64,000 nucleotides of DNA from Candidatus Bathyarchaeota archaeon. Its GTDB lineage: Archaea; Thermoproteota; Bathyarchaeia; Bathyarchaeales; Bathycorpusculaceae. Positions 1 through 64,000 of this stretch are shown here, piece after piece (the stretch's first letter is position 1; every line of letters begins with the position of its first letter). The notes under the pieces are model-generated. The model saw only the letters and a program-made list of their open reading frames with translations, made no database searches and was not told the origin of the DNA. Position numbers and translations under genes: made by a program. The stretch is from assembly GCA_963780185.1 (NCBI GenBank), contig CAWABA010000006.1, forward strand, positions 448,001-512,000, written 5' to 3'.

Positions 1-284
1 ATTGACTTGATAATTTTGCTTATGTCGCTTGTCCCATACTTTTTCGACACGATAACAAGCAGCGCCAGAATCACAGCGCTAACCGCAGTATCCGTGGAGA
101 ACGCCAGAACCAGAAAAGCCTGCCCCAGCCCCTGCCCCATGGCTGAGGTAAGCATGACGAAGTTAAGAGTGGCGCCAACGGCAATTAGCTCTATAGAAAT
201 AAACACTTTGATCAGTTGGCGATTAGTCAATAAGCCGTAGACGCCGAGTGACAAGATTACAATTGAGAGGATAACGAAGTCCAT
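1..284 (-). CDS. NuoK/MrpC-like membrane subunit of the hydrogenase complex (3' end runs off the window)
   Basis: Not in ORF track. Hand translation from ATG 284: MDFVILSIVILSLGVYGLLTNRQLIKVFISIELIAVGATLNF..., 3 TM helices and the conserved NuoK Glu; start overlaps the stop of the NuoJ-like gene. Confidence 0.85.
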   Translation of the reverse strand, partial: MDFVILSIVILSLGVYGLLTNRQLIKVFISIELIAVGATLNFVMLTSAMGQGLGQAFLVLAFSTDTAVSAVILALLVIVSKKYGTSDISKIIKS

Positions 285-754
285 TATGATGCACCTTTCT
301 TGCGTTTTTCATATAAGATAATGGCGATTCCAAGCGCCACGGTTAAGAGGACTAAGGCTTGCAGGACAACATCCATTCCGTTCAGGTTCCATAAAGCGTC
401 GCCGAAGCTGCTGTTGGAGACGCCGTAGGATCCGCCTGAAGCTGAAACTGAAAGGAAAATCGCAGGCAAAGATAAAACCACGCCTATGCCAAGCAGCGCC
501 GCGAGTTTTTCAGGAGACGTTTTCTTCAGAGGTTTGTCGCTTAGCATTTCACCTGACAAGAACAGGATAGCTAATGTGCCAACGCCGACGGCGAACTGAA
601 AGATAGCCGCGTATGTTGAGCCGTTTTCCGCGTAAAGCAGGGCTGTGAACAGGAAAGTTCCAGCGAACGCCGCGACGGAATAGACTACTTCATCAAGGAA
701 CAGAGCAAGACACGCAGTTATTATCAAGCCGACTGAAAGAATTTCAAGAATCAT
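284..754 (-). CDS. NuoJ-like membrane subunit
   Basis: Likely start ATG 754 (MILEILSVG, overlapping upstream TGA); hydrophobic; YAAIFQFAVGVGTLAILF resembles NuoJ TM3; operon position. Confidence 0.8.
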   Translation of the reverse strand: MILEILSVGLIITACLALFLDEVVYSVAAFAGTFLFTALLYAENGSTYAAIFQFAVGVGTLAILFLSGEMLSDKPLKKTSPEKLAALLGIGVVLSLPAIFLSVSASGGSYGVSNSSFGDALWNLNGMDVVLQALVLLTVALGIAIILYEKRKKGAS

Positions 755-1218
755 TCTTTTGGAGCCTCCTCGGGTTTTGGCTTTATGATTAAAGATTTTT
801 TGTCGGTTGTTGCCAGTTCGTAAGCGGTTGAAGAAGTTATCGCGTTTCTGGGGCAACTTTCGACACATTGATTACAGAAAATGCATTTGTTCAGGTCGAA
901 TTGTGGACGTTTTTTGCCGTCAACTTCAACGATTTCAATTGCGAATGCGGGGCAATCTCGGGCGCAAACCGTGCAATTCGTGTTTACCAACTTTTTGACG
1001 TCGAATTCGAATTGGCGTTGAGTGCCGCTGAGGTCAATCATGTTGCATGTTCTGATTGCGTAGTCGGGTTTACCTCGGTAATCGTCAGGAAGCTTGGGTT
1101 TAACGAAGGGATACTTAGTTGTCGCTGGCTTCGTGAAGATGTGCGAAACCGTCCGCTTCCACATTGGAGATAACGCACGTGTACGTGATTTCTTGGTTTT
1201 CTTTTCAGTCATTTTCAT
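751..1218 (-). CDS. NuoI-like 2x[4Fe-4S] ferredoxin subunit
   Basis: KPATTKYPF...YRG, CTVCARDCP and CIFCNQCVESCP motifs; start at ATG 1218 or GTG 1221. Confidence 0.9.
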   Translation of the reverse strand: MKMTEKKTKKSRTRALSPMWKRTVSHIFTKPATTKYPFVKPKLPDDYRGKPDYAIRTCNMIDLSGTQRQFEFDVKKLVNTNCTVCARDCPAFAIEIVEVDGKKRPQFDLNKCIFCNQCVESCPRNAITSSTAYELATTDKKSLIIKPKPEEAPKE

Positions 1219-2225
1219 CACAACAGCGGGTAAACCCATGTTATCATCGCCACGGTCAGCATGAGCGACAATATTGCTAAAGGCAGGATTATTTTCCAGT
1301 TAGCCGATAGCACTTGATCGATGCGTAGCCTTGCAAAGAGAGTTGTTATGTACTCGGAGATTATCACGACGGCTAATACTTTAAGAACGAACCATAGAGA
1401 GTACCAGAAAGCTGGCAAGCCACCGAATACAGGTCCGTATGGTCCGCCGAGGAACAATTCGACTACAAGCGCGGCGCCAAAGACGATTTGCACGTCGCGT
1501 GTCAAGTGGAGAAAGGCTAATTTTGCCCCTGTGTACTCAGTTTCTATTCCACCGACCAATTCGCTTTCTGCGTCGGGAACGTCGAAGGGGTCTTTTTCAA
1601 GTTCTGCTTGAATTGTGATTAGGAAAAGCACGAAAGCCCATGGCGCCATGATGATGAATGGCACAGCTGTGTGGACTTGGTACCCAGCTATTGCGAATAT
1701 GCCTAAGCTTCCCGCGATGAAAGCCGGGGTTAAGGCAAGTAGGAAAAGCGGTATGTCATAACCTAAAAACTGGGTCAGAACTCTTGCTGAACTGATGGTG
1801 CCGTAGGGGTTGGAGGATGCCCAGCCTGAGAGGAACAATAGGAAACTGGCGATGGTTGAGAACGTCAGGACGATGACTAAGTCGATGTTGGAGAAGGCGC
1901 CTGTGGACAGGATGCTTGCCCCGTCGACGGGTAGGAAGCACATAGCGAAAACCATCATGACGAAGGCTACCAGCGGAGCAAACTTGAAGACTATTTTTTT
2001 TGCGTTTCTTGGGTTAATCTCTTCCTTTGTCAGCAGTTTTATGAAGTCTGCCAGCGGCTGAAAGAGCCCGCCTGGACCTGCAACCATTGGGCCTACGCGG
2101 TTTTGTAGACGCGCTTCGAGTTTGCGCTCTACCCAGTCGCAGAACAAAGTTAGGAGCAGGATGAATGCGAAGCCTGGGAAAACTAGTATCCGCGCTATCA
2201 GCCAGAAGTCAATCATTGAAATCAC
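1218..2225 (-). CDS. NuoH/HycD-like membrane subunit
   Basis: ERKLEARLQNRVGP, QPLADFIKLLTKE, PFDVPDAESELVGG motifs; about 8 TM helices. Confidence 0.95.
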   Translation of the reverse strand: MISMIDFWLIARILVFPGFAFILLLTLFCDWVERKLEARLQNRVGPMVAGPGGLFQPLADFIKLLTKEEINPRNAKKIVFKFAPLVAFVMMVFAMCFLPVDGASILSTGAFSNIDLVIVLTFSTIASFLLFLSGWASSNPYGTISSARVLTQFLGYDIPLFLLALTPAFIAGSLGIFAIAGYQVHTAVPFIIMAPWAFVLFLITIQAELEKDPFDVPDAESELVGGIETEYTGAKLAFLHLTRDVQIVFGAALVVELFLGGPYGPVFGGLPAFWYSLWFVLKVLAVVIISEYITTLFARLRIDQVLSANWKIILPLAILSLMLTVAMITWVYPLL

Positions 2226-3796
2226 CTGTCAGTGCATGAGAAGCATGGGTCTAAGCTGACAAAGTTAGGGGGAACGTCAGCTATGTTCTCACCTATCGCT
2301 GTCTTGAGGAACGCTGGAATGTTAGCGTATGTTGGAGTGCGGATTTTTACTCGTTCAGGCGAAGCGGTGCCGTTGCCTTTGACATAGTAGAACAGTTCGC
2401 CTCTTGGAGCTTCCACTCGGTTGACTGCTTCACCCACGGGCACGTATCTTGACACGTCAACTCGGATTGGACCTGTCGGCAGGTGTTCCAGCGCGTACTC
2501 GATTATGTTGATGCTTTCTTCAAGTTCATCCATGCGCACGTTTTGTCTTGACCAGGTGTCGCCTGCGGTGTAAACGATTTCTTTGAATGGGATTTCGCCG
2601 TATGCTTCGTAGGGGTCGTCTTTGCGCACGTCTATGTCGTAGCCTGATCCTCTGGCTACTGGTCCGACAACACCCAGCTTTATTGCGTCTTCCCTTGAAA
2701 GTACGCCTTCGTTCTGCATTCGGGCACGTATCGAAGGCTCGTCGGTGTAAACTTTCCTGTAGAACGGCAACTTATTCCGCAGATCCACCATGACAGTTTT
2801 GATCTTGGGTATATCGGTGTCCTTGAGGTCGCGTCTCACGCCGCCTATGGTCATGAGTGAGCCGTAAACGCGGTTTCCGCTGGTTAGCTCGATTAAATCC
2901 ATGACTGGTTCTCTGTCTCTCCAGAAGTACTGGAACAAAGTTTCGTATCCGATTTCCAATCCCGCGTGTCCAAGTGTGAGCAGGTGGCTATGCAGCCTGT
3001 TAAGCTCAAGCGCTATTACCCGTAGGTATTTGGCTCTGGGCGGAACGTCTGTTTTCAGAATCTTTTCGACTGCGCCGACGAAGCCGTATGCGTGGCATGG
3101 GTTGCAGATACCGCAGACTCTTTCCACGAGGTAAATGTCTTGAATGTAGGTTCGTGTCTCAGCCGATTTCTCAATGCCTCTATGCACATAGCCGAGTCTG
3201 GGTTCAACCTTTGTTACAACTTCGCCGTCAACCGTTACTGCGAATTTTTCAGGCTCCAAAAGCGCAGGGTGCTGTGGACCGATGATGAACTTCACAATTT
3301 TCTTGTTCTCGTCAGTAATCTGTTCCGCTGGCTGCGACGGGTTAAGTTTGACTTCATTGGGGTTAACGTCTTTTCTCAGTGGGAAAATTCCTTCAGGCCA
3401 GTATTCGGAAAGGAGAAAGTGCCCTTGAAGCGGGTTGCCTTCGAAAACTACGCCGAAAAGGTCGGTGACTTCCAGTTCATGGAAGGTTGCGCCGGGTATG
3501 ATGTCGTTTATTGTTTGGATTTTGGGGTTTTCTTTAGGCACCTCGGCTTTTATGCCGAAGAATCCTTTTGCCGTGTGAATGTGATAAATTAAGCCCAGGT
3601 TGGCTCCGAGGTCTAAGCCGGTTATCGCGGTTATGCCTGTTTTTTCGTCAGCTTCCACCATGGCTTTAAGGACGTCTCTGTGCAAGCCGTTGCTGGTGCA
3701 TATGGTGGCTGTGCCGAGTAGGTCAGGTTGAATTTGCACTTTTGAGCCGAATTTCGATTCAATCAATTTAACGATGTCTACATCACTGTTTGGCAT
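2222..3796 (-). CDS. Group 4 [NiFe]-hydrogenase large subunit with fused NuoC-like domain
   Basis: N-terminal NuoC-like ELEVTDLFGVVFEGNP...FPLRKD; GPQHP, GYVHRGIEK; Ni-binding RVCGIC and terminal DPCFSCTDR. Confidence 0.95.
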   Translation of the reverse strand: MPNSDVDIVKLIESKFGSKVQIQPDLLGTATICTSNGLHRDVLKAMVEADEKTGITAITGLDLGANLGLIYHIHTAKGFFGIKAEVPKENPKIQTINDIIPGATFHELEVTDLFGVVFEGNPLQGHFLLSEYWPEGIFPLRKDVNPNEVKLNPSQPAEQITDENKKIVKFIIGPQHPALLEPEKFAVTVDGEVVTKVEPRLGYVHRGIEKSAETRTYIQDIYLVERVCGICNPCHAYGFVGAVEKILKTDVPPRAKYLRVIALELNRLHSHLLTLGHAGLEIGYETLFQYFWRDREPVMDLIELTSGNRVYGSLMTIGGVRRDLKDTDIPKIKTVMVDLRNKLPFYRKVYTDEPSIRARMQNEGVLSREDAIKLGVVGPVARGSGYDIDVRKDDPYEAYGEIPFKEIVYTAGDTWSRQNVRMDELEESINIIEYALEHLPTGPIRVDVSRYVPVGEAVNRVEAPRGELFYYVKGNGTASPERVKIRTPTYANIPAFLKTAIGENIADVPPNFVSLDPCFSCTDR

Positions 3797-4349
3797 CTGG
3801 TTTTGCCTCCATTACTTCGGGTTTAGCTTCAGGCTGAGCCACCACAACTTGCGGTTCAGCAACTGGTTTTTCCTGTTCTTTTGGGGGTTCAATTTTTTTG
3901 GGTTGCTTCGGCTTCTTTTGCCTAGGCGCGTTTAGGGCATTTAACAGTTTAACGGCTCCGTCTATGATTGCTTCTGGACGCGGTGGGCACCCCGGTATGT
4001 AAGCTGTAACTGGAATTACTTTGTCAACGCCGCCGACTACGTTGTAGTTTCCCGCAAAGACTCCGCCGCTGCATGCGCATGCTCCGATGGCGACGACGAA
4101 TTTCGGCTGCGGCATCTGGTCGTAGACCCTCTTTAGCCGTTCCGCACATTGCTGTGTAACGCAGCCTGTGACAAGAAGGACGTCGGCGTGTCTTGGTGAC
4201 GGCTCAAGTTTTATGCCGAAGCGTTCAACGTCGTATTTCGGCGTTAGTAGAGCGACGATTTCTATGTCGCATCCGTTGCAGGCGCCTGAGTTAAAATGCA
4301 AAACCCAAGGGGATTTGACTCGTGCCCAAGTTACTGTGTTAGAAGACAT
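3783..4349 (-). CDS. Hydrogenase small subunit, NuoB-like
   Basis: GACNGCDIE, SPRHADVLLVTG, GACACSGG, PGCPPRPE. Confidence 0.95.
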   Translation of the reverse strand: MSSNTVTWARVKSPWVLHFNSGACNGCDIEIVALLTPKYDVERFGIKLEPSPRHADVLLVTGCVTQQCAERLKRVYDQMPQPKFVVAIGACACSGGVFAGNYNVVGGVDKVIPVTAYIPGCPPRPEAIIDGAVKLLNALNAPRQKKPKQPKKIEPPKEQEKPVAEPQVVVAQPEAKPEVMEAKPDAKQ

Positions 4350-4679
4350 TTACTCTTTTCCTCCTTCGAGGAGAACGACTCCTGCGACAAGGATTATGCC
4401 GAGGTACAGAATCAAAAGAAGTGGGTTGGTGCTTGCCAACGCGAAAGACGCAAAGGCAAGGACTAAAACGGCTGAATCAAAAATCACAAAGTAAATCAGG
4501 TATTTGTAGAGCGACACGTTAATTCGCAGCCCGTGGAAAACTACTTTTTCTCCGCAAGCGTACGAAGCCTGCTCATTTTCACTTACTGTGGTTTTAGGCG
4601 CTGAACGTTTGCCTAGACTGTAAATTGCGTATGTGCAGATGAATATGAGTACGAAGGCGATTATGGCTTCCTCAATCAT
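4350..4679 (-). CDS. NuoA-like membrane subunit
   Basis: YACGE loop, YLIYFVIFD, 3 TM helices; first gene of the operon; ATG 4679 (alternative GTG 4694). Confidence 0.85.
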   Translation of the reverse strand: MIEEAIIAFVLIFICTYAIYSLGKRSAPKTTVSENEQASYACGEKVVFHGLRINVSLYKYLIYFVIFDSAVLVLAFASFALASTNPLLLILYLGIILVAGVVLLEGGKE

Positions 4680-5013
4680 CAAACATTTCTCCACTTTTGC
4701 TTTCTTTGATTTATTTGGGCTTGTGTAGGGACAGAGTCAAGGCTGAATATGTTGTGTCTGAAAGAAGGTCGGAGAAGAGGGCTAACGCACATGGAAGTGC
4801 CATTGGCTTGGTTGCATAGTAGTCTCCCCCACACAGTTACTAACTTCTCCCTACTACCCCGAGATAGTTCCTAATAATTGCTCTACTTACTTTTAAATAT
4901 TAAGAAACAAAAACAAAACAAACGCCATGGACAAACCGAAAGAAAAACAGCCATCACCCAGTTAAAGGCAAACCAATTCGGTCAGCAAAACCTTCATTCT
5001 GAGCCATTTTCGG

Positions 5014-5097
5014 TTGCTTGACTGTCTATTTGGCTTATCTAGATGGGCTATTTGGTTCATCTAGAAAACCGTAGGGGTAGTGGGTACGAAAAAAGAA
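5014..5097 (+). repeat. Dispersed intergenic repeat, module 1, copy A
   Basis: Reverse complement of 39420-39503 with about 8 differences by hand alignment; contains tandem CTATTTGG(C/T)T(T/C)ATCTAGA. Confidence 0.9.
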
Positions 5098-5208
5098 GAC
5101 TGCGGGTAATCTAAGCTAAGTAGTGTGCGAAGTTGTTGATGATGATGGAGTAATTTCCTTCTTTTTCCTAAAACATAACGTCTAGTAGACGCATACGAGG
5201 CAGGGGAA

Positions 5209-5246
5209 GGTCTAGTATTTGTGACCAAAACCAAGCACAAAATGAC
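5209..5246 (+). repeat. Dispersed intergenic repeat, module 2, copy A
   Basis: GGTCTAGTATTTGTG-N12-CACAAAATGAC; similar to 8208-8250, 8273-8313, 29161-29200, 39366-39404. Confidence 0.75.
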
Positions 5247-5321
5247 ACGACTTTCTCAAACGCCAATCAAAAACTGAGAGAAAATCCGACTAAAATCCAT
5301 TGTTTCCGAATTTATCTTTTC

Positions 5322-5810
5322 TTAGTCATGCATTAGGACGACTTCGCCGGGAGCAAGCCAGATGTCGCTGTAAAACTCTAAAACACGTGGACCTAAAAGC
5401 TGGTAAAGCTTCACAAAACCGATATTTCGGAAACCATTTTGGCTTAAAACGCGCAAAGCAGCGGCGTTTCGTCTTTGAGTGGAGGCAAAAACTGCTTGTG
5501 CACCGCCCTGCTTGAGACACCTTATTCCTTCAATCGTAAGCGCGTTTGCCACGCCTTTTCGCCGAAACTTCGGATGCACGGCAATCCAAAGGATGCAACC
5601 GAACTTTTCGCCGCCTATTTTGAAGTCTATAAGTTTAGCGAACCCAACCACTGATCTCTCTGCCTCACTTACAAGCACCTACCCGTTTCCTGAAATCAGG
5701 CTGTGGACGGCGAAGAAAGCAATAAACCTTGAAAAGGACAAACTTGCAATTTCTCTTAGCTTACCTGTATCGCTCTGCAGCATTTGCCTTATCAAAGGCT
5801 GGTCGGTCAA
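5322..5810 (-). pseudogene. GNAT acetyltransferase interrupted by an in-frame TAG (5679-5681)
   Basis: AVHPKFRRKGVA acetyl-CoA motif; frame upstream of the TAG stays open and reads LTDQPLIRQMLQSDTGKLREI..., a typical GNAT N-terminus. Confidence 0.75.
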
Positions 5811-5871
5811 AAAGGCGTCTCCTTTCACATTGAAATAAGTAAAGAATGTAATTTAAGGTAAAACGCTTCCG

Positions 5872-7059
5872 CTAGACTGGTGCGATTGGGGGCGGCGTGC
5901 CAGGCGTTGGAAGGGGCTGTTCGCCAGGTTTTTTGTTGCTGAAGATTAAGCTTGTTGACCGCACAATTTGGGGGACACCTGCCAAGTCTTCAAAGATTAA
6001 TAGACCTCGAGCAAGTAGGGCGAATACGCCTGCTATGGGAGCAGCTACTCCGAGGAGACCAAGGATTCCGACTATTCCGAATTCCTGCACACCTATGCCT
6101 GCTGGAGTAATCGGTATGAAAGCGAGGGCAGTTACTAATGGGTGGATCAAGAAGAACGCTAGCCACCACCACGCCGTTAATTGTGAGATTCCTAATGCGT
6201 AACCTAAAAACCACCATTCAAAACCCTTTATGATCCAGCATGCGGAAGTTAGAAAAACTATCTCCGGAATTGCTTTGCTTGTGCTGCTAGAGCTTTCTTT
6301 GTATTCCTCAAGCTTTCCTATTAAGCCGCCTGTGAACCTTTTCAGAAGTCTAGAATTTGCGATCTTGTCAAATATCGAGATGGCTCGTTTGGACCATGTG
6401 AAGGCAGCAAGAACGATAGCTCCAGTCATCATTAAACTTATTCCGAGTATTGCAGCAAGAAAGCCAATGTTTACCCCAAAAAGGCTTACATGATGAAACA
6501 CTGTATCCCATGTTGCGGGCGGCGCTACGCTTACAAGAAAAATTATGGCGCCTATTCCGCCGACTACTTTAATTATAAACTCAAATGTCTGGATACCCAG
6601 AACGCTTGAGAGGCTTTTTGATGTTGGCACGTCTTGATCTCTTAGGTAAACTGGTGTGAGGATGTAGCCTGAGCGGCCTGGTGTGACGTCGCTGGTTAGC
6701 ATGCCAGCATACTGAGCGAGCAATGTTTTGCCAAATGAGGTTTTTACTTTGTTTTTGCTCAGGACTCTTCTCAGCCGCACCGTGAATAGGAGGTTTATTC
6801 CAAAGTACATCAGAAAAGCAAGAGCCAGGAACTCAAGTTTGATGGTGAGTATAGTGTTGTAAATGTAATCCACGCCTTTGAGAATCGTCGCTTCCCCAGG
6901 GTGATAGGTGGATGGGACAGTTGTGCCTACATACCACAGCAAAGCTACCAAAATGGCAATCATAAAGATTGCTTGCAGCGAAATCTTCAGAATTTGGCGC
7001 GAACGCGACGATTTCTGCTTGGAGGCTGATTCTCTGGTTGTCAATGTGTCTTTCAACAT
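5872..7059 (-). CDS. Lysylphosphatidylglycerol-synthase TM / UPF0104 flippase-like membrane protein
   Basis: Multi-TM; SDVTPGRSG and PITPAGIGVQE family motifs. Confidence 0.85.
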   Translation of the reverse strand: MLKDTLTTRESASKQKSSRSRQILKISLQAIFMIAILVALLWYVGTTVPSTYHPGEATILKGVDYIYNTILTIKLEFLALAFLMYFGINLLFTVRLRRVLSKNKVKTSFGKTLLAQYAGMLTSDVTPGRSGYILTPVYLRDQDVPTSKSLSSVLGIQTFEFIIKVVGGIGAIIFLVSVAPPATWDTVFHHVSLFGVNIGFLAAILGISLMMTGAIVLAAFTWSKRAISIFDKIANSRLLKRFTGGLIGKLEEYKESSSSTSKAIPEIVFLTSACWIIKGFEWWFLGYALGISQLTAWWWLAFFLIHPLVTALAFIPITPAGIGVQEFGIVGILGLLGVAAPIAGVFALLARGLLIFEDLAGVPQIVRSTSLIFSNKKPGEQPLPTPGTPPPIAPV

Positions 7060-7133
7060 CTGTTTTGACTGTTAAATCTCTTGCGGGAAAAAGCCCCAAA
7101 TCAAATGTCGGCACATGGGCAGCAGCATTGCGG

Positions 7134-7313
7134 TCAGGGTCTTGCGCATTCAGCCTTTGGACGATAAGGACGCTTAGTTGTCCTCCTACGCCTATGGTAT
7201 TCGCACTCTTCTATCCGCGTAAGCATCCAGCCGTCATCGCGGTAAACGCAACCGCACGGCAACTTTACCGTTTTCCGCTCGCCAATGTCTCCCGTGCCTT
7301 TTTCAACCGTCAT
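7134..7313 (-). CDS. Small Cys/His basic protein (59 aa)
   Basis: Not in track. MTVEKGTGDIGERKTVKLPCGCVYRDDGWMLTRIEECEYHRRRRTTKRPYRPKAECARP; CxC...CxxH; AT-rich TATA-like sequence near 7355. Confidence 0.5.
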   Translation of the reverse strand: MTVEKGTGDIGERKTVKLPCGCVYRDDGWMLTRIEECEYHRRRRTTKRPYRPKAECARP

Positions 7314-7485
7314 GATTTCAGCGCCGTCCCTTTGGAGTACGCAGCCAAGATAATTTAATTTAACTGTAAAAAACCCGGGGGAAGAATCCGATTAACACTT
7401 GATATGGGCTTTAGCGCAATCGGCTATTGGAGGCATGAAAAAGCTTTTATCCTTAATTAGACCACAAAAAGCAGAGGAAAAAGCG

Positions 7486-8163
7486 ATGACTCTTGAATCA
7501 AGCAAAACCTTAGGCTTAGTCGGTGCCATTCTAACTTTAATCGGGGCATTCGGAGTTTTTGGCGTACCCTATTTGTCAATACTGTCACTGGTCGGAATCA
7601 TAATTATTCTGATTGGTTTGCGTGGTTTAGCAGATGTTTACCAAGATAAAGGAATATTCAACAACTCTCTTTACGGATTTATCGCAGGCATAATTGGAGT
7701 AGTCGTAGCAGCGGTTGTGTTGATCGCCGATGTTTTGATCAACATGAACGCCCTAAAAGCTTTCATCCAACAGATTTACCCGTCTTGGAACGGCAGCTGG
7801 TCAACGATTTCTTCACTTGCAGGCCAAACTGCTAACACATCGAACTTGGACACCAAACCACTTGTTCCATTCATAGAATTAGCGCTTTTGGCACTTGTGA
7901 TTCTGTATGTCTTCCTGATTGTTTGGGCTTTCTTCGCAAGAAAATCACTGAAAACGCTCGCGACAAAATCAAACGAAGGCTTATTCGGAACCGCTTCTCT
8001 AGTGCCGATTATAGGCGCGGCATTGACGATAATTATTGTAGGTGTCGTCATCATGTGGATTGCTGTGCTAATGATGGCTATCGCCTTCTACAGGCTTAAA
8101 CCGCAGACAGAACAACCTCCAGTAACCTACGTGACGCCTCCATCGACACCGACACCAGTCTAA
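7486..8163 (+). CDS. DUF996-family membrane protein
   Basis: MTLESSKTLGLVGAIL start, LADVYQDKGIFNN, LFGTASLV..IGAALTII pattern; Pro-rich tail. Confidence 0.8.
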   Translation: MTLESSKTLGLVGAILTLIGAFGVFGVPYLSILSLVGIIIILIGLRGLADVYQDKGIFNNSLYGFIAGIIGVVVAAVVLIADVLINMNALKAFIQQIYPSWNGSWSTISSLAGQTANTSNLDTKPLVPFIELALLALVILYVFLIVWAFFARKSLKTLATKSNEGLFGTASLVPIIGAALTIIIVGVVIMWIAVLMMAIAFYRLKPQTEQPPVTYVTPPSTPTPV

Positions 8164-8207
8164 AACCCAGAAAAAACTCTCTTTTTTTCTTTTGTCTTGT
8201 TGTTTTC

Positions 8208-8313
8208 TACCCATTTTTGTGATGAATTTTGTCACAAATAGTAGGGTACCTAGTAGGGGTTGGCTTGGGATTTACCCATTTTTACATTGGGATTTTGATG
8301 TAAATACTAGACC
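8208..8313 (-). repeat. Two tandem copies of repeat module 2 (8208-8250 and 8273-8313)
   Basis: Both start TACCCATTTTT on +; stems TTTGTGA/TCACAAA and TTTACAT/ATGTAAA; between convergent genes. Confidence 0.8.
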
Positions 8314-8624
8314 CCCTCCCCAGGGTAGGCTGTTTTAGAAAGCGCTTGAATCAGGTTGTTTTCTTGGTTTAGAGACCAAATCAGGCTTAGGAAAAATTGT
8401 TTCCCGCGGCGGTGAGGAAAAACCGCTAAAAAGTAGGCATAAATCGATTTATATCATTATAATAAAAACAATGTGTGGTGGAATCACCTGCGCCAAAACG
8501 CCCCTCTTTTACGCTTGATTTCGCTGAGTTTTGTAGCGCAACAATTACCGAATTGTTAGCAAGCGCAATTTGGGAGAATTCATAAAAAGAAAAATGTGGG
8601 GGAAAAATGGGCTGTGTTCGTGTT

Positions 8625-9386
8625 CTATAGTTTTGCTGAATTTAGGATCTTGATTTTGGGTTTTCGTGTTAGCACTGCTCCCGCCACGACAGCTACGGAT
8701 GACAGTAACACAACGACTCCAATTGTCAAGGTCTCTGGGAGAACTACGCCGACGCCTAATGATGCCGTTGCAGTGCCTCCATTCGAAGTTACCACTGTCA
8801 CAGTGTACACGCCGTTTGCCACCGCGGGAACAGTTATTGAAGCCGTGAAGCCGCCTGTTGAATTTGTCGTTACCCCACTTGTAGGTGTCACTTTATACTG
8901 ATAATAAGTGTAGCTGCAGGTTGCCGTCAAAGCATAGCTTGATAAATCCATTGTTGAAGAGCGACCAAATACGCCTGTTGCATAATTAACAGTGCCCCCA
9001 GCACTGTAGCTACTTGAGGTTGCCAATGTTCCATCGCCATTATCGGTCCAATCGGATCCTGTACCAGCAGTATCCCAGTGCATGCTGAAAGAACCTGGTA
9101 CGATCGGATAATGAGCCAGTGTAGCCGTATATGGACCCGTACCAGTTCCTGAAAAGGTGGTGTAATTGTCGTTACTTGCCGCTATTGTTGTTCCTAAGCC
9201 AATACCAACGTTCATTGCTGCTCCAAATCCCGTGCCTGAAACCGTAACAGTACTGCCTGCAGTGACGTTAGCGTTCGGTGTTAAGGTTATCGCTCCAGCG
9301 GCTTTAGCTGGAGGAATCAATACAGAGAAAGACAGCATAGACATTGCTATGATGAAAATAACGTAAGTTTTTACGAGTTTCTTCAT
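8625..9386 (-). CDS. Secreted Thr/Gly/Ser-rich surface protein with C-terminal PE-TM-basic anchor
   Basis: Signal peptide, Ig-like beta segments, C-terminus VLPETL + TM + RKPK. Confidence 0.8.
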   Translation of the reverse strand: MKKLVKTYVIFIIAMSMLSFSVLIPPAKAAGAITLTPNANVTAGSTVTVSGTGFGAAMNVGIGLGTTIAASNDNYTTFSGTGTGPYTATLAHYPIVPGSFSMHWDTAGTGSDWTDNGDGTLATSSSYSAGGTVNYATGVFGRSSTMDLSSYALTATCSYTYYQYKVTPTSGVTTNSTGGFTASITVPAVANGVYTVTVVTSNGGTATASLGVGVVLPETLTIGVVVLLSSVAVVAGAVLTRKPKIKILNSAKL

Positions 9387-9676
9387 TTTTTTCCCGTCTT
9401 CCTTATTGATGCGTTTTGCATATAAGATTTGCGTCTATTGAGCAAAAGCAGGGCGTTTTTCGCGTGAAAATATAGAGCAGACCCACCAAAAACTATGGTT
9501 CTGTTTACCCCGAAAACACTCTGTTTAAAGGCATAATAACAGATTAGGGCGCCGAATGGAGGAATACGGGGAACCCTAAAGGGTGGGGTATCCGCTACGA
9601 TGACTGAGGCGCTTAACCGTTATCATCTGGAACATGCGAAACGGAGCGAGCGCGCAAGCGACGTTGTTTAAACGTA

Positions 9677-9829
9677 TTATCGTTTTATTCTTCCTGCGCC
9701 ATCGCATTTTGAACATTTTTTTCTATTGTCCCCTGTCCCTATCGTACCTTGGCCGTGGCATTCAGGGCACGTTATTAACCAATCTTCATCGCGCTCATAA
9801 CTTCGAGATATAAAATTTCTCTCCCTCAA
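9677..9829 (-). CDS. Microprotein with DnaJ-type zinc finger (50 aa)
   Basis: Not in track. TTG start; ...ITCPECHGQGTIGTGDNRKKCSKCDGAGRIKR; two in-frame CxxCxGxG repeats. Confidence 0.75.
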   Translation of the reverse strand: MRERNFISRSYERDEDWLITCPECHGQGTIGTGDNRKKCSKCDGAGRIKR

Positions 9830-9935
9830 ATCTCTGCGCTAATATTTACCCGTTTGTTCTTTCAAGTATTTAGATTTTAACCCGTTCACGCTTGCCATGC
9901 AAAAAGTGTTTTTTACATAAATGTCCATTTGCTTT

Positions 9936-12056
9936 TTAGTTCTTGTTTGGGGGAAAACGTATTATGAATGTTGTCCCTTTGCCCTCTTGGCTCTCGAAGG
10001 TTACGGTGCCTCCCAATGATTCAGTCATACGTTTGATTACTACTAAGCCGAAGCCTTGACCTTTCGCTTTAGTTGTAAACATTGGTGAAAACAACTTACC
10101 TCTAATGGCTTCAGGAATGCCAACGCCAGTGTCCTTGACAGATATTATGACGTCGTTTGAATCTTTGAAAACACACAGAGTTAGTTCTCCGCCCTTGGGC
10201 ATAGCTTGAACGCCATTATTGACCAAATTATACAAAATGCGATTTATGTAAGTGGTGTCAGTAACAACTTTCCTTGCATCCTTTTCCACGATAACACTTA
10301 CTTTAACGTTCTCGGGCACAATGTTCTTTTTCAATAAATCGTCAATTATTAGCTTAATGTCTGATTCTTCTACATTTGGTCTAAGTGGTCTGGCAAAATC
10401 TTGAAGATCCGCCACAATTTTATTGATGTAATCAATATTCTTTTCAATCTCTTTCAAACTCTCTAACACAAGCTTTTTTTCATCACTCTCATCCATCGAA
10501 GCTAATTCTGTTTTAGCCAAATAAACATCGCTAATAATAGACTGCAACGGGTTACGAATGTCATGACCAACCATCCCAGCAGTAGCACCAATAGCCGCTA
10601 AACGTTCAGAATCTTTTAGTTTCTTCGCCGCTTCCACAGCTTCCGCTTCAGCTTTCTTACGCTCTGATATATCTCTGGCAGCTGCAAAAACTCCTTGTAT
10701 TTCACCTTTGTCATTATTGTAAACAGTAGCATTGTACAAAACTTCAGTAATTCCGCCATTCCTATGTTTAATCGCTAATGGATAATCTTTCACTAATCCC
10801 TCAATGAAAACCCGTTTATAACCAATCTTGGCTTTTTCAGGTTCAACAAAATAGTCTGAGAAGTCACTGCCAATTAACTCGTCTCTTGAACGCCCCGTAG
10901 CTATCTCGGTGGCTTTGTTCACGTCTGTGATTTTGCCATCAGCACTGATAGTGACCAAAGGGTCCAGACTCGCTTCAATTAAGTTTCGGGCATAGAGAGC
11001 ACTGAGCTCAAGTTTCTTTGTTCGTTCCGCAACAAGCTTCTCCAAATCTCCAGAGTGAGCCTTCAGGACTCTTTTGTTTTCCTCAAGAAGTTCCAGCATT
11101 GTGCTGTTGACCAGTGCAACTGATGCTAATTCTCCAAATGCCAGTGACATTTCAGCATCACGTTTGGTGAATCCACCTATTTTATTAGCCAACCCGATAA
11201 CTCCAACTGTTCTCTGATTGATAGTTAATGGGGCAAATAGCACGTTCTTGAGTTGAACATGACCTTTGGGCGAGAACTCTTGCCATTTGCTGTGTAGAAA
11301 ATCGTTTTCCATAGCAACTTCCCCAGAGTCATATGCAATTGAGCGGAGTCCCCGAATAGGCATCGGAAGCGAAGGGTCAACAGTGCAAGGAAGCCCTCCA
11401 GAATCCAGAAACAAAACTTGGTTTTCTTTTCCATTATCGCTTAAGAGCGCAACATAGCCGGCTGTCGCTCCGATTAATTCTTTGCAGGCGTCAAAAATTG
11501 CTCGTGCCGAAATTTGAAATTCGTTATTCTGAAGAACTGCTTTTGATGCTTTCAATAGGGCTGAAACCTCAGACTCACGCCGCGTGGATGCTTCAAGAAA
11601 TGAAGATAGCTCTTGCTCCATTTTCTTGTTTTTAGTTAATGTCTCTGGCTATTGTTAAAGCACCAATAACCGTTCCATGATGGTCTCTAATTGGTGAAAC
11701 AGTAAGTGATAGGTCGATTTTTGCGCCGTCTTTTCGTATGCGTTGAGTTTGAAGATTCTTAATTTGCTCGCCTGTGCTGATTCTTTTGAGAATTTGGGAG
11801 ATTTCTTCTTTTCTTTCTCTGGAGCTAAGATTTTAATTGATTTACCGAGAACCTCGGCTGCTTTGTATCCATAGATTTTTTCCGCGGAATTGTTCCAACT
11901 TGTAATGGTACCATCTATATTTTTGCCAATAATTGCATCATCGGAATTCAGCATAAGGGCGGCAAGAAACTGGGCTTCTTTTTCAGCGTTATTGCGTTTG
12001 GTAGTCTTTTGTTTACTTTCAACTTTCTCATCGAGATTTCTTTTACTCGTATGCAA
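9936..12056 (-). CDS. PAS-GAF-PAS histidine kinase (two apparent frameshifts near 11805 and 11635)
   Basis: PAS (DAIIGKNIDGTITSWNNSAE, continuing in another frame RKDG..SLTVSPIRD), GAF, PAS, H-box HDIRNPL, HATPase DTGVGI and GQGFGL. Confidence 0.9.
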
Positions 12057-12707
12057 AGAAGCTCCGCAACCCTCAAGAAGTTATCATCTTACTTTCCACG
12101 ACCCAATAAATAAAAGTTTTTTATAGAAAAGAGATTTTGGTATTGGCGCCAATAAAATCATTTGGAATTTGTATTTTCTTGTTTCTAAGATGTTTTTCTT
12201 GGAGTAGATGCTAAGGCGTTTTGCGGCAAGTTTTATAAAAGGTTCGAATTGACTATGACTGATAACCTGATATGAGCAAGCAAGTTAACGTCGCGTTGAT
12301 TTCGGTTCTGTTCTTGCTTTCCTTGATTCCGTTGGTTAGTGCGACCTCGACGACGGTTACTGTCCCAAAACTTGGCACCCAAAGTAGAGTGGGCTGCAGC
12401 CATTAACATGCTTATTTCCAAGAAGAACCATGAAACCGTAAACTGTTACCGCTGCTGGACGGAGAACAAATCAACCGAACCCCAATGTAGCCATTGTGGA
12501 GCAAACTTGTAACGAGTGCCAGTATCAGGCTACAGCGCAGAAGACTGAGATCCCGCCTTATCCTCAAACAATATTCATATCTTACCGGGATGCGGGTTCT
12601 ATAGCGTGGATGATGTCGCCAACCCAGCCTTAGGGCTTAGTAATTTCCTATGTTTTCTAAACAGTACTTATCTCATCAATCTAGTAATAAGGTTTTGGAT
12701 AATACTT

Positions 12708-13688
12708 CTATTTAGTGCTCTCTTGAAGTATATGTAAGACTTTACGAACTAAGTCATCCTCATTACTGAATTCCTCTTGATTTCCTTCACTTAAATCGAT
12801 AACTTCTCCATAACTTGTTTTTAAAACAACATGAGGGTTCAAGGTGTTATGTCTTAAATATATGAACTTCATATTCGGAACAGCTCTAGCTAACGTCAAT
12901 TCTTTAGGTACTTCCTGTGAGGTTTCCATTTTAATCGTAATTAAAAGAACAAAACGTTTGCTATTCTTAATCGCCTCATCGCGTACTTTAGACCATTTTT
13001 GGTTGCCCTCAAACTCCTTGGGAATGTCGGTCAAATCAAGGAATGTTGAATAGCCTTCTTGAGTCAGGCATTTCTTTAGATTCAAAGCAAGGTCTTTTGC
13101 TGTGTTTCGTTTATAAGAAATAAAAATATCGTAATTTTTTGGACTTATGGTAATTTCTGTTTCCTTATTTAGCCAAGCTTTGTATTTGTTGATGTCTAGC
13201 GCTATTGCCAATGCACAAACCGCTAAACCGATTTCTTTTTGATATTTATAGTACTGCAATGTTGCAACGTCAGTATTAGGGGGGATTAAAAGCGTTTTTA
13301 TTTCAAAGCTTTTCGCACCGATTGACGTTTCTATGGTTTCTCGAAGGAAAAACTTGCTTTCTTTATCACCTATTCGTTGAGTTATCCCAAAATTCGCTGA
13401 AAGTTGTTGTAATAACATCAATGGTTCTTTGCCAACAGTCTCGACAAAGTCTGAACGTATCCGTAGGCATATTCCTATTTCAAATATTTTTTCGTTCGTT
13501 AACTGACCGAGGATAAGCAGGTATGTATTGGAATTTGGTTCAGGTCGTAGGAAAAAAAGCGCGGTTAAATCTTCAAGTTGAACTTTTTGCCTAATTAATG
13601 AGTCTGTTACTGTTCTTATAACATCTCTCTTAGAAACCGCTGCAATATTTGACCAAGGTTCATCTAAATTCTTGAAGTTTATTCTCAA
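12708..13688 (-). CDS. TIR-domain protein (C-terminal TIR, unknown N-terminal domain)
   Basis: YDIFISYKR...YSTFLD...NSKRFVLLIT...EVPKELTLA; visibly AT-rich. Confidence 0.85.
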   Translation of the reverse strand: MRINFKNLDEPWSNIAAVSKRDVIRTVTDSLIRQKVQLEDLTALFFLRPEPNSNTYLLILGQLTNEKIFEIGICLRIRSDFVETVGKEPLMLLQQLSANFGITQRIGDKESKFFLRETIETSIGAKSFEIKTLLIPPNTDVATLQYYKYQKEIGLAVCALAIALDINKYKAWLNKETEITISPKNYDIFISYKRNTAKDLALNLKKCLTQEGYSTFLDLTDIPKEFEGNQKWSKVRDEAIKNSKRFVLLITIKMETSQEVPKELTLARAVPNMKFIYLRHNTLNPHVVLKTSYGEVIDLSEGNQEEFSNEDDLVRKVLHILQESTK

Positions 13689-13819
13689 TCGGTAACCAAC
13701 CTATTGCTTTTATTTATGTTAGCCTTTTGTATTTTTGATTTTTCCTAAGGAGAGCGTAAACCTCTGTAAAGACAGAGTCCTTAGGTGCGATGAGGGTGCC
13801 CTTCAGGAAAAATTGTTGT

Positions 13820-14017
13820 CTAATCTTCCGCTTTTGGCTTGGCTTTAAAATGTGGGCAGGCTGTTTCTGTGGGCTTTAAGTTGGTGAAGTGAGCTAGTTT
13901 GCAGGTTCCGTTGTCGAAGTTTTGGCATTCTCCATGTTTGTGTTTGTAGAAATCTAGTTTTGGGGCGCTGTTTTGGAGCCGCCGCAAGGTATCTCGAAGT
14001 GGACTCATACTCTGCAC
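13820..14017 (-). CDS. Small Cys-containing protein, possible metal binder
   Basis: HGECQNFDNGTCKL...ACPHF. Confidence 0.55.
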   Translation of the reverse strand: MQSMSPLRDTLRRLQNSAPKLDFYKHKHGECQNFDNGTCKLAHFTNLKPTETACPHFKAKPKAED

Positions 14018-14052
14018 CTTCTAACTGTTAATTATCTGAAGTGTAATTAAAT

Positions 14053-14634
14053 TTAAAGTGAACCCCTTAATTTCTTTACCCAAACATGGGTGATTTCCCC
14101 AAATACATATTTGCGATAATCGTTTGCTTCTTTGTAAGCTTGGTTTATATAGCTTTTAGCTTCTTGTGTGTAAAAATCATTGGGAGTGGGGGTAGTAATT
14201 TCCGTTAATTTGCATTCAATAATTAGTCTGGCTTCTTTGAAAGACATATCTCCGGAAGGAGTTTGAACGCTTGTCAATTCAACTTCTTTCATTTTCTGGC
14301 TATCTCTTCCTGATTTACTTCCCAAAAAAAGTATTTGTTCCATATATTCATCTGGGAAGTAAGACATTGTATATGTTTGCTCTTTTTGAATCATTTCAAG
14401 CGTATAACGGTTTGCTTGAAGAATACACCAAGTGGTAGGTTTCTTGAAAAGCATCCCCAAACCACCCCCACTGGCCGTCATGGAATTATAATGATCTTCC
14501 TTGCCCGCAGTAATAACCGGAAAAACTTTTCCCACCAACATAAATACATTGTCGCACATCTCGTCCGGAGAAATTTGTTTAAATAATTGATCAAAATCCA
14601 TCTCTTTGACATTTACAGGATTTGTTTTTTCCAT
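14053..14634 (-). CDS. Flavin reductase-like (flavoredoxin) protein
   Basis: ITAGKEDHYNSMTASGG, RYTLEMI, LGSKSGRD, EARLIIECK, YVFGEI. Confidence 0.85.
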   Translation of the reverse strand: MEKTNPVNVKEMDFDQLFKQISPDEMCDNVFMLVGKVFPVITAGKEDHYNSMTASGGGLGMLFKKPTTWCILQANRYTLEMIQKEQTYTMSYFPDEYMEQILFLGSKSGRDSQKMKEVELTSVQTPSGDMSFKEARLIIECKLTEITTPTPNDFYTQEAKSYINQAYKEANDYRKYVFGEITHVWVKKLRGSL

Positions 14635-15082
14635 ACTAAACCCCTTATATAAATTAAAATTCTCCCTAAATTAAAAGGCAGTGCTTTTGTGATATGGTGG
14701 ACGCAGAATTCGGGCAAAAGAGTAATCTCACCAAAGCCCTTTTAGTCTGGAACGGTGTTGATTCGATGGGGGATGATGTCGCCGTCCCAGTCTGATTGGG
14801 AAAGATGAAGATTGAAAATTGACAGACCCCAAAGGCGGCTCGCTGGCGACCTGAAAAGCTGAGAACCCAATTTCTCAAAGAGTCAAAGGCACCTCATACC
14901 CGTTTGTGTGCTCAAAGCTGAAAATAGGAATTACTAGTGATTGAAAAGCCAAAAGGAAGCTGAATAAACGGTTATGAACTAAAATAAACTGTTTGAGTGG
15001 CTATGGTAGCTAAAAGGCTTCAGATACTCTTTTATTTCTTAAGTAACAAGAGCTAACTTGCATTAAAGGTGGAAAACGTTAA

Positions 15083-15340
15083 GTGGCGAGGATGCGGAAG
15101 AGCGCAGTGCAGATTCGGTTTGAAATCTTAGAGTACCTGTTCTTCAACTCTAAGCCGCAGCTTAGGACGGCTATTTGGCGCAAATCCACCAACGTTTCCT
15201 ACGATGATTTTTTGAAACATTTGGCGTTTCTTAAGGAGAAGAATTTGGTGAAGGAGTCGGCGGAGGGGAATTGCAGTTTGACGGAGGAGGGAAGAAACTT
15301 GTATCTTGACCTGCGAAAATCGCTTCCGTCTATCCTGTAG
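15083..15340 (+). CDS. Small winged-helix transcriptional regulator
   Basis: 85 aa; RKSAVQIRFEILE...NVSYDDFLKHLAFLKEKNLV...LTEEGR archaeal wHTH pattern. Confidence 0.8.
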   Translation: MARMRKSAVQIRFEILEYLFFNSKPQLRTAIWRKSTNVSYDDFLKHLAFLKEKNLVKESAEGNCSLTEEGRNLYLDLRKSLPSIL

Positions 15341-15389
15341 GATTCACCTTTGGTGCACTAGGTATAAAAACAAAAATCAGTAAAATAGG

Positions 15390-15767
15390 TTGGAAATGAA
15401 AATGCCTGAAGAAACCCACGACGAAAAACTGTACCCAGTTAAATCTCTGCATGACTTCTTGTTCGAGTTAGACAAGGAATGGACCAAGTTCCGCAACGGA
15501 ACCCTAATCGGGCTTGGCTCATCGGTGGTTCTGTTCCTTACGGTGCTCATCTTGATTTTGCGAACGAGGCATTTTGGTCTCGGGTTGCCTGGGCTGATTC
15601 TGCTGATTATAGCCGCCGTCATCTTGGGGTACAGCATCTACGCCATGTATGCCCAGTACAGGTTCCTCAACAAGTGGGAGCGTCGAATCGGCTTGCTTGT
15701 CCATATGGAAGAGGAAATGATGGCTGAGAAGCTGAACGAACCTAAAGCCGCCGAACCCAAAGCCTAA
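15390..15767 (+). CDS. Hypothetical 2-TM membrane protein
   Basis: Two hydrophobic helices with charged flanks. Confidence 0.7.
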   Translation: MEMKMPEETHDEKLYPVKSLHDFLFELDKEWTKFRNGTLIGLGSSVVLFLTVLILILRTRHFGLGLPGLILLIIAAVILGYSIYAMYAQYRFLNKWERRIGLLVHMEEEMMAEKLNEPKAAEPKA

Positions 15768-15859
15768 ATGTACATTTATGGTGCATACCCGAAGTGCGGC
15801 TCGCTTTTTAAAGACAAAAACAAAGTGTTCACTAACCAAATCGGAGGCAAAAAAACAAA

Positions 15860-16366
15860 ATGATTAAATTAACCAGAAAAAACAAAATCGCAATAGCCGC
15901 AATAGTAGCCATAGCCATCGTGCTGGCGGTAACTGTCCCATATGTTAGCGCCCAAACCATCGCAAACACGGCGGCTTCAAACATAAGGACCCTTAACGCC
16001 AAAGGAGACATCTACCAGAAAATCGACAGCGACACCATAAAGTACTATCAGGCAAACCTAACGCTGACCGTTCAGCCAACATCAGCAACAGGCGCCGTCA
16101 AAAAATTTGACGCATCAGGCGGAACTTTGGTGACGGCAAACGGCGCGTCATACAGCTTCACAAGTGGAAACGGCGGAGTCCTAACAGGCAGACACGCGGT
16201 TCTGCTGCAGGCGCAAGGCACCGACGCAAACGGGCAGCCCGTGACGCTCAAGTTTGCGGGGCAATACTCGTACTCGTGGATTGCAGGCAAAGTGGCTTTG
16301 AAAATCGGCGCGAAACTGCAAACAGCCGACGCCAACTACACGCTTCTGATGCTGGCACCGATCTAA
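15860..16366 (+). CDS. Secreted hypothetical beta-rich protein
   Basis: Basic-hydrophobic signal peptide ending VSA-Q; followed by T-tracts. Confidence 0.75.
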   Translation: MIKLTRKNKIAIAAIVAIAIVLAVTVPYVSAQTIANTAASNIRTLNAKGDIYQKIDSDTIKYYQANLTLTVQPTSATGAVKKFDASGGTLVTANGASYSFTSGNGGVLTGRHAVLLQAQGTDANGQPVTLKFAGQYSYSWIAGKVALKIGAKLQTADANYTLLMLAPI

Positions 16367-16539
16367 GCCGACATTCCAGAGCGTTCCTTCCTTTTTTGAA
16401 CCCCGCTTTTTTTTAATTAACAAACTTGACGCTTGACTAGACGCCCGATTCACAGCACTTATATAACTTAACGTTTAAAATACTAAGTTAGGGATCGCCT
16501 AAGCCCCTTCTAATTGTAGATCAGAGGACATTTGACGCC

Positions 16540-18730
16540 ATGACCGAAAATACAACTGAAAAAGACCCGCTAAAGCTGCCTCTACGAATCGGCAGAATCT
16601 TTGAGCTTGCTAACAACCTTTGGTGGAGTTGGCATGAGGAGGGGCGGCAGGTTTTCCGTTCTCTTGACTATGCGCTTTGGAGAACCAGCGGACACAACCC
16701 CGTGAAGCAGCTGCGCAGCATGACCAGCGAAACGTTGGAGGCGGCAAGCAGGGACCCAGCTTTTCTTGAGCTGTACGACACGGTTATGGTGAAGTTCGAT
16801 GAGGAAATGACTAAAGGCCACGAGTGGTGCGGCGAAGTGAAGATGGATAAGCCGAGGGGGCAAATTGCCTATTTCTCCGCTGAGTACGCGATTCATTATT
16901 CTTTGCCTATTTACGCGGGGGGCTTAGGGGTGTTGGCAGGCGACATATGCAAGGAGTCTTCTGACCGTGGTTTGCCGCTGGTTGCCGTCGGATACATGTA
17001 TCCGCAAGGCTACTTCCGCCAACGCATGTCTCCCCAAGGCGACCAACAGGAAGAGTACAGCCAACTAAACTTCGAAGAAGCACCAATTACCCCCTGCGCT
17101 TGGCCAGACAGATGCGGTCCACTTATTCCAGTTCAACTTGCCGACCGCCTCGTATACCTTAAGGTTTGGCAGGTGCATGTTGGCCGAGTGAACCTGTACT
17201 TGATGGATACGAACGTGGAGGAAAACAACCCTGAGGACAGAATGCTTTCGGCGCGTCTGTACACTTCTGACCAAGAGGAACGTTTGCGGCAACTAATCGT
17301 TTTAGGCGTCGGCGGAGTCCGCACCCTCAGGGAACTTCATGTTGAACCCGTTGTATGGCACGCTAACGAAGACCACACCGCCTTCATGATGCTTGAGCGA
17401 CTCCGACTAGAACGAGCCAAAGGCGCCTCCATAGAGGACGCCATTGAGAAAGTGCGAAAAAGCACGGTTTTCACCACTCACACGCCCGTCGCCGCTGGAC
17501 ACCACGTCTTTTCTTTCCAGCTGATGGACAAATACGCCCGCAGCCTTTGGGAACCCCTCGGAATCAACCGAGACATTTTCCTAAGGCTGGGACACTCCGA
17601 CATGTCAGGCGCAGAAAACTTCAACCTTACCGCTTTCGCGTTCCGTTTAGCGGGCCAAGCCAACGCGGTTTCCAAGCTGCATGGCAAAGTAACCCGGCGC
17701 ATGTGGCAGGAGCTTTGGCCTGACAAAAAAGAAGATGACATCCCAATCAAAGCCGTAACCAACGGGGTGCATCTTCCCACGTGGCAATCACCAGAAATCG
17801 CTGAGCTATGCCAAAAATACATTGATTTTCAGTGGCTTCAAGACCAAGACAACAAGGAGTACTGGACTTGCCTCAACGACGTGCCTGACGAGGAATTGTG
17901 GCAGAGCCGCCAGAACCTTAAGAGGCGTCTTATAACGGCGATTCAGGACAGGGCGCAGCAACGTTGGACACAAGGACCAAGTGACGACGCAGCAGGTAAT
18001 CGCCATGGGTTCCCTGCTTGACCCCTACGCCTTAACCATTGCGTTTGTGCGCCGATTCACCCAGTACAAGCGACCCTACCTGATTCTGTCAAATGCAGAG
18101 CGGCTTAAACGCATAATAACTAATCCAGAGATGCCTGTGCAGCTGATTTTTGCAGGAAAATCTCACCCGGCTGATTTCCAATCAAAACAGCTTCTTAAAC
18201 AGGTGTACAGTGCGGCGTTGGACAGGGGATTTCAGGGGCGAATCGCTTTCGTGGAAGACTACGACCTTAACGTTGCCCGTGAATTGGTCCGCGGCGTTGA
18301 CATTTGGCTTAACAACCCGAGAAGGCTGCAGGAAGCATGCGGAACCAGCGGGATGAAGGCTTCGATGAACGGGGTTCTTAACTTCAGCGTTCGCGATGGC
18401 TGGTGGGATGAAGCCTACAACGGCAAGAACGGGTGGGCAATAGGCGACGTTCAGCCCGATATGCCTGAGGAAGAGGACAGAAAAGACGCTGAATCGCTCT
18501 ATAACCAACTGGAAAACGAGATTGTGCCGCTTTACTATGAACGCGACCGCAAAGGTATCCCGCGTAGATGGATGCAGATGGTTAAAGAAGCCATCAGAAC
18601 CGTGACGCCTGCCTTCAACGCCTGCCGAATGATGGAAGAATATAATTCGCAGATGTACTTGCCTGCCGCCGGACAGCAAGCAACAAACATCAATCCGGCT
18701 GAGGTGGCCAATGTTGGAGAAACAAAATAA
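16540..18730 (+). CDS. glgP: Alpha-glucan phosphorylase (frameshift near 17977)
   Basis: YFSAEY, YAGGLGVLAGD, FTTHTP, TNGVH, RRFTQYKR, EACGTSGMKA (PLP Lys), DGWWDE across two overlapping ORFs. Confidence 0.95.
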
Positions 18731-19906
18731 TTTAGCCCAATTGTACTTTGACTTTGCCGACGCGTTGATGGTTGCAATCAGCAAAGACGAGTTAATCACC
18801 GACATAAACGGCAAAGCATCTGAAATCCTGGGTTACTCCAGAGAGAAAGTTAAGGGCAAAAACTGGTTCGACACGTTTGTTCCCCAAGAGGAGAGGGAAG
18901 CGGCTAGACGCGTTTTCCACGACATGCTGAAAGGCTCCCTGCGCCACGTTCACAGCAAACACCCAATTGTCACCCGCGGCGGAAAGCAGCGGACGTTTGA
19001 TTTTCACAACGTTCTTGTCAGCGACAAAGAAGGCAACACGGTTGGGGTGCTCGCGTCAGGAAGCGACGTGGGCGAAGGCTCAGTTACCAAAGAGGTTGAG
19101 AATCGACTTCAAGCCGCCTTGGACTTCATGATTGAAGGATGCCAAATCATCGATTTCGACTGGCGCTACCTGTACGTCAACGAGGCAGCGGCTCGGCAGG
19201 GACGAAAGAAAAAGAAGGAGCTGCTCGGTTACACGATGATGCAGGTTTACCCCAGACATCGACAGAACACAAATGTTTAGCAATCTCAGGGGCTGCATGG
19301 CAAACCGTGTTCCCCTCCAGATGGACAACGAGTTCACTTTCGCAGATGGCTCCAAAGCATGGTTTGAGCTTCACATGGAACCCGTACCCGAAGGAATCCT
19401 GATTTTATCCATAGACATCACCAAAAACAAGTTGATTGAGGCGGAACTTAACGCTTACAGAAGCAGGCTTGAGCAGGTGGTGGCGCAGCGGACATCGGAG
19501 TGCGCGCAGACAAACGAAGAGTTGACAAGAAAAACTCAGGAAGCGCGGAAAACAGAGGAAGCCTTGAAGTTGAGCGTAACAATTCTGGACAACGCCAAAG
19601 AAACGATTCTTTCTAGCCAGCACAAAAGGCGACTTCGTCTACGCTAACAACGCAGCCCTTGAAGCATATGGGTACAGCCTCGATGAATTCCTGAACATGA
19701 ACATTCGCGTATTAATGCCGCCTAAAGATGCGTCTTCGCTTGACGGGCTTCTAAGGAATATTATGGAGAAGAAAGAGGCAAGCCTCGAAATGGTTCACTT
19801 ACGGAAAGGCGGCAAAGAGATGCGTGTGAAGGTTTACGCGAATTTGGTGAAAACTGTGCATGGGCAATTCATCGTTTTCGTAATCCGAAGACTCTTCCGC
19901 CGATAA
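18711..19906 (+). CDS. Three-PAS-domain protein without output domain (frameshifts near 19250 and 19610)
   Basis: PAS signatures in ORFs 18711, 19273 and 19697 join with single-base shifts; coiled coil LEQVVAQRT; no kinase motifs. Confidence 0.8.
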
Positions 19907-20093
19907 AAAGCAACAAAAGAAAAATGCGCCAAGGTTTTTTGTGCCGCGAAAACTTCACGCGGCGAAAACAAGCCCCAAAGCAGCTGAACGCGGTTAGGAG
20001 GGGTGTTCTTTTCGGAGAACGGTTTGTTCTTTAGGGAGAGTAATATTTCACCGTACCCCTTTAAGCATACATGACAACTGGGATGCGGAGAAA

Positions 20094-21941
20094 ATGAAGA
20101 GAGAAATCATCAAAACCTTGGCGTTAATCACAATTTTATTAGCCGTCGCAGGGATAGCCAGCATTCAAATGGGCAAAGCCGAGAAAACTTTGACTGTTCC
20201 TGACCAATACCCAACTATAGGTGCAGCCGTCAAAGCAGCCTCCGCAGGCGACACCATCCTCGTCGAAAGCGGAGTTTACCGTGAAAACGTCCAAATCGAC
20301 AAGTCTTTAACGCTTGAGGGGCAAAGCAGCACCAACACGACCATAATCGGGAGCGGCGGCTCGGCTCCGACTGCGGTGCTGGTTTTAGCGGCGAATAACG
20401 TGAAAGTCTCAGGCTTCACCGTTGAAAGCCTCAACTACACAAAAACCACCAGCTACGCCTACGGCATCTGGGTTGACGCAAACAACTGCACCATAGAAGG
20501 CAACATCATCGAACACACGTACACAGGCATCTTCTGCTCCACCCAAGCCCACACAACCATCACAGACAACACCGTGAAGGCAAGCCTCAAAAACGGCATC
20601 TGCTTCTACGGCGGCAGCCAAAACACTGTTTCCGACAACACCGTTATTGGAAACGCGGTTTCAGGCGTCGAAATGGCCGGTTACTCAAACACAATTTCAA
20701 ACAACGACATTGAAGGCAACGGTCGAGGCGTCGGTTTAGGCTCGTCTTACTCAGTGCTTTTCGGCAACAACATTCAAGGCAACACTGAATCAGGCGTCTT
20801 TCTTGCTGGGCTCCAAAAACATCATTTCAGAAAACAACATTTCAAACAGCAAGTACGGGGTTTTCGTCACGTTGCAGCTGACTGCCCCGCTTGGAAACAA
20901 AATATTACCACAACAACTTCGAAAACAACTTACACAACGCTTTTGACAACTCTTCAGCCATGATTGAAGCTTGGGACAACGGAGCCAAGTCTGGCGGAAA
21001 CTACTGGAGCGACTACCTCACAAAGTACCCTAACGCTGCGCAGGCAGGTTCATCAGGATTCGGGAACACGGCATACGTGATTAACGCTAACAACAAAGAT
21101 AATTTTCCGTTGATGTCCCCCTTCAGCTTGCAGAACCTTGGCAACCCGCCCGAGGCAATCGCCGCGCCGCACGGCAAAGCCCAACAGCGTCGTTGCCTCC
21201 TGGTCCTTTGACACAGTGGAGCCAAGCCTTGTGTCGCCTGATTCAACAGGAAACAACCCCGCCATCTTAGGGTCAGAAACACCCGTTTACAATAACACGC
21301 CTTCGCTGGTTCAAGGCAAATTAGGTATGGCGTTGAACTTCACTGGGAACGTCTTTGCAACCGTGGTTCCTTCGGAAAGCCTTCTTACCCCAAACGAAGT
21401 AACCGTGGACGCATGGGTTAACGTTCAAGCAATAAAAGCAGGCGTAGCATACAACAACATCTACATCGAAGCCGTCCGAACCACCGCAGCCTTACCGACC
21501 AGAATCCTGGGGCTCGCCGTTAACGGTCAAACGCCGCAAAACTCAAGTAGTCCTCAAGTTGGCGCGCTCCGCGGCTACGTCGTTACACCCAGCGGCTTAA
21601 ACGAGATTGACACCGTGGCGGTGCTTCCGAACGATACATGGGTCCATGTGGTTTTCACCCGCAGCGCAACCTCTGGAATGCACATATACATCAACGGCAA
21701 AGAACAAGCCGTAACAGTCGCCTCTGGAACGGCAAACCCGACGGGACCAGTACCGAACCCAACCGACATCTACATCGGGCACGACTCAAAAACCGAAATT
21801 GAAAACCTGCAAATCAGCAACACCGCAACCCAGCAAACCGAGCCTCTGTGGATGCAATGGTGGCTTTGGGCAATCGTCATCGCTGCAGCTTTGGCAAGCG
21901 GCTTGATAATCTACAGCAAAAGCTTCAAGAAAAACAGCTAA
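20094..21941 (+). CDS. Surface protein: NosD-like beta-helix + LamG-like domain + C-terminal TM (frameshifts near 20808, 20905, 21170)
   Basis: VPDQYPTI, GVYRENV, N-rich beta-helix repeats, GGNYWSDY, then WSFD...TVDAWV...WVHVVFT...IYING. Confidence 0.85.
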
Positions 21942-21988
21942 CGCGACAGATCAATGCCCAATCGCTTTTACGCAAAAATGAAGGGAAA

Positions 21989-23263
21989 CTATGAAGATAA
22001 TTTGCCGATTGATACTTGCACGGTTTGCGTTTGTCCGTCTCGCACAACCGAGAAGTTGACGGTTTGTCCTGGCAGCGTGTTTCGTTCGAGGTAGGAGAGG
22101 AGGGAGTCTGTGTTAGTTATTGGGGTTCCGTTGATGCCGACTATGATGTCGCCGCCGACGAGGTAGTTTTGACCCAGAATCGTTACTTGACTTGTGCCGC
22201 CTTTAAGGCCGTTCTGTGTTGAAACGCTTTCAACAAGATAACCGTATGTTACGTCGGTGTGCATTGCTTGGGCAAGCTGATAGGTCATGTCTGTTCCCTC
22301 TGTGTCGATGGAGGGGTGATTACTGTATGTGCCTGTTGATACGATAGAGCTGAGTTCCCGCATGATGGTGGCGGATGGAATTGCGAAGCCTAACCCATTT
22401 GAGCTGCTGACAGCCGCCGTGGTTATGCCGACGACTTCGCCGGCGTAATCAAGAAGTGGACCACCCGAGTTGCCTGGGTTAATGGCGGTGCTTGTTTGGA
22501 TGGTGTCTGAGATTGTTGGACCCGCGCTGCCGTCATTTTCAGTTTCTTGGAGGGTTCTTTCCAACGAGCTGATGACGCCCGTGGTTAAGGTGCCCTGTAA
22601 CCCGTAGGGTGAGCCGACTGCGACGACTGGTTGACCAACCTGCAAGCCGTTAGAGCTCACAAGGGTTAGAGGGGTTAAGCCGCTTGGCATCGGGGTGATG
22701 GTGAGAACTGCAATGTCTGCTTGGGCGTCGGAGCCTATCTCTGTGCTAGAATAAGCTGCTCCGTTGGCGAAGGTTATTGTTATGTTGATAGCGCCGTTGA
22801 CGACATGGTTGTTGGTGACTATGACGAGTTGGTTGTTGACTGCGGTTACGAAGCCTGAGCCTTGCTGCTCGGAGTAGGTCTCACCAAAGAAGCTTTGGCT
22901 TAGTACAATGTCTTGTATGACTACAACGGATGACTTAACCTGAGCGTAAAGCGTGGACAGCGAAGAGTTGGTGCCAGTAATGAAGGTGGCGTTCGGGTAA
23001 GTGTTGTATGTGTTCCCTGAAGTATTTGACGCCAACTGGTTTTCAATGTTAGTTAGTTTGCTGTTGAAAGAGGAGTAGCTCAATGCATAGCCGACAAAGC
23101 CACCTGCAACCAAACCCACAAGCAGAAGCGCAACAATAACTACCGCGGAAATGCGTTTCTTTTTCGGTTCCCGTGGACTTTCACGGGGCTGTTCAGGAGG
23201 TTGCGGCGCCGGCGGCGCAGTAGGAGGAATCTGGGGAATTTGAGGGATTGACGGGGTTTCCAT
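21989..23263 (-). CDS. HtrA-like membrane-anchored serine protease with PDZ
   Basis: TNNHV, DIAVL, GNSGGPL catalytic triad; C-terminal PDZ GDIIVGING. Confidence 0.95.
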   Translation of the reverse strand: METPSIPQIPQIPPTAPPAPQPPEQPRESPREPKKKRISAVVIVALLLVGLVAGGFVGYALSYSSFNSKLTNIENQLASNTSGNTYNTYPNATFITGTNSSLSTLYAQVKSSVVVIQDIVLSQSFFGETYSEQQGSGFVTAVNNQLVIVTNNHVVNGAINITITFANGAAYSSTEIGSDAQADIAVLTITPMPSGLTPLTLVSSNGLQVGQPVVAVGSPYGLQGTLTTGVISSLERTLQETENDGSAGPTISDTIQTSTAINPGNSGGPLLDYAGEVVGITTAAVSSSNGLGFAIPSATIMRELSSIVSTGTYSNHPSIDTEGTDMTYQLAQAMHTDVTYGYLVESVSTQNGLKGGTSQVTILGQNYLVGGDIIVGINGTPITNTDSLLSYLERNTLPGQTVNFSVVRDGQTQTVQVSIGKLSS

Positions 23264-23321
23264 AAAGAGACCTTCTTATCAGCTTAAAAATAAAGGGTTT
23301 TGCTAGGCGGGGTATTTTGGA

Positions 23322-24125
23322 TCAGAATGCTTCGTCACTTGAGTAGATTGGTTTTTGGCAGCTGGGACATTTGTCGTCGCTTAGCTTAATTGCCGCTCCG
23401 CAGGCTGGGCATACAAGTTTCTTTTTCATTGCGTGCATGCCTTGTTTTTCCTTGATTATTTTACCGTCTTTTAGAAGCAGCAATCGTTCCGTATGGTGGG
23501 CGGCCTCACCGTCATGGGTAACCATGATTATGGTTGTGCCTTGCGTCACGTTGAGGTTTGCGAGCAGCTTGATGATTCCCTGTTTGTTTTGGCTATCCAA
23601 GTTTCCTGTAGGCTCGTCAGCTAAGATTATAGCGGGGTCGTTGGCTAAGGCACGGGCGATGGCTACTCGTTGCTGTTCGCCTGCGCTGAGCTTTTGTGGT
23701 CGGTGTTCTTCCCTTCCTGAAAGACCAACCGTAGCCAAGAGTTCGCTTGCTCTTTTCCTTCGATCAGCCTTAGACGTGATTTTGCCTTCCATCGGTAACT
23801 CCACGTTTTCCCTTGCGTTTAGATACGGTAGCAGGTTGAAAGTTTGAAACACGAAACCCATTTTGTCCCGTCTTATCTTGTAAAGATCGTTTTCTGGCAT
23901 GTCGGTTACGTCTACGCCGTCCAGGATAATCCTGCCGCTAGTCGGTTTGTCTATGCAGCCTATGACGTTTAGCAGTGTTGTTTTGCCTGAGCCTGATGGA
24001 CCCATGATTGCGACGAATTCTCCAGCAGTCACCGTTAGATTCAGGTTGGACAAAGCTGGCACGGTACGTTTGCCCAGCGTGTAGGTTTTGCCGAGTTTTT
24101 CTAGTTGAAGTACTGGTTTACTCAT
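23322..24125 (-). CDS. LolD/MacB-type ABC ATPase with C-terminal zinc ribbon
   Basis: GPSGSGKT, LSAGEQQR, DEPTGNLD; tail CPACG...CPSCQ. Confidence 0.95.
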   Translation of the reverse strand: MSKPVLQLEKLGKTYTLGKRTVPALSNLNLTVTAGEFVAIMGPSGSGKTTLLNVIGCIDKPTSGRIILDGVDVTDMPENDLYKIRRDKMGFVFQTFNLLPYLNARENVELPMEGKITSKADRRKRASELLATVGLSGREEHRPQKLSAGEQQRVAIARALANDPAIILADEPTGNLDSQNKQGIIKLLANLNVTQGTTIIMVTHDGEAAHHTERLLLLKDGKIIKEKQGMHAMKKKLVCPACGAAIKLSDDKCPSCQKPIYSSDEAF

Positions 24126-25560
24126 ATTTCATTGCCTCTGCAGGTTTTATCTTTGATGCTCTCCAAGCTGGATACAGACTGCCTAATGTGCCAAGGAGTA
24201 GAGCTACACCTAAGCCCATGAGTATAAGCTCAGGACTAACTGAAACGGAAGTTGCCGCTCCAGCTAAAGTTGATCCTCCGAAACCGGCGGCTCTGCCAAC
24301 GGTTGGAAGCAGATATGACGCAAGTTTTGGAGCAGCAACGACGCCTATTCCTATGCCGACTACTCCGGCAATCGCGCTTAAAAGCACGCCTTCAAGCATG
24401 AATTGCCCCATGACCGTGGAGTTGCTAAAGCCTATGGCTTTGAGCGTCCCGATTTCTTTCGTCCTTTCCCTTACAGTGTATAGCATGACGAAAAGTACTA
24501 TCAGGCTTGTCGCGGCAATCACCACTATGATTTCGTCGATCGCTGTAGAGTTTGTTGTTGCGAGAGAACTTTGGGCGTTAGTTACTGCTGAATTGCTGCC
24601 AGATGAATTGGATTCCAACGTACTTAGCTCTGCTTGGTTTGTTGACACTTGAAGCTCGGAATGAAGCGCGCTGATGGCACTTGACACGTTACTTACATCG
24701 CTTGTGCTCGCCGTGAAGACTTTGATACTGGTTATGTACCCTGTGTTGTTTGTTAATGTCTGCGCGTCGGAGAGGCTCATGTACAGCATTTCTGTGTCCT
24801 CAACTCCTGAGGGTTTGTAAATGCCCACTACATGGAAGCTAGTTCCCAGAATGGTTACCGTGCTGCCTACGCTTACTCCGAAGTATGCTGAGTTGTTCTC
24901 GCTTAGCAAGACGTCGCCTGTATCGCCTGCCTGCAGAGTCGTCCCGGAAACTATGTCAGTGGGTAATATCGGGTAGTTGTCAATGAGGTTTGAAGTTAAT
25001 GGCACACCTTCAATAATGTACTGGGTGTCCAAGGTAGTGAATGAATGGCCATTGAAGGAAACTGTTCGGTTTGTTCCTTCAGAAACTTGCAGTATTTGTT
25101 CCACAGCTGCAACTCCCGAGATTGAAGTGTTAATATCACTGTACAAGGTCTCGTTCATGGGATTCGCCTGACCTCCGCCAAATGCGCCACCCCCAAATTG
25201 ACCCGATACTGTACCGCCGCCGAAACCTCCGAAACCTCCGAGGCCACCGAATCCGCTAGATCCACTGGGTGGTGAACCACCGCCAGTAGATCCAGTGGTT
25301 GTGCCTGTGAATCCGTAGCCTCCGAAACCTGAGGCTAGGCTGCAGGTTATTTGATTTAGTGTTTGGTTGAGCGCTTGCTCTTGTTGTGTGATAGCACTGC
25401 CTAGATTATTGGTTATGTTGCTTTCCGCATGCTGGTTGGCTAAAACGCCTGCTGGAATCGAAATCAGAATTGCTAAGGAAAATCCTAATGCAATAATCAC
25501 TAGTAACGCACGTGTTTTCCGTCGAGATATATTTCTCACGGCTCTATTTAATATTCCCAA
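24118..25560 (-). CDS. MacB/FtsX-type ABC permease
   Basis: RNISRRKTR, ERTKEIGTLKAIG, YPAWRASKIKPAEA; Gly-rich extracellular domain. Confidence 0.95.
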   Translation of the reverse strand: MGILNRAVRNISRRKTRALLVIIALGFSLAILISIPAGVLANQHAESNITNNLGSAITQQEQALNQTLNQITCSLASGFGGYGFTGTTTGSTGGGSPPSGSSGFGGLGGFGGFGGGTVSGQFGGGAFGGGQANPMNETLYSDINTSISGVAAVEQILQVSEGTNRTVSFNGHSFTTLDTQYIIEGVPLTSNLIDNYPILPTDIVSGTTLQAGDTGDVLLSENNSAYFGVSVGSTVTILGTSFHVVGIYKPSGVEDTEMLYMSLSDAQTLTNNTGYITSIKVFTASTSDVSNVSSAISALHSELQVSTNQAELSTLESNSSGSNSAVTNAQSSLATTNSTAIDEIIVVIAATSLIVLFVMLYTVRERTKEIGTLKAIGFSNSTVMGQFMLEGVLLSAIAGVVGIGIGVVAAPKLASYLLPTVGRAAGFGGSTLAGAATSVSVSPELILMGLGVALLLGTLGSLYPAWRASKIKPAEAMKYE

Positions 25561-25839
25561 TCTTTTGCACCTTTAAGTTATATATTTTAAGGCAGTCAGA
25601 GGGAGAACGAAGGGGTATTTTTGGGCAGTTAATTTGGGCTTCTGGCCTTTGTTTTCCATTCTCTTTTCTGACTGCCTTCTCGAGAGTACGGTTTTTGAGT
25701 ATTAAACAATTTTTCAGAATATCACCCAAATCTCACCCAATTCACGTTTTTGATTGAAAACAACTGGAATATTGGATTTGTAGAAAAGTTTTTTGAAGCG
25801 TTTTGTTTTAAGCCGATTAGCAGGTTTAGTCGATGGAGT

Positions 25840-26105
25840 TATGCAATAGCTCGTTTGAATAATGAGAAACTTAACGGTACAACAATTAATGCAAGAGCAA
25901 TCATTATCATGATAATAACGGTCAGGGCAGCGGCTTCTTTCCTTTGATTTTTATCTATCAGCGTCTTAACATTGAAACCAGCGTAAGCCAAAACACATGC
26001 AAGCAAGAACAAAGACTACAGCAAGATAAAGCCAGCAAAAACGTACGCCTCAAGCATCAGAGCCAGCAGCACAAACAAAAGCCAGGCAACCAACAGATAG
26101 AGAAG
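25840..26105 (-). pseudogene. Disrupted small membrane-protein gene
   Basis: Hand translation LLYLLVAWLLFVLLALMLEAYVFAGFILL*SLFLLACVLAYAGF...ALTVIIMIMIALALIVVPL; in-frame TAG 26016-26018; no clean start; boundaries approximate. Confidence 0.4.
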
Positions 26106-26466
26106 CTATTGTTAGCGGTTTTTGCATATTGTTTATTCTGTTTGGTGCAAATATAATTTCCTTGGATAGCCGCTCCATTTCTTTTTTAACCCTTATTGAA
26201 ACGCTCGTTTAAAATTCAGGTCAAATCAAAAGTCTCAACAAGTTTTAGCTCCAAAAAAAGAGCGGAAATTGTTTATTTTAGTTTTCGTTTTCACCTCCTG
26301 CTCCAAGTGGACAGAACAATCGTAAATAATTAAGGGGTTTTTCTAAATTAAACCCAGATTTAGACCCAATTTTAGCCTAATAGCAGAAACGTTCGGCCTA
26401 GAAAGACATGTTTATTACTTGATTCAGATTTAGGTTTCAACAACCTCTTCAGCAGGAAACCCTTCA

Positions 26467-26769
26467 ATGACTGTAAATGCTCGCTCGCTAAAATACTTGT
26501 TAGGATGGCTTATCGCAGGGACGCGAGGCGGTCCTACCCGAGCGAAGATAATTGAGTCCCTGAGGGAAACCCCGCAGAACGCGAATCAACTGGCTATTTC
26601 GTTGCAGATGGATTACAAGACGATGCGGCATCACCTTGATGTTTTAGAGAAAAACAAGATGATCACTTCAGTCGGCGACAGATACGGCGCCACCTACTTT
26701 TTGTCTCAAGTACTAGAAGACAACTACGCCTTGTTTGAGGAGATTATGAAGAAAATCGGGAAAAAGTAG
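26467..26769 (+). CDS. ArsR-like winged-helix regulator
   Basis: GTRGGPTRAKII...NANQLA...DYKTMRHHLDVLE; paralog of 36889-37218. Confidence 0.9.
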   Translation: MTVNARSLKYLLGWLIAGTRGGPTRAKIIESLRETPQNANQLAISLQMDYKTMRHHLDVLEKNKMITSVGDRYGATYFLSQVLEDNYALFEEIMKKIGKK

Positions 26770-26788
26770 AAAAAGGGGAAATAAGAAC

Positions 26789-27235
26789 ATGGAAAAACAA
26801 ATGAATAGAAGATTAAAGCTTGGCTTGATAGTCGTGATTTTGGCGATTGTTGCCGTGATTGCGACGGTTTGGGCGTTATTATTTATTCAACAGAATATTG
26901 CCTTCTTCGAAAGACGAGTCACTACGCCAGGCTTCGTTTCAGGCGACTTCGAGCTTTTCTACTTAGTAAACACTATAATCTCCACAATCAACATCGCCCT
27001 ACTGGTTTTCCTGATATTAATTTACGTTAACATTTACGTCAAAACTCGTTCGCCATTCACTGTGGGGCTGGTAATTTTCGCGTTTGTCTTCCTCGTCAGA
27101 GAATTAATATCAAACCCGTTTGTAACGGCAATATACGGCTTTAGAGCATACGGGCTTGGGCCATTCGTGTTTCTGCCAGGCGTATTTGAATTCGTCGCCT
27201 TAACCGTGCTATTGTACCTAAGTGTAAAGTACTAG
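26789..27235 (+). CDS. 4-TM membrane protein co-transcribed with the wHTH gene
   Basis: Hydrophobic; KTRSPFTVGLVIFA; 19 bp after the regulator. Confidence 0.8.
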   Translation: MEKQMNRRLKLGLIVVILAIVAVIATVWALLFIQQNIAFFERRVTTPGFVSGDFELFYLVNTIISTINIALLVFLILIYVNIYVKTRSPFTVGLVIFAFVFLVRELISNPFVTAIYGFRAYGLGPFVFLPGVFEFVALTVLLYLSVKY

Positions 27236-27367
27236 GAAAACCGTGCAGCGGAAAAATCCTTGCCCTTTTACAGCTAAGGAAGCATCTTCAGCTGCCACTT
27301 AGGGTCGAATTTGGAAAAAATTATTAATCAGGCGCGCACAGATGATAAAGAAAACGGGAAGATAACC

Positions 27368-28003
27368 ATGAGTCAAGACAGTAGCTCAAATGTTTTACCC
27401 TTGCCGCCTCCGCCGTCAGCGGAAAAAAGAAGCATGAAAGTTGTTGCTTTAGCGGTGGTTTGTATTGTTCTTGCCGCTAGCCTGGTCGGTGTGTTTGCGG
27501 TTTATCAGCCGACTAGTCTGCAAGCGCAAGTAAAAGACAAAAATAACCAAATTGCAGATTTGAATACGCAAGTGGCGAATCTTACAAGCCAGTTGACTTC
27601 AGCGAACGACGACAAAGCAACGCTTCAAAACCAGAATTCGGTACTAACAACTGAGGTGGAAAATCTGACTGGCCAAGTGAATTCGGCTCAAAGCATTTTG
27701 ACAATGCAGTCCTCTGAAGCCCTAGTTAGCTCAACCTCGGTGACTACAGCAAACTACACCGATGTTTTTGACCACACAGTCGCCTACTCGGGATACGTGG
27801 TGGTTCAAGCAACCTCAAACTCAACCACAACCTACGTGCAGACAATCTACACCGTCTCCGGCGTCAACTACAACCAGAACGTAACAGTAGGAAAATCGGG
27901 AACCGCAGCGTTTCCAGTGCTACCGACAACTGTGGAAATAAGAGTTGGAACCACCGACAAGCTTGTAGACGCTGTAACAGTAACGATAACTTACTATTAC
28001 TAG
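27368..28003 (+). CDS. Membrane-anchored coiled-coil + beta-domain protein
   Basis: Pro-rich start, TM, heptads (IADLNTQVANLTSQL), beta-rich C-terminus; likely start ATG 27368. Confidence 0.75.
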   Translation: MSQDSSSNVLPLPPPPSAEKRSMKVVALAVVCIVLAASLVGVFAVYQPTSLQAQVKDKNNQIADLNTQVANLTSQLTSANDDKATLQNQNSVLTTEVENLTGQVNSAQSILTMQSSEALVSSTSVTTANYTDVFDHTVAYSGYVVVQATSNSTTTYVQTIYTVSGVNYNQNVTVGKSGTAAFPVLPTTVEIRVGTTDKLVDAVTVTITYYY

Positions 28004-28156
28004 CCACTTTTTTGGCTATTATCCGCACCTACTCTTTTTTAGGTCGCCCCAACAAAACATTCTCCAAACGGGTAGATGCAGAAGCAAAAAACACGTTAAT
28101 CTAACCAAGTTTTTTTAACTGACTCACACTAATTAACACGGGGAAACCTGCGGTCG

Positions 28157-29161
28157 ATGGAGCCTAAAAAAAGAAAACTCTTAACAGTCATCCTCATAGC
28201 GGTCGCGTTGAACGTTTTTACTTTCGCCTTTGCTTTCCCGCAGGCCTTCCAATTGCCCAAATCAGAAGGCTTCGCAAGGGATTTTTCAGCCTACTACATT
28301 GGAGAATGGCGGCTAGTTCATAACCCGACGCAAATCTACTACGGCGGCATTATAGCGAAGGATTTTCCGATTCTTCCGAGACCGCAAACCTTCAAGTACA
28401 CACCTTCCTTTTTGGTTCTTTTCGCGCCTTTCCTTGCCTTGAGCTACACGAACGCCCTCGCCGTCTTCGACATACTCCAATTCGCCCTAATTGCAGCTTT
28501 GGCTTTCTTCGTCTACAAACTTGTCAAAGACAAGAACTTAGTTCTCGCCTCAGTCGCCTCGGTGATTGTTTTAGTTGATCCGCTTCCTACGCTTTCACTT
28601 CGCTACGCGGCACACAACTTTCTGGACATCCATGTGGACAACTTTGGCTTAGCGGTTTTTTCACCAGGATACTTCTGCGGGTACATGCTGGGAAATGCCC
28701 ATGTCCTCCAAACAATCCTCCTCGTAGGCGCGCTCTATTTCGGGTACACAAAAAAACCGTGGCTCTCCGCGTTGCTTTTCACTTTCGGCTCCTTCGACCC
28801 GCGAGCTGCCATCCTGGCGTTGCCGCTGCTAATCTGGTATAACAGGCATTCGTTAACAAGATTCGTCGCGGGGTCAGCTATTTTTTTGGCAGTTACAAAC
28901 GTGCCGTTTTTCTTTTACTACGGAATAGGCTTCACATTCATCCATGCTGAATTAAACGGCAACATCGCCATCCAGATGTACCCGTACGATTGGATCCCCA
29001 TCTATTCGATCGCCGCATTAACCATAATCGAAACAGCCAGCCAGCTTAGCAGACGAGGAGTCCACATTAATCTTCTGGCAACTCGGAAAAGAAAGAACGT
29101 GGAAACAGTGGAAACCATTAAAAATGGTTCAAGCCCCAAACAAAACCCGCCTTCCCGATAG
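28157..29161 (+). CDS. GT87/DUF2029-like integral membrane glycosyltransferase
   Basis: RDFSAYY and FKYTPSF motifs after first TM; multi-TM. Confidence 0.75.
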   Translation: MEPKKRKLLTVILIAVALNVFTFAFAFPQAFQLPKSEGFARDFSAYYIGEWRLVHNPTQIYYGGIIAKDFPILPRPQTFKYTPSFLVLFAPFLALSYTNALAVFDILQFALIAALAFFVYKLVKDKNLVLASVASVIVLVDPLPTLSLRYAAHNFLDIHVDNFGLAVFSPGYFCGYMLGNAHVLQTILLVGALYFGYTKKPWLSALLFTFGSFDPRAAILALPLLIWYNRHSLTRFVAGSAIFLAVTNVPFFFYYGIGFTFIHAELNGNIAIQMYPYDWIPIYSIAALTIIETASQLSRRGVHINLLATRKRKNVETVETIKNGSSPKQNPPSR

Positions 29162-29200
29162 GGGTACCTACTATTTCTGACGAAAAAACCAACACAAAAA
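29161..29200 (+). repeat. Repeat module 2, degenerate copy
   Basis: GGTACCTACTATTTCTGACG...CACAAAAA immediately after a stop, between convergent genes. Confidence 0.65.
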
Positions 29201-29246
29201 GCCAAAACCCAGACGCATCAGAGAAGTTGGGTTAGCTGTGGCTGCG

Positions 29247-30437
29247 TCATTCTTTGCGTATTACTTCGAAGTTGTGCGGGTCGCCTTTCAAAATCCCGAT
29301 AAGGTGAACAAAAGTGTTTAACGTTACTGTCACGTAGCTTAGCAACGCGCCGATTATGCCTTGTTTCCAGCCCATAGCTGTCCCGATGATGTATGCCCTC
29401 ATTCCAAGCCAGATAGCAAGCGAAGCCACGACTAGTGGAAACCATGGACCAGGTATAGAGATTATATGCAAGTAACTCAGCGGCAACCCCAGCATCCCGA
29501 TAAAGTAAAGCCACAAACCTGAGAACCCTAAAACCCCCAACCTCAGCCTATTCGACAACGGAAGCATTTTCTGGTTAATGAGCGTCCATTGCCCCCAGAA
29601 CCATCTTCGCCTCTGCTTCACAGCGTCCTCCATAGACAGAGGAGGCAGAATTAAGACGCGCTCTTCAGAATTGTAAATGTCGAAACCCAACGCGGCTGCT
29701 TTATGGAAGTAAAATGCGTCTTCGCTGCTTATCAGCTTCTCCTTCGGATTCTTCACAAAACTGCTAATGTCATACGAAACGTTCTGGTCAACCTTGCTGC
29801 TCATAACCGTTCCTTCACCGTGAGCCCACAGCGGCTGACCCAAATTGGTGAAGAAGTTGCAGAAGATGCCGCAGGACACGCAGCGTTCATAATCAATAAT
29901 TGTGCTCCAAACCCCAGCCACCTTAGGCGTGATTGTCCCGATCGAAATGTCCGCGTTAACCGTCAGGCTTTCCTTCACGAATCCAAAAGTGGGCATTGCG
30001 TCATCGTCTCCTTGAAGCAGCAAATAATTCATGCTTAACTCGCCGTCGGCAACCATCTTAACACGCAGCCTGCGAGCGTATTCCAGTGCCCGTGCCTTGT
30101 AGAGGTCTTCACATTCAAAATCTTTAGGCACAACAACAACCCTGTCGCATTTGTACTGGTCTTTATGGGTATCCCACTCCTCAATGACCACCCAAGTCTC
30201 CAAGGGAGCAGGAAGGTCGTAACCTTTGACGGTTTCAAAAGTTTTATTCACCGACTTAAAGTTTCCCACAGTGGGAATCTGAAAGATAATCTTCTCAATC
30301 TTCTTCTCAACAGGTCCCTTCTGCCGTATGAGATTGCTTCTGCGCCTTAGCTTGAAATATTTACCGAACAGCAAAACGAAAAGGTAAAAGAGCGGTGAAA
30401 GCCAAATTACGGAAATTACATAAACAAGTAGGTCCAT
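29247..30437 (-). CDS. GT2 glycosyltransferase, egghead-like
   Basis: KARALEY, GDDD, HGEG, SEDAFY, QRRRW; one N-terminal and three C-terminal TMs. Confidence 0.85.
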   Translation of the reverse strand: MDLLVYVISVIWLSPLFYLFVLLFGKYFKLRRRSNLIRQKGPVEKKIEKIIFQIPTVGNFKSVNKTFETVKGYDLPAPLETWVVIEEWDTHKDQYKCDRVVVVPKDFECEDLYKARALEYARRLRVKMVADGELSMNYLLLQGDDDAMPTFGFVKESLTVNADISIGTITPKVAGVWSTIIDYERCVSCGIFCNFFTNLGQPLWAHGEGTVMSSKVDQNVSYDISSFVKNPKEKLISSEDAFYFHKAAALGFDIYNSEERVLILPPLSMEDAVKQRRRWFWGQWTLINQKMLPLSNRLRLGVLGFSGLWLYFIGMLGLPLSYLHIISIPGPWFPLVVASLAIWLGMRAYIIGTAMGWKQGIIGALLSYVTVTLNTFVHLIGILKGDPHNFEVIRKE

Positions 30438-30866
30438 GCCGCCGTCAATCCTTACAAAAAGTTTCCGCGGCTACAAACCAAGCTGACGGATAATTCGCAC
30501 TATAATGTTGGCTAGACAAGTCAAGCCAACGCAACCGATCAGCAGAGTACACTACCCGAACAACCTCGATATTGGTTACAACCAGACTATTTATAAGTTC
30601 ATCGGAGAAGCGCCAAAACACGTTTAGCACATTTGGGCAAGCGCTCAAAAGAAACCCCACAGCTCCATCTTCAGCAAAGCCGGCACAAGAAGCCTTATCG
30701 AACGGGGCACAGGGAGAAAACACTCGACATCCAACGCCGCTCCCAAAGTTAAACCGCATCAAACCTACCCCAAACCTCTTGCCGATTACCGTCTATTTGA
30801 AAATCTGTTAAAAAGCTTTCTCAAACTTCCACCCAAATTCCCACCGAAGTTTCAAAGACGATTAGG

Positions 30867-30951
30867 CGCCGAGGATGGGATTCGAACCCATGCGGACTCG
30901 AGAGTCCACGGGCTCTCAAGGCCCGCGCGTTAACCACTCTGCCACCTCGGC
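30867..30951 (-). tRNA. tRNA-Ser(TGA)
   Basis: GCCGAGG acceptor, anticodon loop CTTGAGA, long variable arm, GGTTCGAATCC; no intron. Confidence 0.95.
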
Positions 30952-31106
30952 ACTGACAAGTCAACATTCTATTTCGCTCGCTCTTTAAATGTTTACCGAA
31001 CTGTCCCCAAATAATCTCTCACGCTATGGCTCTATTTAGCAAGAGATGACGGGTTAAGAGGTGCTTTGAGCAAAGTAATTAACCATCAAGTCCCACTATC
31101 GTTGGC

Positions 31107-31541
31107 ATGTCAGCACCAACGGTAACGATTGAAATCCCGCAGGATATACTGGACACTATTTACGCTGGCGCCAAACAACTTTACCCCCGCGAAAGTTTTC
31201 TGCTTCTACGAGGCAAAAGCAAAAAGGGCATAATCAAAATAACTGACCTTGTTCTGGCGCCCTTCACTGCCCACGGGCGTGGCACCGTTCATTTTAATCC
31301 TTTCATGTTTTCAGGGGATTTCTCGTTGGTGGGCACGGTGCATTCGCATCCTTCAGGCAACATATCGCCGAGCGACGTTGACATGAACTACTTCTTTGGG
31401 AGAGTACTAATGATTGTCGGGACACCCTTCGAAGGCAGAAACTGCATAGCAGCATACAACTGCAGAGCCGAAAAGCTACCCATCCAGATAACCGCGCCTA
31501 TCGGGAAAGATATTGAAGAGGATTTTGACGACGACTTTTAA
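31107..31541 (+). CDS. JAB/MPN (JAMM) metalloprotease
   Basis: YPRE...HSHPSGNISPSDVD JAMM motif. Confidence 0.9.
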   Translation: MSAPTVTIEIPQDILDTIYAGAKQLYPRESFLLLRGKSKKGIIKITDLVLAPFTAHGRGTVHFNPFMFSGDFSLVGTVHSHPSGNISPSDVDMNYFFGRVLMIVGTPFEGRNCIAAYNCRAEKLPIQITAPIGKDIEEDFDDDF

Positions 31542-31924
31542 GTAGCACTCTGAGCCTTTTTCACAGCCGCTTGGTATTCCTGAATGAAGCCCAATGCGAA
31601 TTTATCGGCGTTTCCCTCGTTACCACGATGCATATTATCGACCCCTTTGCTGCGCAGGTGATGATAAAATTCGTGGATTATTACAAACGGGTTCGCCAGC
31701 ACGTCGCTGTTCATCACAGTGATTGTTTGGTTTTTCGCGGTGTAGCAGCCGTAAGCAGTAACCTTGTGTCCTTTGGGCAAGCCAACTTTCAGTTTGGGAA
31801 CGTTGACGTTGTAGGTTTTCGCCAGCAACGTAAGCGCCTCTTCCGTTTTACCGTTGAGAACAAGCCAAACTGCAACTGGTTTAAAATTATCCTGCGCCAT
31901 CATGCCGTCAGCAATACAGAGCAC
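31538..31924 (-). CDS. Small zincin-like protein
   Basis: IIHEFYHH...E..ADKFA; real start may be MMAQD near 31903. Confidence 0.7.
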   Translation of the reverse strand: MLCIADGMMAQDNFKPVAVWLVLNGKTEEALTLLAKTYNVNVPKLKVGLPKGHKVTAYGCYTAKNQTITVMNSDVLANPFVIIHEFYHHLRSKGVDNMHRGNEGNADKFALGFIQEYQAAVKKAQSAT

Positions 31925-31964
31925 TTCAACCTAATTAAGACGCCCAAAAACCGTCGGTCGGGGG

Positions 31965-33230
31965 TTACTCGCCGTAGGTGCCTCTTCGGATTTTCTCAGC
32001 CAGCAAATGGACGAATTCAATCGGCCACACATCATCACAAACGTCGTCAGTCAATATTTTCCGTTGATGATACATTGGAATCAAATCGTTCTTAAGCAGC
32101 AAAATCAGCAGAAATTCATGGCCATAGGTTCTTTTAAAAAGGGCGTATTTGGTGGCTTGCCTTTTCGTCATTTCAAAATGGGGTTCAAGAATTATTTTTC
32201 TTCCCTGAAGCTTACGCTCCAAAATGAAGTCAGGGGTGTACACTTCATTGTTAGGCAACGGGAAGCTGATGGTTTCGTAGCCGTAGGGAATATGCATTTT
32301 CAGAAGAGTCAGGGCGGTTTTCTTTTCCCAACCGCTTTTGTAGCGACTCATTTTTGCGTAGTAAGCTTGGGATTGCCCAGTTATTTTTTGCATGCGTTCC
32401 AGAAAATCAAGAGCCGTTTTCAAAGTGGTCCTATCAAGGGGCTTCTGCCGCAGCCATCTGCCCAGCAGGAAAAAGGGGTAATCAACTTTTGCTGGATCCT
32501 GTGGGTAAAGCCGTTTTGCGAAGACAGTTATTTTCTGTCTTGCCACCGCAGCTGTCTGTTCGTCTCTCCACAGGGATGGGGAAGCGGTCTCGATTACTCT
32601 CAGGCTCGCCGCCACGTTGGCGTTTTCCAATGTTAACGGGACGTAGAGGTCTTCGGGTAGGAGATGGTCGTAGATCTGCAGGTCGGGTGCGGGTCTAACC
32701 ATCCAACGCATGTAAATCCACGCCTTGTCAATGTGTGGTCCGCTGAGGGCTTTCACGTTCTTGGCAATGTCCTCAACGAATTCGCCTGGCTTCCTAAACC
32801 TTTGAGCGTATTTCAACAGGTTCCTCTCAGCGTTGATCTTCACAAACAAGTTGACGGAAGCTAAGATTTCGCCTGCTGCTTTCTTGTTCGGACCCAAATC
32901 AGAGTAAAAATCTGATTTGACGATTTCTTCGTCGAAAATATGCCCCTTCTTAATCTCGAACAACGTGTTCCCGAATGCTTCATGCAGGTAGGAGAGCAGC
33001 ATGCGGGCGTTTTCAGGGTAACCCACCACGGTATCGTCAAGTATAGAGGCGATCAGCAGGAAGTAGTGGGCGATGATTTTTCTATCTTCATAGTTTTGCG
33101 AGTACGGGTTGAAAAGCAGCCGGGGGCTCATGCGTCGGTCCCATTGGACGTCGGCGGCGTCAGAGTTCTTGTTTATGAACTCCACCAGTAGCGAAAGCAC
33201 TTCATCGGTTGCCATATCCATACCCAGCAA
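31965..33230 (-). CDS. DUF2400-like domain fused to a T7 endonuclease I-like PD-(D/E)xK domain
   Basis: KAWIYMRWMVR..PEDLYVPL and PQDPAKVDYPFFLLG (DUF2400 pattern); YKSGWE...YE...YTPDF...ILEPH (T7 endo I pattern). Confidence 0.7.
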   Translation of the reverse strand: MLGMDMATDEVLSLLVEFINKNSDAADVQWDRRMSPRLLFNPYSQNYEDRKIIAHYFLLIASILDDTVVGYPENARMLLSYLHEAFGNTLFEIKKGHIFDEEIVKSDFYSDLGPNKKAAGEILASVNLFVKINAERNLLKYAQRFRKPGEFVEDIAKNVKALSGPHIDKAWIYMRWMVRPAPDLQIYDHLLPEDLYVPLTLENANVAASLRVIETASPSLWRDEQTAAVARQKITVFAKRLYPQDPAKVDYPFFLLGRWLRQKPLDRTTLKTALDFLERMQKITGQSQAYYAKMSRYKSGWEKKTALTLLKMHIPYGYETISFPLPNNEVYTPDFILERKLQGRKIILEPHFEMTKRQATKYALFKRTYGHEFLLILLLKNDLIPMYHQRKILTDDVCDDVWPIEFVHLLAEKIRRGTYGE

Positions 33231-33425
33231 TGCATATACACGTCAGTAACTTAAAACCCCTATGTTGCAAACCGCGAAAATTACCAAAAAACATACAAAA
33301 AGCACTTTTGACCGCCAAGCCGCAGGAAATAGATTAATAGAGGCAAGAAATCCCAATATGCAACGCATCAAAGAAGACGAAGTGCCTATATAGGGAAACA
33401 CCGTAAAAAGATAAGCACGCAGTGT

Positions 33426-33503
33426 GGGCCGGTCGTCTAGCCTGGTTAGGACATCTGCTTGACGTGCAGAAGGTCGCCGGTCCGAATCCGGTCCGGCCCA
33501 CCA
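33426..33503 (+). tRNA. tRNA-Val(GAC)
   Basis: GGGCCGG acceptor, TCTGC-TTGACGT-GCAGA anticodon arm, encoded CCA. Confidence 0.95.
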
Positions 33504-33550
33504 TCCAATCAATCCCACAAAGCCATTTCTTTTCGTTAGAGGTTGTATCT

Positions 33551-33688
33551 TCATAGGTCGGTTTGGGAGCCGCATTGCGGGGTTACAAAATAAAAGATTT
33601 CGCCACATTTGCTGCAGAGGCGTTCCTGGTTGTTTTTCTTCTCTATCTCCTTAGAGCCGCATTTAGGGCAGCGCACCTCAACCGACAT
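33551..33688 (-). CDS. CPxCG zinc-ribbon microprotein (45 aa)
   Basis: Not in track. MSVEVRCPKCGSKEIEKKNNQERLCSKCGEIFYFVTPQCGSQTDL; TTTAATA TATA-like on - strand near 33721-33727. Confidence 0.75.
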   Translation of the reverse strand: MSVEVRCPKCGSKEIEKKNNQERLCSKCGEIFYFVTPQCGSQTDL

Positions 33689-33854
33689 GTTTTTCCCCAC
33701 TGGATTAGCAAAAGCTTGACTATTAAAACACGTCGTCTCTGATTACTGTTTCAAAAATTGCCGAATAAATTGTTAGAAAAATCCTCGCTCAGGCTGAAAC
33801 ATTCGAATTAATGGTTCAAACCCAACGGTCCATTTCATCCAGCAAGTTGTTTTC

Positions 33855-34217
33855 TTATTGAGCTCTTTGCTTTGCTTGCGGAATCAACTCATTCAGCTTA
33901 CTAACCAGCTTCTCAGCTTCTTCTGTTCGAAGCGGAATATTTACATCTACGTCGCGCAATGCTATTTTGACTTCCCCAATTTTTTCCATTTTCACAGAAT
34001 TAATGTTAGATAAGCGAATATGCAAAGGCACAAAGACGCTCAAGATACGACCGAAGGTTTCCCTCAGACCCGGAGTGTTTTCAAGTGCTTCCTCGAGTTC
34101 GTTTTTCACGTTTCCTCTCACGTCTATCTTCAACAGATCGTTGGTGACCCTAATAATAAAATTTGGATGATCAATCTCCAAAACCAAATCTGTTTCTGAC
34201 ATTTTTAACCTCTTCAA
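33855..34217 (-). CDS. Hypothetical protein
   Basis: 120-aa ORF with normal globular composition. Confidence 0.65.
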   Translation of the reverse strand: MKRLKMSETDLVLEIDHPNFIIRVTNDLLKIDVRGNVKNELEEALENTPGLRETFGRILSVFVPLHIRLSNINSVKMEKIGEVKIALRDVDVNIPLRTEEAEKLVSKLNELIPQAKQRAQ

Positions 34218-34520
34218 TTCTCGTTACTACTAAAAACATGGAAATAAACTTTCACTCGCGAAAACGGAGAGCGCTACTTCTACAGCACATGCTTAAAATT
34301 TAGTTAAATTCAGTCAACAAAAAATGTACCGCGCACTTTCTTGAGCTTTAAATAGAATGACTGTCGAGCTCTCGGTTTGCATGCCATGGGACTTCGATTT
34401 GTCAGGTATATGATGGCAAGTCTAGCCGAGGATTAAACTCTTTTATGAAAACGCCATTTTTTCAGTTCATTAATCACGCTAATATATGTTAGCATACCAT
34501 TATGATTACAGGGCGATTTT

Positions 34521-35390
34521 TTGGAGAGACAGATTAAGAAAATTTTGAACCGTCAGCTAACTCTTGAGGGCGCAGGAGTTAACTTAAAAAGAGTTTTGGG
34601 CAACGATGATGGCTCTACACTTGACCCTTTCTTGCTTTTAGACCACTTTGGATCAGACAACCCGGAAGATTACATCAAAGGTTTTCCTTGGCACCCTCAT
34701 AGAGGAATGGAAACGGTCACTTACATGTGGGCAGGTGAAGTTGAACACGGCGACAGCATGGGCAACAAGGGCGTAATCAAATCCGGAGACATACAATGGA
34801 TGACTGCGGGTTCAGGCATAATTCATCAGGAAATGCCGCAGAAATATAACGGTTTGATGCAAGGCTTCCAACTGTGGGTAAACTTGCCCTCAAAGAAAAA
34901 GATGGTTGATCCAAAATATCGAGGAATACTAAAAGAACAAATCCCGATGGTCCAGAAAGATGGCATGAAGATTAGAGTCATAGCAGGAAAGGCAGATGGA
35001 ATACAAGGACCAGTTCGTGACTTAGCAATTGATATAGAGTATTTTGATGTAGAGTTAGCCTCAGAAAAAACATTTGAACATTCAACAGCCAAGCATGATA
35101 CGGTATTTGCTTATATTGTCAAGGGCGCTGTTGAGGTTCAAGGCAAAACCATAACGCAGGGGCAGTGCGTAGTCTTTGGCGAAGGTGATTCTATCAAAAT
35201 GCTCTCAAAAAAGGGCGGTCGCTTTCTTTTTGTGTCGGGTAAACCGTTGAATGAGCCTGTGGCTTGGAGAGGTCCTATAGTAATGAATACTGAAGAAGAA
35301 TTAGACAGGGCTTTCGAAGATCTTGACAATGGCACTTTTATCAAAACAAAAAGTTCTTTAAACCCTAAGCAAAAAATTGACGTGATGTAG
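34521..35390 (+). CDS. Pirin-family cupin
   Basis: DPFLLLDHF, HPHRGMETVTY, WMTAGSGIIHQE, GPIVMNT. Confidence 0.95.
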   Translation: MERQIKKILNRQLTLEGAGVNLKRVLGNDDGSTLDPFLLLDHFGSDNPEDYIKGFPWHPHRGMETVTYMWAGEVEHGDSMGNKGVIKSGDIQWMTAGSGIIHQEMPQKYNGLMQGFQLWVNLPSKKKMVDPKYRGILKEQIPMVQKDGMKIRVIAGKADGIQGPVRDLAIDIEYFDVELASEKTFEHSTAKHDTVFAYIVKGAVEVQGKTITQGQCVVFGEGDSIKMLSKKGGRFLFVSGKPLNEPVAWRGPIVMNTEEELDRAFEDLDNGTFIKTKSSLNPKQKIDVM

Positions 35391-35392
35391 AT

Positions 35393-35731
35393 ATGAGTGC
35401 AAGAAAGAAAATACCAGTTGAAAACAAAAAGAAAAGCACTTTTCATGATAGTATAGATAACAAGGAAAAAGCGGTTGTTCTGTTCTATGCAACTTGGTGC
35501 CCGTTTTCCCAGCGATTCTTACCAGTCTTTGAAGAGTATTCAAAGAGCAATCCGAAAGAGTGCCTAAGCGTAATTGTCGATGAAGAGCCTGATGTCTGCG
35601 AAGAATACGCGATAGAATACTACCCGACAGTGATAATGTTCAAGAAAGGAAAAGTGCACAAGCGCCTAGACGCAGAGCCACATGTTGGCCTAAACAAAAA
35701 ACAGCTTAAAGACCTTACTGAGAAACAGTAA
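35393..35731 (+). CDS. Thioredoxin-fold protein, CxxS variant
   Basis: FYATWCPFS and YYPT cis-Pro loop. Confidence 0.85.
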   Translation: MSARKKIPVENKKKSTFHDSIDNKEKAVVLFYATWCPFSQRFLPVFEEYSKSNPKECLSVIVDEEPDVCEEYAIEYYPTVIMFKKGKVHKRLDAEPHVGLNKKQLKDLTEKQ

Positions 35732-36188
35732 GAGCCATAAGCGTTTCATTTTTTTATTTCGAGGATTCGTCGCCGTCATTGAAGCCTTCATCTATGTAAT
35801 CGTAGATGACTAAGAAGCATTCATATTCGCACCCAACAAAAAAAAGATAAGTCGAAAAGTATAGGGGACAATGAAAATTCCTGAACTGCCACTAATGCAG
35901 CGAATTTTATTCGAAAGAGTCGTTCAGCAAAACACCACAAGGGTATAATAAACTCTACAAAAAATTTTGGCGATAAGGTTGTTTTTAAGAGCCCTGCTTA
36001 TATACAAAATCACTGCCCTCTCCATGCCTCACTTTCAAACGCCACGGAACACATACAGACAAGCACACAGACTCTTTAAAGAGAAACATAAAAACGACTC
36101 ACTCTCAACCTCAAAGTTTAACCTAATAATTCAATCACTCTTTTATTTTCGCATCCGCTACGACAGTTCTTAAGCGAGTTGAATTAAT

Positions 36189-36839
36189 TTGGGTAATCGT
36201 TTCGTTGACAGATGGAGAAAGAAAGAAGAACAGCCTACGCTTGTAGAGAAAGTTAAAAGTGTAGTTAAACCACAGGAAAACCTCAAAGAACAAATCGGCA
36301 TGGTCATTCAACGCATCGATGTTCAAACTAGAACTTTGGACGGCGCGGTGCAGAGGTTTCAAAGCCGAGACCAAGAAGTCTTCAACCGCGTGGTAAGAGC
36401 ATTCTCAGAGAGAGACGAAGCAAGAGCCAACATTTTAGCCACTGAACTCGCGGAAATACGCAAAATCGAGAAAATGCTATCCCACGCCTCCCTCGCCATG
36501 CAAAGCGTATCCATGCGTCTGAACACGGTTTCAGAAATGGGCGACCTCGTCGCAGTGCTTAGCCCAGCGAAATCCGTCATAAACAGTGTCCGAACGGGAA
36601 TGTGCGATATCCTGCCGGAGGCAAGCTCAGAGCTTGGAAACATCGGAAACTTGCTCAACGACATAGTCGGCTCCACCTGCCAAACCGCAGACATACCTAT
36701 GAACACAACAAGAATGGACCCCGAAGCGGAAGCCATCCTAAAAGAGGCAGAAATGGTCACGGAAAGAAAACTCAAGGAGCAATTCCCCGAAGCAGGAGCA
36801 GACAATTCAACAGAGCGGCTGGCAAGCTTAGAGGCTTAA
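36189..36839 (+). CDS. ESCRT-III / Snf7-family CdvB paralog
   Basis: RANILATELAEIRK, MRLNTVSEMGD, EAEAILKEA...FP match archaeal CdvB1/B2-type proteins; no C-terminal wH domain. Confidence 0.9.
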   Translation: MGNRFVDRWRKKEEQPTLVEKVKSVVKPQENLKEQIGMVIQRIDVQTRTLDGAVQRFQSRDQEVFNRVVRAFSERDEARANILATELAEIRKIEKMLSHASLAMQSVSMRLNTVSEMGDLVAVLSPAKSVINSVRTGMCDILPEASSELGNIGNLLNDIVGSTCQTADIPMNTTRMDPEAEAILKEAEMVTERKLKEQFPEAGADNSTERLASLEA

Positions 36840-36888
36840 CGGCTCTCTCTGCACTTCTTTTTTTTGCGGAAGATAAGAAAAACTGGTT

Positions 36889-37218
36889 TTAAGCGATCCT
36901 TACAATTGTCCTTTTCTTGGCAACGCCCATTTTATCTGTTATTTCTTGAAACACGAAATAGTTGTCTTCCATAGGCTGGGAGAGAAAATACACTGTGGAG
37001 TAGTGGGTTCCAACGGGGATGACGAGTTTGTTTTTTTCCAGAATTGTGAGGTGATGTCTTATTGTTTTGTAGTCGACTTTGAGCTGTGTGGCGAGTTGGT
37101 TTGCGTTTCGGGGGTTGTCTTTGACGCTTTTTATTATTTTTGCGCGGGTCTTGCCGCCTTTTGTTCCTGTGATTAGCCATCCGAGTAACTGTTTTAGGGG
37201 GTGATCATTGGTTATCAT
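36889..37218 (-). CDS. ArsR-like winged-helix regulator (paralog of 26467-26769)
   Basis: GTKGGKTRAKII...NANQLA...DYKTIRHHL. Confidence 0.9.
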   Translation of the reverse strand: MITNDHPLKQLLGWLITGTKGGKTRAKIIKSVKDNPRNANQLATQLKVDYKTIRHHLTILEKNKLVIPVGTHYSTVYFLSQPMEDNYFVFQEITDKMGVAKKRTIVRIA

Positions 37219-37251
37219 TTTGGTTTACCTGCAATGTTACCAATATACACT

Positions 37252-37272
37252 GCTACTATTTAAGGTAGTAGC
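37252..37272. promoter_or_regulatory. BlaI-type operator overlapping the TATA box of the divergent wHTH gene
   Basis: GCTACTA-TTTAAGG-TAGTAGC perfect 7-bp inverted repeat; CTTAAATA on - strand about 40 bp before the ATG. Confidence 0.75.
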
Positions 37273-37427
37273 TGCTATCATACTTAACAACCACCACTCA
37301 CCCTAGCAGCTACACCAGCCGCTATTCGACTTCAAGCAGAAAAGCGCCAAAAAACTGCGGCAAGCCTTTCCCCAGCGCATTTTTTGAAAATAGGAGAAGG
37401 GTGGAAGTTGGGAAAAACTTAAAGAGC

Positions 37428-37444
37428 TACTACGAATGGTAGTA
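37428..37444. promoter_or_regulatory. BlaI-type operator just downstream of the regulator's BRE/TATA
   Basis: TACTAC-GAATG-GTAGTA directly after GAAAAACTTAAAG and 15 bp before ATG 37460. Confidence 0.8.
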
Positions 37445-37459
37445 ATCTGGTTGCAGGCT

Positions 37460-37909
37460 ATGACTGAAGACAAAAAACCCGAATTCTCACAGTACAACAT
37501 AGAAGGCAAAGCACTAGAAGCCTTTCTAGGCCCGTTGGAAGCCAACGTTATGGAGTCTATATGGGGCTCACGAAAAACGCCGGTTACAGTAAGAGAGATC
37601 TACGAGGCGCTAAAGAAAACCAGGGGCTTAGCTTACACAACCGTCATGTCTACGATGGATAGGCTGTTTGAGAAGCATCTTTTAGACCGCAAAATAGAGA
37701 AGGGCAGAGGCGGCTTGTATTATGTGTATTGGCCTTCGCTTGAGAAGCAGTCGTTTCAGAAATCCGCTGTTCGCGAGGTCCTGTCCAGCCTTATTGATAA
37801 CTTTGGCGATGTGGTGGCTAACTGTTTAGTCGACGAAACCAGCCTGAACGAAGAAGAACGCAGCGTCCTCAAAGACCAACTGAACAGGAACATAACGAAA
37901 AAGAAATAG
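37460..37909 (+). CDS. BlaI/MecI/CopY-family repressor
   Basis: LGPLEANVMESIW, TVREIYE, LAYTTVMSTMDRLFEK. Confidence 0.92.
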   Translation: MTEDKKPEFSQYNIEGKALEAFLGPLEANVMESIWGSRKTPVTVREIYEALKKTRGLAYTTVMSTMDRLFEKHLLDRKIEKGRGGLYYVYWPSLEKQSFQKSAVREVLSSLIDNFGDVVANCLVDETSLNEEERSVLKDQLNRNITKKK

Positions 37910-37928
37910 GTTTGGAAGTGTGCTTTGA

Positions 37929-39341
37929 ATGGGTTTTGAAGGCATCCTGAACCAGATTTTTCAACCATACTTCTACTACTCAGTCATATTCCTGGTTGTT
38001 TCGTTTGCATGCGTCAAAATCCTCACCAAATACTGCAGCTTCATAGGCCAAAGAACAAAAAGCCTACTGTACATTTTCCCCTTAGCGCTGCCCATCGCAG
38101 TTATGCTTGTCGCTTTCCCATCCACAGTCATTCAAACAAGCATCCAGCAAATCAAAACCATGCCTTCAGCCGCAGCAGGTTCATTTCCGTTTGGACCTTT
38201 CGCGCCGCCCACACAAGTAGTAACAACAACCAGCACCGTGCTTTCGGTTACAGGCGTAATTTGCTACATCGGGTTGATTGCAGGCGCCTTGTTCGCGTTT
38301 TCGATGGTTCTTGCCGATGACAGGTTAGCGAGAAAGGTTCTGCATGTAATTCTGCTGTCTCCAGAAGAGCATCAGTGGCTGCAGGCAAAGGTGAGTGAAT
38401 TCTCTAAAAAACTATCTATCTCTGCCCCAAAAATCGGAGTTGTAGAAGACCTTCGTCCAAACGCGTTCACGATTGGGTACGGTCGAAGGGCTACAATCGT
38501 TTTCTCTATCGGGCTGCTTAACATTTTAAACAAGGATGAAGTTGTCGCGGTGGCTTCTCACGAGTTGGCGCATGTTAAAAACAATGATTTCTTCTTCAAA
38601 ACCATTTCTAACGCTTTGACAACCGTTTCCTTTTTCAACCCGCTTGCGTACGTTTCGGCTTCAACCGCTCAAAGGGAAAGGGAAATGCTTGCTGACGAAC
38701 GCGCAGTCGCACTTCTTGAAAAACCGTCAGCTTTGGCAGATGCGCTTGTTAAAATTTGCAAAGCAATCCAAAACTTACCTAAAGAAAGCATGCTGGTCAA
38801 CTTCTCATCAAATCTTCTAATCACATCTTCAGTTCTGCACAGAGTCGGAATCCTTGCAACACACCCGAGACTGGACACGAGGCTAAGACACATCTCTGCG
38901 CCCAAACCAAGCAGCAGCCGATGGAACCGCCGAAACACCCATTTGGCGCTCGTCCTGTCATTTCTGCTGATTTTTTCCGCGGTGGGAATAAGCTTGGCAA
39001 TGGTAGATTTGCAGGTGAATTTCACAGCGAACTTCACTGCTTCACAGTACCTGCCGACGTTTCCAAGCAACTTTCAGGTGACAAGCTACCAAATGGGTCC
39101 AAGCAACTACACGCAGTTCTCGGGCGCGTTTACCTTCAACAACACGCAAAGCATTCACTTGCTGATTTACATCCCGAACTTCCCCCCAAATTTCAGAAAT
39201 AACGCGGAAATGGGTTACAATACGGCTTTCAACGCGCAAGTAATCCCAGTTGGAGGATTCTTCGTGTTTTATCACCCGAATTCGTCCTACACGCAAATGC
39301 AGGCACCCATAAGTTTGCCTGGCCCTGTAGGAATGGGGTAG
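37929..39341 (+). CDS. M56/M48 membrane zinc metallopeptidase (BlaR-like partner)
   Basis: N-terminal TMs, PNAF, HELAH, REMLAD, THP; extra TM and an extracellular tail. Confidence 0.88.
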   Translation: MGFEGILNQIFQPYFYYSVIFLVVSFACVKILTKYCSFIGQRTKSLLYIFPLALPIAVMLVAFPSTVIQTSIQQIKTMPSAAAGSFPFGPFAPPTQVVTTTSTVLSVTGVICYIGLIAGALFAFSMVLADDRLARKVLHVILLSPEEHQWLQAKVSEFSKKLSISAPKIGVVEDLRPNAFTIGYGRRATIVFSIGLLNILNKDEVVAVASHELAHVKNNDFFFKTISNALTTVSFFNPLAYVSASTAQREREMLADERAVALLEKPSALADALVKICKAIQNLPKESMLVNFSSNLLITSSVLHRVGILATHPRLDTRLRHISAPKPSSSRWNRRNTHLALVLSFLLIFSAVGISLAMVDLQVNFTANFTASQYLPTFPSNFQVTSYQMGPSNYTQFSGAFTFNNTQSIHLLIYIPNFPPNFRNNAEMGYNTAFNAQVIPVGGFFVFYHPNSSYTQMQAPISLPGPVGMG

Positions 39342-39365
39342 TTCGGTCGGCTATGCAGTTAACTC

Positions 39366-39503
39366 GTCATTTTTGTGACGGCTTCTGCCCACAAATAATA
39401 GACCACGCCCGGGCGTGTTTTCTTTTTCGTACCCAGTCACTCTACGGTTTTCTAGATGAACCAAATAGCCACATCTAGATAAGCCAAATAGGCAATCAAG
39501 CAA
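39366..39503 (-). repeat. Composite repeat copy B (module 2 39366-39404, palindrome 39404-39417, module 1 39420-39503)
   Basis: Same module order and orientation as 5014-5246; CACGCCCGGGCGTG palindrome between the modules. Confidence 0.9.
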
Positions 39504-39599
39504 GCAAATCGCGGGGGCGGGGATGCAAATAGTGTGCATGTTTTTCTGAGACATACAAGCGCTAATGTTGTGTTAAGCTGCATCTACTTTCGATGAACC

Positions 39600-40133
39600 T
39601 TGACCCAAGAAGCAGCTACAGTTAAGATAGAGCCTACGGCACCCTACATCCCGCAACAGCCTAAGCAGACGGAGCGAAAAAAGCAAGTGTCGATTCAGGA
39701 GCTCGTTGAATCCCTAAAAAGCACCGCAGATGACATTGGACAAATAAGCGAATTGAGTTCGGAAGAAAAAATATTAGTAACTCAATTTTTTTCTTCTCTC
39801 CTTAAATTGATGCAGCCTCTATCTCCCACAATAGTCGTTGATCAATTAGCGCTTCCAGCTCAACTTGGCGACGTTGTCCAAGCTCATCTGGACCCCACCG
39901 GGCACCTAGTTTTGCAGTACGAAGACGACCACGTAGAGCTTAAGGACCTTCGTGAAGAAAAAAACCGTGAAATCCTAACCGCAGTCATAGAAGACGCCAT
40001 GCCGAAATTCAAAGGATTAGCAAGCATGCAAAAACGCAAACTTGAAAACCGAATCAAGCTGCTGTCAAGCGTGACAAAAGAAATACAGAAAAGTGCCGAG
40101 GCTCTATCCGCCGCGCTTTCCGCCGGCAAATAG
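39600..40133 (+). CDS. Hypothetical helical/coiled-coil protein
   Basis: 177-aa ORF, TTG start, charged helices. Confidence 0.7.
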   Translation: MTQEAATVKIEPTAPYIPQQPKQTERKKQVSIQELVESLKSTADDIGQISELSSEEKILVTQFFSSLLKLMQPLSPTIVVDQLALPAQLGDVVQAHLDPTGHLVLQYEDDHVELKDLREEKNREILTAVIEDAMPKFKGLASMQKRKLENRIKLLSSVTKEIQKSAEALSAALSAGK

Positions 40134-40139
40134 GCCTTC

Positions 40140-40926
40140 TTATTTTGAGCGAAGATATTTGGCTGTGAAGCCTGTTCCGTCGGCTGAAAGATTAGAAACT
40201 GAAACAAGCTGGGAATTGACGGCGTTGGTCATTTCTATTCTTGAGAAATAAAATGCCTTTATTGCTCCTGATTTGGTGTTTGCGGTCAGATGGCATCCTG
40301 TGAGGGTGGCGTTTGTAAAATTCGCCACGACGGTGAGTTTGCCGCCTACTGTTGGCCGCTCAAGTATCCATTCGCCTGAAGAACGCGTTGAGTTGTAGAT
40401 GACTGTTGTGCCGAAGTATTGTCCAGTTGTTGAATCGCTCAGCTCAATGTTCCAGCGGTTTGCAGAAGAATCAACTAGACGCAGAGAAGCAACCACTATG
40501 TCGCCGGGAGAAACAGCTATCGTATCCATTCTTACGGCGTAGTTAGGCAGCAGTTCATACCAAGCATAGTAGGTTTGTTGCCCGCCAATCGCATCCTGCT
40601 CTGTTCCTTCCTGAATCAACGTGTCATCCAAGCTGTCCGCCGACCCCGATCCACACAGATGAATGTTCATCAGTTGCCGAAGATGCAACATTTGGAACTG
40701 TCCAGGAAGCGTTTATGGTGTTGATTTGAATTTTCGCGTTGGCATCTTTGGAAACAATGTATCCAGCCCAGCTTTCGCTTGAAACGCTTTCGCCTTGTGG
40801 GTTATTGGCAAAAACTGACAGCAGAACCGATAGAAAAGACAGGGACAGCACTAACAGTATGACCCAGACGACAACAAGCAGCACCGCACGTTTAGTAAAC
40901 CTTCTCTTTTCCGCCACATAGTTCAC
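40140..40926 (-). CDS. G1 (eqolisin) glutamic peptidase, membrane anchored (frameshift near 40630)
   Basis: SESWAGY, WTVP, WIGVGG then LIQEGTEQD, AWYELLP, GEWILERP. Confidence 0.88.
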
Positions 40927-41135
40927 CGATCAAATTCGACTAGCCTCGCCCGATGCGACCGCTGCCTAGACCAAAAATAATCAATTAACCTATGAAGATG
41001 CTTCAAAATAAAGTATTTGTTAAGAAGCCTCGTTAAAGAACTTGATAAAAAGATTTTTGCCTGCGAAGTTTTGAAATGCCGAATTAAACAACAGTTTGTT
41101 AAGCCTTAATTCTTTGAGGTTACAGATTATTTTTC

Positions 41136-41975
41136 ATGTTTCAAGTGAAGCTGATGGTCAAGGGCGATTTTGGGTTTGCGACGGAACTCGCCAACACCAT
41201 GGATTGGAACATGGCAGACGAAGACTTCCAATTTATGATTAGTCTGGAACCTGAAGGGTGCTTCGTCGCGTTTGACGGCAGGGAACCCATTGGCATCGCC
41301 ACAAACATCAGTTTCGGCAAGGTAGGCTGGTTCGGGAACCTAATAGTTAAAGAAAAATACCGAAGCAAAGGCGTAGGAAGCCTTCTCGTAAAACACTCAG
41401 TAAACTACCTTCAAACCAAAGGCGCTCAAACTATCGGGCTCTACGCTTACCCCAACCTTGGCAGCTTCTACGGCAAATTGGGTTTCAAAGCCGACGAGGA
41501 TTTCTCGGTTTTGCAGGCAGAAAATTTGCGCATTTTAAATTCCGAGGTTTTGCCGAGAGTGGGAAAGCAGCAGGTCAAGTCAATCGAGGAGTTTGACAGC
41601 CGATGTTTTGGCGGAGACAGGCAGAGGCTGCTTGAATCGATTATTCTTGAAAAAGGCAACTTGGGCTACTTCAAGTCTCAAGGCAACGAAGTTATCGGGT
41701 ACGCCGCGGCTACGGTGTACGAGAAAATGGCTTGGATTGGACCGCTGGTGTGCCGAGAAGGCAGAGTAGACATCGCAGTCTCTCTTCTAAAGGCAGTTCT
41801 GCCCAATTTGGCGGGCAAAAGCGTTTTCACGGTTCTTCCAAAGAAAGAGAAAAGTGTCGCCGACATGCTTTTCAGCGTTGGCTTTAAGGAAGATTTTTCT
41901 GTCTCTAGGATGTTTTTAGGTAAAGCCGTGGCGAAAAATTGTATATACATGGCTGAATCTTTAGAGCGAGGATAA
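41136..41975 (+). CDS. GNAT acetyltransferase (two-domain type)
   Basis: IVKEKYRSKGVG, FYGKLGF, FGGDR, IGPL. Confidence 0.9.
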   Translation: MFQVKLMVKGDFGFATELANTMDWNMADEDFQFMISLEPEGCFVAFDGREPIGIATNISFGKVGWFGNLIVKEKYRSKGVGSLLVKHSVNYLQTKGAQTIGLYAYPNLGSFYGKLGFKADEDFSVLQAENLRILNSEVLPRVGKQQVKSIEEFDSRCFGGDRQRLLESIILEKGNLGYFKSQGNEVIGYAAATVYEKMAWIGPLVCREGRVDIAVSLLKAVLPNLAGKSVFTVLPKKEKSVADMLFSVGFKEDFSVSRMFLGKAVAKNCIYMAESLERG

Positions 41976-41978
41976 ACC

Positions 41979-43346
41979 TTGATGTGTGAAGATAACAGTA
42001 AAGCTTTGGTTGAAGATTTTCTTAAAAGCTCCATGTCAACTGTGAAAATTCTAGTCAAAAAGCTTTCCACTTTCAAACAGGAAACACGGAGCAGGCAGGT
42101 GACACTGTTCCGTTATGTTGACGGCAAAAAAGTCAGCCAACAGTTCACGAGTAACCAGTTCTTTTTAAGAGGTTCCGTTGAATACACGAATCCCCAGTTG
42201 ACCGTTGAAGAGGTCCAAGGAATCATTGGCACGCGGCTTCTTGAGGCTACGGCAAACTACTTTGACATGGTTGGGCTGCATGAACCCGACAGCGGTGACG
42301 TTTCTCAGCTCTGCGAACGTTTAAAGAAGCCGCCTGAAGGCTACATCGTGCCTTTCTTGCTGAACACTGACGATGTCGAGGCAGACCGTTACTCCATGAA
42401 CCCGCTTAAGCAATCCATCGTTGACAGCGGGCAAAGCGCTTTTCCAGCCGCCTACGTTAAAACAGACAACCTAAAAATTGATGAAGCCTACGCGAAGAAA
42501 TACGATGGTAGCTTGATTTCAAAGGGCGAAACGGAGCTGATAACCAGCAGTCTCAAGTCATCCAATGGTTCGTATTTGGATTTTGTTGATTCAGTAAAGT
42601 ATCAGCAGCTTGAGCCTTTGTCAAAGTTTTTCGGCATGAACCTGTCGTTGTGTTCGCTTCGGATGCCTCTTTCAACTTTGAAGGGGGAAGCCAAAGACGG
42701 GGTTCTGCATCATATCATCGGCGAAAGCCACCGCGGCTACGACTCGGTCAGCGACGCCTACGCCTGCATGGGCAGAAGCATGTCGAACCGCACGACCCTG
42801 CTTACGGTGCCGCATTCAAAGAAAGGCTACGGCTCCAAACGGGCAGCCCGAGGCAAAATACACTTTGAAGGCAACAAGCTTCTCGACGTCGCCGTGAAAT
42901 ACAAAACCACCAAGCTCTACCCTAACGCGATGGATGAGGAGGATGTCGCGGTTGCCCACTGCGATGACAGCTTCGCAGTTGCGGGAGAAAAACTTTCAGA
43001 CTACAGCTATGAAGAGACTCCTTCTTCACCGCAATTCTTCCTGTACTCGATCGGTTCGCCTGAGAACGCGGCTATGTGGCATGGCATCGGCGCCTTCGGT
43101 TCTTCAGGGCTTCTGACCAGTTACACTTCTGCGCATCATGCTTGCATTGAAGGTAGATTAATCAAGAATTTGAACACTAAATACGGCATCAATGTGGAAG
43201 TGCCTTTGCAGTTTAACCTTGCTCCAGAAGGCATGTGGAGCCATCCTATTCACCGAAATATCGACGCAAGCATCGGAAGCATCGAAGACCTCCCAGACTT
43301 GGTGCGCCGTGGAATGAAGATTGAGTATCTTTCAGCTTTCAAATAG
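41979..43346 (+). CDS. Hypothetical 455-aa cytoplasmic protein
   Basis: Long intact ORF 3 bp after the GNAT; family not recognised. Confidence 0.8.
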   Translation: MMCEDNSKALVEDFLKSSMSTVKILVKKLSTFKQETRSRQVTLFRYVDGKKVSQQFTSNQFFLRGSVEYTNPQLTVEEVQGIIGTRLLEATANYFDMVGLHEPDSGDVSQLCERLKKPPEGYIVPFLLNTDDVEADRYSMNPLKQSIVDSGQSAFPAAYVKTDNLKIDEAYAKKYDGSLISKGETELITSSLKSSNGSYLDFVDSVKYQQLEPLSKFFGMNLSLCSLRMPLSTLKGEAKDGVLHHIIGESHRGYDSVSDAYACMGRSMSNRTTLLTVPHSKKGYGSKRAARGKIHFEGNKLLDVAVKYKTTKLYPNAMDEEDVAVAHCDDSFAVAGEKLSDYSYEETPSSPQFFLYSIGSPENAAMWHGIGAFGSSGLLTSYTSAHHACIEGRLIKNLNTKYGINVEVPLQFNLAPEGMWSHPIHRNIDASIGSIEDLPDLVRRGMKIEYLSAFK

Positions 43347-43360
43347 GAGCGCTGCAGGCT

Positions 43361-43897
43361 TTGACGGCATTTGAATACGCGTTTTTTAGACTTTTGCGGT
43401 TGTTCAGAAAGCTTCCCTTTGACCCGCTTAGCCTTATGAACCAGAAAGTTATTTTCGCGGAGTACTTCAAGGGCTTCGAAAAAAATGCGGCTGTCCGAGG
43501 CATTTTCGGCGAAAAAACCCATGAAGTGCTAAGCCACCTAACCGTGGAGATAAGCTGGATTATGGGTTACATGTACGTGGACGGCAGCGATGGGCACCTA
43601 GTCATAAGCAAAAACTACCTGAACAACGGCGACAAAACCGACATTTACCTTGACCTGATCCATGAGCTTTGCCACGTTAAACAGTTTATGAATGGGAAAG
43701 AACTCTTCGACCCCCGATACGACTACGTTGATAGACCCACAGAAATCGAAGCCTACCGATACGCGGTTAAAGAAGCCAGACGTTTAGGGCTCAGCGAACA
43801 AAGAATCTATTGCTATCTGCGGACCGAGTGGATGAGCGACGACGATTTTTCACGTTTAGCCAATTCGGTGGGCGTCTACGTCTCCAAAGCTTCATGA
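43361..43897 (+). CDS. Zincin-like protein
   Basis: LIHELCHVKQ...Y..RPTEIEAY. Confidence 0.75.
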   Translation: MTAFEYAFFRLLRLFRKLPFDPLSLMNQKVIFAEYFKGFEKNAAVRGIFGEKTHEVLSHLTVEISWIMGYMYVDGSDGHLVISKNYLNNGDKTDIYLDLIHELCHVKQFMNGKELFDPRYDYVDRPTEIEAYRYAVKEARRLGLSEQRIYCYLRTEWMSDDDFSRLANSVGVYVSKAS

Positions 43898-45066
43898 TAA
43901 ACCCGCAGCATCTTCTTGGCGCAAAGGTCCCAAGTGAAGTTCTCCGCAACAAACTGTCTTGCGGCAGCACCCATTTTTTCGCGCAAACCCAGGTCGGACA
44001 GAAGCCGCGTCACCGCATCCGCCAACGCGTCGGTGTCCCCGCATTTAACCAGTAGCCCCGTTTCCCCGTTGCGCACGGCTTCGTTGACTCCACCTATGTT
44101 GAAGGCGACCACGGGTTTAGCCGACGATTGAGCTTCAAGCAGCACTATGCCTTGCCCCTCTTGGATTGAGGGCAAAACAAAAACGTCAGCGCAATTGTAC
44201 GCGGCAACAAGCATGTCCGCATTTAAGTTGCCTAGAAACTTGAAGTTCCCCGAAAGGTTCGCAGAGCCCAAGGCGCTGACCAGCTGACTTTTCATTGGTC
44301 CTTCCCCTACAATCAGGAACTGGGCTTTCCCATTTTCTTTCACAATTTTCTCGGCTGCTTTAACCAGAAAAGGCAGACCTTTCCGCGGAATCAGGCTGCC
44401 GACGAAGAGCACGCAGGGCTCATCAGCTAACCCGAACTGCCGCTTAGCCGCCGCAGAGTCACCGAGCGGCTTGAAAACCTCGGGGTCGACGCCGTTTGGC
44501 ACAATCCTTACCTTCGACGCCTCGATGCCGTAGTGTTCCTTTATTTTTTCAAGGGAATAGTTGCTGATCGCCACCACAAGGTTGGCGTTTTTGGCTGTTT
44601 CCTCCTCCAGCTTGGCGAGACGATGCATGAAGTAGTTAGCTGCCCGTCCCCTCAGCGATGCGGAGCCGCTTGTGCGTGCCTGCTCATACTCGTCTGCTAG
44701 TACCCCGTGAACCGTGCTGATAAACGGCTTTTTGATGCCTTGTTTTTTCAGCGTTCTTAAAAGTCCGTACCCGCTTACTGCGTGTGCCTCGTAGACATCG
44801 GCGTCTATGCTTGGAGCTTTTTGGGAGAGGCTTCGGTTAAAGAACCAGTTGTCAAAGGGGAAGAGTCGGTCTGTTGAGTGGCAGGGGACAAAGTTTACGC
44901 CGTTGATGTTGGCGGGTTCTTTGAAGCCTGCTTTGGTGGCGCTGTAAACCGTTATTTCCGCTTCGTTTGCTAATCGTTTCGTAGTTTCGATTATTCGCCT
45001 CTCTACCCCTCCGAAATAGAGTTGGGGCGGCTGAGTGTTTATGACGGCTAACCGAAACTTAACCAA
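43876..45066 (-). CDS. GT4 glycosyltransferase
   Basis: GGVERR, VPNGVD, RKG, EGQGIVLLEA; start probably TTG 45066. Confidence 0.92.
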   Translation of the reverse strand: MVKFRLAVINTQPPQLYFGGVERRIIETTKRLANEAEITVYSATKAGFKEPANINGVNFVPCHSTDRLFPFDNWFFNRSLSQKAPSIDADVYEAHAVSGYGLLRTLKKQGIKKPFISTVHGVLADEYEQARTSGSASLRGRAANYFMHRLAKLEEETAKNANLVVAISNYSLEKIKEHYGIEASKVRIVPNGVDPEVFKPLGDSAAAKRQFGLADEPCVLFVGSLIPRKGLPFLVKAAEKIVKENGKAQFLIVGEGPMKSQLVSALGSANLSGNFKFLGNLNADMLVAAYNCADVFVLPSIQEGQGIVLLEAQSSAKPVVAFNIGGVNEAVRNGETGLLVKCGDTDALADAVTRLLSDLGLREKMGAAARQFVAENFTWDLCAKKMLRVYHEALET

Positions 45067-45233
45067 ACAATACACCTCTCGGCTTAATGTTAGGCGAGAA
45101 TTCAAATTTAAGTGCATCCCTCGCCTCGTAAAAAATCGGGGCAGGTCAGTCAAGAAACTTTGACTGGGCTTAGTCAAGGAATGTTAACCAAAAGCGATTA
45201 AAAGCAACTTGAACCATCCACAAATGAGCGAAA

Positions 45234-47012
45234 ATGAAGAAAATAACCGCAATATTACTTGCTTTCCTCCTAACCTCCTTAATGATTGGAAGCGCCAAGC
45301 TTGAATTCGCGCGTGCTTCTACGCCTGTAATCGGCATCATCAATTCGGATACCACATGGACAGAAGAGAACAGCCCATACAGCCTCAACGGACCCACAGC
45401 AGTGAACTTAGGGACAACGTTGACAATTGAACCCGGAGTAACGGTGAACTTCAACGGCTACTATATTCAAGTCAACGGCACTTTTGTGGCAAGCGGCAGC
45501 AATTCAGACAAAATTACCTTCAACGATGGAAAAATTACTTTAACTTATGTGAGCAACGGCTGGGACGCCCAGACTGGTTCAGGTAGCCGAATCGAAAACA
45601 GCATTTTAGCCAATACTTCAATATTTAGCGATGACGCCGTAAAGCTAAGCAACGACGAGATAAGTGGTGAAGTCCATGCAGGCAATTATTCAGAGCTCTC
45701 CAACAACAAAATAACAGATAACAATGCGTTCTTTCTGGGCGATTCCTGCAAAGTCGACGGCAACACCTTATCAGGGCAAGTCGTAGTCGGAAATAATGTT
45801 GAATTTTCCCATAACAAAATTGACCTCGCTGAATTAGTTACCGGTGCCTCATGCACAATCGCCTACAACACAATCACTCAACCGCCCCCGTCTAATAGCC
45901 CATTCAGTGGAGTCGCCACTGCTCTGGACGCAGGCGCATCTTCAACAATAACAAACAACGTAATTATGGGAACTATCACTGGGGCACCCTCGGAAATCTC
46001 AGGCAACACAATAGAGGGCGGAGGCAGCTACCGGTCTTACTTCGACACGGATACGGTTGACGTACCCGCGATAAACATAGCTTGTTACACATGCACTTTT
46101 TCGTCTAACCAAATACGAGGAACCGCTGGCACAGCAATACAAGCAAAACAAACAGTATTCACATCAAACAACATATTTGGAAGCGTAGACGTCGCCCAAA
46201 ACTCAATTTTCAAAAGCAACATAATAAACGGAACAATATGCGGCGGAAATTCATTTGTTAATAACAAAATATACGGATACATCAGCTTAGCAGGTGATTT
46301 ATCGAATATTTCGGGAAACTACATAGAAAATGGAGGCGTCAACTGCTGCAATTTCATCGCCCAAATAACCGACAATACTCTTCAAAACAGCAATATCTAC
46401 AACGCAGCCGGAACCATCCTACATAACCTCATAACCGGCGGCGCAGGAATAAGCACAGGCTCAGCTCCCGTAACAATCACTGCCAACACAATAAGCAAAA
46501 ACACCGTAGGAATCTCCGTGGGATCAGCAACCCCAATCATAAATGACAACAACATAGTAGACAACACGCAGAATAGTATTCTTCTGACAGCAAGCGCCGA
46601 CGTCAACGCCTCCAACAATTGGTGGGGGACAACTGACACGAAATCAATAAGCAGCACAATTCATGATTCAAAAAGCGACTTCAACCTAGGCACAGTTAAC
46701 ATCATTCCAATTCTGCAGTCGTCAAACACCGCCGCAGTGCCTGACCCAAACGCAGTCTTGCCGAGCACGAACAACGAACCTACCCAAACGCAGATTACAA
46801 CGTCCACGCCGCTCCCTACGCCAACACAAACCCATGTTCCGTCCCCTTCTTCCAAAAGCGCTCGTGAAACAGCTCAAGGTTCGCTGTCGCCAAGCCAATT
46901 CGTAATAACTGTCTTGGTAGGCGTCATCATTGCTTTGATAATTGTCGTCGCATTTGTTCTGTTGCTTCTGGAGCGAAGCAATGAAAGGCTAAGGGCGAGA
47001 GCCACAACGTAG
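45234..47012 (+). CDS. Secreted right-handed beta-helix protein with PT linker and C-terminal TM
   Basis: DTTWTEENSPY, LTIEPGV, Asn-rich repeats, NNWWG, TPLPTPT, TM. Confidence 0.88.
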   Translation: MKKITAILLAFLLTSLMIGSAKLEFARASTPVIGIINSDTTWTEENSPYSLNGPTAVNLGTTLTIEPGVTVNFNGYYIQVNGTFVASGSNSDKITFNDGKITLTYVSNGWDAQTGSGSRIENSILANTSIFSDDAVKLSNDEISGEVHAGNYSELSNNKITDNNAFFLGDSCKVDGNTLSGQVVVGNNVEFSHNKIDLAELVTGASCTIAYNTITQPPPSNSPFSGVATALDAGASSTITNNVIMGTITGAPSEISGNTIEGGGSYRSYFDTDTVDVPAINIACYTCTFSSNQIRGTAGTAIQAKQTVFTSNNIFGSVDVAQNSIFKSNIINGTICGGNSFVNNKIYGYISLAGDLSNISGNYIENGGVNCCNFIAQITDNTLQNSNIYNAAGTILHNLITGGAGISTGSAPVTITANTISKNTVGISVGSATPIINDNNIVDNTQNSILLTASADVNASNNWWGTTDTKSISSTIHDSKSDFNLGTVNIIPILQSSNTAAVPDPNAVLPSTNNEPTQTQITTSTPLPTPTQTHVPSPSSKSARETAQGSLSPSQFVITVLVGVIIALIIVVAFVLLLLERSNERLRARATT

Positions 47013-47156
47013 GTTACTCTGTTTAACTTCGTTCGCCACTCAATTAAATCCCCCAGTCTCTTCAGTTTCAGCCTGTTCGCCCAGCAGATTAGCCTTTTTT
47101 GCCCAATTACGGGAGCACAAGGAACTTTATACTTTTATATAGTCTCTTGGCTTATT

Positions 47157-50100
47157 TTGCGGGATGGGATGAACGCTGTGTCTGACATCGAAGAAACCCA
47201 AAATGACGCATCAGGTTTACCTGCAAACTACGCGCCTCTTGCTTTGGAGAAGGAAATACGCGAGTTCTGGGTTAAAAACCAAATCCGCGAAAAACTTGAG
47301 CTTATCGAGCAGAACGCTAAGGGCTTTTTGGGGTACGTGGAAGGTCCGCCGACTCTGAACGGTATCCCGCATATTGGGCACGCCCGCGGCAGAGTGATGA
47401 AGGACGTGCGTTATCGTTGGAAAACCATGGAAGGCTTCTACATGCCGTTTTGGGCTGGATGGGACTGCCAAGGCTTACCCGTCGAACTCGAAGTTGAGAA
47501 GCTCCTCGGTGTTCGAAACAAGCGGGAATCCATCGAGAAATACGGGATGGAACGCTTCATTGAAGAATGTAAGAAAGCCATCATGCGTTACCATGCTATG
47601 TGGCTGTTAGCCGATGGGAATCTAGGCGTGTTCATCAACCAGGAGAAGGCTTACTGGACCTACAAAGACAGCTACATCGAGCGAGAATGGCAAATCCTCA
47701 AACGCGCTTGGGACCAAGGGCTGCTAGAAGAAGGCCACTACGTCGTCGCTTACTGCCCCGGCTGCCAAACCAGTCTAAGCAGCGCCGAAGTCGGCTACGA
47801 AGGCAGTTACAAAGAAGTCGAAGACCCATCACTTTACTTCAAATTCAAAGTTGCAGGCAGCAAAAACGAGTTTTTCCTCGTTTGGACAACCATGCCTTTC
47901 ACCATAGTAACCGACACCATGCTTGCAGTTAAGCCAGATGTCGAATACGTGAAAGTGCAGGTTGGCGAGGAAATCTGGATACTGATGAAGCAGCGACTCG
48001 AACCCGTCATGCAAGAACTTGAAATCAGCAAATACCAGATTATCGATTCTATGATGGGGCAAAGCCTGGAAGGAACAGCCTACGATTACCCCTTAAAAGA
48101 CCTCATTCCAAAACAAGCAGAAAACGAAACCAAACATCCCCTCGTGCACCACGTTATCGGGGAAAATTTCGTTGATGTAAACACCGCTACAGGTGTCGTT
48201 CATCTGTCACCTGGGAACGGCGAGGATGACTTTTGGGCAGCCCAACGCCGGGGGGTACCAATCTATGCGCCGTTCGATGATGAAGTCAAGTTTACAAAGG
48301 ACGCTGGAACATTCGTTGGCGTTTTTGCAAGAGACGCAGACAAGCTTGTAGTTGAGGAACTCCGAAACCGCAACGCCTTCGTCAAGGTAGCCATGCAAAA
48401 ACACGAGTACCCAACATGTTGGCGCAGCCACCACAAACTGGTTTGGCTAGCCCGAAAAGAATACTTTTTGCGCACAGACAAACTAAACAGCAAAGTGCTG
48501 CAAGCCGCAGAAAAAGTAGAATACTTCTTTGAAGAACCCAAAAACCGTTTCCTCGGCTTTCTAAAAGAGGGGAAGCCATGGTGCATCAGCCGCGAACGCA
48601 TCTGGGGAACGCCCCTGCCGATTTGGACCTGCGAAAAATGCCGCGAAAAACGGTTAATCGCAAGCAAGAAAGAGCTACTTGACAGTGCACAGGAAGCAAT
48701 CCCGGACAATTTCGAGTTGCATAAGCCGTGGGTTGACCGCGTGACGTTGAAATGCGGTAAATGCGGCGGAAAGATGCGTCGAGAGGACTTCGTGTTGGAT
48801 ACCTGGCATAACAGCGGTGCTTCACCCTACGCGCGTTTCTCCGATGAGGAAGTTGAGAAGTTTGTGCCTACCGATTTTCTGACGGAAGGCATCGACCAAA
48901 CCAGAGGCTGGGCAAATTCTCTGCTGCTTGAACACGTCATCTTAACAGGCAAAGCTGAAGCACCCTACAAGTCGTTCCTGTTCCAAGGGCTCACGCAGGA
49001 TGCAAAAGGCAGAAAAATGAGCAAAAGCTTGGGCAACGTGGTTGAAACCAACAAGCTTCTGGAAAAAAACTCAGCGGACCTTTGCCGATTCTACATGATG
49101 CGAAAATGTTCCTCCACTGACTTCATGAATTTTGACATGCAGGAACTCAACCGCCGCCCCTATCAGGTGCTGTCAACACTGTACCATCTAAGCAGGTTCT
49201 TTCTGCAAAACGCAACCTTCGACGAATTCAGCGCCAACAAATACACGTTGGAGTGGGCTACGAAAGCGGGTAAGCTTGAGGCTGCTGACCTTTGGCTTCT
49301 CTCTAAGCTTCAGGAGAAGATTGAGGATTACACCGCGGAGCTGCAGAGATGCGAATTCAACGCGGCTGTGGCGGTTCTGGATGACTTCGTGATTGAAACC
49401 TTGAGCAGGCTGTATGTGCCTATGATTCGCAAGGAACTTTGGACCGACGAACCTGAAACTTTTGAGCGCCGCCAAACCATCTACGCCCTGCTCCACCACA
49501 CGCTCAAAACGGTGACGTTGCTGTTCAACCCCGTTACGCCCTACCTAAGCGAGGCGCTTTACCAAAAAATCTACCGCCAACTTGAACCCAGCCTGCCTGA
49601 ATCCGTCAACATGGCAGCCTGGCCAACGCCAAACCCGAAACTCCGAGACAAAACCCTGGAAGAACAATTCGACACGCTGCTCACGACTGTTTCAATCGGT
49701 TACGCTGCAAGGCAGCAAGGCAAACTGAAGCGCCGTTGGCCTCTGAGCAAGGCAATTGTTGTGGCGCCGCAAAAAACCTTGGACGCGCTGAAGCATCTGG
49801 AAGCGATATTCTTGGAGTCGTCAAACGTGAAAGCCGTCGAATACGCCACCGAAGTTCCCGAGTACGTTGGAGGCGAAAACTGGGTTTCTTCGCAGATAGA
49901 CGACGTCACCGTGTTCGTTAGCGGGCAAAGGGACGAAAAACTTCTTGGCGAAGGCATAATGCGCGACTTAGCACGCCGCGTTCAAGCGCTCCGTAAAGAA
50001 ATGGGTTTTGTGCCCACCGAAGTCTTGGAGTCCGTACACATCGCCGAGTTAGACGAGGAAAGCATGGGTTTGCTTGAGCCGTATTTGGAGGAGATGGCTG

Positions 50101-50213
50101 GATTGGTAAGGGCAAGAAAAGTATATCTGCATAGCAGCTGCAAAGATGAAGTTGGCGTGGAATGGCATGAATCCGAGTTAGACAACAAAAAAATATACCT
50201 AAACATTCACTAG
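47157..50213 (+). CDS. ileS: Isoleucine--tRNA ligase
   Basis: GPP..NG.PHIGH, GWDCQGLPVE, WTTMP, WCISRER.WG, EGIDQTRGW, KMSKS. Confidence 0.97.
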   Translation: MRDGMNAVSDIEETQNDASGLPANYAPLALEKEIREFWVKNQIREKLELIEQNAKGFLGYVEGPPTLNGIPHIGHARGRVMKDVRYRWKTMEGFYMPFWAGWDCQGLPVELEVEKLLGVRNKRESIEKYGMERFIEECKKAIMRYHAMWLLADGNLGVFINQEKAYWTYKDSYIEREWQILKRAWDQGLLEEGHYVVAYCPGCQTSLSSAEVGYEGSYKEVEDPSLYFKFKVAGSKNEFFLVWTTMPFTIVTDTMLAVKPDVEYVKVQVGEEIWILMKQRLEPVMQELEISKYQIIDSMMGQSLEGTAYDYPLKDLIPKQAENETKHPLVHHVIGENFVDVNTATGVVHLSPGNGEDDFWAAQRRGVPIYAPFDDEVKFTKDAGTFVGVFARDADKLVVEELRNRNAFVKVAMQKHEYPTCWRSHHKLVWLARKEYFLRTDKLNSKVLQAAEKVEYFFEEPKNRFLGFLKEGKPWCISRERIWGTPLPIWTCEKCREKRLIASKKELLDSAQEAIPDNFELHKPWVDRVTLKCGKCGGKMRREDFVLDTWHNSGASPYARFSDEEVEKFVPTDFLTEGIDQTRGWANSLLLEHVILTGKAEAPYKSFLFQGLTQDAKGRKMSKSLGNVVETNKLLEKNSADLCRFYMMRKCSSTDFMNFDMQELNRRPYQVLSTLYHLSRFFLQNATFDEFSANKYTLEWATKAGKLEAADLWLLSKLQEKIEDYTAELQRCEFNAAVAVLDDFVIETLSRLYVPMIRKELWTDEPETFERRQTIYALLHHTLKTVTLLFNPVTPYLSEALYQKIYRQLEPSLPESVNMAAWPTPNPKLRDKTLEEQFDTLLTTVSIGYAARQQGKLKRRWPLSKAIVVAPQKTLDALKHLEAIFLESSNVKAVEYATEVPEYVGGENWVSSQIDDVTVFVSGQRDEKLLGEGIMRDLARRVQALRKEMGFVPTEVLESVHIAELDEESMGLLEPYLEEMAGLVRARKVYLHSSCKDEVGVEWHESELDNKKIYLNIH

Positions 50214-50300
50214 CCCTGACTCACCTTTATTTTAAAGCTCTGAAGTGAGAATTTTCGCATTAACTCTCCTGCAGAGCAACGTTTTTAGCGCAGTTAGCGG

Positions 50301-53300
50301 TTGCTTTTTGCTTCAATGGAGAGGAGTATCGTGCGTACTAAAAAAGTTATGTTAGTTGTGACTCTAATCTGCGTTTTTTCAAGTTTATGCTTAATCGCTT
50401 CATTTAGCCATGTTCTAGGCTCCCAAGGCGTTGCACCGTCAGATTGGCCGATGTTCCACTATGACCTCTCACACGACGGCTACACAACGGAGTCGACTGG
50501 TCCAATGACGAACAATGTGCTTTGGACCCACCCGCTTAACGGTTTTGTAACCTCGGCTCCCGTCGTATCAGGTGGGGTAGTGTACATTGGCTTGGGAGAC
50601 GGATTATACGCCTTCAACGCCTACACTGGAAGCCAAATCTGGCGTTACCAGAACACAGCGGAAAATCCAGCTGACCCAGCCTTCTACCAATGTTGCGTTA
50701 GCGGCGGCGTAGTTTATGCAGGTTCATACGACGGCCAACTATACGCTTTGAACGCCAATACCGGTGCTAAAATTTGGAGTTACCAGACCAGTGGCGGCGC
50801 TGGCTACGAGAGCCAATATGCCGGTGATGTAAGTCAGGCTCCATGCGTTGTCGGCAGCGTAGTTTACTTCGCAGCAGATAACGGGTACGCTTACGCATTA
50901 AATACCGCAAATGGCAATCAGATATGGAGTTCCCAAGTTCCCGGCTCCTACGTATCAGGCGGAATATACACTGTTTATGCTCCTTCTTCGCCTACAGTTG
51001 TGGGCGGTGTCCTCTACATTGGTTCAGCCGGCGGCGCTTTAGACGCTTTTGACGCCTCAAGCGGGACCGAACTTTGGAGTTACTCGACTAGCGGCGCACA
51101 AGGTGTCACATCAACTCCTGCCGTCGTTGGCGGAGTCGTTTACTTTGGTTCTTCTGATAGCAAAGTGTATGCTTTGGCTGCTGGAACAACCTCCTCCACA
51201 GGGACCTCTTTGGCGTGGAGTTACACGACGGGTGGCGCGGTCCGGTCTTCTCCCGCTGTGGCTAACGGGGTAGTGTACATCGGCAGCACAGACGGCAAAC
51301 TCTATGCTCTTAACGCTAATACTGGCGCTAAAATTTGGAGTTACCAGACACCCATGAACCCGACTAATCCAGGTGTCTACAACTGGGTTGATTCTTCCCC
51401 TGCCGTGGCTAACGGAGTGGTTTACTTTGGTTCAGAAAACTATGACGTCTACGCTTTGAATGCTGCTTCAGGTGCACTAATTTGGAGTTACCAAACTCCG
51501 TATGTTGAGCCTTCTTGTCCCGCTATCGCTAGTGGCGTACTGTACATCGGAGGCTATGGCGTATTCGCCTTCGACGGTGTCTCCGCGTCTATTTCTCCAA
51601 GCAGCAGCCGCGTTATGGATGTTGGGCAATCTCAAACTTTCACGCTTTCTGCTTCAGGGGGTTCAGGTTCCCTGAGTTATGAATGGTACGTTAACGGCGC
51701 CGACACTGGACAAACAGGCTCCACCTACACCTTCAACGCTGTGACTTCAAACGTTGGAACCGACAACATTTACGCGGTCGCCACAGACGGTTTGGGTGTG
51801 ACTGGGCAGTCTAACACTGCGACCGTAACGGTGAACGCCGCTCCAAGCGCCACGGTGTCTCCCAGTTCAAGCGCGGTGGATTGGCGTGACGGTCACCAGA
51901 TAACCTATACGGTTACCCCATCGGGCGGCTCAGGCAAACTGAGCTATCAATGGTACCAGGACAACTCACAAATAGACGGACAAACAAGCACCACATACCT
52001 AAGTTATGCTTCCTACAACAGTGTTGGCTCACACACCGTTTACTGCACAGTAACCGACAGCGCCACAACCCCAGTCACAGCCAACTCAAACACCGCTGAC
52101 TTCACAGTGAACCCACAACTCAGCGTAACCGTTTCGCCCAGCTCCGCAACCACTCCCTCGTCCGTCACCGTTGACCCAGGTCAATCAGCCACCTTCACCG
52201 CCACGCCCTCGGGAGGCTCAGGCGCCTACACATACCAATGGTACGTTGATAGCTCGGCGCAGGGAACCGTAACATCCTCTAATACTCTCAGCTACAGCAC
52301 AACTACACCTGGACAACACAACGTTTGGGTAGGAGTGTACGACGGCATAAGCACAGCGAGCTTCTACAGCACCGCAAACCTCAACGTTAACTACCCGCCC
52401 TCCGCGACCATTTCGCCATCCTATGCTAATATAGACGTCGGACAGCAACAACAATTCTCTATCTCATCCATGACTGGCGGTGAGTGGCCATTCACTTACG
52501 AATGGTACGTTAACGGAGTCGACACAGGACAATCAGGCTACACGTTCACCTATACTGCCCAAGCCTCAGACGTCAGCAGCCCACCAACCATCACCGTGGT
52601 ACCCACCGACAGCTTCGGCTTAGCAGGAGACTCAAACAGCGTAACCTTGACGGTGTACCCAGCCCTGAGCGTATCCATCACGCCTGCCTCATGGACGATG
52701 AACGTTAGGCAACTGCAAACGTTCCTGGCTTCCTCTTCCGGCGGCACAGGAACAACAACCTACGAGTGGTGGGTTAACGGTGTTGACAGCGGAATGTCAG
52801 GGGCAACTTTCGACTACACCGCCCAACCCTCCGACGTCAACAGTCCACCAAGCATCTACGCGGTTGCAACCGACACCGCCAACGGACAAGCAACCTCCAA
52901 CACCGTAGCAGTCACGGTTAACCCAGCGGAAAACGTAGGTTCAACTGCAGGCGCCTCAGCCCCCGTAACAAGCGGCTCAGTAACAGTTGACCAATCGGCG
53001 TCGACGGGCGTCTCCGCAACGGTCACGGGAACCTCACTGCAAAACGGCGAAACCTTGGATGTTAACTCCGCCTACTATGGCAGCAACCAGCCGTCGGGCA
53101 CGGGCGCGGTTTCCGTAGGCGGCGCAGTTTTCTTTGATGTCGCTGTGTCGCAGGCAGGAGGCGCAGCCTTAGGCTCCGACGTTACAGTCACGGTTAGCTT
53201 CACTGACCCCAGCATAACCAGCTCCAGCGTCATCCAATACTGGGACAGCGCCAGTAGCAGTTGGGTGCAGGTCGTGACGACCTTCGCCGCTCCAGATACC

Positions 53301-54044
53301 GTGTCAGGAAGCATCCCCGCCGACGACTTAACCGGCACCACAATCGCAGTCGGCTACTCCTCTAATGTCCCCAGTGTCACTGTTTCCCCAAGCACTTGGA
53401 CTATGGATGTTGGACAGGCTCAAACGTTCACAGCAACAGCCTTTGGCGGTTCAGGTTCATACACGGGTTACCAGTGGTATGTGAATGGGGCTGCTCAGAA
53501 TGGCCAGACGGCATCAACGTTTAATTATTCTTCTGGTTCCGCGGGTTCTTACTCGATTACTGCGACGGTCACTGACAGTTCAAGCACGACTTCGGCTCAA
53601 TCCACCGCTACAACGGTTACGGTGAATGCTGCTCCGACTGTAAGCATCGCTCCTGCTGGTTCGCTCTCTTTGAATGTTGGTCAGGTTCAGGCGTTTACTG
53701 CTACTGTTTCTGGCGGTTCTGGCTCCATCTCTTATCAGTGGTATTTGGATGGGGCTGCGGTTGGCTCTAACAGTGCAAGCTACTCTTATACTGCTGCGGG
53801 GACTTCGCATACGGTTACTTGTCAGGTGACCGATAGTGCATCCGCTCCGGTGACCTCTCCTGTTTCCAACGTGGTTTCTGTCACGGTGTCATCTGCCATT
53901 CCAGAGTCTCCCGAACTATTGCTAGGAATTGCGTTGGTTTTCTCAACAATCATAGCCTTGTCGGGGTTATCACTGAAAAGAAGAAAACAACCATGTAAAA
54001 TCCAAGGTGTCCTTATTCGAAAAAACCAGCATGGGAAACAATAG
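50301..54044 (+). CDS. Large surface protein: PQQ-type beta-propeller + PKD/Ig-like repeats + PE-TM-basic anchor
   Basis: DWPMF, repeated SSPAVANGVVYxGS..LYALNA.TG..IWSY, repeated SGGSG.YxWYVNG, IPESPE + TM + KRRK. Confidence 0.92.
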   Translation: MLFASMERSIVRTKKVMLVVTLICVFSSLCLIASFSHVLGSQGVAPSDWPMFHYDLSHDGYTTESTGPMTNNVLWTHPLNGFVTSAPVVSGGVVYIGLGDGLYAFNAYTGSQIWRYQNTAENPADPAFYQCCVSGGVVYAGSYDGQLYALNANTGAKIWSYQTSGGAGYESQYAGDVSQAPCVVGSVVYFAADNGYAYALNTANGNQIWSSQVPGSYVSGGIYTVYAPSSPTVVGGVLYIGSAGGALDAFDASSGTELWSYSTSGAQGVTSTPAVVGGVVYFGSSDSKVYALAAGTTSSTGTSLAWSYTTGGAVRSSPAVANGVVYIGSTDGKLYALNANTGAKIWSYQTPMNPTNPGVYNWVDSSPAVANGVVYFGSENYDVYALNAASGALIWSYQTPYVEPSCPAIASGVLYIGGYGVFAFDGVSASISPSSSRVMDVGQSQTFTLSASGGSGSLSYEWYVNGADTGQTGSTYTFNAVTSNVGTDNIYAVATDGLGVTGQSNTATVTVNAAPSATVSPSSSAVDWRDGHQITYTVTPSGGSGKLSYQWYQDNSQIDGQTSTTYLSYASYNSVGSHTVYCTVTDSATTPVTANSNTADFTVNPQLSVTVSPSSATTPSSVTVDPGQSATFTATPSGGSGAYTYQWYVDSSAQGTVTSSNTLSYSTTTPGQHNVWVGVYDGISTASFYSTANLNVNYPPSATISPSYANIDVGQQQQFSISSMTGGEWPFTYEWYVNGVDTGQSGYTFTYTAQASDVSSPPTITVVPTDSFGLAGDSNSVTLTVYPALSVSITPASWTMNVRQLQTFLASSSGGTGTTTYEWWVNGVDSGMSGATFDYTAQPSDVNSPPSIYAVATDTANGQATSNTVAVTVNPAENVGSTAGASAPVTSGSVTVDQSASTGVSATVTGTSLQNGETLDVNSAYYGSNQPSGTGAVSVGGAVFFDVAVSQAGGAALGSDVTVTVSFTDPSITSSSVIQYWDSASSSWVQVVTTFAAPDTVSGSIPADDLTGTTIAVGYSSNVPSVTVSPSTWTMDVGQAQTFTATAFGGSGSYTGYQWYVNGAAQNGQTASTFNYSSGSAGSYSITATVTDSSSTTSAQSTATTVTVNAAPTVSIAPAGSLSLNVGQVQAFTATVSGGSGSISYQWYLDGAAVGSNSASYSYTAAGTSHTVTCQVTDSASAPVTSPVSNVVSVTVSSAIPESPELLLGIALVFSTIIALSGLSLKRRKQPCKIQGVLIRKNQHGKQ

Positions 54045-54469
54045 TGGACACACGGTTATAGCGTAGGAAAATTGAGTTGATAAATGTGAGATATTATGAA
54101 TGAAAAGCAAGAATTAGAACCCATTAATTTGCTAAAAGATAATTCCAAAAAAAACTTAATCAATCGATGAAAAGTTGGACAGTATAATCCATTTAAATCC
54201 TCAACCTTTGCCACCATAGAAATTGTTTGCTGACATCCCGACAAGCGCTTGAATAATCGATCTTTGGGGATGCAACAAAACAACTTCTTATCACCCATCA
54301 TTCAATAACACTACTTTACAAGAAAAAAGCAGACGAAAAACACGAACTCGGCTGCGTTAGAAACTGAAGCATTGAACGAAAGCCTCAGGCACAAGAACAT
54401 TGACAAAATGCGTAACAGAACCCTTATACCTAAACCTGCACTAAAGAGGCAACATTTGAGGAAGAAGAT

Positions 54470-54646
54470 ATGGCGGAAGAGGGAAACAACAACCATTTCT
54501 ACAAGTGCCCCCACTGCGCATGCGTATTCTTAACTTCGGCTGACCTGCAGAAACACATGAACCGCTTCGGCGACCGCAAAGAAGAACACGAATTTTCTTA
54601 CCGCAAAACACACGGAAGACTAGAACACGGGTACGGAGAAGAGTAA
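54470..54646 (+). CDS. C2H2-like zinc-finger microprotein (58 aa)
   Basis: Not in track. MAEEGNNNHFYKCPHCACVFLTSADLQKHMNRFGDRKEEHEFSYRKTHGRLEHGYGEE. Confidence 0.75.
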   Translation: MAEEGNNNHFYKCPHCACVFLTSADLQKHMNRFGDRKEEHEFSYRKTHGRLEHGYGEE

Positions 54647-54694
54647 ACTCACGCTAAAAGTCTTTATAGCAATTCCACGTAAGAATAACCTTAA

Positions 54695-54995
54695 ATGAAA
54701 TCGCTAAAACAAATTAAACTGCAGCTAGGAAGCTTTAAAGCCGGCACTAGCAGATCGTTTTTCAGTTCAAACCCTCGAGTTATTCGGCTCTTATGTTCGA
54801 GGGGAACAAACTGAAAAAAGCGACATAGATATTCTTGTTACATTTGAAGAGCCAAACGATGTTGACCTTTTTAAATTCATTGAGTTGAGGCTTTTTCTTA
54901 AAGACGAACTAGGCATTGATGTTGATTTAACTGAAAAGGACACTGTTAAACCCAGAATTAAAGCAAGGGTTCTTGAAGAGGCAGTTAAGATTTGA
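54695..54995 (+). CDS. Minimal nucleotidyltransferase (MNT) antitoxin (frameshift near 54728)
   Basis: Not in track. LFGSYVRGEQTEKSDIDILV...LGIDVDL...KPRIKARVLEEAVKI. Confidence 0.85.
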
Positions 54996-55030
54996 AAAAA
55001 GACTATACAATCTACTTAGAGGGCACGTAA
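54992..55030 (+). pseudogene. Stub of a HEPN/DUF86 toxin gene
   Basis: TTG overlapping the MNT stop; reads MKKDYTIYLEGT then stop, like DUF86 N-termini. Confidence 0.55.
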
Positions 55031-55146
55031 TTTTTCAACCTTTCGAAAGGGCAATTTTTCATTTGCTTCGAACATGCTTTCACCATGCTTTTGGAACCGA
55101 AACCTCTAAATGCAGTCACATAACTATTTTTTCGAAAGCTCAGCTT

Positions 55147-55221
55147 GGGCCGGTAGATCAGCTCGGTATGATCGCCGCGTTCGCAACGCGGAAGCCGCGG
55201 GTTCAAATCCCGCCCGGTCCA
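55147..55221 (+). tRNA. tRNA-Ala(CGC)
   Basis: GGGCCGG acceptor with G3:U70, CCGCG-TTCGCAA-CGCGG arm, GGTTCAAATCC; CCA not encoded. Confidence 0.95.
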
Positions 55222-55306
55222 TAATGCGGTCTGAACCCGTTTCGGTTCAAATCCCACAGAGCCGCAAACCCTTAAAAATGTCAAGTAAACATGGGAAAAA
55301 TCCGAT

Positions 55307-56037
55307 CTATTCTCTTGCTTCTTCAAGAAATCTTCGTTGTAAGACTATTCCTGAGTCGTTGAGGATCTGAATTAGTTGCTTTTCAGGTTCTATTATTGCA
55401 TAGTGACGTTCTTGTTGAGAGCTATCTATTCTAACCACCGTCGTTGGTCCGATTGGGGAAACGGTGTATCCACAGTCGAGATGGAGATGACCGCTTAATG
55501 CGAGATTAGGTTTACTAACTTCTACCGCTTTTCGTGCTGCTTCTGTTCCCACTGTTCGGGTTATCCTGTCTCCATAATCAGGCAGCACAGGACTTTCATG
55601 AGTGCATAAGACATTGACGTCTCTAAGACATTCAGCAATTTGCACAAAAAGAACTGAGAAGTCTTTCTTGGAACGCCTTCTTTTTCAGAGTGCTTTTCAT
55701 TGACTATTCCATTGATGAAACCGAACCGCAATCCGCATATTTCCCTAATCTCCCCATCTTCAGCCAAGACCTTGGAACCATCAACATTTCTTAAAGATCT
55801 TAGCAAATGGAAGTTGTCATGGTTCCCATAAACGGCATGAATCTCAACCTTCTCAAGAAGCTCTTCCCAATCTTCACGTTTCCACGCATAACCCCAATCA
55901 CCTAAACCCACCAAAACTTCTGGTTGCGTTTTGTCTACGATCTTATGCAGCCATTTGAGAGACATTGATTGATCAACTCCCTTATGCAAACCCATTTCGA
56001 AGTGAAGATCGCTAATTACCAAAATCCGATTAGCCAT
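55307..56037 (-). CDS. Calcineurin-like metallophosphoesterase (frameshift near 55645)
   Basis: SDLH, GD, GNHD, THESP, GHLH across two ORFs. Confidence 0.88.
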
Positions 56038-56182
56038 AATTGGATATTTTAAATTAATCCAAATATATGATTTGTTAATCAGAATAGAATGCTAAATTGT
56101 TACTGAACGGAGCCATTTTCTTTGAAAATGCTAAAGCATGCTATATCTGATTTTTATATTGAATAGAGACACTTGATAACGT

Positions 56183-56796
56183 ATGTTTGAGTACCTGTAG
56201 CTTTGTTGCCGCCATTGCCACGTTGTTCGCCGCATTTGCCTACATATGCTCGATGTTTAGAGGCAGCGCTAAACCTAACAGAATATCTTGGCTTATGCTG
56301 TGCTATCGCTCCTTTCATCGCAACTGCAGCCGCTGTATCCACTGGTGTTGGTTGGTCAGTTTTACCAGTGTTCATGTCTGGTTTTGCACCATTTCTAATA
56401 TTTACTGCTTCGTTTTCTACCAAGAAAGCCAATTGGAAACTCACGACATTTGACTATGTCTGCGGAATAGTCTCAGGGCTTGCCTTAGTCCTTTGGTACT
56501 TCACTAAGGACGCCAATGTTGCAATTGTTTTCGCAATAGCCAGCGACGGAATAGCTTCTATACCAACTCTAACAAAGGCAGTTAGATATCCAGATACGGA
56601 GTCAGCTTGGCCATTCATAACAGGTGCCTTTGGAGCAATCTCAAGTTTTGCGGTTGCGAGACTTTGGACCTTCTCGGAATATGCCTTTCCAGCATACTTA
56701 CTGATAATAAATGTTGCACTCTTTTCGTCAATTTATAGTAAACAATTGATCTCACTGTTGAAAAGTCTAACCCGATCCAGGTCAAACAATAAATAA
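56183..56796 (+). CDS. Multi-TM hypothetical membrane protein (two apparent frameshifts)
   Basis: MFEYL / FVAAIATLF...KPNRISWLM / IAPFIA...IPTLTKAVRYPDTES pieces join into one hydrophobic protein. Confidence 0.65.
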
Positions 56797-57115
56797 ATCT
56801 GAACAAGAGAGTTCAGCCTTTGGCTTGACTTTCTTCAAATTCCACGCAATCAAAACATCAAAATAGGTTAAGTTCTTTTTTGACCACGTGCAAGATTTTG
56901 AGTTATAACTGGTTACCCAGAAGGAAAAAGGATGTCTGAAACTAAAATTCAACTGCAAGAGAATAATGAAATTGCTCAGACTTGAAAAAACCAACTTTGC
57001 TGAGAATCGCCAACATATTAAAAGGGAAACTGCTAAGCCCGATAACAATTAAAATTTTTACAAATTATGCAATTCAGATCTTTCCTAAGATAATTGTCTT
57101 CTTTAATACGTGTCT

Positions 57116-58224
57116 TCAAAAGATTAACTCGGTGCATTTTTCAATAGGATGTGCGTCTATGTCGATATCGTTTCGTTTAATGATACCTTTTTTCAGCATT
57201 TCCTCGATAGATGGTATTACATTCTTTGAGCAAATTTACTGCGATTCTCTCCAAATCACAGTAGAAATGTAGTTTTTCGTCTGGATAGTATAACAACTGA
57301 GGCAAGCATCTACCGCCGCAGACAAAGCGTATTTCGCAATCTACACAGTCCTTTCTAAAATCTAAGCATTTTGATTTATCAGGAAATTGGACTCCGGTGA
57401 AGATACTTCCAACTTTAAACTCTTGTTTTCCAAGTAACTTATCACACATATAGCATTGTCCATCGGTATCTACATAAACGATCGATGAACCAACTCCGCA
57501 TCATAGGGCGATCTTCGCTCAATCTTTGGAATAATAATGCGCTAACTATAGCTTGAAATGGTACAATATTTTTTACGATTCCTTTTCGCATTTCGTCCAT
57601 CCAATACTGAATAAGTTCCTTTAAATCATAAGCAAAGTGATTCTTGAATTCTCCTAAAAGTCCAGATGATGGCGTTAAAGCATCATTTTCGATCTGACAG
57701 TATACATAATCAAATGAATTAATTACTCCTAGGATAGCTCTGGAGATAGAGGCGTTATAAGAAAGTGGTATTGTTATTCTTGCTAATATTGATGCTTTTG
57801 TGAGAGGTTTAATTTCTAAAACATTTTTCATTATTGCATCAAAAGACCCTTGACCTCCTCGATAGTTGTCTTGAATGTTTAGGTCGCCGTCTATTGAAAC
57901 AAAGATATAATCTAAACTTTTTAGAATTTGAGAATCTACTTGATTAAGAAGGGAACCGTTTGTATGGAGCAGATACTTTAAGCCTTGGCCTTGAGTCTTG
58001 GCCATAAAATCTCGAATAAAACTTTGGTCCATTAGCGGCTCTCCGCCATAAAACACAATCGTCTTCTCTTCATTTTTACAATGCTTGTCTGCTAGGACGT
58101 AATTAACCGTTTCATGAATATTAGGAGTGGTTTTGGATGACCCTGATTGCTTGGCTATAGATAGAACGTCACAATACTTGCACTGGTAATTACAATTCTT
58201 CGTTACATAAATGTAATATTCCAC
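57116..58224 (-). CDS. Radical SAM/SPASM protein, AF0577-like (frameshifts near 57500 and 57215)
   Basis: CNYQCKYC, FYGGEP, TNG, SIDG; then CGVG..YVDTDG.CY.C and CVDC...CGGRC...YC; tail ...EKCTELIF. Confidence 0.85.
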
Positions 58225-58229
58225 TTAAT

Positions 58230-59370
58230 TCATTGCACTCCTTCCCAACTCTCTTCTAGCAGTTTCTTCAGTCCTGTAAAACTTATTGGAGCCGGATTAA
58301 TTTTTGGAAGCAAATACTCGTACTGTCTTTGTTCAAAAATGATTTTCGCTGTTTCCTCAAGAGCTCCATAAGGCACTCCCATACGTTTGTAGCCACCTTC
58401 CAAACCCAAGATTTTCACCAAAGCTTTCAAACTCGGAACAACAGAAAATTCGTTAGCTAAGCCAAACCGTTGCGCTAGATACCTTAACCTTATGCGGCTA
58501 GCCTCTAGATTGAACTCTACCATGAATGGTAGAACGGCTGCCACTGCTTTTCCATGTGGGATTCCAAATTTTGGACCTATTATCTCGGCGATACAATGAC
58601 CTATATTTACGTCTGCAGGAGTACTTGTCGCTACTCCAGACAGCGAAGCAGCTAATGACATACCATCTAAAGCTTCATCATCCTCTCTATTTTCAATTGC
58701 TCTTTCGAGCCAGCGAAAACATAGTTCTGCAGCAGTGGTGGCAAACATGTTAGAAAAAGGGGTAGCCAACAAGGATAAGTAAGCCTCAAGACCTGTTGAA
58801 AGAACATCAATTCCACTAAAAGCTGCCACTTCTTTTGGGCAAGACCGAGTGAGTTGAGAGTCAACAATTGCAACATCGGCGACCACATCATCACCGCAGA
58901 CAAAGTGTTTCATGCCGTCATCGCCTTCTATGACTGCAGATGATGACATTTCACTTCCTGAACCTGCAGTTGTAGGAATAAGAATCTTGCGAAGAGGCGG
59001 GGCTTTCCTCATTGAGGTAAAGTAGTCCGTTATTAGTCCTTCGTTAGTTGCCATTATGGACGCAACTTTTCCAATGTCGAGAGTGCTGCCGCCACCTAAT
59101 GCGATAATCGAATCGAACCTACTTTCCCTGAACTTTTTCTGTGACCATCGAGGCTAATTGTATTGTCGGCTCGCCTAAGAATCCGGAGAAGACTTCCGCC
59201 CTTGAAGGCATCTTTTGCAACAACAGATCACAGAGACCAGTTTTACGTACTCCCTCATCGCTTATTATAAGTGGATTGTTTAACTTTAGTTGATTCATTA
59301 CATCTGTGACTTTGTTAATGGCACCCTGACCAAATATGAAAAGTTTGGGTTGTTGAGACTCAAGTATCAT
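58230..59370 (-). CDS. Iron-containing alcohol dehydrogenase family protein (frameshift near 59135)
   Basis: FGQG, GEPT, IALGGGSTLDIGK (shifted frame), IPTTAGSGSE, PHG. Confidence 0.88.
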
Positions 59371-59635
59371 AGTTAAAATGGATTGATTAAATTGCTTATA
59401 CGCATTACTTTCCTTGGGAGTTCTAATTTAACAACTCATGGCGCAAGTTGGCTTATCTAATTCAGTTAAATCTTTATTTAATTTATTCTAAACCTTTGAA
59501 GTTGATGTTGATAACAGAATCATCTTTCATTATATCCAAAGATTGTAATATTTTGAAGATAATTACGACTAATGGCTTTAGTATAGTTAAAGTATCTAAA
59601 AACTTATAATCAACTTCAAATCAAAGGATTAATTC

Positions 59636-61295
59636 ATGTCCTCACTTCCCTTCGAAGTTGCCTCAGGCGGATATGTTTTAGGGATAGGATTCGATCTTTT
59701 AGGTCGACTTAGAAAAAACATAACAATATCGTGGAAAGATTTCTCGGCGCATTTATCGGACACTCCTCTCGACGAAATCAAATGTGAACAAATTCGCGAT
59801 TTTTCGCCCCAGCTTGCTCGTTTTAATATTCAGGAATTTGCTATGCAGAAAGCAATTAGAGAATGGCCGGATGAGTTTTTGTTAAGACTTTACAGGCGAA
59901 AGAACCTAGTAATGACAGAAAAGGGCTTGAAAGGTTATGTTACCATAAAAATATTTGACGAAGACATAACTTTATATGACCTTCTTTCTAACCGAATATG
60001 CGATAGAAAAGTTATTCAATATTCGGATGATTTTGAGCAAGTTAGGGATTATCCTTTTGTAAAAGGAAAGGAACACAAAATAGACAGTTCCTTCAAGACG
60101 AGAATTAGAGTTTATTTACATATTAATCTTAAAGAAAAAGGCACATCTCGTGATGACTGGGAGGTTTCACGAGTCGCGAACATATCAGCTTTTGTCGAAC
60201 ATATGCCGGCAAAGGGCGAATCCTTTGATTACCACACATTTCTGAAGAACATTCGTTCTTTTTACGTAAGCTTAAATGATAACAACATTAGGAATTTGAT
60301 TAGGAAGGAAGAAATAGGTCTCTTACGAACTCACTTGCTGCAAGGCGAGTTTAGACCTCCGGAATTCCCCGAGGAGACGCCCTTGTTTGATCTTTATAGC
60401 TTTCTCGCTTACATCGCCTGGGCAAACGTCATTAAGAAAACTAGAGAATTAGTTATTGAAAAAAGCCGAATAGTGTCCAAGAAAGATGATTACTCTAAAG
60501 AATACCTTGATCTAAAACCTTTCATTCAAACGTTGCAAGAATCTAGAACCTGATGCTTCATTTGAGATAGTGAGTATCAAACTTCTCAAAACGCCTCCCC
60601 AATTTGGCTCGCTATCTTTGAAAGAATCCTCGCAAGATTGGGTAAATTTCGTAACAGATTTTTTGGTTGATACAAAAAATGTCACTGGTTCATACTTGGA
60701 GGGAATTCGGAGAAAGGTCAAGTGTGAAACAATTTTCACGAGTCAAAATGAATACTTTTTTGAGAATAATGCCTTATACTTTTCCAATTTTGACGAAGAT
60801 CCAGATGAGGCTTTCTATCAAGATTTCAGGGTTGATTTTGAAGAATGGGGACACAGGAGTTCTCGTAGCTGGGCAATCATGCTCGTTGATATGCTTTGCT
60901 CTTTATCAGAGACTTTCCTTCTTCATAATGCAGAAATTGAAAAGCATGTGGATGACAATCAGAAGATACCGAAAATGCGGTGGCTTGCCCAAAAAACAAT
61001 TGGTAAAGACCAAGCATCTGAGATGCGAAGACTCACTCAAGAAGCAATGAAAGACTTTCGCTCATACTATGATGTCGATATTCTAGCTAATTCGTTCTAT
61101 AAAGAAAGCTTTGAAACAGCTAAATTTACGTTTAAAATAGACTCTTATTATAAAAGGTTGCAGGAAAGACTAGAGTTGTTTTCAAATTTTGAAATAGCTT
61201 CTGAAAATGCGTCATTAAACAAAAGAATACTGTTATTGACCATTTTAGTCACTGTAATTGGCGTGTTAGAATTACTCTTTTCTCTTTTGAAATAA
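59636..61295 (+). CDS. Hypothetical protein with CorA/DUF155-like C-terminal helix-TM (two ORFs, probably one frameshifted gene)
   Basis: Frame of the 60570 ORF is open from 60516, overlapping the first ORF; ends in a long helix and LNKRILLLTILVTVIGVLELLF. Confidence 0.55.
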
Positions 61296-61360
61296 TGGAT
61301 GAAAAAGATCAAATGAATAAACATCATATCATAACATGATTTCAGGATCCGTGGGTCGAC

Positions 61361-62203
61361 GTGAAAACGCCTATAATCTTTTCGGAAAACTGCTTGGAAT
61401 ATGGGAAAAGGCGTAAAGAAAGTCCAAGTAGAGTGAGATCTGTGCAGAAAGCACTTGAAAGGGAAGCCTACTCTTTTTTATCCCCTAGTCCCGCCTCTAA
61501 AGAAGATTTGCTCAAGGTACATAATTTGGATTATGTTGAAGGTGTAATGAGCGGCCTTTTTGCAGATAGGGAAACGCCTTCTTTTGACAACATTTATGAA
61601 TATGCTCGTCTTTCGGCGGGGGGTGCAATACTGGCGGCAAAAAAAGGAGGCTTTTCAATTATGAGACCACCAGGGCATCACGCTGGAAAAAATGGCCGGG
61701 CTTTATGCGCTAAAACCAGAGGGTACTGCTACTTTAACAATATTGCTATTGCAGTTAAAAATATAGATAGACCGACTTTGATATTAGATATTGACGGGCA
61801 TCATGGAAATGGAACACAAGAGATTTTTCAAGGCAACGAGAAAGTCACTTATGTATCTTTGCATCGCAATCCAGAATATCCCGGCACGGGTTCCTTTTCA
61901 GAGGGAAACTGCTTGAATTTCCCATTAGATCCCGACTGCGGTGAAAAAATTTACCTGAAAACATTCGAAAAAGCTTTGGGAGCCGTCGCCGAGAAAAAGT
62001 TTGATGCAGTCGCAGTTTCGGTGGGCTTTGATACTCTCCTTGGAGATATAGGGTCACTTGGTCTAAAAGAATTGACCTACAAAGAAATTGGCAAGAAGAT
62101 AGCGGCGCTTAGAATCCCTACGTTTTTTGTTCTTGAAGGGGGATACAAAATCCAAAAGATAGGATTATGCACGAGCTATTTTCTGCAAGGTTTCGAGGGA
62201 TAG
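61361..62203 (+). CDS. Histone-deacetylase-family amidohydrolase
   Basis: RPPGHHA, GYCYFNN, DIDGHHGNGTQ, GFD, LEGGY. Confidence 0.93.
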   Translation: MKTPIIFSENCLEYGKRRKESPSRVRSVQKALEREAYSFLSPSPASKEDLLKVHNLDYVEGVMSGLFADRETPSFDNIYEYARLSAGGAILAAKKGGFSIMRPPGHHAGKNGRALCAKTRGYCYFNNIAIAVKNIDRPTLILDIDGHHGNGTQEIFQGNEKVTYVSLHRNPEYPGTGSFSEGNCLNFPLDPDCGEKIYLKTFEKALGAVAEKKFDAVAVSVGFDTLLGDIGSLGLKELTYKEIGKKIAALRIPTFFVLEGGYKIQKIGLCTSYFLQGFEG

Positions 62204-62328
62204 CATTTTCAACTCGATTATTACGGTTGCACTTTTTTTTAAAAAATCGTGCGAAAGTCAATAAGTAACTTTTTCGATAGGAATTCTGCAGGGTTTTCGA
62301 TGCGGCTAGGCTCTCTTCTTTAGATATT

Positions 62329-63720
62329 CTAAGTCGGCGTCCAATTCGCGAAGGTCTTGCAAGCTATTTTAAAGTATATTGGATCAGTAGCAAGTGACAA
62401 TCGAAAATGCGTTCTTTCAGTTTGAGCGAGATCTCGAGAAGAGATAAAACAGGCTTCCGGAACAGTTGAGAGGCCAACGTCATGAATCAATTCAGAAGTT
62501 ATTCTTATTGGATCTTTGAATCTGAAGTCTTTCCTTGAAAACATAACATTGTAACTTTTCATTTTTTTGGGGCAATTCTCAAGCTTTGAGTTTAACAAAG
62601 CCTTGAATATGTCGAAATTATGGTGAAAAACACTTACCTGTCTTTCAAAGTGTTCTATGTGAATTCTGTAGATATTGTCAAGGTCTTCGGAAAGAAATAT
62701 CTTTTCAAAGAATTGCCTGCTTTGTCTAGACCTTATTAAACCATCAGAATCATAAAGTTGACACAACTTTTTACGGTTTGGTTGATCAATTTTGCCCTTG
62801 CTGTTTTTAGCAACATTTTCCATGCGTAACCATAAATCCAATATCAGCGGAGTTACTCCAGTCATTGATGGATTCTCGGACAGGCGAAATTGCCATTCCC
62901 CGATACCTTCAGCCATGGGTTTAGGGCAGAATGCCCAACCTAAACGAAGACCTGGAAGCGCACACGTTTTTGAAATTGAATTGACTATAATCAAACGGTT
63001 GTTGATGTCTGAATTTAATGCCGTAGAAAAACAATTGAATTCTGCATCTGGACCGATGTCAAACTCACAAACTCTATCGTAAATTAACCACGATCCTAGT
63101 TGTTTTGACACCTTTAAAATTCCATCCAGAAAGTGTTGGTCATACGATTGACCAGTTGGATTCGATGTGTTACAGAGCACAACAACGTTGGGTCGAAAAT
63201 GATTCATTGCATCCATTGCATTCTCCACGAGAACAGGCGTAGTCGGATCTTTGGGGATGACCTGATAAAGCTGACCTCCGGTCATCTTTACTACTCTTTC
63301 AAAGATAGGATAAGTGTAGTCAATAATGAGTACTTTCAATGGTTGCAGTTTTGCTATGTAGCTCATTGCTCCTGATATTGCTCCAGCTGCACCAAACGTT
63401 ACTACAGCGGAATGAGAATCGGAAAGTTGAGTAGCAACCTGCCTCCCTGCTCCAAATGACTCGTAAGCTTCAATCATTTTAGTCAGAGGTGGATACCCTG
63501 TGCCATTTGTGTAACACTGCAAGAGGTCCGTTTTATCATACTCTCTTCGAAGAAAGGACCGGTATAAGGGAGGAGGGTCTAACTCATTCGCACCTGAGGA
63601 TAGAAAAAAAAGTTTCGATCGCATTGGTGTTTTGTAGACAGCTAGTTGCTCGTCCACAATGGCGGTTAATAGGGTATCTCCGTAAGGAAGGAAATCTTTG
63701 GTATTATTCATTTTACTCAT
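62329..63720 (-). CDS. PLP-dependent class I/II aminotransferase-fold enzyme
   Basis: NTSNPTG, IYD, NSISK..LPGLRLGW, FRLSL. Confidence 0.9.
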   Translation of the reverse strand: MSKMNNTKDFLPYGDTLLTAIVDEQLAVYKTPMRSKLFFLSSGANELDPPPLYRSFLRREYDKTDLLQCYTNGTGYPPLTKMIEAYESFGAGRQVATQLSDSHSAVVTFGAAGAISGAMSYIAKLQPLKVLIIDYTYPIFERVVKMTGGQLYQVIPKDPTTPVLVENAMDAMNHFRPNVVVLCNTSNPTGQSYDQHFLDGILKVSKQLGSWLIYDRVCEFDIGPDAEFNCFSTALNSDINNRLIIVNSISKTCALPGLRLGWAFCPKPMAEGIGEWQFRLSENPSMTGVTPLILDLWLRMENVAKNSKGKIDQPNRKKLCQLYDSDGLIRSRQSRQFFEKIFLSEDLDNIYRIHIEHFERQVSVFHHNFDIFKALLNSKLENCPKKMKSYNVMFSRKDFRFKDPIRITSELIHDVGLSTVPEACFISSRDLAQTERTHFRLSLATDPIYFKIACKTFANWTPT

Positions 63721-63826
63721 TTATACAGCCTCACTCAAATCTGCGTGAGAATAACTCTAACAACGGTCTTTTTAGAAAAATGGAGGTCATTCGATAATAA
63801 CCCCTGAGAAGATGTTTGTCAAGAAA

Positions 63827-64000
63827 CTACCTTCTTTTTTTTCCATAATTGAAGTAATCAGGATTCACCAAATGTGCATCCGTTCCCGTTTTCAGAAGGT
63901 TAATAATAGAAATCGTAGCCATATCGCCAGCAGCACGAAGTGCTGAAAATGTGTTGTATCCGGCATATTCTTTTGACCAAAAAAACTGACCAGGAGAAAG
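63827..64000 (-). CDS. C-terminus of a gene entering from the right, possibly D-2-hydroxyacid dehydrogenase-like
   Basis: ...YAGYNTFSALRAAGDMATISIINLLKTGTDAHLVNPDYF...; partial only. Confidence 0.4.
   Translation of the reverse strand, partial: LSPGQFFWSKEYAGYNTFSALRAAGDMATISIINLLKTGTDAHLVNPDYFNYGKKRR

Follow-up and report, generated by a model that had tools for sequence, protein, structure and literature searches.

A DUF2400-like domain without the glycosylase aspartate, fused to a T7-endonuclease-I-like nuclease domain in Bathyarchaeia: a putative base reader with a nuclease

Analysis of a 64,000-nucleotide stretch of DNA (the window) from a Bathyarchaeia genome revealed an open reading frame that encodes a DUF2400-like domain fused to a T7-endonuclease-I-like nuclease domain (Table 1). 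This domain assignment, first made in a preliminary description of the sequence, was borne out by the Pfam DUF2400 match, by the folds recovered with VIA and by a profile match between the C domain and T7 endonuclease I. The account that we favour, at slightly better than even, is that a glycosylase-dead base reader would direct an active nuclease to non-canonical bases, either for repair or for restriction of the kind carried out by the bacterial END nucleases. A non-catalytic reader coupled to a nuclease, acting in repair or in modification-dependent restriction, had already been suggested in the preliminary description, and of the readings considered it remains the best that we infer.

Residues of the fusion are numbered here according to the 421-aa reading from the TTG codon. 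As most homologues open with MATDE and are 416 aa long, the true start is probably the ATG at 33215 (MATDE, 416 aa) or the ATG at 33221, rather than the TTG at 33230. The AF2 model of the protein had a pLDDT of 93.7. All of the motifs quoted in the preliminary description were located in the translation: RWMVR, PEDLYVPL (192-199, followed by T200) and DPAKVDYPF (245-253) in the N-terminal part, and YKSGWE (297-302), YE (318-319), YTPDF (331-335) and LEPH (348-351) in the C-terminal part.

Table 1. Coordinates in the window of the fusion gene, its domains and motifs, and the neighbouring features
Feature	Coordinates	Strand	Remarks
Whole fusion ORF	31965..33230	minus	Open; stop codon 31965-31967; 421 aa if read from the TTG
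N-terminal DUF2400 domain, residues 8-285	32376..33209	minus	Predicted all-helical, HhH-GPD glycosylase fold; Pfam, AF2, VIA, hhalign
RWMVR signature of DUF2400, residues 175-179	32694..32708	minus	Conserved in loci and fused representatives
Thr200 codon (ACA)	32631..32633	minus	Same column as the EndoIII catalytic Asp and the Asp in VPLD of stand-alone DUF2400
DPAKVD motif, residues 245-250	32481..32498	minus	Common to canonical DUF2400
C-terminal T7-endonuclease-I-like PD-(D/E)xK domain, residues 296-421	31968..32345	minus	Predicted from family profile, VIA, ESM Atlas
Glu302	32325..32327	minus	Aligns to T7 endonuclease I Glu20
Asp334 of YTPDF	32229..32231	minus	Aligns to T7 endonuclease I Asp55
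Glu349-Pro350-His351 (ExH)	32178..32186	minus	Aligns to T7 endonuclease I Glu65-Thr-Lys67
Small HExxH protein (about 120 aa), downstream neighbour	31538..31903	minus	No Pfam family; AF2 pLDDT 77.9
JAB/MPN protein, 144 aa, convergent	31107..31541	plus	Pfam Prok-JAB E 3.3e-9; in 67/80 loci
tRNA-Val(GAC), upstream boundary of conserved block	33426..33503	plus	
tRNA-Ser(UGA), downstream boundary of conserved block	30865..30951	minus	

The DUF2400-like N domain

Pfam DUF2400 (PF09674) matched residues 167-257 of the fusion (E 1.2e-8; 35.8 bits, above the cut-off of 25), the match spanning only positions 140-223 of the 225 in the profile. The same family was present as a precomputed annotation in all 120 close homologues among the matches listed. 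The fusion scored 37.2 bits with TIGR02757, an NCBIfam hypothetical equivalog, which is below the cut-off of 139.2. A literature search for DUF2400/TIGR02757 returned no relevant paper.

Structural comparison of the N domain (residues ~8-280) with VIA gave Qng1/DUF2419 (7u07, Z 15.8) and Tm Ogg (3n0u, Z 14.8) as the leading matches, followed by 8a5g (Z 13.0), EndoIII (2abk, Z 12.6) and 1xqp (Z 11.8); high VIA Z values come easily to helical folds, and here ranks 1-20 were all glycosylases and Qng1. As modelled, the N domain is of the HhH-GPD glycosylase fold, which it shares with EndoIII, Ogg and AGOG (Z 11-15). Alignment of DUF2400 with 25 EndoIII sequences by hhalign (E 3.8e-6, 180 columns, with a Prob of 87.3 that is not decisive) placed the DUF2400 'vPLD.nv' on the EndoIII 'VDTHV' and 'saRKK' on 'GRKTA', which brings the HhH hairpins of the two families, and likewise the helices of the catalytic Asp, into register. 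In these columns the protein of the window has T200 at the EndoIII catalytic Asp and D168 at the Lys. Pfam HhH-GPD (PF00730) did not match the fusion at E<=1, the DUF2400 profile found no significant HhH glycosylase among the PDB sequences (only EndoIII, at E 2.1), and Foldseek of the whole fusion model against the PDB gave no match at E<=0.001. The alignment with Qng1, a queuosine-5'-monophosphate hydrolase, covered 234 N-domain residues at 11% identity. Qng1 has no nuclease fusion, and this top structural match acts on a free nucleotide rather than on DNA, which is a counter-point to the reading favoured above.

The replacement of PLD by PLT, pointed out in the preliminary description, proved to be a fixed feature, since Thr200 was found in all 80 related loci. 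Across the 16 fused representatives the Asp column held T in 14 and S in two. Stand-alone DUF2400 proteins had Asp at VP[LV]D, the exception being P0128, a 330-aa piece that matches query residues 9-290 only and is without the Asp. R175 and W176 were present in 80/80 loci and R179 in 79/80, and all three were invariant in the 16 fused representatives. In a tree of 46 rows, built from a quick search and given a midpoint root only, the fused forms and P0128 grouped together in a single clade (SH-aLRT 96), which lay within the Asp-bearing DUF2400. At the level of sequence, the fusion and the loss of the Asp were shown to share a single origin.

Canonical DUF2400/TIGR02757 proteins share with the fusion the RWMVRxxPD motif, the P-L-x position and DPxKVDYPFF. 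They are stand-alone proteins of about 250-310 aa with VP[LV]D and an ARKK hairpin, some with a four-Cys C-terminal loop, whereas in the fused clade the Asp gives way to Thr or Ser, the hairpin is shorter, the Cys loop is missing and the nuclease is added. Two representatives carried an Asp-bearing DUF2400 fused to DUF6884, a domain linked to DNA-lesion binding in the Pfam paper.

The T7-endonuclease-I-like C domain

The Pfam model of phage endonuclease I (Phage_endo_I, PF05367) aligned to residues 291-339 of the fusion at E 0.01 (15.9 bits, under the cut-off of 29.1), and 14 of 126 relatives reached E<=0.01 with it (lowest E 6.9e-6). A family profile built from 29 C-domain sequences matched T7 endonuclease I well (1m0d, E 1.3e-9; 2pfj, E 4.5e-9; 3cae, E 6.6e-8) and paired E302, D334, E349 and H351 with E20, D55, E65 and K67 of the phage enzyme. 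The VIA matches of the C domain (~297-421) were Bax1 (Z 9.1 over 108 aa), VC1899 (8.9), Can2 (8.4) and PspGI (8.0), with Vsr and Cfr10I at 7.3; these values are middling, yet they agree with the profile match to T7 endonuclease I. Additionally, the ESM Atlas clusters nearest to the C domain were Phage_endo_I. By these comparisons and the model, the C domain has a PD-(D/E)xK core, that is, a restriction-endonuclease-like alpha/beta core. The preliminary description had made its proposal depend on this fold and on the fusion being present in other assemblies, and both were found.

E302, E319 and D334 were each present in 80/80 loci, and E349 and H351 each in 79/80, the remaining locus being cut off. 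The E, PD, E and H were also nearly invariant in the 29 C-domain sequences, which share 21-82% identity with the query. In the preliminary description the ExH was regarded as an altered ExK motif. The substitution itself is real, as H351 falls on K67, but its near-invariance argues against degeneration; judged by the sequences, ExH is what this subfamily normally has, its small stand-alone proteins included, and not a sign of decay. Relative to T7 endonuclease I, the fusion retains a homologous nuclease core with the Glu, Asp and Glu, and differs in having His351 for Lys67, in being joined to a 285-aa reader and in being cellular and archaeal rather than phage-borne. The His in place of Lys, in a family whose activity is predicted only, is a counter-point to an active nuclease. 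Scans of viral_contigs with the single proteins P0176 and P0001, which detect close relatives only, gave no relatives.

Distribution, constraint and gene neighbourhood

We found the fusion in 115 species genomes and also among the diverged representatives from metagenomes. Within its genus it was found in all 30 sampled genomes, and within the class in 47/301 genomes and 11/109 genera; by this last count the gene is accessory at the deeper level, in the manner of defence genes, which is a counter-point to a maintenance role. Some genomes held a second copy with 34-38% identity. The dN/dS against the closest relative was ~0.03 (0.018/0.668) and the median dN of the fusion was 0.11, compared with 0.174 and 0.198 for its two neighbours. 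The gene is under strong purifying selection. PADLOC, with a 2023 library that predates END, matched neither the fusion nor any of the diverged P0126, P0134 and P0138. Besides the fusion, the genome encodes an Hjc resolvase and four ordinary HhH-GPD genes. With Hjc present, the fusion was rejected as a candidate for the junction resolvase of the genome.

The small HExxH gene and the two tRNA genes singled out in the preliminary description are real neighbours of the fusion, conserved as such in a subclade only, and are not coupled partners. The HExxH protein is probably a minimal zincin metallopeptidase, to judge from its model, the structural matches of which were weak but of zincin type (VIA Z no higher than 6.2; Foldseek E no lower than 0.026). 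Its gene lay downstream of the fusion in 69/80 loci and was overlapped by 4 bases by the 3' end of the JAB/MPN gene. A dedicated partnership with the fusion was rejected, as the HExxH gene is far commoner in the class (149/301 genomes and 50/109 genera, versus 47/301 genomes for the fusion). In all 12 of the genomes that held both the HExxH gene and a fusion copy of 57-66% identity, the two were on different contigs. Between the two genes lie a T5 run and a TTAATTA box, which suggest that the genes are transcribed separately; this also counts against a partnership. The fusion was placed between tRNA-Val and tRNA-Ser in 24 of the 37 loci examined, and neither tRNA adjoined the orthologues of 57-68% identity (L050, L054, L057, L073 and L080).

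The other neighbours of the fusion in the window encode GT87-like and GT2 glycosyltransferases, a pirin and a thioredoxin, in addition to the JAB protein. No methyltransferase or defence gene was found within about 4 kb of the fusion in the window. The window locus did not lie in a defence island, and the place of the gene was fixed across the genus. An Lhr helicase gene was upstream of the fusion in three of six loci of 63-68% identity. Among the diverged paralogues, L087 was near BrxL, PIN and Peptidase_C39 genes, L093 was near an AbiEii-like gene, and the paralogue at L089 followed a gene for a 1450-aa protein with PDDEXK_1 and SF1 helicase domains. The BrxL, PIN and AbiEii-like surroundings of these paralogues are a further counter-point to a maintenance role.

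Proposed function and its alternatives

In the mechanism that we propose, the DUF2400 domain, with Thr200 in place of the catalytic Asp, would still bind DNA and would flip a non-canonical base, one that is damaged or modified, into its pocket with no excision. The T7-endonuclease-I-like domain is predicted to keep the metal-binding triad of E302, D334 and E349, with His351 where T7 endonuclease I has Lys67, and would cut the backbone near the flipped base. Base flipping, the loss of glycosylase activity, nuclease activity and the nature of the substrate are all what we infer to be most likely from sequence comparison. A similar logic is known from NucS/EndoMS and Vsr, which recognise an abnormal base and then incise the strand with a restriction-endonuclease-fold site, and Vsr was among the structural matches of the C domain. 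In those enzymes, however, it is the nuclease itself or some other domain that recognises the base, and not a glycosylase-derived reader.

To the preliminary description no account of such a fusion was known. This holds for the combination of DUF2400 with a T7-endonuclease-I-like nuclease and for archaea, as far as the available text of the END preprint goes, but the design itself was described in 2025 for the END nucleases (Yee et al. 2025, bioRxiv 10.1101/2025.03.31.646159). As described there, END nucleases are bacterial proteins, encoded in defence islands, that restrict hypermodified phages, and in them an inactive EndoIII/Ogg-like sensor is fused to PLD, NucS-like PD-DExK or McrB modules. 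The fusion in the window appears to follow the same plan, a single polypeptide with an HhH-glycosylase-like sensor without catalytic residues and a nuclease effector, and shares a PD-DExK nuclease with END-Mag, a tested END member. Compared by description, the sensors differ, being EndoIII/Ogg-like in END and DUF2400 here. The nucleases differ too: those of END are PLD, NucS-like or McrB-linked, and the one here is T7-endonuclease-I-like with ExH. The setting also differs, the END genes being bacterial and in defence islands and the present gene archaeal, genus-wide and among housekeeping neighbours.

For the orthologue group of the window we lean towards genome maintenance, in the form of lesion-directed incision, over anti-virus restriction, because of the genus-wide presence, the fixed place, the high constraint and the housekeeping neighbours. 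A tentative version, possible though clearly short of even, is a housekeeping repair enzyme of an undescribed kind, in which an ex-glycosylase would flip a damaged (perhaps oxidised or alkylated) base and hand the strand to a His-site nuclease. If true, one protein would provide a 'read and incise' pathway, with no passage through the abasic site that is the intermediate in base excision repair. An archaeal END-type enzyme for modification-dependent (type IV-like) restriction, with a dead glycosylase that senses hypermodified viral bases and a nuclease that destroys the DNA, we consider unlikely, though deserving serious weight. It would fit the design of the experimentally shown END nucleases as they are described, the patchy occurrence in the class (47/301 genomes, 11/109 genera), the second copies at 34-38% identity and the diverged copies near BrxL, PIN and Peptidase_C39 (L087) or an AbiEii-like gene (L093). 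It fits less well with a gene that was found in all 30 sampled genomes of its genus, has a fixed place beside housekeeping genes and is held tighter than its neighbours (dN/dS ~0.03). The lack of a PADLOC match (2023 library, before END) also speaks against it, as does that of any methyltransferase or defence gene in the window up to about 4 kb away.

Other functions were judged to be less probable. T7 endonuclease I, the closest relative of the C domain, is a branched-DNA resolvase, and this, together with the PDDEXK_1 and SF1 helicase gene that precedes the L089 paralogue and the Lhr gene upstream in 3/6 diverged loci, would fit a structure-specific nuclease acting on junctions, flaps or mismatches, in which DUF2400 is a general HhH DNA- or protein-binding module that reads no base. 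We regard this as improbable: the genome already has Hjc, and the tight coupling of Asp to Thr/Ser replacement with fusion, along with the invariant pocket-side motifs (RWMxR, PD and DPxKxD), suggests that the pocket is still used. Asp-less HhH enzymes need not be dead, as E. coli TAG still removes 3-methyladenine, which is also a counter-point to the glycosylase-dead reader that we favour. The N domain might likewise be catalytic, as a glycosylase or lyase through other residues or on labile lesions as in TAG, which would make the protein a bifunctional glycosylase-endonuclease. In keeping with this idea, 79/80 loci have Lys or Arg at position 169, adjacent to the EndoIII Lys column, but at the Lys column itself the loci carry Asp, Glu or Asn, and the catalytic Asp is invariant in the aligned stand-alone DUF2400 proteins and lost only in the fused clade, which fits a change of job; we give such catalysis little credence. 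Hardly any weight was given to an RNA or nucleotide enzyme, in which Qng1-like salvage of a modified nucleoside would be combined with an RNase, perhaps tied to the flanking tRNA genes. Qng1 heads the structural matches of the N domain (Z 15.8) and the gene is flanked by two tRNA genes, but the DNA glycosylase Ogg (Z 14.8) is within about one Z unit of Qng1 and the five orthologues of 57-68% identity are away from the tRNAs. Some canonical DUF2400 proteins, moreover, end in a four-Cys loop like the Fe-S loop of EndoIII, and some are fused to the DNA-lesion binder DUF6884.

A dead-glycosylase sensor joined to a nuclease is a design so far demonstrated only in the bacterial anti-phage END nucleases; by what is available on these, the DUF2400 and T7-endonuclease-I-like parts and the archaeal host are new. 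If the reading of the fusion as a base reader with a nuclease holds, it extends the design to archaea with a different sensor family and a different nuclease, and would be the first functional handle on DUF2400/TIGR02757. The split between Asp in the stand-alone proteins and Thr in the fused ones is a ready-made natural experiment on the job of the domain, and the enzyme may be of use as a reagent for the detection of non-canonical bases. If its role is in repair and not in defence, the fusion would represent a new incision-repair route in abundant uncultured archaea of sediment and soil.

Architecture of the fusion and its nuclease motif

Translation of the fusion ORF recovered all of the motifs quoted in the preliminary description, which had proposed a DUF2400 domain joined to a T7-endonuclease-I-like nuclease. 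The closest 120 database homologues listed were 82-96% identical to the fusion and mostly 416 aa long with the N terminus MATDE, so the real start is probably the ATG at 33215 (or 33221); residue numbers here count from the TTG. A TTTTAA box, read by eye, lies ~30-40 bases upstream of the start. Pfam placed DUF2400 above its cut-off (residues 167-257, E 1.2e-8) and Phage_endo_I under it (residues 291-339, E 0.01), and the TIGR02757 score was far under the equivalog cut-off. An AlphaFold2 model built on an alignment of 126 relatives (pLDDT 93.7, pTM 0.88) comprised an all-helical domain up to ~285, a linker of lower confidence and an alpha/beta domain at 296-421.

Foldseek with the whole model returned weak rows only. 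Exhaustive VIA-align of residues ~8-280 matched Qng1/DUF2419 (Z 15.8), Thermotoga Ogg (14.8), EndoIII (12.6-13.0), AGOG (11.8) and MutY (11.7). Residues ~297-421 matched the PD-(D/E)xK nucleases Bax1 (Z 9.1), VC1899 (8.9), Can2 (8.4), PspGI (8.0), and Vsr and Cfr10I (both 7.3). A profile from 29 C-domain sequences matched T7 endonuclease I at E 1.3e-9, pairing T7 residues E20/D55/E65/K67 with fusion residues E302/D334/E349/H351. Together, the VIA-align and profile matches bear out the predicted PD-(D/E)xK fold, and in the ESM Atlas the clusters nearest to residues 291-421 were, independently, viral Phage_endo_I.

The E, PD, E and H residues were nearly invariant in the 29 C-domain sequences, whose identity to the query ranges from 21 to 82% and which take in stand-alone proteins of ~125-185 aa; the exceptions to ExH were P0264 (ExK), P0246 (ExQ) and P0260 (DxH), all cluster representatives. 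Across 80 related loci E302, E319 and D334 were kept in 80/80 and E349/H351 in 79/80, the remaining locus being truncated. The alteration of ExK to ExH reported earlier is therefore real and, being nearly invariant in the 29 sequences, does not represent decay. P0264 is a NUMOD3-repeat protein carrying the same nuclease domain and looks like a homing endonuclease. The domain also occurs in a 240-310-aa group (P0239, P0255, P0262, P0263, P0246) with a C-terminal CxxC...CxxC region, where the motif is ExH except in P0246. Outside the window, a UvrD-like helicase has a ~165-aa insertion in its helicase N domain with a weak Endo-I-like nuclease profile match (E 1.4e-4); five other genomes had similar weak matches, in frames of ~790-920 aa.

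Positions of the fusion, its neighbours and a helicase outside the window
Feature	Position	Strand	Remarks
Fusion ORF	31965..33230	-	open; 421 aa counted from TTG
Small HExxH protein	31538-31903	-	HEFYHH...H..GTE..AD
JAB/MPN protein	31107-31541	+	Prok-JAB E 3.3e-9
T5 run + TTAATTA box	31932-31950		between fusion and HExxH gene
UvrD-like helicase, 998 aa	G000:C6:682025-685021 (L130:2026-5022), outside window		topoisomerase-type zinc ribbon at its end

Loss of the catalytic aspartate in the DUF2400 domain

Stand-alone DUF2400 proteins share the motif ...saRKKxWMYxRWMVRPxPDL...VP[LV]DxNV... Genomes of the same order supplied 25 endonuclease III sequences, and alignment (hhalign) of the DUF2400 family profile with these (Prob 87.3, E 3.8e-6, 180 columns) set 'RKK' opposite 'RKT' and 'PLD' opposite 'VDTH', whose Lys and Asp are the EndoIII catalytic residues. 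In the fusion, Asp168 occupies the Lys column, with Lys169 adjoining, and Thr200 the Asp column. In the representatives whose N domain is near-complete (16 fused and 30 others), this column held Thr (14) or Ser (2) in 16/16 fused forms, confirming the described change of PLD to PLT, and Asp in all of the others except P0128. As P0128 is 330 aa long and covers query residues 9-290 only, it is possibly a truncated fused form. P0200, P0222 and P0227 carried Asp at this column in the stand-alone DUF2400 alignment. In a tree of the 46 domains (quick search, midpoint root), the 16 fused forms and P0128 grouped as a single clade (SH-aLRT 96) within the Asp-bearing proteins; fusion and Asp loss thus go together, which fits one origin.

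A literature search for DUF2400, TIGR02757 and PF09674 found no relevant paper. In the metagenomic representatives P0153 and P0157 an Asp-bearing DUF2400 is fused behind a DUF6884 domain, which according to the Pfam paper is related to YaaA and to a protein that interacts with DNA lesions; this hints that the ancestral DUF2400 domain deals with DNA damage. Seven stand-alone DUF2400 proteins (P0178, P0199, P0205, P0222, P0227, P0237, P0242) end in a four-cysteine loop, C..C..C..C, resembling the endonuclease III Fe-S cluster loop, and the fused clade is without it.

Distribution and genomic neighbourhood

The family is small, as 166 matches (E<=0.001) were found among 1.84 billion cluster representatives. 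The fusion recurs in other assemblies, as anticipated: 115 stretches of species genomes encode a relative, and 80 of these were used for locus comparisons. Within the class sample, 47 of 301 genomes (11/109 genera) had a match, including 30/30 of the window's genus and 4/4 of one sister genus. Of 401 genomes sampled across the phylum, 17 matched at E<=1e-10, 16 of them within the window's family; the one outside it had the C domain only. Copies 78% and 87% identical to the fusion lie on contigs titled Methanocella sp. (L036) and Limnocylindrales bacterium (L047), which are probably mis-binned because the range is otherwise confined to Bathyarchaeia. The fusion is the sole DUF2400 gene of the genome that the window belongs to (2.75 Mb, 93% complete), which also encodes an Hjc resolvase and has four HhH-GPD genes of the ordinary kind. 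Compared with its closest relative, the fusion had a dN/dS of 0.018/0.668. Median dN over 63 loci was 0.11 for the fusion versus 0.174 and 0.198 for two downstream genes, with dS saturated in most pairs.

The block order tRNA-Val / fusion / HExxH gene / convergent JAB gene / tRNA-Ser was conserved, with the HExxH gene in 69/80 loci, the JAB gene in 67/80 and both tRNAs in 24/37 loci examined. The association noted previously thus holds as a block, but the HExxH protein was ruled out as a dedicated partner: 149/301 genomes of the class have it, and the genes are on separate contigs in all 12 genomes with both genes and a fusion copy 57-66% identical. A five-T run 15 bases past the fusion stop codon and the TTAATTA box ~30 bases ahead of the HExxH start may represent a terminator of archaeal type and a distinct promoter, which suggests that the two genes are transcribed apart. 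A Pfam search found no family for the HExxH protein. Its fold has a weak likeness (Z 6.2 or less) to minigluzincins/small zincins, DNA-linked metalloproteases, the matches including SPRTN, abylysin, CapP, PprI and Wss1, and it is a putative widespread archaeal mini-metalloprotease. The 3' ends of the HExxH and JAB genes overlap by 4 bases; since both stay together in 67/80 loci, they may be a real functional pair.

The remaining window neighbours encode glycosyltransferases, pirin and thioredoxin. Among loci of 63-68% identity, three (L050, L054, L057) have an Lhr helicase upstream, two have a P-type ATPase and others have metabolic genes, and copies of 34-38% identity lie in mixed settings. 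A second copy in genome G300 (L089:1543-8357), a 34%-identical paralogue, follows a 1450-aa PDDEXK_1 + SF1 helicase gene at a distance of 34 bases and precedes a weak HhH-GPD-like gene; these may form a three-gene DNA-processing module. The L087 copy is near BrxL, PIN and C39 peptidase genes, and the L093 copy adjoins an AbiEii-like gene.

Predicted function

On balance we think it probable that the fusion is a base reader coupled to a nuclease: the DUF2400-derived domain, glycosylase-dead, would read a non-canonical base and direct the His-variant T7-endo-I-like nuclease to it. The preliminary description had suggested such a non-catalytic reader, and the proposal is supported as far as sequence and structure prediction reach. 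Retained glycosylase activity, for which Lys169 beside the Lys column might be invoked, is hard to credit. A purely structure-specific nuclease is improbable, if slightly less so, and a role on RNA or nucleotides seems very remote.

In the END nucleases (Yee et al. 2025, bioRxiv 10.1101/2025.03.31.646159), an EndoIII/Ogg-like sensor that has been inactivated is joined to a PLD, NucS-like PD-DExK or McrB module, and the enzymes restrict phages carrying hypermodified DNA. The fusion follows the same sensor and nuclease logic, whereas its sensor family, nuclease and domain of life are all different. END-like restriction is a possible but rather unlikely role, and the genomic behaviour of the fusion looks more like that of a housekeeping gene than of a defence gene. 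For the window's orthologue group we therefore lean towards a base reader that would serve lesion-directed incision repair, in preference to END-like restriction.
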